The translations under genes and the position numbers were made by a program. A stretch of DNA of 64,000 nt. Source: Paecilomyces variotii. Its lineage: Eukaryota. The stretch lies in the NCBI GenBank assembly GCA_004022145.1, contig RCNU01000004.1; one strand, 5' to 3'. The notes under the pieces were generated by a model, which did not search any database, was not told where the DNA came from, and saw only the letters and a program-made list of their open reading frames with translations. How positions within the stretch are numbered: the first letter of the stretch is position 1; every line of letters begins with the position of its first letter. Shown in pieces: positions 1-64,000 of the stretch.

Positions 1-1216
1 CCGACGAGGACTTTAGTTCCCTTGTAGTATCTGAACTTGCGGGACGATTCGGGGATTGCTCATCGATCATCTCATCGAGTACAAACAAGGTCGAGTCTGA
101 GGGGTCAAATTCAGCTTGAGCTGGGGTATTAAGTGTAGTATCGTTATCGTTATGCTGGGTTGGCAACGAAGTGTTTTTCGCAGCAGGTGCATCACGCGTC
201 TGCATCTGCGCCAGCGACTCGACTACTGGAGCTTTGTCTGCCCTTTTTGCTGCTGCTTCCAACAGCTCCATATACATTAATTTCTTCCGTGGTTTTGCGC
301 TGGATAAGCGAAGTGCATTGATAGGAGCATCAGGGATGGGTTTCTTCGAAGCGGGCCCCGATGTGAATGATGAGGCTTTGGTTGAGGATGTTTTCGTTGT
401 GTCGGGCTGCTTGTTCGGTCGATTTTCCGGCGCGCTGGCCGGGACGGGGAGGTCTTTTCTCGAAGAATGCCTAGCATTTGTATCTTCTTTATTGAGTCGA
501 TTCGTTGGGATGGGATTTGTCTTTGTAGGTGTTGCCTGCGGCGTTGGTGCATCGAGGTCAATCACCACAGGCCGACTGCGGATGTGCTGGTTGGGGTTCT
601 TCCTGTGAAGTATAACGTCTTCTGACGGTAGTGGTTTCGGCCGTTTCGCGGGCCTTTCGTCCGGCTCATTTTCATCATGCTGCTGTGGTGGCTGCGCATG
701 GCGTTGCTCGTACGGTGACTTGGGAGTGATTGACCGTCCAATGGGGGTTCTCTTGATGCCCAGAAGCTCGTTCAACGACTTGAGCGGATTTTGTGATCCT
801 GCAGTAGACCTGGGTATTGATATTCTGGAAGACTGTGGAGTGGAATTGTCATGCTGTGGAGATCCTTGCGATGTCTTATTCTTTTCGAATAGCCCAGACA
901 GATCAGTCTGCGTCTTCTCTATACACTCCCCAACCTGGATCAGAACGCCCTTGTCCAACTCCATCTCGTCCCCATCTTGTATCTCATCACTCTCCCGCCA
1001 ATGCAGGTCTCCGATGAAATTCCCGGGGGTGTCGTACACCATAACCCGTTTGTTGAACGTGTGAAACCGAAGGAAGCCATCGTGCCATCGCTTTGCCTTG
1101 CGCCTGAGGTCGTGGGAGTAGAGACAGCGAAACTTGATCACAGGCGCTGTATTCTGGGTCAGAGGCGTCGACAAGCCAGGCGTGCTGCGTACTGCTGGAG
1201 AAAAGGGCGTCGACAT
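1..1216 (-). CDS. DUF2439 (Mte1/Dbl2/ZGRF1-N-like) domain protein, 3' end outside window
   Basis: Not in the ORF track because no stop lies in the window. ATG at 1216 reads MSTPFSPAVRSTPGLSTPLTQNTAPVIKFRCLYSHDLRRKAKRWHDGFLRFHTFNKRVMVYD...; the LYxHxxRRKxKRWHDG..FHxFNKRVMVYD motif is typical of DUF2439. Confidence 0.85.
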   Translation of the reverse strand, partial: MSTPFSPAVRSTPGLSTPLTQNTAPVIKFRCLYSHDLRRKAKRWHDGFLRFHTFNKRVMVYDTPGNFIGDLHWRESDEIQDGDEMELDKGVLIQVGECIEKTQTDLSGLFEKNKTSQGSPQHDNSTPQSSRISIPRSTAGSQNPLKSLNELLGIKRTPIGRSITPKSPYEQRHAQPPQQHDENEPDERPAKRPKPLPSEDVILHRKNPNQHIRSRPVVIDLDAPTPQATPTKTNPIPTNRLNKEDTNARHSSRKDLPVPASAPENRPNKQPDTTKTSSTKASSFTSGPASKKPIPDAPINALRLSSAKPRKKLMYMELLEAAAKRADKAPVVESLAQMQTRDAPAAKNTSLPTQHNDNDTTLNTPAQAEFDPSDSTLFVLDEMIDEQSPNRPASSDTTRELKSSS

Positions 1217-1936
1217 GGCCGACCAAGGTCGTCTGCCTCGTCAAGACCATTCCTGGAGCTCTTGAGGTTTATCGCGCTGCGGGGGACGCGTCGGGCCAAG
1301 AAGCGATCGGTCTAACAGAAATTAATTTAAATGTAGACTAAAGCTGGTCAGCCAACTAAGTTAACTGATCCACGGAAAATGGCGGCTCTAACCTTAGTTC
1401 TGTCACTAAAAATATTGCCGTGGACCTGAACTGGGATCTTTCAAGGGTAGAGTCGAGTCAACGGAGTGGTTAACTATCCCCAGAGCTGCTTCTGGTGAAA
1501 TGTTTAAGTTGGAGTCTGCCAGCGAAGCCACCAGGACAGACAGACGCTTAGATAGACAATCCGGTAACTAGTACAGCAATCAATGAATCAACTAAATCAC
1601 GTCTCTCAGCCACTTTTCTGTACCACTCGAAATACCATCCTGCCCCTCACCTAGTAATAATAGCCTCAAGCCAAAAACGAGCCCCTTCAACCGGATGGGA
1701 TGCTCCGCTTTTCGATTGCTGTCAGCGACTGAGCGCCTGTTAGCATCCAGCGATCGACACAATCTGTACTCTTATCCCACGCGCGATATTCTTCCGGAGC
1801 GAACAAGAGATTATAGAATCACCCACGCATGTTGGCGGCTGAGAGCCTCGTGGTGGACCGGCAGAAGGCGGTGCTTTGCATGGGGGCTGTCCATAACTAA
1901 GTAAACGCCTCTTCCACCTAGTCTACAGCCTCGCGG

Positions 1937-1968
1937 TCTCTCTCTCTCTCTTTCTCTCTTCTCTCTCC
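1937..1968 (+). repeat. (TC)n / CT-rich microsatellite upstream of the BAR-SH3 gene
   Basis: tctctctctctctctttctctcttctctctcc; typical fungal CT-box near a transcription start. Confidence 0.7.
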
Positions 1969-2179
1969 CAGCGTGGCTGCGCCGTTTGACCAAGTGACAT
2001 AACTATCTAGCTGTTGCCTTGAAGCTTCAAAGATACCAGTCCCGCGCCAAATTTCTTCTCTATCCGGGAATTCTGGTACTGTGCATAGCATCGCCGACCT
2101 TCCCCGCAGTATCCAGAAGTACCTGGGTACCCTTTAGCTTTTTTTCTTTTTGCGTGAGCATTCTCACCAGCAAGACACA

Positions 2180-3830
2180 ATGCAAGCCGTCCACAGGCAA
2201 TTTGGGAAGTTTATGAAACGGTTGCCCGACGACAGTCAAGTCTCGGTGCTTCTGAAGGACTTTGACGATGCTGATCAGCTACTGGGACGAGTACGTTTGA
2301 TCTCTCCCCAACCGCTTTTGCGCATTCTCAAGAGCTAATTTATTATGCGACAAAATTTCCAGATCATTGACTCGTCGCAAGCCTGGCGTGACGCATGGAC
2401 GTCTATTTTGACCTATCAGTCCCGACTGGTCGCTGAATTCGAAGGCCTATACGCGCCCGTGGTTGGATCTTCTGAAAGTACCACGGAGAGGGAACCGGTT
2501 CCGACTCCCGAGAAGACGCTGGCGAGGACAACCAAGCTGCGTGAGGAATATGAAGATCTTCGGAAAGATTTGTTGGAGGTCGTCAATTCTGTCGACGATA
2601 GGATGATCAGACCGGCCTCGCAGGCTAAAGACTACCTGACTCCGATGAAGAAGACGATCAAGAAGCGGGAAGATAAAAAGGTTCGTTCGCGTTCGTTCGC
2701 ATCTAAAGTGGAACTTTGCAAAGATTGGCTGACGAGTTGCAATCTATTAGCTGGATTTCGAGCGATATCAGAGTCGGCTCGATAATTCCCGCAAAAAAAC
2801 AAGGCGCTCAGATCGTGAGAATGCTGCATTGGCAAAGACAGAGGCGGACTGGGCCAAAGCGAAAGATGTATGATCTTTCCTTCCTGGAATATATATATCT
2901 AGAACCTCAAAAGCTGACCGCAGAAAGATCTACGATGCCGCAGACGATAACCTGCGACAGCACCTACCAGGGATTATCTCAGTCACCTTCTCACTGATTC
3001 CCCAGCTCCTGGCGGCGCAGATTGAGATCCAGAACACCCTGCTCGCTCACTGTTACACCTCACTCCATAATTATTGCGGAGAGGAAGGATTCCCATCTCC
3101 GCCAGCTGAGATGGATCAGATCATCCAAGTCTTCGAAATGGACTTCCTTCCCGTCCAGCAGCAGATAGAAAGCCTTAGCTGCATCGCCAAGGTTAAAAGC
3201 CGGCAACAGTCCGCTCATGGTCGGGAGAGTGCGCATGGGAATGGCCTGAACTCGCGTCGTCCGAGCAGTCACGCGGAGAGCAAACCTGCTCTGTCATCTA
3301 TGCCATCATCTCTGCCAGCCGGCGCGCGCATCCCTCCGTCGCCATCCTACTCGACGAAGCCACGCATCAACAACAGTCCCTCTCCTTCTGCATCCACCTA
3401 TCTCACACCGGCGAGCTCCGTCGCAGACTCGGATTACTCGAACTATCAGTCCACCCCCGCCTTGTCGCCCGCAGGACCCGCCTTCTCGCCTGCAGGTCCC
3501 AAGTCAGATTACTTCGCCCGGGATCGACAGCCTTCAACAGCCACTAACGGATCTTCTGGATCTGCTGCATTTCTCAGTCCTGGGGCAGGTACGAATGTTA
3601 TGGGTATTGTGAAGAAGAAGCCTCCGCCACCGCCGCCTTCTAGAGCTGCTTCCTCGCCTGCTATATTCGTCACGGCCCTCTACGACTTTGGAGGCCAAGG
3701 TGCAGGAGATCTTGCATTTAGAGCAGGCGATCAGATTCGTGTGCTCAAGAAGACTGAGAGTACGGATGATTGGTGGGACGGCGAGCTTCGAGGCGTAAAA
3801 GGGAGCTTTCCGGCGAATTATTGCGAGTAA
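2180..3830 (+). CDS. BAR-domain + Pro-rich + C-terminal SH3 protein (Rvs167/amphiphysin-like)
   Basis: Exons 2180-2290, 2363-2680, 2751-2867, 2928-3830 join in frame through GT-AG introns. Helical BAR-like N-half (KTIKKREDKKLDFERYQ), KKKPPPPPP, and SH3 ALYDFGGQGAGDLAFRAGD...DDWWDGEL...GSFPANY. Confidence 0.85.
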
Positions 3831-4466
3831 TACGATACCTACTCTGAATGTCCTAGGCTGGGTCAGGATATATGTTGTTGCATTGGTCATTGCATTCAGA
3901 GAATATCTGAGTTAGCTCAGGGATACACGCTCTAACTAGTTAATATTGGTCGGTCGTTATGTAATTTCACGAGAGGATTTCGTGGCTCCATGATATATGC
4001 TATGGATGTCAATGGGGTAATGGTAATAATTTATGAAGCAAACCAATATGAGATGACAGAAAGACCCACCGAATACCGCATGCTTGACCTGTGTTGCTTT
4101 GTACCAAATTCCACAAGTATCGCCGAAACTTCGAAAGCTAGATGGGATCTTCCAGTACGGAAATCATTTCTAGTCCTAGTCCAGTCATGAGTCGAGGTAG
4201 TTAAGAGTCGGAAGGTTATCCAACAGGACGCTTGCTTCCTGTTTGCATACAGTACTCCTGTCTATAATACAACTGTCAGAGTAAAGCTAACTATATACGT
4301 TGTCGCCTCACCAGACACGATAATAAATACAAGTATGTGAATAACCCTGCATGGCCCCTTTGTGGTAGCGACCCCAATCGGATAACAAACCAGAAGGACG
4401 GCCCCTCTCTAGTTTCCTTCACTGATCGGAAAGAACGCACAGGTGTTTGTTGAAGGGAATCTCAAT

Positions 4467-7286
4467 CTATAAGAATGCTGGCTCGGAGCTATCGGACGTC
4501 GTATTTTGCTGGCGTCGGCTGTTCAAGAACATGTCAACCATACGCTTGCTGCTAATAGTTGACCGGAGCTCTTGGAGCTTCGTGTGGTCGTCCAAGGCCA
4601 TATTACTATATGAAGGAATCGAGCTAGTCCTCGAGTTTTCTTTTGCTGACCTCACGGTATCCCGCCGACTGCGGATTGATTGAAACTGTACCCCTTTTGC
4701 GTCTCTAAAGGGGCTGTTTTGATGCTGCTCACGGAGTGAATACCTCTGCCGAAGCCTGTTTGGCTCTCTTCTGGGAGTAGGTGATTCCGGGACTTGGGTT
4801 GACCCGTCTGACTCTGACACTGAATAGGTCCCAGGTTGGTCTCTTGCAGCGTCTTCTTTCGAAGACGAGACAGGTGATAGTTTAGGCGCCTGCTCAGATC
4901 CTCCGAATACGTCAGTCTTCTCGCCGTGATTCTGCACTTGCGTTGTGTTAGAAGATTTCCGTAGCGACAAGGATTTGACTCTACTTTGCGAACGATATAA
5001 TGGCCTCGAAAAATTATTCTGTACCGGAATCTGCAGTTCTTCGAGAGGATTCCGGCTCTTGGAAACCTCATGTCCTATGAGGCTCTCAGGATGCTGAGGC
5101 TCCTGGTCGTCGATTTGCGTATCTTCCCTGTAATGTTCTCTTGCTAGCGGCTGGCCCAGTGGTGCGCCACAACTGTGCTTGTCAATTCTAGCCATCTCAG
5201 AGCTCATCCAGGATTGCCAATCTCCGCTTGGTTTAATAGACACAACGGGAGGCTGAGAACTGGTCACTCTTCTTGGGGAAACGTATTTTGTCCTCTGGCT
5301 TTCGAATATCGTAGCCATACCTCGCGCATCTGAAGATCTAGGTGAATTATCGACATGCACCATTGGCCCCTGCTGCCTAGGGCTGTTACCACCTGTTGTC
5401 CTGGAGTATACGCTGGGAGAGTCCGGTTCGATCTCTCCATGGACGAGTCTAGAGACGATAACGCTTCCAGAATCATCATCAGAATAATCCCGTGCTCTAT
5501 CCATCGAAGCCATGGCCCGTCTGTATGGGCTCGGTGTTTCCGGTTTGTCGCAAGGAGATGTTGGGAAGAACGTGGGCCCAGATTCTCTTAGAGGTCGGGA
5601 TGATCGATAGTGAGATGTATTGCTCTGACGCTCGTTGTGTTGCACTCGGTTTTGACCTCCCGAATAAGGGTTCCGCACAGGAGATGGGCTTTGTGTGCTG
5701 AAGGGCCGTACATTGGCTGTGAAAAATGATGTTGTCGATTTCATCGACGACTCACTTGGCACCTGACGAATACTACGGCTACTGCGCAAAGAGTAGACAG
5801 ATGAAGCTCTTTCGGGGATGGGTTGGCCCCCTGGAACACTGCCAACAAGTATCTGCTCATCTTGCTGTAGAGCATTATTATCGATACGTTTCATCAACGC
5901 GGAGTAAACACGTTGAGTATCGACGGAGCCATCCAGTTTGTGAGCGCTGGGCCTTGCCCTTAACGGTTTGCTGAATGCAGAATATCCACGTCTAACATAG
6001 CCTTCTGGCGTAGTAAACCCAGACGACTGCGCAGGGTCTCCGTACTCTCGGATGATACACAAATGATTGCTGTCGACCGGGTTCCTGGTCGCAATGGTAT
6101 TGGCTGCAGTGGAATCTGTCCAGCTTGTCACACGTGAATTCGACGTGCAAAGACTCTCAGAGCTTTTCATCATTCGCACGGTTGGTGCTTCGCTGACACG
6201 ACTCTCCATAGAATCACGGTAGTACTCGTAAGGCGCACCCTCAGAATAGTTATTTTCGGTTGGGGTCTCTGGCAAGACGCCGGTATCTGCTTCTCTTCGT
6301 GTCGAGATGTAATCACCAAACTGTGACTGAGGAGAGTACAGATTCTGATGTGGAAGCTTTTGCTCGGTAGAAGTTGCTCGCCCGAATACACGTTTCAATC
6401 CGTTCTTTATTGTAGATACTGACAGAGTCCGGAATTTCGAACGGAGACCTCTTCCTGTTTGTTCCGTCCAGAAAGGGACAGAGTCGAGCGCGCTTCCAGA
6501 CTCACTAGAGGCTCTAATCGTCTTCCTCAGTGGCTTTTGTCCTCGCCTGTGTTTCAGGGCAAGAAGGGATGACCGGCGTTGTTCCCCTTGGTGTTCCATA
6601 TCCCTCAAGTACTGATCGCGGGCCAGCTGTATGGCTGCATCATGACTTTTAGTATGCCTCAACGGTTGAGAATGTTGGTTTCTTCCTTTGAAGAAGGACA
6701 TAGACCGCCTCAGACTTCCATGTTGAGGATGATCCCCGGATCCTTCCTTTTGTACGTGACTTCCGCTTGCAAGGCCTGCCGTTCGACTGTCGGTGAAATC
6801 GAATGTACGATGTCTAGTGGAGAACATCGATTTAGCCTTGCGAAGACGTCGATAAGATGAAGGAACAGAAGAATCGCCGCCATCCAGTCCTTGGAACTCG
6901 CTGATCGGCGGCAAGATACTCGGGGAAGTAGTGCCATCTGCAACAGAGCCTGCAGTAAACGGTATAGAGGGCGATATGCTGGCTATTGACATTTGGCTTA
7001 CAGAACGTCCCTCATCCGCAAACCGTATACTCGGGGGACGATGTCTTTGAGTAAAGGCAATGGCCTCATTTCCATTCGTATAGTCGCACGATCCGCGCGA
7101 ATCGCCTGAGGATCTCTCACTTGCGCGCTGGAATGCACGGGAAGCTGCTACCATAGCATGATGTTTGGCGGTTACAGGATCTAGAGGCTCTGGTAGTGGA
7201 GGTATCTGACGGCGTTTCTGAACTGAAGATGTGGATTTGGCACGTCTCAACCGACCTCTCGCGTCGTATGAGGCTCTCGTAGTCAT
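4467..7286 (-). CDS. Uncharacterised Ser/Arg-rich, largely disordered protein (~939 aa)
   Basis: Single 2.8-kb ORF; likely start MTTRASYDARGRLRRAKS at 7286; no recognisable domain. Confidence 0.75.
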   Translation of the reverse strand: MTTRASYDARGRLRRAKSTSSVQKRRQIPPLPEPLDPVTAKHHAMVAASRAFQRASERSSGDSRGSCDYTNGNEAIAFTQRHRPPSIRFADEGRSVSQMSIASISPSIPFTAGSVADGTTSPSILPPISEFQGLDGGDSSVPSSYRRLRKAKSMFSTRHRTFDFTDSRTAGLASGSHVQKEGSGDHPQHGSLRRSMSFFKGRNQHSQPLRHTKSHDAAIQLARDQYLRDMEHQGEQRRSSLLALKHRRGQKPLRKTIRASSESGSALDSVPFWTEQTGRGLRSKFRTLSVSTIKNGLKRVFGRATSTEQKLPHQNLYSPQSQFGDYISTRREADTGVLPETPTENNYSEGAPYEYYRDSMESRVSEAPTVRMMKSSESLCTSNSRVTSWTDSTAANTIATRNPVDSNHLCIIREYGDPAQSSGFTTPEGYVRRGYSAFSKPLRARPSAHKLDGSVDTQRVYSALMKRIDNNALQQDEQILVGSVPGGQPIPERASSVYSLRSSRSIRQVPSESSMKSTTSFFTANVRPFSTQSPSPVRNPYSGGQNRVQHNERQSNTSHYRSSRPLRESGPTFFPTSPCDKPETPSPYRRAMASMDRARDYSDDDSGSVIVSRLVHGEIEPDSPSVYSRTTGGNSPRQQGPMVHVDNSPRSSDARGMATIFESQRTKYVSPRRVTSSQPPVVSIKPSGDWQSWMSSEMARIDKHSCGAPLGQPLAREHYREDTQIDDQEPQHPESLIGHEVSKSRNPLEELQIPVQNNFSRPLYRSQSRVKSLSLRKSSNTTQVQNHGEKTDVFGGSEQAPKLSPVSSSKEDAARDQPGTYSVSESDGSTQVPESPTPRREPNRLRQRYSLREQHQNSPFRDAKGVQFQSIRSRRDTVRSAKENSRTSSIPSYSNMALDDHTKLQELRSTISSKRMVDMFLNSRRQQNTTSDSSEPAFL

Positions 7287-7860
7287 GTTTGGTGAGAGAT
7301 ATCTTGAGTTTATATTCTGAATGATATACTCTGATGCAAGAAAGGAGATCTGCGACACTGATCGGAATACATGTAGAGCTTGGTATGTACAAGTATGGAG
7401 AAGTGGAAAGTCCAGTTACCATGATGTTGAGTGTGCAGGAAACAGAACAGGTAGTCACCATCTTGCAACGATGCTGTTTCCTGACAGAGATAATAATCAT
7501 AAACAGAGACTGGCGGCAGAAAGAAGGAGCAACCGTATCATCTTTCTTGTGTGTGAAAATCATTTTCTTACCTTTCATCGCCGATGAGGTGTGGTTGCTG
7601 GATATCTTGTTCCTCACAGAAGTGGTTATTTCTTCTGAAGGCTAAAGCGAATTTTACAATATACTGTAGTTTAGTTGTCGCATCTATATCCACCACCTAG
7701 AAATAATTGCCTGATTGGAGATGTTAGCTAGCCTGGAGGCACCAGGCTGCCTAGTCCTAGTTGAGAATTATGCTTACCACGGCGTCTGGAAGCACCACAC
7801 AAAAATCAACTCCATACTCAGTCTAGGTTCCCGATGATTGCTGCCTGTGCGGCGTCACCC

Positions 7861-7887
7861 TGACTCGATATTATTGACAATGAGTCA
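7861..7887. promoter_or_regulatory. Gcn4/CpcA (AP-1)-like sites TGACTC and TGAGTCA
   Basis: TGACTC 7861-7866 and perfect TGAGTCA 7881-7887 in the divergent promoter, ~190 nt upstream of the RNA cyclase ATG. Confidence 0.4.
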
Positions 7888-8078
7888 CCCGTTACTGCAC
7901 AGCTGGTACATATCACTACACCCAGCAAGAGAATAACGAAGAGAGTTCTAATTCAAGTATTCATACAATATTGTCGGGGATCACTCAACACGGACATTCC
8001 CAGCGTCTGCCTCAGACGCGAGCTACCATTCAGCTGGTCGCAGATTCTTTCTCTTGGTCTCACGGCATCATCACAAAC

Positions 8079-9605
8079 ATGGCTTCGGGAGAGAAAGAAG
8101 AGACCAATATTGTACGGATCGATGGCAGGACACTCGAAGGAGGCGGTCAACTTGTGCGAAATGCGTTGGCCCTATCAGCCTTGACCTCTATCCCGGTCAC
8201 CATCGATCACATTCGCGGAAACAGAAAAGGAAAGACCGGCTTGAAGGGTTCGCACACTGCGGCAGTGAAATTTCTTGCTGAGATTTGCGGAGGACAAGTT
8301 TTGGGCGCACGTGTCGGGTCGTCACAGATAACTTTTTACCCGCAAGGACGATTGAATGAGCCATGCATCAAACCAGAGTACACCATCCAACAATCGACGC
8401 CTGGTTCGATATTCCTCGTCTTCCAGGCTTTATATCCGTACCTACTCTACGCCGGGGCACGTACTCATGCGCATTGGCCTATAAGACTGAATGTCACCGG
8501 TGGAACTAATGTTTCGTTTTCTCCTTCGTACGACTATATCGCACAGGTCCTAGTTCCTAATCTTGAAAAGCTAGGTCTGCCACATCTCTCAGTCAACCTG
8601 AACAGGCGTGGATGGGGGACTGGGCCACTTGATCTTGGATCCGTGACATTTGAGATTTCTCCGCTCACATGCGGCCCAACAAAAGATGCGACAAGTGCGC
8701 ATGATAAATCATCCTGTGTTGATACTGACGGAATAGCTGCATCTCAACCTCGGTCCTCAGATCAGGGGGTATTAGACTCGCATGGTCCAAAGTTGGACCG
8801 ATCCATCCCGAAATTCCCGTCCTTCAGCATCAGAAGACACAGACGCGGTACTATCACCCGCATAGAGGTCACGATACTTGCTCCGGAGATCCCTTTACCA
8901 ATTGATGATATACTCAGTGATAGCGATCCAAACACGGCTAGACGACGCTCAAGAACCACAGGAACTTATACTGTTCGTTCGTTCTTGCAAGCGGAAACAT
9001 GCAGGGGCCTGGCGGATGCTCTAGCCTCGTTGCCTAGCCATCTATTTTCGAACAGTGATAACAGAATCCCCGTCAAGATACACATATCAGAAGCAACGGG
9101 CCACCCTACGCGTCTTTACGTGCTTCTGGTAGCTCATACTTCCACGGGCTTCAGACTCGGACGCGATGCGTTATTAGATGGCCGTGCAGACAGTGAGTCC
9201 ACCGAGTCTAGAAATAATAAACCTGGAAGGCACAGGGACAGACAACACCGCTCTTCGCACTCCAATTCATCTAAAGATAGCATGCGGTCAAGGATCCAAC
9301 GGATGATCGACAGATGCATAACTGACTTTATGGAGGAGTTGCAACCAGCGGAAGGGCCGGGTGACGAAGATAGTACAAGCGGCCCCGATATACGAGGCAT
9401 CAGCAAAGAAAAATCATGCGTTGACGTTTTTATGCGGGATCAACTCGTCATTTTTGAAGCTCTTGGAAAGCTCCAAAACACCAGAGATGAATCAGGGACA
9501 TTAACTGGTATAGATGAAGAAATCGAGGAAGACGAGCACAGTTGGAGTATGCATACTCGAACAGCAATGTGGGTGTGCGAGCAGTTCCTGGGGGCCAAAG
9601 TCTGA
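8079..9605 (+). CDS. RNA 3'-terminal phosphate cyclase (RtcA-like)
   Basis: IDGRTLEGGGQLVRNALALS, GLKGSH, GGTNVSFSPSYDY, DVFMRDQL and C-terminal SMHTRT (position of the adenylated His in RtcA). Start taken at ATG 8079. Confidence 0.85.
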   Translation: MASGEKEETNIVRIDGRTLEGGGQLVRNALALSALTSIPVTIDHIRGNRKGKTGLKGSHTAAVKFLAEICGGQVLGARVGSSQITFYPQGRLNEPCIKPEYTIQQSTPGSIFLVFQALYPYLLYAGARTHAHWPIRLNVTGGTNVSFSPSYDYIAQVLVPNLEKLGLPHLSVNLNRRGWGTGPLDLGSVTFEISPLTCGPTKDATSAHDKSSCVDTDGIAASQPRSSDQGVLDSHGPKLDRSIPKFPSFSIRRHRRGTITRIEVTILAPEIPLPIDDILSDSDPNTARRRSRTTGTYTVRSFLQAETCRGLADALASLPSHLFSNSDNRIPVKIHISEATGHPTRLYVLLVAHTSTGFRLGRDALLDGRADSESTESRNNKPGRHRDRQHRSSHSNSSKDSMRSRIQRMIDRCITDFMEELQPAEGPGDEDSTSGPDIRGISKEKSCVDVFMRDQLVIFEALGKLQNTRDESGTLTGIDEEIEEDEHSWSMHTRTAMWVCEQFLGAKV

Positions 9606-12600
9606 ATTTGAAGGGTGGCATGATAATAATAATGATAATACTAATACACCTCTAGATTTGGCTGCAAATGGTTATAGAGCAGCCGGAATGTATTGGTAGT
9701 TTCAGCCGCCCGTATTCTCGATCATCTGATAACCCACAATCATAAAGATCACTGTCAGTCAGATAAGATGACAACAACTTCTGTCTTCTGAACCCGAAAC
9801 CAGACGAATGAAGGAATTGATAGACTCGGTGTCGGTCTACTGACGACTCCGCGAGAAATGGGCTTCAAACTTAAGGCGAGAAAGAAGTCTAGACCCCAAC
9901 GTTAACTGGAAGATCACCACATAATCCCTGGCTGCACGATAGCTATCTATCTGCTATTTCAAAGTCCTCCCAGATTCTCCAGGAAAAGCCCCTAGATATC
10001 AGATGTGAACGCATCACATTTTCTCGGAAAAAGGGCCCCTTTCGGCCTTTTGCCGACGAAGAAGCTCAAAGCCACGCATGCAACGCCACTAGGCAGGGGA
10101 GCCTCCGCGTTATCAGCATTCCGAATGCCATGCCATACCGATGAAGCTACGACGACATGCGCGGTCAAAGACGGCCGGTCCTTGGTTGAGTATGGTATTG
10201 TCCTAAGTACTCCTCGAACCACCTCGTGTTGTGGAGAGATGGGTCGTAAGCACATGCGTATACATCGAGTAGGGACTAACTACAACCCATCTTGCTTATT
10301 CCACAAACGCATTGTCAGAAACAGGGAAGATGCCATGTTAAATTAACCATTTCACACTGGATCGTCCAACTTAAAGCAAATTAAAGGCGAGACAAGGGGC
10401 AAAGTCAAAAATGGTTGAACGCAGTCACCGCACAGTGATCCCATCCCATCCCGATCAGACCAGACCCTGCCGGCTCGGGCGGATCTAGAACTACATACTG
10501 TAAGTACTAGATACACGGCGGGATCTATTGGGCCACGCGGATCAACTGGGAATATGGTACACATTACCATAAATTACTGGAGTGGGAATTTCGACATGGA
10601 ATTGAGCTGTGAATAAGTAGGGATAGATGATAACTAACAGACAGCATCTTTAGTACTTAGATTCACATCGAAGTAACTCAAGAGAGTAATGCATAATCCG
10701 AACAGTATTCCCACTACAAGCAATAATGTGGCTCGGCCCATCCCTGCATATACCTAACCCATGCCGTCTTCCTTGCACCTGTATTAACTTTATTAACTCG
10801 TGGCGCAGTTGCAGCAGCAACAGTAGTAGTACTACTACATAGCGGAACAGTAACCAACCAAAACGGAACTTCATCAACTAAAACTTGTTATCCGGATAAA
10901 GGTACGTAATCATTATAAGCACCTCCAGTCTCTTCGTCTCTTCCGACTCACGGCTTCGGATCGGATCGGATACTAGGTAGAGCACTGCTTTCCGTGAAAG
11001 TGAAATGATAAAATAATAATGCATACGCATAACTCTCCGAATGGAGAATTAAGTACTACATTATTATTATTATTATTGCTATTGCTACTATGCATTGCAT
11101 ACTACAATCCACTGTATTATTATTGTTATTATTATCGGACTAAGCTATTGTACTAGTAAGTAATCTATCACATTCTTCATCCCTAAAGCCTGGAAGTCTT
11201 GCAGTGCAATTTGAGGTCAAGCTAGTTTCGAGTCACAGAGAGAGAGGGAGCTCGTGCGTTACTACACTAACTAACTACTGTATGTATTATTATTGTATTA
11301 TTCTGTACTAAACACCCAGATTCAATCCCAGTGCCAAGATGGGTGCGGGAAGGGGGAGAATTCTATTAAGAAAACTAACAAGAGTCATTCGTATTCGTAT
11401 CCCGATCCACTATTATACTCGATTAGTGACTTGTATGAACATGATATAGATATACTGTCGAAGTATTTCGTCTTCTCGATTTTATATACAGTAATTAATC
11501 TACAGAGATTAAGTTACTCTGAAAGTGCTTTACACTACTACTTAATGTATAAGAACTCCACAAACCCCAGATTCTGTCACCAGTCATTGTGATGTGGAGG
11601 AAGGAAGGGTTGCTAAGTAGTACCATACATAACTCCAGCTTGTCTAGTAAACGATGCAGTAACTAAGTGGAATTTATCCCTGGAGATCTAGAATATTCGT
11701 ATAGAGAGTCTGATAGGTCCGTCGCTAGAGTCTACGTATCATAGCCGCAAGGGTTACACTGCAATTTCGCATGGTCTGGTCTGACGGTCTAGGAAGGTGG
11801 ATGAATGGGACCTCGTGGATGGATGGATGGATGGGCCTTCATGATCCTTCCGTTTGCGGCCCTCTTGACAGGTAAGTGCGGAGCGGAAAAAGGATCCGAA
11901 TTATGGCGTCTACAACCTTGTGTGTGTGTGCAATGGTTCTCTCTCCGCACTTCATTCTAGATGGGGACTACAATGATTGTTATTAATGAATGAGATGGGA
12001 TTGGATTTGGAAAATCTCCATGGTAATCGAGTAGAAAGTAAAGTGCCGCGCCGTACATATCTCCCGTCTCATCTGGCATGGATATCATACTGATGTTGAG
12101 AATACCTAGGACTAAGCGGAGACATAAGCGGAATAAGCGGCATAAGCGACAGTAATTGTTCGTTGTAAAGCTGACAGGTGGTCCGAAAGTGGTAATTATT
12201 AACGCATGGTCAGAGGCTCAGAGCATAGTTATCCAAAGGGCGAGGGTCACGACGGTGGATCCGCCGTCGTAAAATCGAGACGAGACTAGTTCTGGAGGAC
12301 TGGGAGCTTCTGTAATTTACTCGAGCTTCTTGCTGAGCTTCTGGAATCTGGACGGAATCTCCATCTTACCTAAGATCAGAAGGCATGTCAAGACTCAAGC
12401 CACACTTGTCTCAGCCTAATAATCAAAATAACGATTCAGCTTTCCCCTTCTCCGATGCCCAGTGCAACGAGGCTGACAGCCCTGGCGCTGCGAGGCTGTG
12501 GCTGAGCCCCGTTTACAGCCCCAGTGGGTAACTTAACATCTGACTATCCAGTCGATAGATCAATAAAGCTGGGTACGTACGGAGTACGTAGTGTCTTTCT

Positions 12601-14316
12601 TCGACCCGTGGATGGTTCAACAGCCACCCCTGGCCCACTGAACGAGAAACAGATTTCTTGTAAGTTCTTTTTTCGTTGTGAACACGATGAGAACTTCCAC
12701 ATGTATCTAGTGCTGCTCGAAAAGAGATCCAGTCGATGGTGAGGCATTTCGGAGACTGCCCTCTCTTCTGGTCGCCGTTTGGCAAACAGAAAGAAAACTC
12801 GACCCACCCCCTATTATTTATTTTCCGACAGAGAACAAACAGAAAAAAAAAAACAGTCACAGCGTTTTTCTCATACGTAGCGTAGCAACCGAAAAATTCT
12901 AACGGGGCCTTAGTCAGTTAGTTTAGGGGCATAAAATCAAGGTTCTGTGGTGACACTGACAGGCGCCCCGACAGCCCGTCCGCGCGAAACCCTAGTGGAA
13001 GAGTTAGAGTAGTGCCAGGGGGAAAGATCGAGGGCCGAGGCGCTCTGTCCAGGGCCCTTGTTCGGTGGCAAATTATGATTCTACCATACCATAGGGTTAT
13101 TGACAGAACGAAGGACGAAAAAGGGAAATGGACAAGGAGAAGGAGATTTCGGCGCGGCTGGAATCTGCTCCTAGCTGTTCTCAACGGACTCTTGGGTCTT
13201 TTTGCCTTGTTGCCTTGTTTGCCCTGGTGTGCCTCCTCCTCATTCCAGCCCAACCCCAGGCTTTTCTTTATTTTTCTGGAGAGAAACGACACTAGCGATG
13301 CATGCACATTGCAGGGCGACTGTCTCGATCTCGTGAAGGGAGACGATCTGCCCAACTGGGGGGGAACTTGAGGGGTAAGCTAGAGGTGAGGTCATCGCCT
13401 TGGCATCGAGGCTGTCGAAACAGCAAGAGATCGATTGATTCATACTATTATTATTATTCATTAACTTCCGACTCCGTATGAGGATCAAGTCTAGCTGCGT
13501 GGAGCAGCGACTCTGCCAATACCATCCGGTACGGACGGCACACGGCTCGAAGGGATGCCAGCGGCTGGGGACGGATGGCGGAGCATAATTTCATTTCTAG
13601 CGTCTTTGCGCACGCTATCGACTAAGTATCGACTATCGACGATTGCAGCAAAGGCGAATCCACGCGCTCGCGGCGTGGATGGCTTCTCGGCCGTGGTATC
13701 ACAATCACACAAAAGAGCATAATTAAAATACATGATAAGAGGAACAAAAGAAGGAAACAAGATATATCGTAAGAGACAGATTTCCCACCCATTCCCGTCT
13801 GTCAGCATGTTTCCAGACGAACAATGGTGGCGGTGGGAAGGCGGGATTGCCCCGCGGATCGGATCACAAGAGATCCAACATTAAAAGAGATAATCAAAGA
13901 AATGATTAGAAAAGAGTACACAGGGGGTAAGATCTAAACATGAAACCAATTCCGCTGAGTTGACCTCACTGCGCGCCGGCGGCAGTCCTCATGTCCTATC
14001 AACCACGCGTGGTGTTCTATCTCCGTCAATATGCCCGTCCGTAACTTTTCCCTACCAATCCCAGAATGAACGAGAGCGTCGAGATGCCAGATCGCGACGG
14101 AGGTCAATCAGCCCGAACACCAGACCAGGTTGCACGAGCTTCGCTGCCGACGGGGAATCCCAATACGTCAAAGGGAGAAAAAAAGGGGAATAAAACCGAG
14201 TAGTAGAAGAACGCCGTCGCTTTCCGTCCGAAACAACCTCCGGATATGCACGAATCAGAGACGAGAAGAAGACGAAGACATCGCTGGTTGTTTCAGAGTA
14301 GTCGCGAAACAAACCA

Positions 14317-14593
14317 TCAGACCTCGTCAATCTTGATCTCTGATTCTCGGGTGGTCTCCGCCAGGTACGGTCTCCGGTAATGATCTCTGGGCTGAGACAG
14401 CGGAGACGAAAGTGCTGACGGCCGTCGTAGTTTCAGAGTCTGCAGGGAAAGAATTGCTCAGTCGGAGTTCAAAGATAAGACAATCCAGTATCTAGAATAA
14501 TGAGTGACAACTGACCATACAGTCTGAGCACTTTCCTCCTGGGATGTTGACACGCCCACGGCATCCGCGGGGGTAGTTGGCGCAGGAATACAT
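14317..14593 (-). CDS. Spliced 66-aa Cys4 microprotein (C-x6-C-x10-C-x2-C), putative Zn-binding; not in ORF track
   Basis: Exon 1 14593-14516 (MYSCANYPRGCRGRVNIPGGKCSDCM). Intron 14515-14440 (GTCAGT...ACTGAG...TTCTTTCCCTGCAG, 76 nt). Exon 2 14439-14317 (TLKLRRPSALSSPLSQPRDHYRRPYLAETTRESEIKIDEV*). Start context CAACATG; first ATG downstream of a TATA box. Confidence 0.8.
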
Positions 14594-14899
14594 GTTGGAA
14601 ATAGTCGACACGACCACGGATGATCAGAATTGTAAAGCAGTTTGGTGGTTGACTGGATGAGAGGATAAACGTTCACTCCGCAATAGACTCCGGGTTCCTT
14701 CCTGGATCCTTGTTCTCGAAACTCGTTCGAATCGTGGGAGTATCTATGCCTTGCTGGACGCGCAGCACGTATACTTGGCGGACGTCGAGATCTAGGATCT
14801 CCAGTAAGATGGCAGTAGACCTCGTGGTTCGTATTCGCAGTCTGACAGGTAGTTCAGTCGATATCTGCTGACTGCACAGTGGACGGTGGTATGTAGTTG

Positions 14900-15022
14900 T
14901 CTGGTCGTATGGGGTAGTGGAAAGGAAGGTCGAGAACTACAGCAGGACAAATAAGTATAGCGGCACAGAAGGATCTGAGCGGAGGGCAGCCCACGCGACA
15001 GGAGAGCCAAGTGGGATTTATA
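14900..15022 (-). promoter_or_regulatory. Core promoter of the microprotein gene (TATAAA + pyrimidine tract)
   Basis: Minus-strand TATAAA at 15022-15017, followed by CT-rich TTCTCGACCTTCCTTTCCACTACCCC (~14936-14911). No minus-strand ATG between it and 14593. Confidence 0.55.
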
Positions 15023-17709
15023 CCGACGTAGGCCCGTTGTTAACAGCTGTGCTGATCGATAGTGGGTGATTTGTCCAATCCTGGGGGGGAATAAGCACGA
15101 GCATCGACTTTTGGGCTCAGCGCAAGGCACCGCCTTGTATAGTTTTGACTCGTAAAAACCGGGCTTCGTACGAGGCCAGGTTTACATTACTAGTGGGCTC
15201 ACAGTCTCCATCTGGCGCAACGGATAACTATCCATCGTACTTTATCGGCCTTTGCGAACTCTACTTTACTACTTCTCGATCTCCATCTCCCCTCCTCGCC
15301 CTTCCGCACCTGGTATGGTTCCCACTTTCGCCTCCCCAAGGGGCTCACGTCTCCATCATTGCGTGCGTTCTGGATCTGTCCAATACTACTTACTGTACCC
15401 GCCATGGATCAAAGCTCGCTCTCTATGACGCTCTTCCTTTCTTTGCCGCCATTCCGCCAGGAGTCATTCATTCATTCATTCATCCATTCATGGCTGGGAG
15501 ATGCCACCCGGGGACATCACTCAATTAAACAGACATATCAGAGCCAATACTACTGCTGGCAAACTATGCTCACCATCACATTGCAGGCCGCGTGGAGAGC
15601 TGGCGCATATCCCTGTCAGAGCCCTAAGCAAATAGCTAGTGGCTCCGAAAGATGAGTTGATTCCTGCTGTTATTACTTATTGTTATTGTTACGATGGCCC
15701 ACTCGCCGAACAAACAAAGTTACCAACGTTTCCCAATCCTCAGTTTCGGGTCTGCCTGGATGAATGACTCGGTGACAGCGCTGAGTCTGGACCTGTCTTT
15801 CTGTTTTTTTACCTTCGTATCGTTTCGTCGCGCTTCCAACAGCCTTGTGGATCCCTTTCAGCATAGGTTTCCTGCACCGCGGGAGTCGCCGTTCTAGCTC
15901 GATTTGGACCGGTGCTGTTCTGATCGATGGAACAGACGAGCATGCATCGTTGACTGACATGGGCAGTCTGCAAACAGGGTCGTTCTCGAACCGGGATGGG
16001 CTCCTCAGGCACTCTGCGGATCCAAGGACTTGGACCAGAGACAAAAAGAGTATTATTACACAGTGCGGAGTCGAGATGCTGGAAGCCACCTTCGTCGTTT
16101 CGCTGCCGCTTCATGATTATTCTTTCCGTCACCCCGGAGAACAGGCCGCGCGAGTCTGTTTAATTACTTGTTCGTGCCACTGGAGCCTTTTGGCATATGA
16201 GTCGAATGACCCAGATGCAGAGGTTAGCCTGTCCAGCTGTCATGACCTTGGCTTTGGCCCCTCTCTTTACTGACTTGCAGCGACTAACTAACGGCCCGTA
16301 TGAAGCCATTGCCGAGGATCATCCGTGTCGGCTCACAGATAGACTCCGGCTGGTTCCATTGGTATCTGCTCTATAAACAATCATAGCAATTCTTTGACGA
16401 TACTGGCTTCCTGTGCCTCGGTATTCGAGACGTTCTCTGCCTGTCCATTATTATGGCTGCGATCCTTTCATCTTCCGTACCACGCCAATGGAAACCTGGA
16501 ACGGCAGCCGGGCATGCCGTCTTTGACACCAGAACCCCGACCATGCCGTAGCTGCCATGATCAAAACAAGCATAATGTGAATTAATTACAAGACCTGTGT
16601 CCAGGCGTCAGACAAGACGCACTCGAGCCATACCATACAAACCGGTCATACCATGGGCAGGCGGGGAACGTTCTGCGACGCCCTTGTCTGGAGATGCAAC
16701 TGGCTCGAAAAAGGTCTTAAAAGATCACCAGCTAAACGCCCTGGCCTCTCCCTGGTCTAGCTTACTTGCGTGTCAATCCTGTCCTTGTTTCTTCATGGCT
16801 CTGGCTCGGGGCCATGACAGGCGCCCAACAACCATGACTCTCCGCATCGACGATACCGTTGCAGACTTCCTTATCGCACGCTGAAACCCCGCTGGTCGTA
16901 TCGACGACGCCTCCTACAGTCAGATGGTATCATCTTGAAACGTCGCATTGCCGCAAAGCATAATTGCGGAAGAATACCGGCTTTCCATTACGCGTTGATA
17001 CTCCTGTACCGTGTAGTTTCTTTCCGGGGTATTCACGGCATACATAGCGTCCTTTTCAGTCCGCACAAGGTCGCGCGCTAGTATGGAGGAATGACCATAT
17101 GATCATAAACATGGGTATGCCTACCTTTAAAATAATCGTCAAAGATGCCATTTGCAGACAAGTTTCCGTGACCGGCTCATAGCCAATTCCGGGTACTCCC
17201 TCATTCCTGACATATGACGGCAGCCAATTCAGGGCTCACAGCCACCTATTGCCAGCAACTCATCATGGCTCAGCCAGGCCAGCTTATCATTAACAGAAAC
17301 ATCTATACGTGGTTGACCGCTCCTTCTGCTTACTGACTTCGATGGAATCTTTGATATTAACTGGTTAAAGCGGTCAAGAAACACATATAGGAGCCGTGGC
17401 AGCTCACTGTTGTTGATGGTCTCCAACGCTATTGAATGGATCTTCGAAACGCGGTTTACCATCAAGACTATACAACTAACTAATCATTCACCATGATTTC
17501 CAGAGGTCTAGAACATAGATCCGAGTCCCCTCGAATTACCAATCCGTAAGCGGTGGCCAAGTGGGATAAATTACCAGCCGGCTGTCTACGGCTGCCAGAG
17601 CCTTAATGTGGTAATTAGGCGGATACCGCCACCGTGCGCTGGTCATCCGGCTCACATGCGCACTTCATAATAGCAATGATAATAATTCATGGCCCACGAG
17701 GAAAGTTCC

Positions 17710-19080
17710 TTAGTCTTCCAGAATCGATTTCAACACAAGCCATCCGCCAGCGGCGCCAATTCCGGTCGCGAGAAGAAGGCCAAGGCCCTCCCACGTTGTT
17801 GACAGATACGCAAGGAAACCCACTATGAGTTCTTTGGTCCTTGCAGCTGCACGCCTGCTCTCCCAGTTTGGGTCGAGCTGGAATGGTGGCAGAGGCCTAA
17901 CATCGCCAGACTGATCGATGCCTGAAGAACCTCGGAGAGGTTCCAATAAAACCGAGACAGATAAGGCAACGGCACGGTGATCAGAGGTTGGGAACAGAGG
18001 AAGAGAGCTGTAGACGTGGGGCTGGACATGCCCACGTTCCTTCGTCCCCGGTGGCAGGTCTAGATATAAGATCCGGTCGCACCAACTGGGCCAGCGGTGT
18101 CTGGCCCATTTCCACTCTTGAGTATCACCAAGTCGCGCCTCTAGACATGCCAGTGCTGAATACTTGTAGGTGGGTGGGAAGCTGATCAGTTCCTCCGATA
18201 GCCCATGCAGTGTCTTACGCCTCTGAAGCTCTCGTGTGAGCTGGTCATTCTTTAACAGATGAGAGAAATGTCGGGGACTATCCACGTCCGCGGTAGGTTG
18301 AGGAAAGCGCCTATGGTCGTCTTTCGACGGCGACGTATCGCACGTGCGGTAATTCAAGTCACCGGCGACAAATAAATGCGACCCAGGCGCAAAGATCCCA
18401 GAATGGCTCGCGCTTTCATCTGATGTCTCGTCACTCAACAATGCGATCCTCTCCTCTCTATCTTCTCCTGATGCCCTGTTCCTCCGCCTGACGGTTTTCT
18501 TCTTCCCAAAGACTAACCGCTCCACAATGCTCTTCCAGTCCTCGTTCCTGCGTTCGTATTCTTCTTCCATTGGCGCCAGATGTGCAGCAACAAACGTCAA
18601 GTCAACCGTCTCATTGTGACCATCTTCCACCATGTAGCCCAATCGCGTTCCCACCGCTCCTTTGTTGCCCATCTCGAGAACGCCCACTCCCACTTGCGCC
18701 GTCTCCGTCCAAGAAATCCTATCGGAAACGTCTGATCTGACGAAGACCATCATTGCCGTCATGCCAGAGTTCTCCCTGATGACCTCGACGTAGTCCACCT
18801 CGCTCCCCCATTGTTTCGACACCGCAAGGTCAAGCGCACGACGGAAAGCGTCAAAGAACGCGGTGAGAAAAGAACCGCCTAGAAACGCATAAGACATCGG
18901 CGCGATCTCTTGGAGTGAGAGAACGATGATCTCGGGGGCGTCGTATATTGGTCGTCCATCGTTGCTATCCCTTGCTGACTGGGGAAGGGCATGGAAGAAG
19001 TGTTCCGCGACGAAATCGGTTTCGATCAAAATCCTGGCGCAGTTGAAAGTGAGAATGTAGACATTGACAAATCGATCCAT
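17710..19080 (-). CDS. Inositol polyphosphate 5-phosphatase with C-terminal hydrophobic tail (Inp54-like)
   Basis: LTFNC, SLQEI, GNKGAV, FVAAHL, GDLNYR, FPPTYKY, PSWCDRIL and SDHRAV motifs; C-terminal hydrophobic segment LIVGFLAYL...GLLLATGIGAAGGWLVL. Confidence 0.9.
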   Translation of the reverse strand: MDRFVNVYILTFNCARILIETDFVAEHFFHALPQSARDSNDGRPIYDAPEIIVLSLQEIAPMSYAFLGGSFLTAFFDAFRRALDLAVSKQWGSEVDYVEVIRENSGMTAMMVFVRSDVSDRISWTETAQVGVGVLEMGNKGAVGTRLGYMVEDGHNETVDLTFVAAHLAPMEEEYERRNEDWKSIVERLVFGKKKTVRRRNRASGEDREERIALLSDETSDESASHSGIFAPGSHLFVAGDLNYRTCDTSPSKDDHRRFPQPTADVDSPRHFSHLLKNDQLTRELQRRKTLHGLSEELISFPPTYKYSALACLEARLGDTQEWKWARHRWPSWCDRILYLDLPPGTKERGHVQPHVYSSLPLFPTSDHRAVALSVSVLLEPLRGSSGIDQSGDVRPLPPFQLDPNWESRRAAARTKELIVGFLAYLSTTWEGLGLLLATGIGAAGGWLVLKSILED

Positions 19081-19870
19081 AGCGACCCTCTTCTTCGTCT
19101 TCTTTATCTTCTTTCAACAAGAAGACGGAAGGAGGACGACTTCCCTCGAAGTAGGTAGATGATCTGGGGTAACTATCCGATTAGCTTCGCAGCTGTAAAT
19201 ACCAGCCACGGCTGAAGTCCGGGGGATGAGTGGTGACGTAAGTAGTCTAGCCTCCCAGCCGCCCAGCACATTATTAGACTAATGTAGAAAAAAAGAACAA
19301 ACATCAACAGAACACAAATAATAATAATAACCACCACTATCTACTAGATACGAGACCCCGAAACCAAACACGCAAATCCCAGTACGTAATCCAGTATGCA
19401 TTTCCGTAATGCGGAAATACGGATATATGTCTTCAGGTGGGGGAAAAAAAGTAATCTAGAAGAAACTATATTTTCTAGGCTCCAGCTAGCCCATGTACCT
19501 AATCTAATACATCAACAATACCCAGAGTACTATACCAAGCTAGTTTGGAAAGTTCAAGAGTCTCGAACACCTGACTAGCTAGTAGATAGGGATTTTTTCT
19601 AACCCCTGGCCCACTTTCTACTTTATGATTTTGGACTCGTACGAAATAATAATAATGCGCACAGTTCTCTTACTTTTTCTTAAATGTCGTGTCTACACCG
19701 TATCGAGACGGGACGATTATCTACGAGAAGTCGCATCAATCTCATAGCAGTGATTCTCTTTTGAGAAAAATTAATAAAAACAAAAAGTAAAAATCAACAC
19801 AGAAAACGCGGACAAGAAAATAAAATAAAATTTTTTTATAAAAAGATATTTCTTAGAAGTTGTATTGTAT

Positions 19871-19941
19871 TGCATTATCCGTGAATCGAACACGGGCCTC
19901 GTCGATGGCAACGACGAATTCTACCACTAGACCAATAATGC
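19871..19941 (-). tRNA. tRNA-Gly (GCC), intronless
   Basis: GCATTATTGGTCTAGTGGTAGAATTCGTCGTTGCCATCGACGAGGCCCGTGTTCGATTCACGGATAATGCA: full cloverleaf, A and B boxes, anticodon GCC at 19909-19907, T-run terminator ~30 nt downstream. Confidence 0.97.
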
Positions 19942-20449
19942 AGGAACTGAACAGGCAAGCTGCGATGTGATTCGCTGCTTGTTGTGATGGATATTACCCT
20001 TCAGTGGTATATAGGGATATTGTTTCTATAAGGGTAATTAGAAAGATGAGGTTCGATAACTTAAGAGGTAAAGGATAGAGTTAACTCGGATATCTAACTG
20101 TACGATTGCTCGATGGAGTTGCATTGTCGATTGTATTATGTGAGATCTAGAATAGGAAGGGGGCTGGAGTGTAAAAATACATAATAGTCTAGAAATGCAA
20201 TGATGGAGTAGTTATTATTGGAAAGGAAAAGAAAGGGGGCGAAGGTGTAGGAAAAATGGGTTAGTTACTTTGTATCTCCAAGTCACTACTTGTATTGGTA
20301 TCAAGTTGCGACCGCATCGATACCCTTCGAAGAGAGAATGATTAAACTGATTAGAGGCTAGAGCAGTGTACATTTAGATCAGATCCTGGTTCTTTTCTCC
20401 GTCTGTTCTGGCATTTTCTCACAATTTCATAACAGTATGGTAAATGGGC

Positions 20450-22150
20450 TTTAGAAGGGAAGTCGCCTGTATCCCATACAGGTTAGTTCTGACCCAAGAA
20501 TGCGACGAGAAGAGACTATAGTCAGAATGATGTTCGCCAAAGGATTATCATCCTATAACCAGGGCAATTAAAAGTGATATGTATGATCCGACGTGGAAGA
20601 CAAGCTCCAGCCAATACCTTCCAGGCCAAGACGCAAGACAAAGACATAATACCTCAAAAAAGAGGGGTAAACGCTCTAGGGACCTGCAGCATGGATATGT
20701 TGCATGAGGCTCTCTCAAATATCTTTTCCATGTTGTCAGACACAAGTCTCGCTGGTCAGGTCGATCTCTTCACGGCCGTGGCCCGTTCCGTACTATGGTG
20801 TACCACTGCATAAGGCAGCTAGCGCAACTACCGCAAAGTACGAGAGTATTTAGGGGCCTGAGGTGGGGATCTGCAACTTCCCCATTCGGGAAAGAATTGG
20901 TGATCAGAGGTGGTGTAAAGACTCAACCATCTGATACTGGCAAGAACAGGGTTCCAACGGTGCAGGAAGAAGCAGCATATTCTACCATGAGGGTGACTGG
21001 TTATCGGGCTGCTGTCTCTGCCAGTGTTCGACTTCTGTGTTACATTGTGGAGGGCAGTAGATTACATCTTGGGCTCAGAATGTCCGTGAGACGGACGAGA
21101 ATCTTGGCGCATGAATCATGAGAGGGACATACCTTCGAAGGAGGATGAATAAGGCCTCCGATATGTCTGAATGAAGGACATGAAGGTGTAGATCGTCCAA
21201 CTAATTTCTAAACAGACCAACTTCCCCAGGTAGCCCTGGCAAGTTATCAGATTTCCAGCCTGGTATAACTCCCTGATACAGGCAGGGAATTTATCTGATT
21301 TCGGGCACTCCCCTGGCTTTCCACTGACGATCTTGTCATGAATAACTGCAGACAAACAAAGAGTGAGAAAATCGCCATTCCTAAGCTATAATAAGGCTGC
21401 CATAGATGCCTTGTTTGGATTCGACAGGAAAGGCGGCTGGTCACTGCATGAACACGCATTTGCTTGGGAGTCTAGATTCATCGGGTAATAAGTGATTCGC
21501 TTAAATGCTATCACCGTCAGGTGCGTAGGAGGAGAGGAGATGAACGGGGGCTATATTGTTCGGTTAATAATACTCAATGTGTAACCAGTTAACTCAAATA
21601 TGTCCGGGGGCGGATCTTACTTCCGCCATCGTCCTTGACGGTGATTTTAGCATGCATACATACCCTAGTCGGCCAATGCGAGGACAGAGAGACCTTCCTT
21701 CTCTTCTCAGGCTATAGATCATGGCCCAGGCGAACGTACTGTGTACCGTCAGCCATATTACTTCTCTCTGAAATTGTTGTGTAGCCGCTGGTACTCACTC
21801 TGATATGCCGAAAACAAGGGTCATGGATGCGGAGCTTATTTAAGTAACACGGATGATGTCGACCTGCAGGAGATAGTGCTGTTGACCACGGCTTCATACC
21901 CGCTTTCGGGTGCCGATCCAAACCCCGCATAACATCTCCATTTGGGCTCTAAAGCGGAGGCTTCTGCCTTTTGTATCTCGTTGTAATGGTGTGCTGAAGG
22001 TCGTAGGTTTTGCATTAGATACCGAGGGATACATTTCGTGACGAGAGTCTGTATTGAATCGGCGAACAGGGAATGTCTTGTCTCGTAAGCGCATTTTATG
22101 GACATTGCAGTATGAAAAACGAATGTGTAGTTCAAAACAAAAGCGAACAG
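20450..22150 (-). pseudogene. Possible decayed gene remnant of unknown family
   Basis: Canonical-looking intron 21798-21739 (GTGAGT...GCTGAC...CAG) and protein-like fragments, but stops in all frames. No family can be assigned by eye. Confidence 0.25.
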
Positions 22151-22238
22151 GTATGTAAATAGATAGATTAGATAGGAGGTTTAGTAGAGTTGTGGACATC
22201 TGCGTTTAACAATGACGGCCAAATTCGCCGGTTCCTAT

Positions 22239-24434
22239 CTATATAGACCCGGGTACAGCACGCTCATCCGCATGCGCACCTTTAGAATATCCATTCGTAG
22301 CCTCAATTGTCGCTGTTGAGTCGCGGTCCTGTGTCTCTTCCCCGTCTACAACCCTAAGCCCTTGGAATGGGGTGATCCCCTTCCGCAAGGCGGTCTCCTT
22401 GTCGAACGTGCCGTATATATCGCGTTCGTCCGTCAGCCCAACGCCAGCGGGTGGAAATATTTTTGACAGAACATAATAGAGGAACACAGCCTCGCACCAT
22501 CCTTTATTTGTTAGAATAGGAGAGAAAAGCGGCAACAAGAATCAGTATTCGAAGTTCAGACATACCAAAAATGTAGTTTGCGTAGTAGTAGTAGGTAGCT
22601 CCCTTGCTGACTTTGACGGTGCCACTCAACTCAGCAATCATTCCTTTGGTCACCGGTCAGTTATATCCTCAATGCTGCTTACTAGCAAGCTACCAAAACA
22701 AAGAGTGGGACGTACCAGGTAACGCGGGTGCAAAACAGACTACCCAAGTTAATACTCCGCGCCAATTAACGCCGAGGGTGTACCAAAATGCGCCCCCGGG
22801 ATCTCTCGTATATAGTGCTGAAAGCTGGATGCGCTAGATACGAATTAGTTGGCGTACCAGCTTTCAGAGTTAGGACTGACTTACCTGCTTTCGCAGGAAG
22901 AAGTAATCGCATATCATAATTCCCGTCAGTGGTGCGAGGAACACTGAGAAGGCGGACATAGCGGCTACAAATGTGGACGATGTATTATACATCAACCACG
23001 GCTGTACTACCCAGGAAAGAAGAGCAGTGATTACACATCCCTTTGCAATCGTGATTAGTCGCTATAAATCAAAAACTGACTTGGAACGTGTCCCATAACT
23101 TACTCTCCGAATGTTGATGAACTTAGGGAAAAGTCCTGCCAAATCCATGCCTCCTGCAAAGCCATTTCCGAGACTATTAATGGACGAGAGAAGTCAGTAC
23201 CAAATCAAGTAATTAGAGAGTCTGGGGGGCGCTTACATATTCATACTGAGCTGCGCACATGTCAATGCTAAACCACTGAAGAAAGCAGCGGCACGGCTCT
23301 TCGCATTATATTCTTCCGTCATCCACTTGAAAATGATGTCTACCGGGTTCCAGATTGGATCACCCCCGTATATGGTCACCGTGGCAGAAGCCGTGACGAT
23401 GCCCATCAACGGAACGATGACTCCAAGTATAAATAAGGAGAATGAAGTACCGGGTACCTGAACCTTTGGCCGCACCGCAAAACGACTGTAGTCTGATTGG
23501 TTCATGATGCCCGCGCATAAACTACCAATGACCGAGGTGATGCCGTATAACCAAGCCCACGCACGCTCTGATGAAGAGAGATCTTTCTGACCTTGATGTA
23601 GAAGCGGTCCAACTCCCCCTTCTTTGCCTCCCCAAATGGCAATTCCGGCAAGCACACAGAAAGCAATGATATTGGACACAGCAACTGGATTCTTCGACTT
23701 CTCCGGCCGTATCAACTATTTACCTGTTAGCTTCTTGTCACCCGTCTAGCGAGCCGAAAATGCATGCCATAAGGGGGAAAGAAATGACTTGGAAAATTAA
23801 AAACCCAATCAAATCCCTCGTTTGCATATGCGCACTTTCAGGCAGTGTGTTCTTCATAGTAAGAAACGAATAGCTCCAACTAGAGACAACTGCAGCACAG
23901 CACAGTCCACCTAACCATGCTTGAGACGCATACCATACAACGGAGAGTACGATTCGAATCACGATCCCGATGTACGAGCCATATATTCCTAGAGTCACGC
24001 TATACTCGCATCAGCAACACATATCATGACGGATGCACAGTTACCCATACGAACCGCTGCGCAACAGTGAAGCCAATGTGCCATTCTGCACCAGTCCACC
24101 CGTTGGCCAATGCAAGGCATGTAACCAAACCCTGCCCGATAACTAGAACAACCATGGTCTCCCAGACTGATAGGCCTGTGGATAGCAGCGACGAACCCGT
24201 TGTCCACGAAACCGCCGTGAGGCTTGATAAGAAGTCTTGTAAGTACACGGTTGAAGGATGTTAAGAGAGTAATCTTTACTTGGTAATTCCCCAGAAACCC
24301 AAGAAAGCAATATATCCCCATGTCCTCCGTGAGGGTGGCATTGGAACAATGTCGGGGTTGATCAAGTGGTTTGTCTCCACCCCATTATATTTGTTGTTCT
24401 CGACCGATATTAGTTGGAGCAATTTCGACGCCAT
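22239..24434 (-). CDS. NCS1-family (Fur4/Dal4-like) nucleobase/allantoin/hydantoin permease
   Basis: LINPDIVPMPPSRRTW, WHIGFTVAQR, NQSDYSRFA, GGMDLAGLFPKFINIRRG, FLAPLTGIMICDYF, FWYTLGVNWR. Nine exons, including a GC-AG intron at 23767-23716. Confidence 0.92.
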
Positions 24435-24544
24435 TATTGAGGGATCGCAGCAGACTCCGCAGGTCAGCGCACAGAATACACTGCGACCCCCTCGCCGAGG
24501 AGAAGGCACTTGGACAAGAGCATAAATATGTAGGCCGACTGGTG

Positions 24545-24850
24545 ATTGTTATCATGGTTTCTTTCGAGCACGCGATAACGCCGGAGGCACTAAGCAGAGT
24601 GGGAGAAAGGCGTTCGGGGATTTCCCGCTCCGTTTGGTGGAAATAGAGTGCTCTGACCCGCTCTGTCCAGTTAGACACTTGATCCGATAATGGATTGATA
24701 ATAATGGGCGGCGATATGAGATTATGAGTGGTCCTTCATTCTACATCGACGAGCGGTCCGGGTTAGCTGGGTGGAGTTCTCGATACATGCGATGGCCGAT
24801 ACTACCTAACGGAACAGCCTGGAGACAAGTAACATCTGCTGCGTATATAA
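24545..24850. promoter_or_regulatory. Shared divergent promoter with clustered GATA (AreA-type) sites and TATA box
   Basis: GATAA/TTATC at ~24549, 24574, 24686 and 24697; TATATAA at 24844-24850 upstream of the hydantoinase ATG. Confidence 0.45.
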
Positions 24851-24924
24851 CCCATCCATAGCCGCAGAAGTAGGGTAGAAAGAGAGAGAGGACATCGCTT
24901 ATTATCAGTACTGATATAGTCATC

Positions 24925-27900
24925 ATGACTGATTCCGAGAGACTTATCATCGGCGTTGATGTTGGAGGTACGCGATACATATTCTTCCGAGAGAGCTACT
25001 GCACATAGAGCCCTCCTAGTGTTTTTCGATGAGATCTATATCTAGTTAGAATATATCTGCTGATCTTTGATCGAACACAGGGACAAACACTGATGCTGTG
25101 CTCCTCAACTGCGCTGCCTCTGGTGCTGATGCGGTCGTGGCGTCTCACAAAGCGGCCACAGGCGCAGATGTGACCGTCGGCATCGAGAGCGCCATCAGCG
25201 CATTGCTGGAAATGGCCCAAGTGCCTCCCAACCGCGTGTCTTCGCTGATGATAGGAACAACTGTGAGTGGGAACTGCCTCGACTGGAGAATGACGAATTG
25301 CACTGACTGGTGGTAATGGACAGCACTTCATTAATGCCGTTGTTGAGCGAGACGCGTCCCGGTTGGAGAAGGTGGGAGTCATCAGACTGGCAGCCAGCAA
25401 CATCTCCGCCTACACCCCGCCTTTCATCGACTTCCCTCCAGCCCTCACCAGGAGTAGGTAGTCGTAGCCCTCTTTTTCTGCCATCATACACTGGTCTGCT
25501 TTTTGTTGTGTGAATTGCTAACGTTTCCAGTAATCAATGGACACACTGCCATCATATCTGGCGGACTTCAGGTAGACGGCTCTCTTATTGGGGAGATAAA
25601 GCCAGATGAAGTCAGAGAGCAGGCTCGGACGCTAAAAGATAAAGGGCTGAAGAACGTTGTCCTCGTGGGTATCTACTCTCCAATTGATGAAACATACAAG
25701 CAAGAAGAGCAAGCACGCGACATCCTCGCCCAGGAACTAGGACCCGAAGTCAATCTTGTATTGTCAAAAGAAGGTACCACATTTCCCACTGGTATATGCA
25801 GAATGGGAACAATACTAATAAAACCGAATACAGTTGCTGGCGTGGGGCTTCTTGCGCGCGAAAACGCAGCCATCCTCAATGCTTCCATTCTCAACTTTGC
25901 TGGACGAACTATCCGTGCATTCAAGAGTGCTATGCGTCGCCTGCAGTTACAATGTCCATTGTACCTGACGTCCAATGATGGGCAGCTTCTCTCATCCGGA
26001 GAAGCAGAACAGTATCCAGTGCGCATTTTCTCTTCAGGTGCCACAAATAGTATCCGAGGTGCGGCATATCTTTCCCAGTCAAAGCTGGGGAGGTCTAGCA
26101 AATATGTCATTGATATCGGTGGGACGACTACCGATATTGGATGCCTCCTCCCCAGCGGCTTTCCTCGCCTAGCCAGTGCATTTACGGACATTGGGGGTGT
26201 AAGAGTGAATTTCGCAATGCCGCAAGTTGAAAGTATTGGACTTGGTGGTGGCTCCATTCTACATGTCGCCGATGCGAAGGTTACCGTGGGCCCTGATAGT
26301 GTTGGGCACGAAATCATCAACCGAGCTCTGTGCTTCGGAGGCGACACAACCACAGCCACCGATATTATGGTAGCCACAGGGGCCGAGGTTGGGACTAGGC
26401 CTGTTCAGCTGAAACCAGAACTCATTACTGCTGCTAAAGATCGCATCAAACTGATGCTGGAATCTCATATAGATCGAATGAAGACATCCCCAGAGCCTTG
26501 CGAAGTCCTTCTTGTCGGCGGTGGCTCCATTCTTTGCCCCCAGGAGCTAGAAGGTGTATCGTCAATATTGGTTCCTCCTCACGCAGAAGTCGCGAATGCG
26601 GTCGGTGCTGCTATCGCAGAGATTGGTGCGGAGGCTGAAGCAGTTGTCGATGAGAAGAACAAAGATGCAGAGCTGGTGATTACAAGGCACAAAGCGATCT
26701 CTAAAGCGGTCTCTCGAGGAGCCGTCCAGAATGCTATTAGAATAATTGAGGAAGAAGTCACGGGCATTGCTTACATTGATGGAAAATGCCGCATCGTTGT
26801 GAAAGTTGTCGGCCCAATTGACTATAGCAAATTCGGCTCGGACGCCGAAGAGGATATTAATTCCAACCAGAACGGCGATGCCATCACTCACAAAGAAACA
26901 AAAGACCATAAATTGGACAACTGCGCTGTCGATGAGAAAGAAGTCGATATCGAGACCTACAAGCCCTTTGTCGATGAAAATCGTGTCTGGTTTTTGAGCG
27001 AAACTGACCTCGCATTCATCGCCGCAGGTTGTTACATCCTGGGTACAGGAGGCGGAGGCTCCCCCTACACCCATTATCTGCAGACAAGACAACTTCTGCG
27101 AATGGGCGAGTCTATCACCATAGTCGATGCGGCAGATTTCAAAGATGACGCCTTGCTTGTTCCACTTGGGGGACTCGGCAGCCCTGCAGTTGGCGTCGAG
27201 CGACCAGGTGGTGATATGGTCCTTCACGCTTGCCAGCAGCTGGAGAGGTATATGGGCATCAAATACGGAGGCCTTCTTGCTGTTGAGATAGGTGGCGGCA
27301 ACGGAATGGAGCCTCTAATGTGGGGCTCGTCGAAGTATTACAACCTTCCATGCGTAGATGGGGATCTTATGGGTAAGTTCCTGCGCAGGCTAAGTAGTCT
27401 TGTGCTGCTCTGCTAATCAGTTACCGATAGGGCGTGCATATCCCACCTTCGAAAAGGTGACCTCCTTCATAAAAGCAACCCATATAAACGACCTCTTGCC
27501 GGCCTCTCTGTCAAGTGGGGATGGGATCAATATGATCTTGACAGAATCTAAGGACACACCGTCGGTAGATAGGGTCCTGAGGGCGGCATGTGTTGATATG
27601 GGGTAAGTCATTAATAGTTATCATCCCGGTGAGATATATTGGACTCTACTAACTAGACGTAAAGATACTCCGCCGGTTCCGCAAATAGACCTCTAACAGG
27701 TAAACAAATGCGCGAAATGGGTATCCTAAAATCCCATTCGCTGGCCTGGAGACTTGGTCGTGCCGTTGCTCTGGCTAGGCAGAAAGGAGCTATTTCAACC
27801 GTCGCCGACAATATTATCAAAGTTTGCGGCGAGAAGAGCGCAGGAAAGATATTCGAGGGCAAGATCGTCGGCGTAGGGGAGCGGTTATGTAAGGGCCACA

Positions 27901-28451
27901 GTTACGGCGAAGTCGTGGTCGAAAAGCTCCGTGACTATGAGCGAGACGCCACTTTCGATAGTCAAGCTGGGAATAATGAGGAAGCCCTGCCCGAGCGTGT
28001 GCGGATTCCGTTCAAAAACGAGAATCTGATTGTGGAGGCGGAATACGCATCTGGAGAGAAGAAGGCAAGGAATATCAGTCCCTGCCTTTATCATATAGCA
28101 AAGCGCTGGATATTCTGACACGATAAACAGACTTTAGCTACGGTTCCAGACCTGATAATCATCCTTGATGCACTGACAGGTGAAGCTCTCGGTGTTCCAG
28201 AGTACCGGTGGGTATCTTCTATCCTTCTATTATCGCTTAGTCGAAATCAGCTGTGCTAACAAAACTGCGCTTATAGCTATGGGCTCAAAGTTCTTGTCCT
28301 CGTTATGGCAGCGAACCCACTTTGGACTAACACGCCTCGGGCGCTTGAGATTGGAGGGCCGAAAGCATTCGGTTATGACATGGAATATGTTCCTTTTGGA
28401 ACATATACAGAGCCGCGAAGTGTGATAGACGAGTATGCACCAGGCAAGTAG
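24925..28451 (+). CDS. Hydantoinase A/oxoprolinase-family ATPase fused to C-terminal DUF917 domain
   Basis: IGVDVGGTNTDAV, SGATNSIRGA, IDIGGTTTDIG, SIGLGGGS, VANAVGAA; DUF917 part GCYILGTGGGGSPY, EIGGGNG, DGDLMGRAYP, IPFKNENL, TVPDLI. Introns 24968-25080, 25263-25323, 25454-25530, 25774-25833, 27373-27430, 27603-27664, 28065-28130 (GC-AG), 28208-28276. Confidence 0.92.
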
Positions 28452-28554
28452 ACATGCTGCATATCACAAGGTATTCGATGACATATAGACAGAGATATAT
28501 ATAGATAACATAAAGTATATATACTATGCTGAATCTTCTGCACCATTTCAAAGA

Positions 28555-29982
28555 CTACAACTTCCCGGCCATCTGCTCTCCCAGACCACCAAAGCCTTCC
28601 TGTATGACTTTTCGCCCCGCCAATTCTGTCGCGAAGCCCAGTGACCTTTCCAAAGTCCAGGACTCTGATTTCGAACTCCCATGGAAGTTGAGAGCATATA
28701 AAATCCCCGCAATGAAAGTATCTCCAGCGCCAATAGTGCTGTTTCATTGGACGATTAGCGACAGAACAAAAACCAATATTGATATGGAACATACTCAACT
28801 ACACTAGCTCCTTCCTTCTTATACGTCGGACAAGAGACATATGATTGACTTGGGAGTTCTAGAGCCGAAGCGCCATGTTCACCCCATGTACAGAAGATAA
28901 CTTTACTAGAGATATAATCGAATCAGTAAATGTCGTCCGTGGGAAAGCGCATCACCAGAGCTCTTGAGAAGACTTCGAAAGTGAGACAAAAAGTATAGCT
29001 ACTCTTACGCTTTAGGAGTCAAAGGAGCTTGCGCATGGAGAAAAGCTTTAGGTTCTGTATACCCGGCGTTCTGTCGGTGAGTATCACGGTCAGTGGTCGA
29101 TCATTACAGTAGAGGATGACATAGTAAAATGGGGTATACAGACCTGCGCCCAGCCTTTAGCATAGAAAACTACATCAGCTTCAGCGGCGAGTTCTTGTAG
29201 GCCAAGACGGCCTGGCTTCTCTACTTCCACACTAATCGTGGCTGCAGGCAAGCTGTTGCGGAGGGATTTGATATTCTGTAGGTTGACGTCGGGGATGCGG
29301 CCCTATGTGTCAGTAAAGTTAGCTTCTCTTCATCCATCATGCTAGTAGGGTAAAAGAATCTCAACTTGCAAGGAATTGTATACAAAAGGCAATGAATCAA
29401 TGAATGAATGAATGAATGAATGAATACATACTTCGAAATGAAACCACATTCCACCGCCTGAATGCTTAACATCCAATCGATCTATGAGCGCATTGAATTC
29501 ATCATGCGTCATCTCCGGGAGCTCATTATAATTGACTATTGTGCGACTACTAGTCCTCTGGCTACTTATAATATAGCTCGACGCGGGCTCGTGGAAATCT
29601 TCACGATAGAGACAATGTGTCAAATCGACGCGGGCTCCGAAGGAATCTCGGACAAATTGTACCGCAGGCGACGATCGCGCCGGAAGGACAGTGACCAGAA
29701 CAGGAGATAACGACTCGAAGTCATTCTCCTTCTTCTCTTCCTGCTGTTTCTCTTTGATATGAATCAATTGCTCGAGCACCTCGACTGTGTTCGGACAGTT
29801 CCCTCCGCGGCGACGAGTCAGGCGGGAAGCCCGCAGCTTCTCATCCTCATTGGGGTAATGGTCGACGCTGGTTGCTTTGTCAGTTATTGATTTACTGCTG
29901 ATTGGGGGTTTTTTTTTATTGTTTTGAAATACCTGAGGATAAGGTCGACGTAGCAAGCACCTACAGCTACGAGAGTTGTCAT
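28555..29982 (-). CDS. PfkB-family sugar kinase (ketohexokinase-like)
   Basis: MTTLVAVGACYVDLIL, RRRGGNCPNT, WFHFEGRIP, FCTWGEHGA and PfkB signature DTIGAGDTFIAG. Six exons (introns 29932-29868, 29431-29303, 29143-29071, 29008-28906, 28794-28739). Confidence 0.9.
29391..29425. repeat. (GAAT)n microsatellite in intron 2 of the PfkB kinase
   Basis: aatgaatcaatgaatgaatgaatgaatgaatgaat. Confidence 0.85.
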
Positions 29983-32452
29983 CGCGCACATTGTAATAAT
30001 AACAATAAGAAGACGTGCATGTTGGAGCTTTCTTGATTACTATTACTTAAGTATTTGCCCCGCAGCAATGCGGTCATACTTAATAAGTAATTAACCCACA
30101 ATCGATCGCAGGCTCAAAACTCGACCTATTTTCGATGCACGATCTATACAGGTTTCTCATACAAAAAAAAATAATGCCTCGTGCTTTTTGATCTTGCTTT
30201 AACTTCTGAGGTATGTTCGAAAGTCTATCGAGAACCACTGTACTGTATGTGGAGCTGTGGAGCTTATCACACTATTTCTTTAAAGCCAGGCGTATCCCAA
30301 TGCAATGCTGACAGAATATAAATAATTTCAACAAAATGTACAGTACATACAAGGCCATCTATTGTCTAAGATTGAAAGTTCCGGACAAGTTCGAATCAAT
30401 CGTCGTGATTTCCGTCAGAGATAAGGTCACTAAAGACAACACCAAGGATATGTCTAAATTATAGCTTATGCCGATATTTCTTATTCTATAGGTGATAAGC
30501 CATGCTACGTCGATCGACAACGTGGTGCTCGGTAAGATACTCCGTAAACACCGAAATCGGACCTACTTGCACTGTGTCTTGCGGGTGCGGGATGGTGATC
30601 ATTACGGAGAAACCACGAGTCCCTGAAATAGGCATATAGAATGGATACGTGCTGCTCAGGCTTCAGCCAGCTAAACGTGGAGACACCAGTAAGAAGAAAC
30701 ACAATAAACCGTCTAGAGTGACGCTCCAGGGAACAAGTTTCATTTCAGAGATTACTCAGCACTTCATAGAAGAGCGTTGGCTATTACCAATGGTTATGGC
30801 TAGACAATTACTGTATAGAAGAGACCGTTGGGGTTCCGGTGACTATCTGCAGCCGTATCTCCTTGAGGGAGGATATCTGAAATGAAAGACATGCCAAGAT
30901 TAACGCCGATAACGATGCTTTTAACGAGTAATGCGCCCGTGGTCTGTTGAAAGGGTGATCTAGCAATGAGTAGCAGAGTGGCAAGGGATAACGGGAAGGG
31001 GGAGGATCGGTGTGGACGAGCTCAAAAGCTTGAGGGCACAGCATTGCGTAAGTGACCCTTGAAGAGGATACTGATGGGAAATTATTGATGAAGCATCATA
31101 GTCATTTTCAATGCTAGAGAAATGCTGTTTCCTGCTTGCCATAACTATTCGTTTAAGAGCTGAGTTACTTAATACCACAACTTGCTCTCGTTCTCGTCCC
31201 GTTAGTTATGTTGCAGGTTCAAATATCCGCAGATCGCATCCAGGATGGAGGCGCACCATGGGACTTACAGCCCACGACTGTGAAGCAGCCAGATGACACT
31301 ACAGAGGGGCATAGTTATATTCCACGCAACAAGACTGAGTACTGAACCATAGCCTGTCCAGAAAGGGAAACAGCTGACTAACTTGTCTTCTCACTCTCTG
31401 CTGATCCAGAGGTCACTAAGTACTCATACCTACAGTATATCTACGCATGGAAGGATCATGGGAACGTGAATGAGATATATGAGCATGGTTATAAGTAGTC
31501 CTTGAAAGGCAACCAATCATAGTCCTGGACGAACGGATCCAACTCGACACCAGCAAATCGGCATACCGTACCTACTCCTAACCGGCGTTTGTCGGTAGGA
31601 AGAAAAAAATGTTCTGTCGATCTTGTCCAGTATTACTTAAAGCTCCTTCCACCATACCAGATAGCCCACTCATGCAGGGGACACCCTTGCACATGAAAGT
31701 CCACGTAATTGGGATGATTTGAAGACTACTTTGAGAAAAAGGGAATAACCAGAGGGAGCCAAGCTAGGAAACGGAGGCCCTAAGTTGTGACTAGGGTGGC
31801 ATAGAGCCATGGATGGGAAGACATCTTGAAGCTCTCCCAGGTCCCAACGACTCTCACGGGTCCGATGATGACCCTGAGGGGATTTCTCGGTCAAGAAGGG
31901 TCTTGCTGTGAGCTCGAGTGGTAATTAGTCTGCTTTCGGTCCGATATTATAGTTTGCAGGCTTTTTCTTCCGGGTCTTCCAATTATTGATGATCATATAC
32001 GTAATTCCATCCATGTTGACTGGGGAATCATTCCTCGTTGGTCATAGCGTGGGAATTGGAGCCACGAGGACAGAAAAGATCCCTTCCCATTTTATAGATA
32101 GGCAGAGACAGGCAGCATGAGTAATGAGTCAGACGAGAAGGTAGTTATCGTCAGAGGTCACTCACTTTCCATCAGACAGACAGAAAAGCTTCAGCGGTTG
32201 TCGCTATATTTTTCTCGGGTGGGACCTCCGATCCGGAAGGAAAGAAAACGAGCCAGGAGCGGAACGGCTGGCGGCTGGTCGACCACACAGCAGAAATGCT
32301 CTTACAGAAGAATCCACCGGCTACCAACGCGAATGCAGATCGGAGGGCAGGAAGGTTAGGACGAAGTTCAAGTAGTGGAGCGACGATGTTTTTGCAGCGC
32401 AACCGCGGAGAGCGACGGTGGGGATGCCAGGGACCGGATGGGGACTAGCGCG

Positions 32453-32476
32453 ATCAGATAAGATCCAAACGCCAAT
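32453..32476 (+). promoter_or_regulatory. SreA-type extended GATA site (ATCAGATAA) and CCAAT box upstream of hapX
   Basis: ATCAGATAA 32453-32461 matches the ATCWGATAA consensus; CCAAT at 32472-32476; further GATAATC at 32554. Confidence 0.65.
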
Positions 32477-32867
32477 CGTACGACGGGATTCGCGGGTCGC
32501 CGAGAGCGGTCACATGACGCCCGGTAGCGACATCGGCAGTCACGTGTACGCACGATAATCTAATCTGATCGCGATCTTCCCGCCCCTCCAGCCTCTCTTC
32601 CTCTTCTTCCTTTCTATACTGATCCTGTCCACCGCATCGCTCCTCTGCCATCCCATCATCCTGCTCGCCAGCGCGGAGCAGGGCGCCGAGTTGTCGAGTC
32701 GCCCGGCTCATTGCAATCGCATATGCACCTTTCCCTCCGGCCGATGCATCAGTGAACCGCAGGTCGGCTGCTCCCCAGCTCTACCCGAGCCCGTATCCGA
32801 AACGGCTGACAATGCAATCAGAGAACTCCCCGTAAGAGAAAAAAAAAGTAACATACCACAACTGCCA

Positions 32868-34415
32868 ATGGCGACCCCAACGACCGTGTCAACGCCGTCC
32901 TCTGCTGGATCACCACCAGCATTGGCCCCGGTGATTGCTGCGCGTCCAGCTTTGTCCATCAAGCCCGCTATCTCGGCAGCGCCCGCGACATCCCCGGCTC
33001 CGGGCACACCCGGCTCCGTAACAACGAAGGAGTGGGTAATCCCTCCACGTCCAAAGCCAGGTAGGAAGCCTGCCACGGACACACCTCCAACGAAGCGCAA
33101 GGCACAAAATCGTGCTGCGCAGCGCGCTTTTCGTGAGAGGCGCGCTGCTCGAGTCGGTGAACTCGAGGAACAGATCAAAAACATCGAAGAGGAGAACGCG
33201 AGCCGCGAGGCCAGCTTCAAGGAGCAGATTGATAACCTTTCCACCGAGGTGGAGCAGTGTCGCAATGAAATTTCATGGTGGAAAGACCGATGCCATGCCC
33301 TCGAAAAAGAAGTAGCTGTCGAGCGAAGCGCCAAGGAAACTCTGGCCAAGGAACTGAGATCATCGAGCTCAAGTAGGAGCAACGCAACTCCGGACATCGT
33401 GCCCCTACCTCCTCGCAGATCTGCTAGAAACATTCAGACAGCCCGCGAGGCTTCATCCGCCCAACCGGTCGCCTCGTCTACTGCTCAAGATGCACAGCAG
33501 GATGTTCCATCGGGTTGCAACAATTGTTCTCAGGCCCGCTGCCAGTGCATCGAAGATGCCTTCAACATAAATACCATCACAAGCGCCAATGACAGCTCCT
33601 CCCAGAAGCGTGCCCACTCGCCTTCTACCGCAGGTGGGAAGCGCCTTCGTACTGAACCGGACATCAAGACTGAGCCGGAAGAGATGGAGATTGACTTCAC
33701 CTCTCGTTTCGCAATGTCTTCTCGAGCCCAGGTAGAGGAGGAGCCTCCCGCTGCGTCGCCTCACATGGTCGATCCGTGTGGTTTCTGTCAGGACGGCACT
33801 CCTTGTATCTGTGCCGAGATGGCCGCCCAAGACCGAGAGGAGTCGCAACGTCGAGACTCTTTCGAGAATACCCGCCTGGCCCCGATTCAGAATCTGTCCC
33901 AGTTTACACCTCCACCCTCTGAGGGAGATGTCCGCTCTGAGCTCACTCTCCCGTCCATCAATCAGGCAGCAAATCCTTGTGCCAACGGACCAGGAACATG
34001 TGCTCAATGCCAGGCTGATCCACGCAGCACCCTGTTCTGTAAAACACTGGCTGCATCTCGTTCGGCAAGTGCCTCTTCAGGCTGCTGTGGAGGAAAAGGT
34101 GCGGATGGCGGATGCTGCCAGTCCCGTCCAGCTACTCGCAACAGCAGTCAGAGAACTGAGTCAATCTCTTCTCCTTCTCTGACCCTTACATGCGCAGACA
34201 CCTTCACCACCTTATCCCGGCACCCCAAATTCTCTCGTGCTACGGATGAACTAGCGGCCTGGCTGCCTAAGCTCCACACGCTACCTAACCCCCGTGATGT
34301 CGCACCCAAAGATAGGAACAGAAATGCCATCGACAATCGTCCAGCCATGGAGGTTGAAGCAGCCAGCGTGATGGGTGTTCTGAGATACTTCGATCGGAGG
34401 TTCGCGGACAAATAA
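32868..34415 (+). CDS. hapX: bZIP iron-homeostasis transcription factor HapX (515 aa)
   Basis: Hap4-like KEWVIPPRPKPGRKP, bZIP KRKAQNRAAQRAFRERR, Cys-rich regions CNNCSQARCQC, CGFCQDGTPCIC, CANGPGTCAQC, GCCGG..GGCC, and C-terminal MEVEAASVMGVLRYFDRRF. Confidence 0.97.
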   Translation: MATPTTVSTPSSAGSPPALAPVIAARPALSIKPAISAAPATSPAPGTPGSVTTKEWVIPPRPKPGRKPATDTPPTKRKAQNRAAQRAFRERRAARVGELEEQIKNIEEENASREASFKEQIDNLSTEVEQCRNEISWWKDRCHALEKEVAVERSAKETLAKELRSSSSSRSNATPDIVPLPPRRSARNIQTAREASSAQPVASSTAQDAQQDVPSGCNNCSQARCQCIEDAFNINTITSANDSSSQKRAHSPSTAGGKRLRTEPDIKTEPEEMEIDFTSRFAMSSRAQVEEEPPAASPHMVDPCGFCQDGTPCICAEMAAQDREESQRRDSFENTRLAPIQNLSQFTPPPSEGDVRSELTLPSINQAANPCANGPGTCAQCQADPRSTLFCKTLAASRSASASSGCCGGKGADGGCCQSRPATRNSSQRTESISSPSLTLTCADTFTTLSRHPKFSRATDELAAWLPKLHTLPNPRDVAPKDRNRNAIDNRPAMEVEAASVMGVLRYFDRRFADK

Positions 34416-35693
34416 TCTGCCCTCTTCGAAGAAAGCTGACGACGAAAATTACTATTAATGTTGATACCCTGCCATTCGTATGACGAGTGGCCTTTGAAGA
34501 AAAAGAAAAAGAAAAAAAAGAAAAATGCAGTTTACATCGCCGTACACTGCTAGCGTGTGCCGCTGATGATTGATCCCGCATTCTAGCGGAATCGCGCGTG
34601 GGGATGACGGAGATGGTTTCATTCAGTGGTGTCCGACCAATACTTTTCTTTTAACGGTTTCTACCTGTCTCTTATGTGCCCGCCCCTACAGCCTTGTCTC
34701 CTCGTGGCACTCGGCGGCAATCGATGTGGCTACGAACACATCAACCCCAGCACCGCCTTATATTAACCGTGGCTGCTTAGAGGAAACTGTTATCTTTCTC
34801 GGGCTGGCGTCATCGGCGTTTCTAACTGCGGGAATAAAAAAAGCGAGGAGGAATTTGCACTTAAAAGGGAACAATGTACGCGACGAGATAATGGCTTAAA
34901 TGATACCTATGGTAACAGGGAGAGAAAAAAAAAAAAGATATCAAACTAGAAAGAGCCAAACATGTCGTAGCACATGGGGGGGGAGGGGAATGGGGTAGGG
35001 AAAGCAAACTTGACATTTTTATTCTTCGGAAGCCTGGATTTTCTTTTGTATATACATACATAACCCATCCTGTGTATTATGGACACCTTTCAAGGGCTTT
35101 CTTTATGCCTTCCTTCTCTCCGGTCTAGGCTGGTTCCCTGGCGTTGATAATGATATTTTTTTTTCCCTTCTGTATACTGATCACCCCACTCGGTTATTCA
35201 TACGTTGTAAGGAACCAATTATTATTGACCTGTTGTATATGTTTTTCTGCGTAGATGCGGGTCGGATGTCTTCAGATAAGTATCTGAAGCATATATATCT
35301 GGATTCAAATAAGCTATAGTTAGTTCTCTGACTACAGAGTATCATCATAAGATGAATTCTCCAATGTTGCAGTAGGTATGGAAATCCATGGAGATTGACA
35401 GATTAATAAAGGGACAAGTCCCAGTCCCAGTATATAGTATATATACACAAGAGCATCGTTGTTTTCCTTCCGATGCTCAGATATCTTGTGCTGGGATCGA
35501 CACGTGAGATACATGGCTGCGTAAGAGAGACATAAGGGTTCAACGGAACTGTCCAACAGAACCTGCAGGAGAAGAGGAGAGTCGGACACCGAGAACGGAA
35601 ATAATAACAAAAAAAAAAAAAAAATAATAATCAGATATGGATATCAACCTGCGAAGATCATTACTCCCGCCAAACACCCGGGTTTCAGGCCGT

Positions 35694-37344
35694 CTAAAAT
35701 ACTCCACCACTAGTTCTGCCCCGCGCACCGACTGGGCTCATCCCCGATGCCGCAGTGCTTGTGACCATCTCTTCTTCGCCGCCTCCCATGGCTGCTCCGA
35801 GGAAGCCTGCTCCCCAGACGCCAGCGAGACCCCACATGCCGACTCTCCAGCCGCGATAGAGACCCTGGAGACCTTGGCCTTGCCGTCTGCGCTGGCGCGA
35901 AGGCACAGATTTGCCAAGCATCTCATGGGCCTTCTCCGTCTCAGAAGGCGAGGGACTGACTCCCTCCTCGTAGACAATGCTCCACATCGTTCCCACGACT
36001 CCACGGTAGGAGCGCGGGACGGGAACAACAGTCTCGATCTCCGAGCTTGGCTGCTTGCTGGCAGTGGCGGGTGAGGGGATCGTAGGACTGATAGGAACAC
36101 GGCCCTTCTGTTGCAAGCTTGGAGATGTAAAAGTGGCAATCTGTGCCCGACGGAGAACGGTTTCCAGGGGATACTTGATACCCAATTCGAGACAAGAGGC
36201 CAGAAAGGAGAACATGCTCCACGAGGATGGGTTAAGAACGGGATCGAGAGAGAGATATGACTTGAGGAATAGAGGCGTGCTAGTGCTCAGCAAGTTTGGA
36301 AGACTGGAGTGAAGAATGGTGATGGGGATAAGGTGAGGCGGAATCATGTAGCTCGGAGTTGGAAGCAGACGGATGGCGCGCAGCAGGGAGCGAGGGCCAT
36401 GGGTCACAGGCGTCAAGATGAGGTACGTGCGTGCAGTATCGATTGGAGAGAGAATGATGGATGAGAGTGCAGAAGAGATGAAGGACAAGATTAGAGTCGT
36501 GATGGGTGAGGCGGCCGTCAGAATGTCTGCGGTCATTGGTGATGCAATCGCTTCCTCTGGCATACCGAGGACGGCCGACAGCAGACTCCTGATGAAGGTA
36601 TTCAAAGTAGGGAGCAGCAATGAGTGAATAAAGGTCGCATTGGCACCCTTCCAGACCGACGTGGGCCCGCTTGTCGACCACAGTTGCGAAAGGACCTCCA
36701 TCAGGGACGAGGGGTTCTTGATCACCAATGCATGTCTCGGAGGAACGCCCGGGGATGGTATATAACCACTTCGATCCGTGATCCGGTGTCGAGAGCCTCG
36801 AGACCTTGGTGTAGAAGGTGCAGCACCGCCTGGAGCGGCAGACGTAAAGTAATTGCTCTCATCGTCCGATGACTGTGAATCCTGGAGAGAAAAAGGAAGA
36901 AAAAAATCAACACCCCTCATTCGTAGCAGTACACAACGGAGACATCCAGCATACCTCTTCAAAATATTGTTCTCTATAACCCTGACTGCGTCTCCGTGTC
37001 TCATCTGGCAGCGCCTGTCCGCCTTGCGCGTCGGGAACGACATAAACCTGGAGGATGGTCTTCGCCACGTCGAATGGCTGGGCCATCAACACGCTGGTGT
37101 ATCTCCATACTGCACGGTCGAGGACCTCTCGGACCCAATCTGATACAGAGGGCGATGCCTCCAAGTAATCCGAGTAGTCTAAATCGGACAAGAGGTCTCG
37201 TGCGGAGCTGCCGAAAGCTTTGGTCGATGCAGACGCGGCGTCAAGCGGTGCAGAAGCGTTGGAAGTCGGGCCAGGAGACAGCCCAATCTGGGGAGGGACA
37301 TAGTACGGACGCAGGGGATTTACCCCTTCCCGCGAGGAGCTCAT
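35694..37344 (-). CDS. ugo1: Mitochondrial outer-membrane fusion protein Ugo1
   Basis: MSSSREGVNPLRPYY start; carrier-like motifs QPFDVAKTILQ, SPIDTARTYL, YPLETVLRRAQ, GLYRGWRVGMW. One intron 36954-36882. Confidence 0.9.
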
Positions 37345-37659
37345 GATGACCAGCAGAGCCTCAGCAGAAGATGGAGAGACGCAGGATGGTGAGTCGGACT
37401 GGCGGATTCGGGGAATGGAAAGCTCGGAGTTGGCGTGGAAGGCCGAGCGATGATGCAGTAGCAAAATAACTTAGCAAAATAAGATCCGCCCGGCGCTTTT
37501 TTGCCAACTGCAGAAAGTCGAGTCAACCAGTCGCTGTTCTCGCATTTCTCGCGCCTCAATCTCTCCCCTCCCCCACAACCGACTTCTCCGCTGCTCTTGA
37601 CCGGTTCTCCAGCTTGTGGCTTCCAATTGTGTTTTTCTTTTAAGAAAAAAGAAACAACA

Positions 37660-38422
37660 ATGCCGTTGTGGAAAGAGGCGTCGCTGCAGCTGCGCTACGC
37701 AGCGTCCAAGGCCGCCGCTGGAGATCGGATATGCCTTGCCCAGTCGAAGAGATTCCTCACCAACTCGGTCACTCGACGAGGTTTGCAGAATGCAGACCGA
37801 AATATCAGCAGCAGGCGATCCATTCACGTTTGGAACGGACTGAGGAATCACGGTCAAGCACACAACACTGCCCTGGCGCGACGACATTTCTCCGCCACTG
37901 CAGGGCAAGCTCATGGCCATATTACACCACCGAAGCCTGGAGAGGAGTAAGTATACCGGATTAACAAAAGACAGTGCAGTCTTTCTGATCGACTGTTAGG
38001 ATCAACGTTTCCTTTATCGACAAGGACGGTCAGAAGCACGACTTCCAGGTGTCTGAAGGTGACAACCTGCTAGATATTGCCCAGGCAAATGATCTGGAGA
38101 TGGAAGGTGAGGAAACAATCTTGTCTCATAAATATCGAATGATCATGGCCATTGCTGACGTCGTATTTCATCAGGTGCTTGCGGAGGCTCCTGTGCCTGC
38201 TCAACCTGCCATGTCATTGTCGAGGACCCGGATATGTACGATAAGATGCCTGAGCCGGATGATGATGAGAACGACATGCTGGATCTTGCATTTGGATTGA
38301 CGGAGACTTCCCGCTTGGGTTGTCAGGTGGTAATGAACAAGGAGCTGGACGGATTAGTTGTCCGGCTTCCTACCATGACCCGAAACTTGCAGGCAAGCGA
38401 TTTCGAGGACAAGAAGAAGTAG
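37660..38422 (+). CDS. yah1: Mitochondrial 2Fe-2S ferredoxin (adrenodoxin-type, Yah1)
   Basis: Arg-rich presequence; EGACGGSCACSTCH, DDENDMLDLAFGLTETSRLGCQ. Introns 37947-37999 and 38107-38174. Confidence 0.95.
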
Positions 38423-38635
38423 CGTATGGTTGATTGTCTTGACCATGACAGCTGCCGCCGTCAAATTGTATTGTAGATAGATATATATAATTACCAGGAA
38501 AATGTGTTTACAGGCAACGATTAACGGCAGATGGGTGTAACTTTTGATTCAAATGAGCACAGAAGAAACATATATAAGATCAAGCCCTCCACCAACGCCA
38601 GACATGCCGGGGAAATAATTTGAGGTATTACATCC

Positions 38636-39532
38636 TCAGGCCTCTTCGATATTTAACCCTTTGCCTTTCTTCCCGTTGATCAGCTCCAGGAATCCCTGTT
38701 TGCTCACTTCGTTAACCGCCTTCTCCCTCTCGCCCACGCCTATAGTTCCTTTCTGCCTCTCTGCACGAGCGGCCTCTTCTCCACGGACTTGTGCAGCTCT
38801 CACAGCATTAAACAACTTCACCACACCGCGCTGGGCGATCTTCCTGAGCCGTCTCTCCTCTTCTGCTGTCTCACCAGCTTCGCCTCTCTCGACACCCAGC
38901 ACATCCCGTACACGGCCTCGGTCGAGGATCTCCTTCTTTTCCGCACGAAGCTTGGCGCGCGCGCGTTGCTCAAGCTTCTCGTTCGAAAGTTCTGCAGCTG
39001 TCTGCGTGGCGGTTCTGCTGCGAGAAAGCACTGGATCAGCGCGGACGGAGCTCGGCAGTTTGGTGGACAAAATCTTGGAAATAGAGGTCGAGAAAGCAGT
39101 GGGATCGTTGCGTTTGGAGGTCTGTCGTTTCTTCCGAGAACCATCGTTATTTTGAGAGCCAGCGTCGGAATCGTCTTCGTCAGAAGATGCCTCTGCATCT
39201 GAAAATTCGTCGTTTTCCTCGATCTCATCCTCATCCTCATCCTCATCACTCGAACCACTTGCGCTGCCTTCGTCTGACTTTGAGGCATTCTCGCCCAATG
39301 ACTTCGGTGTTTGCGTAGGCTTCGCAGCTTTCTGGCTCTTTGCCGCCTTCTCCTCCTTCAATGGGCTTTCACCTTCGACATCAGAATCTGCGAGGTCCAC
39401 CGGCTGAAAGTCGCCCTCATCTTCATCCTCCGAACTGCTGTGGTATGCGGCTTGCTTCTTGAACTTCTTTTTCGGTCTGGCGGTTTTCAAGCTGTCCAGG
39501 ACCTTGCGCTTCTTGAGAACTGCAGGCGCCAT
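38636..39532 (-). CDS. rrp15: Ribosome biogenesis protein Rrp15
   Basis: Basic/acidic N-terminus, AFSTSISKILS, DPVLSRS, EERRLRKIAQRGVVKLFNAVRAAQ, SKQGFLELI. Confidence 0.9.
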   Translation of the reverse strand: MAPAVLKKRKVLDSLKTARPKKKFKKQAAYHSSSEDEDEGDFQPVDLADSDVEGESPLKEEKAAKSQKAAKPTQTPKSLGENASKSDEGSASGSSDEDEDEDEIEENDEFSDAEASSDEDDSDAGSQNNDGSRKKRQTSKRNDPTAFSTSISKILSTKLPSSVRADPVLSRSRTATQTAAELSNEKLEQRARAKLRAEKKEILDRGRVRDVLGVERGEAGETAEEERRLRKIAQRGVVKLFNAVRAAQVRGEEAARAERQKGTIGVGEREKAVNEVSKQGFLELINGKKGKGLNIEEA

Positions 39533-39848
39533 TGTGGATCTGAGCGAATAGGTTGTGCTGATAGTTGAGGATCGCTGGTGGTCTTGATATTTTTCTGCCG
39601 CGATAAAGTACGGGTTGAGACTTTTTGGGCGAGCAGAAGCGCTGACGGCTCCGGTTGGCTGCAGCTTCCTCCGCGAAACATCTCGGTCAAGCCACATCCC
39701 ACGTTGCGAAGGCGATTCAACTTGATTCCTGTCAGACGCCCTTCCGTTCCACTGAGATACCCATCTTTTTGCATATATTAATCGAGGACACGCTTCCGTC
39801 CTGTCTTATTCTTTTTTAATTGTCCGGGTTCCTTGATACTCCTTCAAT

Positions 39849-41496
39849 ATGGTCCTCCAGGATCTGGGGCGGCGAATCAACGCCGCTGTCGGCGATCTGA
39901 CACGGTCGAATAATCTCGATGAGAAGGTAACTCACTGAGAATTAGATTCTTTGCATGTGGACTGACGGGAAATCTTCCCAGGCATTTGATGATATGCTTA
40001 AAGAGATTTGCGCCGCCCTCCTCTCCGCAGACGTCAATGTCAAACTCGTCCAGAGTCTCCGCAAACAGATCAAAGCCAGCGTCAACTTCTCGTCCCTCCC
40101 TTCTGCAGTGAACAAGAAGCGATTAATCCAGAAGACCGTCTTTGATCAGCTCGTCACTTTGGTCGATCCTCATGCTGAGCCGTTCCGCCCCAAGAAGGGA
40201 CGGCCAAATGTGATCATGTTCGTGGGTCTACAAGGTGCGGGAAAGACGACAACATGTACGAAGCTAGCAAGGCATTATCAGACTCGAGGGTTCAAGACGG
40301 CCCTCGTTTGCGCTGATACCTTCCGTGCCGGTGCTTTCGATCAACTGAAGCAGAACGCTACGAAAGCGAAGATCCCATACTACGGTAGCTTGACACAGAC
40401 GGACCCCGCCATTGTTGCGGCGGAGGGTGTTGCGAAGTTCAAGAAGGAGCGCTTTGAGATTATTATCGTGGATACCAGTGGTCGTCATAAGCAGGAGGAA
40501 GATCTCTTCACGGAAATGACTCAGATCCAAACCGCTATTACCCCAGACCAGACGATCCTCGTCATGGACGGCTCGATCGGTCAGGCTGCGGAAGCGCAAG
40601 CATCAGCTTTCAAGGCTACTGCTGATTTTGGAGCAATCATTATCACGAAGACTGACGGCAATGCCGCTGGAGGTGGTGCTATCTCTGCAGTCGCAGCTAC
40701 GCATACACCTATCATCTTCTTGGGTACCGGTGAGCACATGATGGATCTGGAACGCTTCGAGCCGAAGGCCTTCATCCAGAAGCTCCTGGGCATGGGTGAC
40801 ATCGCTGGATTAGTTGAGCATGTGCAGGCCGTCACAAAGGACTCTGCCACAGCCAAGGAAACATATAAACACATCACTGAGGGTATCTACACGGTTCGTG
40901 ATTTCCGCGAGAACATTACTTCGATCATGAAGATGGGTCCTCTGTCCAAGTTGTCTGGCATGATCCCCGGTTTGTCGAATTTGACTGCTGGTCTCGATGA
41001 TGAAGACGGCTCTCTCAAGCTCCGTCGTATGATCTACCTCTTTGACAGCATGACAGCTGCGGAGCTCGACAGCGATGGCAAGATCTTCGTCGAGCAGCCT
41101 TCTCGCATCGTCCGCATAGCTTGTGGTAGCGGAACGACGGTGCGCGAGGTCGAGGATCTTCTTTCGCAGCACCGCATGATGGCCGGCATGGCCAAAAAGG
41201 TCGGCGGACAGAAGAAGCAGATGCAGCGCGCACAGAACATGCTCAAGGGCGGAAACAAGGAACAGCAGATGGCTGCGATGCAGAAGCGCATGGCCGCCAT
41301 GGGCGGCGCGGGTGGCATGCCCGGTATGGGTGGACTGGGTGGAATGGGCGACATATCCAAGATGATGCAGATGTTGCAAGGTCAGGGCGGCGGCGGCATG
41401 CCTGGACTGGGCGGGATGGACTTGCAGAGCATGATGAGCCAAATGAGTGGCTTGATGGGTGGTGGTGGCGGCGGTGGAAGAGGAGGACGACGGTAG
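39849..41496 (+). CDS. srp54: Signal recognition particle 54-kDa subunit
   Basis: [11 protein letters not shown] start, intron 39927-39981; [31 protein letters not shown] GTPase motifs; Met-rich M domain. Confidence 0.97.
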
Positions 41497-41911
41497 ACGA
41501 CAACGAAGCTTCCTCAGTCATCTTTTCTCTTCTGCTCCAATTCTCTACCCGTGTCAATTGCGGCCATGTCGTTAACCCTTTTCACGATGCATGTCTTCGG
41601 CGTTTCTGGTGTTCCACACGATGGCTTCAAGCCAACCTATCTCTATATTTGTATACTGTAACCTGCTAAAATAGTACCCACTTTCGGACAATTTTCTCTA
41701 GTGACTTTTCGTGCTCAACTCTATTCTAGTATATGATGAATTCTCTGCATATGCTATCGAATATAACGTCACAAGTATTACTATCGGCCTGAGTTGGGAG
41801 TAGAACAAGACAAAAAGGGAAAAAAAAGAGAAAAAGAGAAAAGGGGTTCAAAAAGGCAGAATAGGATAGGAAATCCCATGTAGTTTCGCCCATTGCACAA
41901 ATGGAAAATTA

Positions 41912-44056
41912 TCAATCAACGCGTTCTGCTTTCCGCTCCTTTTCAAGAAAACTCCACCACTTCTCTCGAACATTATCTCTCAACCAGCCTAGATGCTCCT
42001 CAAATCGACCAACAGCTTCTTGTAGACCCCATCCCGAAGACACCGTGTTGTCAAGGAGGACTCTTCCCGGCGGGAGCTTGAGAGGCGCGTATCCTGGAGG
42101 ATAGAGCGGGACGGCAAGTCGGTACTTCCAGACAACCTCCCCGTCAACATAGAGAGAGTATGTGAGGACCGAACTGGGTGTGGGAGGACTGGTTGGGTCG
42201 TCCAGGTTGGGGTTCTCCTCGTCGTAAATATCGATGTCGATCAGGCCGAATTTGCTGTTTCCATTCGGAACGTATTTCACGGTCACGTCCTCGTCGTCTG
42301 TTTGATAATATGTCCTGATGGGGAGGTAGAACATGCTTAATGGGCCGACACTGAATTCGTGTAGGCCGTCACCAGCTGTGTCAGGGAGGAGGTCATCGGG
42401 TCTTAAGTTCAATGAAGGGTCGGGGAAGCGCGTGGCACCGAATTCATGCCTATCACCGCTGAGAAGGACGATGCGCACCCCGAGTTCACGCTCCGCGCGC
42501 CACATAGCCTCGAACACGATACGTCGCTCGTTCAAGAATCCGCCCCAGGTGTCGGTCGTGCCGACGTGCCAGTTCTTCGTGAACGGCACACTGGAAGCTA
42601 CGATCTTCCATTTCACGTCTGCAGGTTCTGGACGCGCGAGGTAGGCCAGCAGTGACTGCAGTTGGGCAGAGCCGAGAATGGTGGAGTTTGGCTGGGCCGG
42701 TTCAGAGCGATAGGTGCGCGTATCGAGCATAAAGAAGGATGCGGGTCCTTGGATAAACGAGAAGTATGTGGTATTTTCAGGGGCGGCGAAAGGGGATGGT
42801 GGAATCGGCGGATTGACGCTGACATGGTAATGAGCATACGGCTCTGCAGCTGCCGGATACGGTGGTGTCGTGTTTCCCTTGGACCAGTCGTTTGAAATTT
42901 CGTGATCATCCAGAATATGTAGCCAGGGTAAATCGATAGCTGGACTTTCCTCGGGGACATTCCAGGAAGGAGACTTGTACACACGACGGTACTCGCTTCT
43001 GTAGTGCGACTGAGAAGATCCGAACCGCATGGGAACATCGATATAGATGAAGTCCCCTAGAAATAGCATGAAAGAAGGCCGGATAATGGACGGTAGTTTG
43101 GAAACAACCTCAGCGGCATACTCAATGCCAGGGATGCGCAGAGGATGTGAGAATGGGTTGTACGGGAAATTCGGCTTGATACAACTCGACGTGAGGAAGC
43201 TTAACCTGCTTGCTGCCCGCGATCCTGGTGTGGGAGCGGTGATAAAGGTGCCAGTTTTGTTGTTCGACAGGGAGTATCGGTATTGCGTGGATGGTTTTAG
43301 ATTCTTCAGTGTAACTGGATACGTGTAGTCGGTGGTGTCGTCCAGCGCGTAGATGATGCCCTCCTGTGTCCAGCTCTCGTTCGGCTGCATAGATGCTTCC
43401 TGGTGGTACACCACCAAGGGAAGCTGTGCACGATCTGGCTCCCGCACCAGCAACTTTGCAGTCGTCGGGGAGACATATCCAATGCGAGAAAACGCGAGAC
43501 TACTAGTCGGGTAGAAGATCATACCACGGAAGAGAAAGTCAAATGTCAACAACGCCAACAGTACATTGACTCCTGCCGTAACCAGAGTGGATAGTCTCGA
43601 TTTGCGGGAGGGAAGTCCAGTCAACAAGGTCTTCAGAAGGGAGCTGAACGACTCGTCCTCTCTGGAGGACTTGACTCTTCTTTGAAATTCATCAATTGCG
43701 GAGGACTTGGATTCATCTGCACTGTCTGTCAATCACGAGATCCCTATTTGGTCAGACCATCTAGAAGCAGATATGATAGCTACCTTTGACTTTCTGAGTC
43801 TTGCTCGTTGACGTCTCGCCATCTGCGGGCTGCGCAAGCAGAGCTCTCAGCGACGTCAAGTAGACTGCCAAGGACGTGAAAATAACACTTGGTATCACGC
43901 TTCCGGGGATCTTCGCATCCAGTATTAGCTGGGCGAACACACAACAACCACAGATTCATCCAAAACGATAATACGTACCCATCGAAGGAAGAAGAAAGTA
44001 GCTAGTCTAAGGATCGCGGAGCTTGTCGCGGCCGCGACCTCCAGCAGCGACGCCAT
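41912..44056 (-). CDS. PhoD-type alkaline phosphatase family protein with N-terminal membrane segments
   Basis: FLGDFIYID, DDHEISNDW, LDTRTYRS, DTWGGF, LSGDRH. 5' exons 44056-43979 and 43910-43784 splice in frame to 43725-41912. Confidence 0.88.
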
Positions 44057-45181
44057 GGTCGTCTAGTCGAGAATGAATTGGTGCCTTTGTTTGCCTCTCT
44101 ATGACCAGCCAGAGAGAATCATTGCATCAACATTGACAGCTACCAGAGCTTGTTATTTGCTTTTCTAATTCTTCTTGTTCTTCTGCTTCCTCCTCTAGAG
44201 TGGCCGACAAAGATGGAATGCGGCGGGAGTTGACGATGATCCCCTTGGTTTGTTTTTGGGAAAGGCGGTTACTTATGACGACATGCATCGCTTTCTCGGG
44301 ACAAGAAGCCAATTCTTCAACAATAACATAACAATGCAATTATCATACTGGCCTATTGTATACTGAATAGCCACTACTCGATCTGGTAATTAATTAAACC
44401 AGCTGATTGGGGATCTGGAGAAGCACTACTTAGCTCGTTTGTGACAATACAATTATTACATGCATGCATCCATGCCAGATTCCAAACAATCCATTGATCC
44501 TAGCGCTATTTCTAATCGTTTCTTCCCCCATTTCCCGAACACCACAGCGGCACAGCCATAGACCTCCTGGTTCTTTTGTTATGCGCCGCCATACGGTTAA
44601 TATAGCTCAATAAGCTCATGTCCACTCCCTGTTCCTCTCTTTACAAATGTCATTTTGTTATGTTTTAGCCCGCATAATCATAAAATCCAGATATCTACAG
44701 CGATATTCCATGTGGTTTGGGCGGTGAGGGAAGAATTCTCAACTGTTCACTGCTAGTGAAGTATTATTATTACTACAGTAGTTAATTAACTAACTACTAC
44801 ATACTACAGAGTACTAAGAGCCCAGTTGCTGTCCGATTGATTAGTTACTACTCCACATGATAGCTACTTCGAGTTGGACCTCTAACTGCCTCCACCTCGA
44901 ATCTTAAGAGCTTTAGCTACATAAGCTAGTCTATCACCACTTCTACATCCGGCTATTTACTTGTCACCGTTGCCAATGGGAAATCAATTCTGATTCCGCG
45001 CGCACCCCCACTACAACCTGCTTCGCAGTATCTTCCCCTCTACACAATATGAAAACAAAGAGTACGTCTCGATGTGCCGATCATGCTGGAGCTATAAGTC
45101 CGTGAGACCCGACACACTGGTGGGTGCCCAGACTTTTCAAAAAGCAAATTTCATGGAGAGAGCAGCGTCGACCATTTCACG

Positions 45182-47006
45182 ATGTTTGATACGCTGGTTT
45201 CCCGTGCAGCCGTTGCTGTGGGCTGCTATATCTGTTATGTTGCTGTGATCCTTATCTATCGATTCTTTTTTCATCCACTGGCGCATATCCCAGGCCCCAA
45301 ACTGGCCAAGGCGACGTACCTGTATGAATACTACTATGATCTGTATCTCGTCGGCCAGTATACCTTCAAGCTGCAGGAACTGCATAAGAAATATGGTATT
45401 TATTACTTTCCGTTCACGACATGGGCAATTTGGCTGACAACATGCTACAGGCCCAATTATCAGAATCAATCCCGATGAAATCCACATCAATGACCCTGAC
45501 TATATCGATGAAGTGTATAACATGGGCCGCGTACATAAAACGCCAAGACTCGCAGAGGTCTTCGGTCCTCACCCAGCTGTATGCTAAATGTATCGCTACG
45601 CCTCTCTTCAGCTGTCACTAATAACAACTAGATCATCTCGACGCAACCTCACGAGCTCCACCGTCTCCGAAGGAGGGCGATAAATCCCTTCTTCTCCAAG
45701 AAAGCGGTTGCTGAGTTGATTCCGGCCATCCAGAGCCCCCTTGACATCTTATGCAAGCGCCTTGATGATGCCAGTAAGACTGGAGAGACCCTGAACATGA
45801 AATATATGTACGCTGCCGTTACGATGGATATCATCCGCGACTACTGCTTTGCAAGGAAGCCCGAAAATGTTTTCAAGCCCGATTTCGGTCGCAAGGCCTT
45901 TGATGATGTCGATGGGTTCCTAGAAGCGAGCATTCTGGTGAGTCAAAGGGGAAGTAAACGTCATTTGACCATTATTAATGGAGACAGAATGTCCACATTC
46001 CTTGGTTTATGCGTATCAGCCTCTCTTTGCCGGTAAGCCTTCAAAGATCAAAGGCCCAGTGTGAAGCGCACGCTCACTCCTTGTAGAACAGTGTCAACAA
46101 GATACTTGCGCCAGCAATGGCAGATATCTTTGAATTCCGATCTGTAGGGGGCCCTTCAATGAACGTTGGACGAGGACTGAATCAGGAGCAGGAGCTCTCA
46201 CTGCAAATTGAAGCCATTCGCCATGGCGAAAACCGATCATACGAAAAAGCTGGGCACCGGACCGTGTTTCATGAGCTTCTGGAAAGCAAGCTCCCACCGG
46301 AAGAGCTGGAGCGCGATAGGCTCCGTGATGAAGCTTTCGGTCTGGTGACTGCTGGTTCTGGCACCACGTAAGGAATTGACCAGCAGTCAACCAGGGTCTT
46401 CAGCGCACACAACTAACTGATCGCAGAGCATATGTCCTTCGAGGAACGTCTTATCATATCGCAGCTAACCCTTCAATCCGTCAAAGACTATACGACGAGC
46501 TGAAAGCTGCCATGCCAGACCCTTCCCATCCGCCCTCCCCCCAGGAACTGGAACAACTTCCTTACCTATCCGCTGTGGTTCTCGAAGGTCTCCGTCTCTG
46601 CGAACCTGTCTCACATCGAAGCAATAGAGAGTTTCCAGACAAGGCTTTGAACTACCACGGTTATATAATCCCCCCAGGTACGGGGGTGGGTATGACCTCG
46701 TATTTGACCCATCACAACGAGGAGATATTCCCTGAATCGCGAGTCTTCCGACCTGAGAGATGGTTGGAAGGAGGCAAGCAACTCGAACGGTACCTCGTCT
46801 CTTTTAATCGCGGTACTCGAGCATGCTTAGGACTGAACCTTGCCCGCACGGAACTCTTTATGATCCTCGCAGCCGTGTTTAGACAATTCGACTTTGATGT
46901 GTCCGAGGTTTCGAGGAAGCGTGACATTGATGTCAGTCGAGATTTCATGCTGGCTGGACAAGCAAAGGACTCCCCAGGTATCTTGGTCAAGGTCAGGAAA
47001 TATTAG
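45182..47006 (+). CDS. Cytochrome P450 (Tri4/CYP58-like clan, by resemblance)
   Basis: TM anchor + HPLAHIPGPKLA, YGPIIRINPDEIH, AGSGTT, EGLR, PERW, heme motif FNRGTRACLG. Introns 45396-45450, 45579-45631, 45938-45987, 46033-46086, 46144-46191, 46368-46426. Confidence 0.92.
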
Positions 47007-47252
47007 TATGCACAAAAGGAAAAATTGGACTGCTTCTGGCTCTTCAGCACTAGCCACGTATAAGGCAAGGTGATTCACAGCATCAAGTCCTGTACATAGT
47101 TATACGTTCCTTCAATAGTTTTAACTGGCCAGAAGTCCATACCGTTCTAAATTATCCGTGATAACATGATCTTCAAAGCCGCATGATTGCTTCACGCTCT
47201 CTATATAAATACTATGTTCCGATAATCTCATCTTATACATAAAACCTTCTAC

Positions 47253-48224
47253 CTACCGTTGATTCATCATATCCCTGAGCACATTCATCACGCTAGCCGT
47301 CATTGGACCATGCGACAAAACTGCCCGAGCGGCCGTCACAACATCCTTCATACCCATACTCAATGACATCTCCGCCGCCCACTGCCACGGCTTCTCTTTA
47401 TCCCCAGGCAACGAATTAAAATACTCCCACCCCATCACGCCTCCAAACCCGGGAAATTCCTCCCGCAGCACCGCCAGGATAGCAGTGATCTTCTCTCTAG
47501 GAACAAACCCCTGCGACCCATTCCCCGGGTTCGTGAGCAAACCGTACACAATCTTCTGCGTCGGCCACCCTTGCGTAATCATCGCAGCATACATGCGTGG
47601 ATCTTCTGCGGGACCCCAACCATTGTAGAATTGCGTATTATACCAGCTGATCTTCGATCCTCGAGCTTGCTCGAGTTGGCGGTAATCGAACCCGGAGAGG
47701 TTACCAAAGCCCAGCAACGCAGCAGCCACGGGAGCCAGGGTGATGATGAAGCCATCCCCGAGATCGGCTTTGAGGCGGTCGATGAGACGGATGATTCCCT
47801 GAAGGGACATCTCTTCTTCCACGTCGAGGTCCAGGCCATCGAGTCCATGGCGACGGATCATGGAGAGTAGAGGCGCGTAGTATGCTTCGAATTGTTCCGG
47901 GGTGCCATCCAGACGCTGGAAACTGCCTTGAGCGGCACCACCTAGCATACCCATAACCTTGATCCCGGCCGCCTTCACTTGAGGCACTTCCTCCCAGAGC
48001 GGCGCGTATACTGGACTGTCAGGCGGGTCATCGTTCAATGTGATGTTTCCAGGCCCCGAATTGAGATGGATAGCTGCGATGATGATGTGCGTGATACCCG
48101 TGCTGTTGTGTAGCAGGGGGAGCATTGACACGTACCCGGCATCTCTGGCGCAAATGGTCTGGTGATAGCAAATGATACGCGGTCGGTTCAATGCAGTAGC
48201 CTGCGTGGGAATGATGGGTGGCAT
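47253..48224 (-). CDS. GH18 endo-beta-N-acetylglucosaminidase-type enzyme, no signal peptide
   Basis: RIICYHQT, KVMGMLGGAAQG, catalytic DGLDLDVEE, ITLAPVA, WYNTQFYNGWG, GGVMGWEYFN; pattern of fungal GH18 ENGases. Confidence 0.85.
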   Translation of the reverse strand: MPPIIPTQATALNRPRIICYHQTICARDAGYVSMLPLLHNSTGITHIIIAAIHLNSGPGNITLNDDPPDSPVYAPLWEEVPQVKAAGIKVMGMLGGAAQGSFQRLDGTPEQFEAYYAPLLSMIRRHGLDGLDLDVEEEMSLQGIIRLIDRLKADLGDGFIITLAPVAAALLGFGNLSGFDYRQLEQARGSKISWYNTQFYNGWGPAEDPRMYAAMITQGWPTQKIVYGLLTNPGNGSQGFVPREKITAILAVLREEFPGFGGVMGWEYFNSLPGDKEKPWQWAAEMSLSMGMKDVVTAARAVLSHGPMTASVMNVLRDMMNQR

Positions 48225-49111
48225 GTTTCTTGAGGCTAGGTATCTAGTAATATCGGGCAAGAGAGTGGTTTCGAATTGTTTGGTTTCCTTATTGTTCTCA
48301 TGGGCCTGGTCCCGTTTCCCATATATTCAGACACGCAGATACACAGCAAGTATCTTCGTTGTAGTTTTCTTGCTGTTTGTTTATATCACCAACCCCATGA
48401 TAGGTCTCACTATCAGGACTGCCGTAACTGACAGATAAAGGCTCCCGATTACCAAATCCGATGCGGGCGATGTCTAGAAAGGATCGATGGCCTAGGAGAC
48501 AAATAGCGACAAGAATTGGCTTTACTGAAAAGAAAGAGAAGATCTGTACAGTCCAATGAATCGCGAATCGGCTTAAGATGTATTCTCTACCGGATCTCAC
48601 CCCCACAGTCGGTGGGCTGTTGATGACTAATCGGTTGTTGTCTTGGCAGGTCAAATTAACTATATATTGTGAGTTAAACAGCATTCATATCGTCGCATAA
48701 AAAAAAAAGAAAAAAGACAGATGGGAAACAGTTGAGGCTGTTTGAAGCCGTCATTTTGTTTTGGTGGGATCCAGTCACTTTGGTAAGCTTCGAAAGCAAG
48801 GATATAATGCTTGATCGCCAATAATTCGGAAATGTGCCCTGTCAGCCAAGGCAAATTAGATTAGATTCGACTAAGTATAGCATGTTCGTGTACGCGCCAT
48901 ATAGGGACATCGCCGCAACAACAATCATGACTAACCAGACCAAACGCAGAATGAACCCAGAGTCTCGCAAAAAAAAAGTCTACTCGAAGCCTCAAAAACT
49001 TATATCGCCACAAACCCCTTGCTCGTGTATGGTTCAGTCCGTATCAGAGGAAATAAAAGGATAGCTCTGGACAAAAGAAATAAGAATATCACAGGCTCTC
49101 CATCGATCTCT

Positions 49112-50247
49112 TTACCAAGCAGTGTGACCACCATCAATTACCAGATGACCACCTGTCATGAAGCTGCTGGCGTCCGAAAGCATGAAGATCGTTGCCCCCG
49201 TGAACTCCTCTGGCGTGGCCAGTCGGTTGAGCATGTTTTCCCGCTCCCATGTCTCCTGCAGACCGGGAACCTCCTCGAAGTTTTTCTGGACCATGGGTGT
49301 GATGATGTGGCCGGGACATAGGGAATTGACGCGGATTCCAAATTTGGCCCATTCCATGGCTAAGTTGCGAGACAGCTGAATAACCGCTGCCTTGGATGAG
49401 TTGTAGACAGGCGAGTTAAGACCCTTGTTGGCGATAAATCCGGACATCGAGGCCACAAGAACTATTGAACCAGGACTCTCGAATCTTATCATCTGCCGTG
49501 CTACCGCGTTCGCCGACATGAAGACTCCAGTATAATTGACATCAAGCATCTCTGTCACATCTGCACATGTATAGTTGACTGCTTCTTTGATCTGCTGCAC
49601 GCCTGCTGCTGCGACAAGCCCGTTCATTTGGCGCCGTCGCTCTGCGATAGAGGCCACGACCCTGTTTAGTATCTCCATATCTCGTACATCGACGTGGTGA
49701 TAATGTAGCTCCCCCTTATGTTTCTGCTCCTTACTCCATTCCTGGGAAGCAGTAAATTCAGGGTCTGGCTCGACCAATCGGTCTAAGCAGTGCACTGTTC
49801 CATGTACTTTGATTAGTTCTATGTTCTAATCGAATCATGTCTTTCGATAATAATAACAAAAGGTACCGCCGGAAGCTTTTGAGGAGACATACCTTCAGCG
49901 CCTGCCTGTACCATGGCTTCTGCAATCATGAGTCCTAACCCTCGACCACCACCGGTTACCACATACACTTTATTCTGAAGACTAAAGTCAGGATACGCGC
50001 TTCTTGGAACCGGTTCCTTGCGCGATTCCTGGCTGCCATCCAGTATTGGTTTGGTTGGAGTCCGCAATGACACCGCTTTTGAAAAGGTCATTGGTTTGAT
50101 GCTGCCCATCCCGTGGACTGCTGTCGGGAATGCAGCGCGGTGCGCACTACCTGACTTCCAGGCCACAGCCGTGGAATCAGGACATACTCGCGCGCATTTT
50201 GTGAGAAGCCCTCGACCTGTGCGGATTGCTGAAGATGAAAGTGCCAT
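49112..50247 (-). CDS. Short-chain dehydrogenase/reductase (D-arabinitol/sorbose dehydrogenase-like) with mitochondrial-type presequence
   Basis: TGGGRGLG, ASMSG, YNSSK, RVNSLCPG, VIDGG. Intron 49892-49795. N-terminus MALSSSAIRTGRGLLTKCAR is basic and hydroxylated. Confidence 0.9.
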
Positions 50248-51747
50248 GGTGTAGCAGCCTCAGCGCGGTTCGCTTTCTGTGTATTTGATGCCTTTTACTT
50301 GTGTAAACCAGTTGATTTCCTTCCTTTCAGTCTGGTACCAGGGGACGTGGTAGGAGGTCCTCGTGGGTTTTGTATCGTCCTCAAATTCTACGATGCTGAG
50401 CAGCCGGCCTATCAGGTCCCACCAGACCACGCGAAATGAAGTTCATCGTGAGACTGGACATGCCCATTCTCCTATGGCGACAGTGTCTGATACGACGGCT
50501 TTGCTGACCGACCTACGAATCCTGGTAAGCTGTCCCTGCTCTCGACGGGTCTGAGCCTTGGAAGAAGTCGCTGCCAAGCCTCTTAGATCGGAGCTGTGAA
50601 GTAGATCGGATGATGCTGAGCTCTGGCACCGGAGAATGAGCGCCTGTTGATGGGCGGATCGAACTTACTGTTCGAATGTTCCGTGGACAATGTATCTTGG
50701 TCCAGTCTGACATCACCCGCCTGGACTTTCGTGTTGCATCCTGTGGCGTCGCTATCAGGGACGTCTAGACTCCTTGCCAACTGCCATGCGATATCTCTTG
50801 CCAACGCTGTTAACTGGAGAGGACTCGAAAGACTATGTGTTGGCCATGGCAGCTAAACGAGATTGGCGATGGCCTTACTTAGTCTAGGCCTCCCCGTGCC
50901 AGTAGCACCAAAATAACAGCAACTACACATATACTGATATCCTTTCTGGGCATACGTAACGTATGCCGCAAATAACAGTGGGTCCTATATCATAAAAATC
51001 GAATGTGAGCTGCTGAAGTCTTTGCATGCGATGGCAAAGGCCCCAGTATCAATCCATCTCGTGTTTGCGACTGAGTTCACGGGATGATGTCAACTCGCGA
51101 TATCTGATCAGCCCTACAGTCAAGACCTAAATTGAGCCTAAATCGACACCGATAGACTGTTCCACTAACTAGGGCCATTGCAGGGCCTCTTTCATACATT
51201 GTAGATCGTCCGCGGAGAGGTAAATATTGTGCAAATTTCTGCTATCTCGTCTCCAGTACTCCTTGTCTGGACTGATGAAATAACTGCGCCATAGGACGTA
51301 ACCAGGTATTATAGACAGAATACCTATCGTGGGGTTGTCAGCTTGTCACTCTTGTCGATGTATTTCTGCGATTTCCGGTATCAATGCTTTTCCGTGGCAT
51401 CATATATAGATCATCCCGTGCCTGAGCCATTGGCGAAACCAATCTTGGAAAATGGGTAGCGGGATTCACTTCCCCACGAATAATAGACGCTAGCCACAGG
51501 CCCCATCTAGGGCTTCCAGAGAGCATCTATCGCCATGGGTGCGAACTGCGAAGGACATTCGGCGTACTCGAGTAGTTCATGTCCCTGGCAGTCGCCTCAT
51601 TGCTGCGCGGCAAAAACTGATGACAGGATAGTGACATGAAGACCCAAAGATTGTTCGTATATAGTTCAGTAATAGTAAAATAGATCTGCTTTTGCATCTA
51701 ATGTCTCTGCTGAATATTCCACTATAATTCTCGACGAACAAGCTCCG

Positions 51748-52198
51748 ATGATGGCGCTTCGTCTCTCTCGCGTGTATCATTTTCGCCTAGCTCGACAAGC
51801 TCCGGTGGCTGCCATGCGCAGCATGAGCTCTCCCTCGAATCATCCCAACCCAGGTAACTTCGCCAATCGACCCCGAGAGCAGCTCTCCGAAATTGGTCGC
51901 AAAGGAGGGTCCAAGGGTGGAAAGGCCACCGGCGTGGGTGGATTTCATAACATGGATCCGGAAAAACAGGCATGATCTGAAAACGTCCTTGCTTCAGCAA
52001 TGAGATCCGCTGTACTAACTTGGATCGATCGATGTATAGCATGCAATTGCGTCTAAGGGCGGACGTGCGTCGAGAGGATCATTTGAGAAAGGTAGCGAAC
52101 GAGCGCGGGAAGCCGGTCGTAAAGGTGGTCGTGCTCGGGGAGGCTCTGCGTCGTCCTCAACCTCATCCACATCCTATGGCGAGGAGTTTACAATATAG
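51748..52198 (+). CDS. Con-10-like conidiation/stress protein (KGG repeats), 126 aa
   Basis: NPGNFANRPREQLSEIGRKGG...GGFHNMDPEKQ|HAIASKGG..GSFEKGSERAREAGRKGG. GC-AG intron 51970-52039 with TACTAAC branch site. Confidence 0.9.
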
Positions 52199-52753
52199 GA
52201 AGACACAAATAATGATGACTTGAGATGCTGTAATGATAATGTTTCCCTGGTGAACACCGTGTCTTGGGCGCGTTATTCACAGGCACGGAGCTTAGGTACT
52301 GGGGACATCAGGTACAAGTAATCCCGTTAAGCACCGCCCAGCCTCAGGTGTAGAGTCATCCATGATACATAGAAAGTCCACGACCATAGCGCAGAATTAG
52401 AATCACTAGTGAACTAGTGGGGAGATCATCACGATCTTGAACTTTTTCAATAAGATCAATTTAATTCTACTCTAAAGCCGGGGCTGAGACCCAACCACAC
52501 TAACCAGAACGGGAGCGCCATAAACAACTCACTCCAAGACTTGAGATCCCCATCGATCTTCACCATCATTAAGACCTCATTTGAGGTGAATTCCCTGCCG
52601 CTTCTCTTCGTTATTTTTTGGTGGCATGTGTGCTTCGTTCATATCGTTCCAATGAGTGGACATCAGCTATCTTGAACAGCTCAGCTATCTCATCCTATCC
52701 GTACAACACACCGTCGCGTCCGGTCGGACATCGCAGACGCGTGCAACGACACC

Positions 52754-55189
52754 ATGGCCGGACCAGGTTACAGCTCACCCTTCCCCACGACCCACGATAC
52801 CATCGGGGCTTCCACTCTGGCAGCTACCCCTGGCTATATGCCTTCCTCACCGCCGCAATCTAATCACGACTCGGACGACGCCGTGAGCCATCTGAGGAAC
52901 TCCGTTTCCGAACAAGTCGCGGCGCAGAGATCGGGCGACCGACGAAGCGACAGATCCAGAAGCTCGTCACCATCGTCGCAAGCCTCGTCTTTTGACAGTC
53001 GCGACAATCTCGAAGCGCGACTCGCGGACTATACGCTAGATCTCAGCAGGTTCTCTGGTGAGGAGTTTGGTCTAGACGAACGAGATGACGACCGATTGCC
53101 GGATCTGAGCGCAGAAAAGGAGGAGAAGCTGTCGGATATCGGCGGACCGGAGGATTTCACAGAGCACATGGAGAGATATCTTTGGGGCGATGGCCTTTCA
53201 TCGGACGACAAGAAGAACGGCAACAAGCCTAAGGAGGAGGGGGAACGTCTCGAATCCTTGGTGGAAGACGAAGAAGGGGAACTGGGCGAATATAGCGAAT
53301 TCGGTCCACCCGTCGATATGTCAACACCTTCACAATTTCTACGGAGGAACCCACATACCAGTAGAGAAATGACGCAATTGGAAGGCATTGAAGAGAGTCC
53401 CCCGCAGAGTCCTCGCGGAGAGGCATCACCATCCGCGCGCAGGCAGAAGGATGCTTCTCCGGAAGATGACTCCGGCGATCTGCGCCGCCAGATTGAGCAA
53501 CTTAAGGAACAACTTAGAGAAAGAGATGAGCAGCTACAACAAGCAGAGAGGACAAAGGCTCTCGAGGCAGAAGCAGCAGCGGAGCAGGCCACCCATCTTC
53601 AAGAGGAGCTGAGCCGGAAAGCTGCACTATTAGAAGAGGCGCATGAGAAGCATCAGAGAGAAGAGGCTGCGCTTCATGAGCAGATCGAATCGTTACAAAG
53701 GCAGAATAGCGAGAAGGAACTCTCCTTACAGAACTCCAAGTCTGACATGTTGAGACTCGAAGCCCTTCAGCAGCAGGTCGAGACGCTGCAGGCGGAGCTG
53801 AAGGGACGGGATGAGTCACTGGCGGAGAAAGAGGAGAATAACGGGACCATCGACTCCTTGAAGGCGGAGTTGGAAGTTGCCCGGGAGGAGATCAAGAAGA
53901 GGGACGAGGCGCTCGAAAGCAGCATCTCGAAGCTTAATGAAGTTACCACAGCAAAGGACCGGCAACTCCAGGAGAAGAATACTGAAATAGAAACACTCAA
54001 GGCTCAGATTAGTGACCGGGATCTCGAGATCGAGAAACTCGAGGATGAACTGGATGCTGCGAACGATGAATCCGAGGCGTTGGAAAAGAAGATAGCTTCC
54101 CTGGAGAGTAAAAACAAGCCTTTGGAAGAGAAGAATACCGCGCTCGAAACTGAGCTGGGAGATGTGCGGTCCCAACTTACTGCACAGGAAGATGCTCTCA
54201 AAGCTGTCGCTAGTGATATCTCGGTTCACAGCGAAGGGAAAACGGAAGGAAGGACAGAAGGAAAGACGTTTACAGATATTCTGGATGTCATCAAAGGTGC
54301 GTTTCTAACAGAGATGGCGTTACCTACGACCTTACCGACAAGCAGAACAGATCTGGAAGAAGAGGCCGAAAACCTGCGGAAACAGCTTACGGAATCCCAA
54401 AAACAATCAAAGGAGGCTGCATCCACGAAGGAGACTCTCGAAGCTCAACTGAAGCGCTCCGAGGAACAATTATCTGAATCGCAAGGACTCATCACCACCA
54501 TCGAAGCCGAGAATAGCCGCCTGACCTCTCGAGTCGACGAGCTTACCTCCAGTCTCCAAAAGCTCCAAGGCGAGTCGCACGACATCAAAGAGCAGCATGC
54601 CCAATTACTGGAAACTATCGACCGCATGCGCAAAGAGAAGGAAGCTCAACAGCCTGCTGGCCCGCCTTCCCCGCCATTCGAGTCTGCTCCAGATCTCGCT
54701 GTCATCACAGAAGCCCACCAAGCACAGCTTAAGAGCCTGCAGACTGCGCACGCAACTGCTATTTCCACCTTGCGCAGCTCCCATGCAGAGTCGCTCCGCA
54801 AACTCCGCAATCAACTCACGGCCGCAGAGACACGCGAGTCGGAACTAAAATCCGAACTGGATCGTCTTCGCTCCTTCGACTCAGAGCAGAGATCCGAAGT
54901 GGAAGACCTTTATGCCGAAATTGAAAGACTCGAATCGATCATAACTGCCAAAGAAGAGGCGGCAGCAGCACTGGACCTGCGAATCGCCAAGTCCGTCGAG
55001 AAGCGCGAGAAGGAATGGGAACGCAGAATAGATCTGCTATTGAAGGAACGGGAGAAGATGAGCAAAGCACTCCTGTGGGCCTGGGGAGAGAAAGAAGTCG
55101 GCGATTCCGTCAAAGATAACGGTGACGAGAACCGTAAGGGACCCCGGCAGGGATACCGGTATAAGTACGTTGTGAGGGGATCAAAGTAA
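52754..55189 (+). CDS. snaD: Long acidic coiled-coil protein, probably spindle-pole-body-associated SnaD-like
   Basis: 811-aa intronless ORF with extensive heptads; GGPEDFTEHMERYL and C-terminal EWERRIDLLLKEREKMSKALLWAWGEKEVG..QGYRYKY. Coding status is strong; the name is from recalled resemblance only. Confidence 0.6.
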   Translation: MAGPGYSSPFPTTHDTIGASTLAATPGYMPSSPPQSNHDSDDAVSHLRNSVSEQVAAQRSGDRRSDRSRSSSPSSQASSFDSRDNLEARLADYTLDLSRFSGEEFGLDERDDDRLPDLSAEKEEKLSDIGGPEDFTEHMERYLWGDGLSSDDKKNGNKPKEEGERLESLVEDEEGELGEYSEFGPPVDMSTPSQFLRRNPHTSREMTQLEGIEESPPQSPRGEASPSARRQKDASPEDDSGDLRRQIEQLKEQLRERDEQLQQAERTKALEAEAAAEQATHLQEELSRKAALLEEAHEKHQREEAALHEQIESLQRQNSEKELSLQNSKSDMLRLEALQQQVETLQAELKGRDESLAEKEENNGTIDSLKAELEVAREEIKKRDEALESSISKLNEVTTAKDRQLQEKNTEIETLKAQISDRDLEIEKLEDELDAANDESEALEKKIASLESKNKPLEEKNTALETELGDVRSQLTAQEDALKAVASDISVHSEGKTEGRTEGKTFTDILDVIKGAFLTEMALPTTLPTSRTDLEEEAENLRKQLTESQKQSKEAASTKETLEAQLKRSEEQLSESQGLITTIEAENSRLTSRVDELTSSLQKLQGESHDIKEQHAQLLETIDRMRKEKEAQQPAGPPSPPFESAPDLAVITEAHQAQLKSLQTAHATAISTLRSSHAESLRKLRNQLTAAETRESELKSELDRLRSFDSEQRSEVEDLYAEIERLESIITAKEEAAAALDLRIAKSVEKREKEWERRIDLLLKEREKMSKALLWAWGEKEVGDSVKDNGDENRKGPRQGYRYKYVVRGSK

Positions 55190-56014
55190 AGGAAAGGTCC
55201 TACGATAATCCCTTCCTTAACAAAGAGACTGTTATTATTCATCCATATCCATACGGTGTGCTGGGGCTTTTTTTTGAATCTGGTTTTGAAATATTTGCAC
55301 GCATTTAAGGCTGGGGCAGGTTGCATATGGTTAGGGGAAGGGATACGGCGCTTTCGTTGTCTTTTCATTTGAGGGAGTCGAGAAACTGGTGATGGGGGCA
55401 GCATAGTTAACAATACTATTATTAGGAAGAATGAGAAGCCTTTAGAATATTATGTTTTGCAATCCAGAACTGTCAACTCCGAGTAGAGATCTCGCGTGTG
55501 GATCTCAACCTCGACGTATTGTTAGTATGAGCCGTACTACTTAGTCTTAATGACAGACTATCACCGAAATCGCTCAAGGAGACCGCCTTATTAAATGGAC
55601 AAATTATTAAAAGAACGAGATTTTGTCACGAACGCAAGACGGTATGGTATCATTATCCTCCCTATTCTCAATAATAAAAAATATAATCTGATCAAATAGG
55701 AAAAAGGGAAAAAAAAAAAAGGATCACAGACAGAACGCTTAAAGAAGACCAAGTACAGCTTCCAAATCTTTTTAGTGAAAAGTCATACATCTCATCGCAT
55801 TACATCCGAGGCGCGTCAGATAAGAGATCGGAACGAGAACCGGGACCAGGTAGGAGGTCTCCCGACCCTTCTGTTTCGGTGATCTCTGAGTGTCTGAGAC
55901 CGTATAAATGGAAGATCATTACAATGTTGATAAGGACTGATGGGGTACTGGGTATATTTAACGCGAATCAGAGGCTTGACTCATAGGAAAGGTGCCTCTA
56001 GGAAGGTTCAGTGT

Positions 56015-58047
56015 TTAGTAACCGCCCTGCATGCTGGTGCGCTGAGCACCGCGGTAGGTTCTGCTGTCAATGCCGCCCGCTTCTCCAGTAGAGAAGGCTC
56101 CTGGTGTGCTGAGGTTGATGCTGGAGCGTGCTCCGGCCTTCATGTTTCCGAGACCGTCTTTGGTGATGCCAATGCCACCATATGTGCTGCTCCGTGGTCG
56201 TCGTGTGCTAGGGTAGACGATCTCGACATCATCGCTGCGCGGGATTGGTGGTAGGGCATGGGAAGGGTTGAAGCGTGGTGCGCGAGGCGACTGGTGATAG
56301 CTGTGAAGATTGGGATTATATCGTCTTGGGTCCTGTTGATAGTGATATCGGTGGCTTTGCGTGTGGTGAGGCACCTGAGAGCGTTCAAACTGGTAGTTTT
56401 TGCTAATACGTCTTGTGTTCTGGCGGCGAGGTCTCTCTGATTCTGCTGGTTGAGGACGGGGCTGGCTGGAATGGATCGGAGGAGGAGGGACATAGTTCGG
56501 ATGATGTGGGTGATGAATCGAACGGGGAATAGGAGCAATGTAGGAGGAGCGAGACTTTCGGACTGTCAACGGTTGCGGAGGCAGGACTGGTGGCGGATTT
56601 CCAGGGCTAGCAGTCATGGCTCGAGGCCTCGGAGGAGCAGGTGTTGCTTCAGAAGATTTCATGTCGTGATTCGTGCTTTTTGGAACGGCCTGCGAGCTGT
56701 TTGAAGGAGCTGCGACTGGGAGTGGCTCAGTGACGACCACTTTTGAAGTGTCGCTCTCACTAAACAAGGCCATCAAAGCCTGTTTGGCGAGGTCAGGAGA
56801 GGAGATAGCCTTAATCAGCGGATCCTCAGAGAGGGGCGTTGAGTTCGTTTGCCAGACATTGGGCAGGAATTTATTCTGCGAGGAAACTGACGATTCTTGT
56901 CGCACGTGCTGCTGCTTGTATCTTGGGGGAATTGCAGGGATCTCAGGAACGCCGGAGAGCTCTGCAATTGACGGGACCGTAACCACGGAGTCGTTTGGAT
57001 GGGCAGTCATGATAGTCCCAGTTCGAGACACCGCTGGGGCACGATTTTCTGTACTCCCTGCCCCCTCGTTTGTGGGTTGGTTGACGGGGGAGCCGTTCTG
57101 AGAGCTCTGGCTGGGGGAGGTAGACGATGCACGAACGATTTCTGGTCGAATAGAGCCCGGGTCGGTATTCAGTCTCAACTGCGGCTTTGGCCGGACTGGA
57201 GCCGGGTAGCGCACACTTGGAGGTCGAACAGGTTTTTCAGAGACACACTGCTTCCCGTTGGACCAATACAGCTCTCTATTACCCGGAGCTCCATCTGGAT
57301 GACGACAGAGGAAAAGGATTTCGCTCTTAAGGGTATCACTTTCCCAGCTGGATTCGGAGAAGATGCTTCCGTCTCGTGACGGTCTCTGGGGCGTATACAA
57401 CCCCAAAAGAGATGCATCATAGCGGCGCAAAGAAAGCTCAATTGAGCACAAAAGAGCCAGTGCTGTGATCCTGTAAAGATGCGTGAGTAAGCGGTTCCAT
57501 AAACTTGCGAGTAGTGCAGTAAGACATACAGAGCTAGAATAGCAACGATAACAGCCACGCGGTGGAGCACACAGCTAGTCCCGCTTCTCCAAAAGCTCCG
57601 AGTCAATTGACTAGCATCGCATGTTGGCTGTTTGGAAATGACGACCAAGCCCGTCACGGTAGTCGCCAGCCATATAACAACCATAAGCCGCGGTAGATGT
57701 GAACAGATTATATGGATTGGTGTCCTTGGGATAGCTGTTCCAGAAGATTTCTTATAATTCCACGCTATAAGCGTATGGAGAACAACAAATGGAACGGAGA
57801 AGAAAGACTGATCAGTCAGAATCATTAGCTTTCGCAATTTAGGAGTCTTATTTCGAAACCTTACCGCGATGAGCCCCAGTATCAAACTGGGTGTCATTGT
57901 TGAGTCAACATGCCTTGTGGCATAGAGCGTAATGACCAAGGCACACTCTACTAATGATAATAGGAGAATGAGGTATAAAGAAATGAATATGATCATGCGC
58001 GTCCAGGCTCTTCGACCCTTGGCCGGTGTTGACGTCCGGGCCGCCAT
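56015..58047 (-). CDS. Uncharacterised protein with four N-terminal TM helices and long Pro/Ser-rich tail
   Basis: Exons 58047-57865, 57807-57530 and 57470-56015 splice in frame; four hydrophobic segments followed by a disordered C-terminus. Confidence 0.8.
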
Positions 58048-61000
58048 TAGCTTGAATTTCCAGTGATTCCTGTTTTGCGTTCCAGCTGCTCGACAGGCTG
58101 TCTTAAACCACAAGGCATCAAGACAAAAATGAACAAATATATGGGAGCTTCGTCAAACGCACACGGCGGGCTTGATCACTAGTATATCCGTCAATAAGGA
58201 TGAATAAGAATTGCAATGATCATATCTGAGTAACCGTACTACAGGGTGAAAGGTAAAGGTGCTGTTCTCCTGAAGGGGGGCCGTGAGGCTAAAAAGCAAC
58301 ATGTAATTGATGCCAACACGCGTAAACGCGCATCTTGACAGACATGGATAGGGAGGCTGGAATGCCCACCCCTGTGTGGCGGGAACGAAGGGAAATACAA
58401 GAGGCCAATTGAAGCATGGCCGGGGGCAATTGTTGACAGCTTCAAGACCGATCATCCTGAGGAATGTTGTGATCAGAACGGAATGCTCTCCATGTGCAGG
58501 GGAGGCAGGGTGTCCCGTCACTTAGACGCGACAGCACCAGGAAGGGATAAGGTAGGCCCGCCACAACGTGGACCTGGACTATGATGAACCCAGAGCCGGA
58601 GATTTCTCGTTCCAATTACGCTCTTTCCTCTTGAATTCCTGTAAAATAAGCTGTGGTGCCTGCGCGAGACAGCACCGCGGGGCGTCGTAGATCGCCATCA
58701 CGCGAATTTCGTACTGAGTCCTGAGACAGTCCCAAGGAAATCCAGTTCTGGAAAGGCCTCAATAATGCGTCATGAACTGTGATATTTTTTTCTTGATACC
58801 GGCTATAGCAGCCTATAATATGGCGTGTTCTTCACATGGTGACGAGAAGTCTCGGCTTTGTCTCTAAATTTCCATCAAGGGATGAAGTCAGTTTGTATAC
58901 ACGTGACGAAGCAGAAGGTCAGTATCCTAAAGAGGAAATTATGGCCTGAGGCTGCTATATTTGTCTTATGTCATCAGTAAAAACGAGTCTAGATCATCTG
59001 CAACCACGTTCGTTCTTCATCCTATCTATCCCTTCTGTCTCACTCTGACGTCCGAAGTAATAAGACAGGAATGCAATAATAGGACTTATTCGGATACTGT
59101 CTACACTGCAGTATGATAGAATCTGCATTCACTTTCTAGAACTGTCTTGCGTGAAATTGCACCCTCATGCCTCATCTGACGGACATGGCAGATAACTAGC
59201 GCCTTACTTATAGATACCTATAAGAGCTCGTCACCAAGGGATTGAAGAAGGGATAGATGCTTTACTGCCCATTACTCGGTGATTGATTCTGTATTCGAGT
59301 ATTTGATATATTGGATTGCACCGCGAGAACAGCGGGGCTCGCACGAAAGCATCGGTACTGGAAACAGCAGTTTAGGTTCGGCAGTCAAATATCGCGTTCA
59401 ATGCCGTCAATTCTTTATGTAGAGTGCACACATGGCCTCTTTTCGGCTCGAGCTTCAGGGTGGAACACTGACCAGTCAGAGCATCCTAAGTAGTAATAAT
59501 CTTACTGGCATCTGAACTAGTTATACTACACCGCTCCTAGTTATCGATCCGTACCGGGAGCATAGAGCAGACCATGGTCGTGACTGTCCAGTCCACCGCA
59601 CAGATGCTCAGGCGGGGCATGCTCGATCAAGAATCTCCGCGGCTCAGCGTTCAAGTCAGATCAGCCTTGGCTTAACTTAGCGACTGGCGCCTAAAATAGA
59701 GTCTATTCGGCGGCTCTGCGATGCATTGATTAATATCGGAGGTTCCCCTGAGGTTTTCTCCGACCTTGCTCACCTGCTAACTGCAGCCTCTCGGAGCAAA
59801 TTTTTGCACCGGGCGGCCTGTCCCGCCAGGCAGTAGAGCCTTACCTCGAAGCGAGGAGAATGCCAAGAAACAGTCGACGGAGGTGTTCGGTTTCCGCTAC
59901 ACCCGGACTGTTGCAACCGTATTCCAGACTCTAGATTGTTGAAAGCCAGACTGATATGACGGCTATTCAGTCATTCATATTCATTACCATACTGTACATT
60001 TATGGAGCAGTAACCAGCCTGTATGGTAATTTTTTTTTTCGGCTTTATAATGACCGCAAGGGCTAAACAGCGTGAAGGCCGTTGTTATCCTTCCTTGGGC
60101 GTTATTGTTGTAACCAGGTTTTGGCCCCAGATCAAGTTGGTCGATTGACTGTGCACCAGATAGTGAAGCTAGACCGAACATGTGCTGGCTTGGTCGATAA
60201 AGTCTCTATGAAGCTTCCAGCCCCGAACTTTGCTGTCCTCTTCGCGAGTAGTAACAGTAATGAAGGCGCTCCGCTACTGCGGTCTCCCTCCGTGGCGCTT
60301 AATTTCTTAGCAGCAGAATTGGTCTTCGAAACGATTCCCATCTTTGGTGAAGATAGTCATTGAAAAGCCACAGCTTTTAGAGAGAGAATGCAAGTACGCC
60401 GTTATTCCTACTGTACGTCAGATAGATAACTATGCAGGGTCACCGGGATAGTCCCTCCAGCGTTATGAAAGGAAGCGCAAACCGGAACAAACAATACTGG
60501 TGATAGTGGCCGACGGGAGCTTTCTCATTATCGAATAAGCAGCCTAGATAGCCTTAGCGAGATGGCAGGTTGCTGGCCTGGACTTGTTGAGTAGGATCAA
60601 TATCTCTGTTTAGTCTAGGGCCGACGTGAAGTTGGATTGACTCGCTCACTTGACGTTCTGATTGGGGTGCCTGGCTGAGGCTGAAGTCCAAGCCCTAGCC
60701 ATGACCCCGCGCTATTCCCGATCGGGTCGATATCCGGCAACTCCGCGTGATCACAGCGCGCCGGCCCAAAGCTTGCTAGTTCGATAGGCTGGATAAACTC
60801 TGGTTCCTCTAAGAGCCTCAACCTCCACCGTCTACAACCATCCCACGGTACGCCACCGCTGCAGCCAGCCCTCATCATCTGGAATAATGGTTTGATGTGA
60901 CCTTGGACGATGCGTCTGTTCTTCGACTCGAGACTGTCTATCTATCTTCCGTCAGCGGACGTTGGCGTTGAGAGGTAGCAGTTCATTCCTCATCTGATTA

Positions 61001-61758
61001 TCCCACAATAATCTTTGATCTCAAGGAGAAACTTTCTGATACATATGACCTGAGGTCTCTGCATGCCAGGGTGGCGAGATCGATGGATAGTCTACCGGCC
61101 ATTCCTGAAGCGCGCTTTGTTTAATTTTCCTGCCAGCACGATGCAAAGCCCCGTTTGGTCGAGACACTGGCTTTTTTGGGAGCGCCGCTATGCTGCTCTG
61201 CCATACCTGGAATCGACAAATTCGTCCTCTTGCTATATCGGGGAACCAACCAGCAGACGCCAGATGATGTTGTGGATAGCGCTTCCAATGCATACGGCCG
61301 CCACCAGTCTCGCTCCAACTCTAATCGGAAACATCCGATGGAAAGACTGGAGCGACGTGCAAATCAAAACGACGAGATTAAGCCATGCATCATGACCTAG
61401 TCAACTCCGGATTCTGAACACCACTCCCGAGGCTACAGGCTTATTTTTTCGAATGGATTCTGGATAGTGATACCCCTTTCCCGTGCCAGGCACCAGCGGC
61501 AACGGCGTTCTTAGCTTATTATAATAATACTTCTACTGCCCATTATCTCTCCCATCTTTATACTTCCGTATCACCACACTCGTTGGGCATTCTGTCGTTT
61601 TAGTTCCACTGACAGTGGACTGCCAAAGCAGGCATTTGTCTGCGTCCTTTCTTTGACTGAAACGGGTTTACATTCCTTCTTCTGGCTCCGCCAGAGTATC
61701 CATTCTCTCAGCAGTCCAATTTGTGTATTTTGTGCCGTCCATTGTCATTCTCTCCATA

Positions 61759-64000
61759 ATGGTGTACACCAAGCCGCTTGCCGCCGTCGCCGCGGCATCA
61801 CTCTTTGCCCGTCTTGCAGTTGCTTTTGATGCTCAGTCAGAATCAAACGTTGTCGTTTATTATGTATGCAATGGATACCTCTATAGAGATAGCCGTCAGT
61901 GCTGATATCATTTACAGGGCCAAGGCTACAATCAACCACGTTTAAGCCAAATCTGCCAGGAGACGTCGTTGGACATTATCAACATCGGCTTCGTCAATGT
62001 CTTCCCTGATGTCGGTCAAGGCGGCTGGCCTGGGTCCAATTTCGGAAACCAGTGCAACGGGCAGACATATACTAATGCTGATGGTGAAGCGACTCAGCTG
62101 CTGTCCGGTTGTCAGCAGATTGCGGACGATATTCCCGTCTGTCAACAGGCTGGCAAGAAGGTCTTCATCTCTCTTGGAGGAGCTTATCCCGCAGACGGCC
62201 AAATCATCGATAATGATGACTCTGCGCGCGATTTCGCCGACTTCCTCTGGGGCGCTTTCGGTCCAGAGACGGACGCCTGGGTGGCGCAGAATGGGCCCCG
62301 TCCATTTGGTGATGCCGTGGTGGATGGTTTTGACTTTGATATCGAGCACAATGGACCCACTGGTATGCTCACACTCGATTGAACGATTGGGACTAGTTCT
62401 GACTCTTCTTGAACAGGATATGCCGCTCTGGCTCGGCGCCTACGTGACAACTTTAGCGAGTTCCCATCGAAGCAATTCTATCTCTCTGCTGCGCCGCAGT
62501 GCCTATCTCCCGATGCGCAGCTGTCTAATGCGATCCAGTTTGCCTCTTTCGATTTCATCTGGGTTCAATTCTACAACACTGATCCATGCTCTGCCCGTGC
62601 CTGGGTGGATGGGGATGTGACTTCCGACTTCACGTTTGACGCATGGATTGCCGCCATCAAGCTCGGGGGCAACCCATCTGCTAAGTTGTTTATTGGTCTC
62701 CCTGCCGATCCTACCCAAGCGTACTATGTTAGTCCAGATGAGGTTGAGACTCTGGTGGAGGAATACATGGGCAGATATCCCGAAAACTTCGGAGGAATCA
62801 TGATCTGGGAGGCGACAGCTTCCGACGAGAACCAAATCGACGGTCGCAGCTACGCAGCCAACATGAAGAGCGTCTTACTCAAATATGCTCCTCCTGTGGC
62901 GACTCCGACGCCCCCTGTCTCTTCTTCCGCCATTTCTTCTAGCAAGCCCACGCCTTCTGGCGCATCATCTGGACAGCTTACTTCCTCTGTCATTCCTTCC
63001 AGCAAGCCCACTCCTTCTGCGCAGTCTACTTTCTCTTCCATTGTTTCTGGCAAGCCTACTCCTTCTGGACAAGCTACTGCTTCCAGCAAGCCCACTCCCT
63101 CTAGCAAGCCTACTCCTTCTGGACAGGCTACTGCCTCTGGCAAGCCCACTCCCTCTGGACAGGCTACGCCCTCCAGCAAGCCTACTCCCTCCAGCAAGCC
63201 TACTCCCTCTGGCAAGCCTACTCCCTCTGGTCAGGCTACGCCCTCTAGCAAGCCTACTCCTTCTGGACAGGCTACTGCTTCCGGCAAGCCCACTCCGTCT
63301 GGTCAGGCTACGCCCTTTAGCAAGCCTACTCCCTCTGGCAAGCCTACTCCCTCCAGCAAGCCTACTCCCTCCGGCAAGCCTACTCCCTCTGGACAGGCTA
63401 CGCCCTCTAGTAAGCCTACTCCCTCTGGACAGGCTACTCCCTCCGGCAAGCCTACTCCCTCTGGACAGGCTACTATCTCTAGTAAGCCTAACCCCTCTGG
63501 ACAGTCTACTTCCTCTGCCATTCTTTCCGGCAAGCCTGCATCGTCCGGCAAGTCCACCCCCTCTGGACAAGCTACTCCTTCTGGAAAGCCTATTTCTTCT
63601 GGACAGGCCGTTTCTTCTGGCAAGCCTACTCCTTCTGGAAATCCTGCTTCCTCTGGTATTCCATATGGCAAGCCTACTCCTACTGGCACGCTCGTTTCTG
63701 GAAAGGCTACACCGTCTGGAAAGCCGGCTTCGACTGCCAGTATCATTTCGACCTCAAAATCAAGTTCGAGCGCCCCAGTCACTGTCTCTGGTCCTGCATT
63801 AAGCGTTGCGACCTCCGCAACACGCAGCAGCAGCGGAAGTGGCTTGTCGTTTTCTGGCTCAAGCTCGGTCGCTGCTCTTCCTTCGTTCTTCAGTGCTACT
63901 ATGTCCCACATCAGCCCGTCCGCCTCTGTCATCCGTTCCACAACTACCGGTCAGATGGATCCTTCTATAACCCCTAATGCTGGCGTCTCTTCTGCGGCAT
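61759..64000 (+). CDS. chiA: GH18 class III (subgroup B) chitinase with Ser/Thr/Pro stalk, ChiA-type; 3' end outside window
   Basis: Signal peptide, VVYYGQG, KKVFISLGGA, RPFGDAVVDGFDFDIE, SAAPQC, WVQFYN, FGGIMIWE. Introns 61864-61917 and 62363-62416. Confidence 0.9.
62941..63726 (+). repeat. 18-nt coding tandem repeat encoding [KQ][PA]TPS[GS] in the chitinase stalk
   Basis: Many units such as aagcctactccctctggc and caggctacgccctctagc across ~780 nt. Confidence 0.92.

Follow-up and report, generated by a model that had tools for sequence, protein, structure and literature searches.

The stretch of DNA analyzed here, 64,000 nucleotides from contig RCNU01000004.1 of Paecilomyces variotii and hereafter termed the window, carries on its minus strand a gene for a 66-residue protein with four cysteines, the ATG of which, judged by reading the sequence, lies at 14593–14591 in the context CAACATG. 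The gene opens with a non-coding first exon (14995–15089, the 5′ end being approximate), which is followed by a 58-nt 5′-UTR intron with GT..AG ends (14937–14994; CT..AC on the plus strand) and by the remaining 5′ UTR (14594–14936), which is devoid of ATG and ends in CAAC. The next segment, delimited by sequence and conservation, is a coding exon (14516–14593) for residues 1–26 that holds the Cys4 head (C4, C11, C22, and C25), and a phase-0 intron of 76 nt (14440–14515, GTCAGT..CAG) separates it from the second coding exon (14317–14439), which encodes residues 27–66 (14439–14320), including an LxLRRP motif and a disordered tail, and closes with TGA at 14319–14317. The 3′ UTR of ~720 nt (13596–14316) ends at a poly(A) site near 13596, where a loose poly(T) end was found in run X11; a contig of run X1 continues past this site to 13304, and no convincing open reading frame (ORF) was found within 13596–14316, as the frames look random. 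The mRNA thus defined has a size of 1.3–1.6 kb and a coding sequence of 201 nt, and its product is a basic, presumably intracellular protein of 7.5 kDa with a pI of 9.3. The spliced translation is letter for letter identical to database protein P0004, a 66-aa “hypothetical protein” of P. variotii.

The RNA evidence consists of contigs from four runs of four studies (X1, X3, X5, and X11), aligned to the stretch 9400–17900. The splice joint 14439/14516 is present in three of the four runs (X1, X3, and X11), each from a different study, and is flanked by 255 letters on its shorter side; the same three runs carry the second joint, 14936/14995, as well as contig pieces covering 14516–14936. Past the latter joint, the X3 contig extends for another 95 letters and thereby reaches ~15089, the X1 and X11 contigs reach ~15024, and contig depth drops within the bin 15080–15363. 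X11 is recorded as a cDNA metatranscriptome. X5, also labelled a metatranscriptome, contributes a single unspliced contig of 13.9 kb over the whole stretch at 95–99% identity; it is taken as DNA-like carry-over of a related strain and hence provides no evidence against splicing. The initial annotation, made from the sequence alone, had described a complete spliced minus-strand gene, and its ATG, 76-nt intron, TGA, and product all proved to be as stated, the quoted product matching both the spliced translation and P0004; spliced RNA across 14515/14440, which had been suggested as a check, is now in hand from three studies. While the coding part of that drawing stood, its 5′ anatomy did not, since an extra upstream exon and the 58-nt 5′-UTR intron exist. 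The locus is almost certainly a genuine, three-exon protein-coding gene.

The 5′ leader has features of its own. The TATAAA at 15022–15017, which had been proposed as the promoter, is placed by the contigs inside the transcript, within the first non-coding exon (14995–15089); lying in the transcribed leader, it cannot serve these RNAs as their core promoter. The absence of ATG over ~420 nt ahead of CAACATG was borne out, as the 429 nt from 15022 to 14594 contain none, against 5.1 expected from base composition. The spliced leader, at least 438 nt long, is equally free of ATG, and the nearest one upstream (15104–15102) falls just outside the mapped 5′ end, transcription presumably starting near 15090–15101; the AUG of the microprotein is therefore the first to be met by a scanning ribosome. 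For comparison, a scan of metagenome contigs yielded ten related loci, L001 to L010, eight of them distinct, including two intron-less, cDNA-like contigs (L001 and L002) with intact ORFs of 65 and 68 aa, flanked by at least 518 and 318 nt upstream, respectively, and by ~490–530 nt downstream. The nearest upstream ATG lies at −511 in the window and at −458 in L001, −275 in L003, −632 in L006, −628 in L007, and −234 in L010; none occurs within the 318 nt available for L002 or within 750 nt of L005, and L009, which offers 20 nt of upstream sequence only, was excluded from this comparison.

The gene is located between two larger ones. The flanking plus-strand ORF, ending at 9605, encodes an RNA 3′-terminal phosphate cyclase (RtcA; Pfam RTC, E = 6e-52), and the flanking minus-strand ORF, ending at 17710, an inositol-5-phosphatase-like protein (Pfam Exo_endo_phos2, E = 5e-49), so the neighbors converge, as had been noted. 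The interval between them was regarded as an 8-kb gene desert, but it carries other transcripts in the RNA contigs, and a search of 9400–17900 against Rfam gave no match. In particular, contigs of X1, X3, and X11 cover 15418–17900. Within this segment, 15418–17211 is transcribed and shows a plus-strand GT..AG joint of 83 nt (~16221–16305) in X1 and X3; the spliced plus-strand sequence contains no convincing ORF, the longest (114 aa) looking random. This transcript may be a divergent non-coding RNA that shares the promoter region 15100–15418 with the microprotein gene. Since other units transcribe most of the upstream stretch, the free promoter amounts to a few hundred bases, from ~15100 to 15418, and the ~3 kb of upstream regulatory DNA postulated earlier cannot be maintained, given that 15418–17900 is largely under other RNA contigs, the spliced plus-strand unit among them.

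Comparison with the relatives indicates that the protein is under constraint and that its intron keeps its position. A phase-0 GT..AG intron after codon 26 was found in all six distinct genomic sequences, the window included, in agreement with the intron position that had been expected to be shared; its length is 76 nt in the window, 72 nt in L003 (= L004), 162 nt in L005, 105 nt in L006, 92 nt in L007 (= L008), and 60 nt in L009, and L010 breaks off at the intron GT. In exon 1, the mean pS is 0.653 and the mean pN 0.140 (36 pairs of nine sequences), and in codons 2–16 nearly all differences fall at third positions; the proposed test for dN/dS below 1 thus came out clearly, pN being far under pS, and the protein is subject to strong purifying selection. 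When 12000–17700 of the window was compared with the related loci by blastn, the exon-1 stretch alone matched, with 80–94% identity, and the UTRs and the intron are unalignable between genera. Conservation of the neighborhood, also predicted, was found in part. In L003/L004, the phosphatase gene is the upstream neighbor and keeps the orientation it has in the window, and RtcA (5476–6069) lies downstream but shares the strand of the microprotein gene, being locally inverted with respect to both the window and L009; in L009, RtcA is downstream and convergent, like that of the window, and L007 has neither RtcA nor the phosphatase within 3 kb.

The gene had been described as hidden and missed by ORF callers, yet the databases carry it as an annotated gene for P. 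variotii and for many further species. A search with the 40-aa translation of the second coding exon found the annotated 66-aa protein of P. variotii, which belongs to a 90% cluster of five allelic 66-aa forms with at least 12 NCBI accessions of this species and 18 contigs; as the same model or an allelic variant is already on record, the claim of a missed gene is wrong for eukaryotic pipelines. The positions that vary among the alleles (46, 56, 59, and 61) are all in the tail. Residue 46 is His in the window and Tyr in three annotated alleles, and a 3-nt deletion at 14380 (14380–14382, codon 46), which keeps the frame, removes it from the contigs of X5 and X11; it is also missing in all other genera. 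A single-base insertion behind 14592 is subject to alignment ambiguity and can be placed equally well immediately upstream of the ATG.

The relatives form a sharply delimited family. With P0004 as the query, 27 of 27 candidates (36–116 aa) were matched at E up to 10, with lengths of 59–89 aa, and phmmer/hmmsearch E-values against these 59–89-aa proteins range from 1e-37 to 1e-10. When 1.84 billion representatives were searched with phmmer, 58 proteins scored E up to 0.001, from which P0041 and P0065 were dropped as low-complexity repeats, and a profile of 65 clean members matched, at E up to 0.01, 111 proteins out of 4312 candidates, all 111 of them named “hypothetical,” “uncharacterized,” or “unnamed” and none with a Pfam domain. 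Annotated relatives occur in Eurotiomycetes, Dothideomycetes, Pezizomycetes, and Orbiliomycetes, the class having been looked up for five species and the other species being presumed to belong where placed here. They come from Eurotiales (Aspergillus, including fumigatus, niger, and flavus, Penicillium, Talaromyces, Monascus, Rasamsonia, and Thermomyces), Onygenales (Paracoccidioides, Blastomyces, Emergomyces, Trichophyton, Malbranchea, and Ascosphaera), Chaetothyriales (Cladophialophora), many Dothideomycetes, Pezizomycetes (Tuber, Morchella, Pyronema, Ascobolus, and others), and Orbiliomycetes (Drechslerella). Named examples are DTO166G4_7411 of P. variotii, ANI_1_432134 of A. niger, PABG_00264 of P. 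brasiliensis, and LEMA_P008590.1 of Plenodomus lingam, and the gene in the window is itself a member, with the same head motif and Cys spacing, a similar length, the shared intron position, and, relative to some of the loci, part of the synteny. Among the named matches, there was no Sordariomycete, Leotiomycete, yeast, or basidiomycete. This gap outside the four classes could reflect loss, divergence, or missing annotation; in Sordariomycetes and Leotiomycetes, the gene may have been lost or altered beyond recognition. As far as seen from sequence comparison, this unnamed family appears restricted to Pezizomycotina.

The earlier statement that the protein belongs to no named family was upheld. 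Pfam searches with the exons, with P0004 (E up to 10), and with the 27 members returned no family, a DUF6485 match at E = 0.13 in one of the 27 members being taken as noise; a profile search of the PDB gave no match at E up to 10; and the ESM Atlas offered unnamed Ascomycota clusters only, with nothing usable when the head alone was compared with named clusters. In the literature, no paper was found that contains the head motif or one of the 12 locus tags searched, and a keyword search brought up nothing specific; supplementary tables may list such loci. Given that the gene and its relatives are in public databases, novelty does not attach to the gene; it lies in recognizing that these Cys4 microproteins form an ancient, uncharacterized family with sharp limits, a fixed intron, and long leaders in which no upstream AUG occurs. 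The first 30 residues are under very strong constraint across four classes of Pezizomycotina, and yet the family is unnamed, lacks a domain model, and is treated in no paper found by our searches; such tight conservation without characterization makes it an inexpensive and well-delimited subject for initial functional work. Its members are found in food and industrial molds (Aspergillus niger, A. flavus, and Penicillium) as well as in human pathogens (A. fumigatus, Paracoccidioides, Blastomyces, and Trichophyton).

Many of the database entries are faulty gene models. A quality screen covered 162 proteins of relatives, 159 with the head motif, of which 126 are clean. Thirty-two of the 159 motif-bearing models are aberrant, including one unspliced translation made in this analysis, and 29 of the 31 aberrant database models run into the intron GT, which is recognizable from X-V-[CSRG] past the fourth Cys; other faulty models have long N-terminal extensions ahead of the conserved Met. 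In P0038, Tyr replaces the third Cys and the sequence starts with V, and this entry may be a fragment or a pseudogene. A family profile would mend the many wrong models.

The conserved part of the protein is a head of 30 residues that begins at the initiator Met and follows the motif M[YF]SCxNxxRGCRGRxNxxxx[KR]CxxCxxLxL. M1, C4, N6, R9, G10, C11, R12, G13, R14, C22, and C25 show no variation in any of the 65 clean sequences, and a second set of 50, mostly from Pezizomycetes and Dothideomycetes, has the same invariants plus S3 and N16. The proposal that the four N-terminal Cys constitute the conserved core is thus well founded, since all 65 keep Cys at 4, 11, 22, and 25 with the spacing C-x6-C-x10-C-x2-C. 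Most members (54/65, with 62–79 residues) have exactly four Cys, and a fifth is present at position 15 or 17 in 7/65. As His is absent from 57/65, the Cys are the only candidate ligand set. The head has a pI of 9.8 and the tail one of 5.6. The N-terminus has no hydrophobic stretch, its first 25 residues being polar and basic, and the absence of a signal peptide, which had been asserted, agrees with this reading of the sequence.

A first AlphaFold run, with 27 sequences, gave a pLDDT of 56 and was set aside for its low confidence. With 65 sequences, AlphaFold2 gave pLDDT values of 92, 94, and 93 for residues 1–30, with one strand at 2–3, another at 14–15, and a helix at 23–27 that begins at the CxxC pair; the head is thus confidently predicted to be a compact unit. 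In a Foldseek search with this predicted head, zinc domains of the ZZ, MYND, ZAD, RING, and PHD kinds accounted for nine of the ten matches listed, the exception being rank 2 (9a4v_B), and no significant structural similarity to ZZ, MYND, RING, PHD, or ZAD folds was found. These domains are small and Cys-rich, like the microprotein, in the model of which the final CxxC likewise begins a helix.

By contrast with the head, the tail differs between lineages and, as had been suggested, is disordered according to the prediction, with pLDDT below 50 for residues 41–66. It reads RRP..SPFAQPRDY[RK]R in Eurotiales and RKPS..[YF]R[RK]PSIDFS in Pezizomycetes, and in Dothideomycetes it is Ser-rich, ends in YSAMTSSFASL, and has LNLQ with no RRP. 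L-x-L-R-R-P is nearly invariant in Eurotiomycetes, and the residue following RRP varies by species (S, A, L, G, T, Y, or N). RRPS, which the initial annotation had put forward as a defining PKA site, is present in the protein of the window and in all five P. variotii alleles, but across the family RRx[S/T] occurs in 17/65 members, R[RKH]xx[S/T] only in 31/65, and neither in 17/65, and the Dothideomycete members lack RRP; it is not a defining feature.

Among the known systems, the Ecl1 family (PF12855) bears some likeness to the microprotein. Its members are small fungal lifespan regulators, reportedly zinc-binding, with four Cys near the N-terminus and a low-complexity tail; the microprotein is also small and fungal and has four conserved N-terminal Cys ahead of such a tail. 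The Cys pattern of Ecl1, however, is presumably CxxC...CxxxC and not C-x6-C-x10-C-x2-C, and membership was rejected, as neither P0004 (E up to 10) nor the 27 members matched PF12855. A metallothionein was likewise dismissed: 54 of 65 members have exactly four Cys in 62–79 residues, and no Pfam metallothionein was matched. Zinc-finger micro-proteins of archaea and bacteria, which are stand-alone proteins of fewer than 70 aa with one Cys4 site and are thought to act through partner binding, offer an analogy only, for there is no sequence relation and the gene of the microprotein is eukaryotic, interrupted by introns and provided with long UTRs.

Considered as a whole, the microprotein is probably a zinc-stabilized basic mini-domain, that is, a binding module with a lineage-specific tail. 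The invariant Cys and the confidently predicted mini-fold suggest that the four Cys hold one Zn(II) and that this ion stabilizes the head. The CxxC pair would sit at the N-terminus of the sole predicted helix, as in a zinc knuckle or a treble clef. CxxC at a helix N-terminus is the usual geometry of structural zinc sites, and the first pair, C-x6-C, is to our knowledge unusual for zinc knuckles. The zinc site would in turn fix a small, strongly basic Arg/Gly/Asn surface, which may bind a conserved partner, be it nucleic acid or the acidic surface of a protein, and the class-specific motifs of the disordered tail might tune or relay the binding of this partner. A bolder version, possible albeit doubtful, starts from the near-frozen sequence of the head, preserved from truffles and nematode-trapping fungi to Aspergillus: the head would be a zinc knuckle that serves a core machine of nucleic-acid handling or signaling as its subunit or regulator, overlooked so far owing to the small size of the protein, and the lineage-specific tails would rewire this machine in each class.

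Other Cys chemistry has to be weighed against the zinc-stabilized module, in that the four Cys could carry an Fe–S cluster or Cu(I) or form a thiol/disulfide redox switch, with the protein acting as a sensor or chaperone. In keeping with such chemistry, the invariant Cys are the only conserved residues of a ligand type, most members (57/65) being without His, a fifth Cys is found in the middle of the head (15 or 17) in 7/65, and no structural match links the head to a known zinc fold. However, the compact single-site mini-fold predicted by AlphaFold, with CxxC at the N-terminus of a helix and pLDDT above 90, speaks for a structural site, and the invariant residues that are not ligands (N6, R9, G10, R12, G13, and R14) suggest a binding surface; moreover, we know of no Fe–S or copper motif with the spacing C-x6-C-x10-C-x2-C. 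Such chemistry is accordingly considered unlikely. More improbable is the view of a micro-regulator controlled by PKA through RRPS and by heavy transcriptional control from a 3-kb upstream region, even though RRPS is found in the window and all five alleles, L-x-L-R-R-P is nearly invariant in Eurotiomycetes, and 48/65 carry at least one of the two forms RRx[S/T] and R[RKH]xx[S/T]. The stricter form is confined to 17/65, as many as have neither, the residue after RRP is variable, and Dothideomycete members have LNLQ and no RRP; as for transcription, the upstream 3 kb is largely taken up by other RNA contigs and TATAAA lies within the transcript. PKA control may nevertheless operate in some lineages.

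Small size, four Cys, and the dibasic sites RR and KR might also bring to mind a secreted or processed Cys-rich peptide, such as an effector, a defensin-like peptide, or a RiPP precursor, but this is highly improbable for several reasons: the N-terminus, MYSCANYPRGCRGR, read as sequence, is polar and basic with no hydrophobic signal stretch; the initiator Met and the residues next to it are invariant, which is unexpected for a cleaved leader; the neighbors are genes for an RNA cyclase and a phosphatase, with no biosynthetic genes; and the single locus is conserved in saprobes, pathogens, and truffles alike. The notion that the RNA is non-coding, with an ORF that arose by chance or is merely regulatory, could draw on UTRs that are very long beside a coding sequence of 201 nt, but it is effectively refuted by an exon-1 pS of 0.65 against a pN of 0.14, by the 80–94% identity of exon 1 where UTRs and intron cannot be aligned between genera, by an ORF that is intact in every clean relative of four classes, by an indel at codon 46 that keeps the frame, and by a leader without ATG. 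The zinc-stabilized basic module with a lineage-specific tail remains the preferred reading.

Several minor observations concern the surroundings of the gene. In X11, a loose poly(A) end after 9746, ~140 nt past the cyclase stop codon at 9605, suggests that 9746 is the poly(A) site of the RNA 3′-phosphate cyclase mRNA. Another X11 contig, of 1567 nt, runs from within the phosphatase gene down to 16832 (16832–17709), suggesting that the phosphatase 3′ UTR measures as much as ~880 nt or else that the plus-strand transcript is overlapped here. On the downstream side of the microprotein gene, low-depth contigs of X1 occupy 12138–13163, and X11 alone has a 52-nt joint, 12907/12960, with the CT..AC ends of a minus-strand intron, in a low-depth contig (12773–12960), which is a weak unannotated transcript; stretches free of contigs, such as 9968–11955, were not taken as evidence of silence. 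X11 also contains a joint between opposite strands, 14939/15083, with 33 letters on the shorter side, which is probably an artifact of assembly or library preparation near the 5′-UTR intron. Two segments were skipped as repeats when the contigs were aligned, namely 15456–15498, which is a short (ATGA)n microsatellite, and 11050–11139, which sits in the AT-rich region 11001–11500, with a GC content of 0.35 compared with ~0.5 around it.
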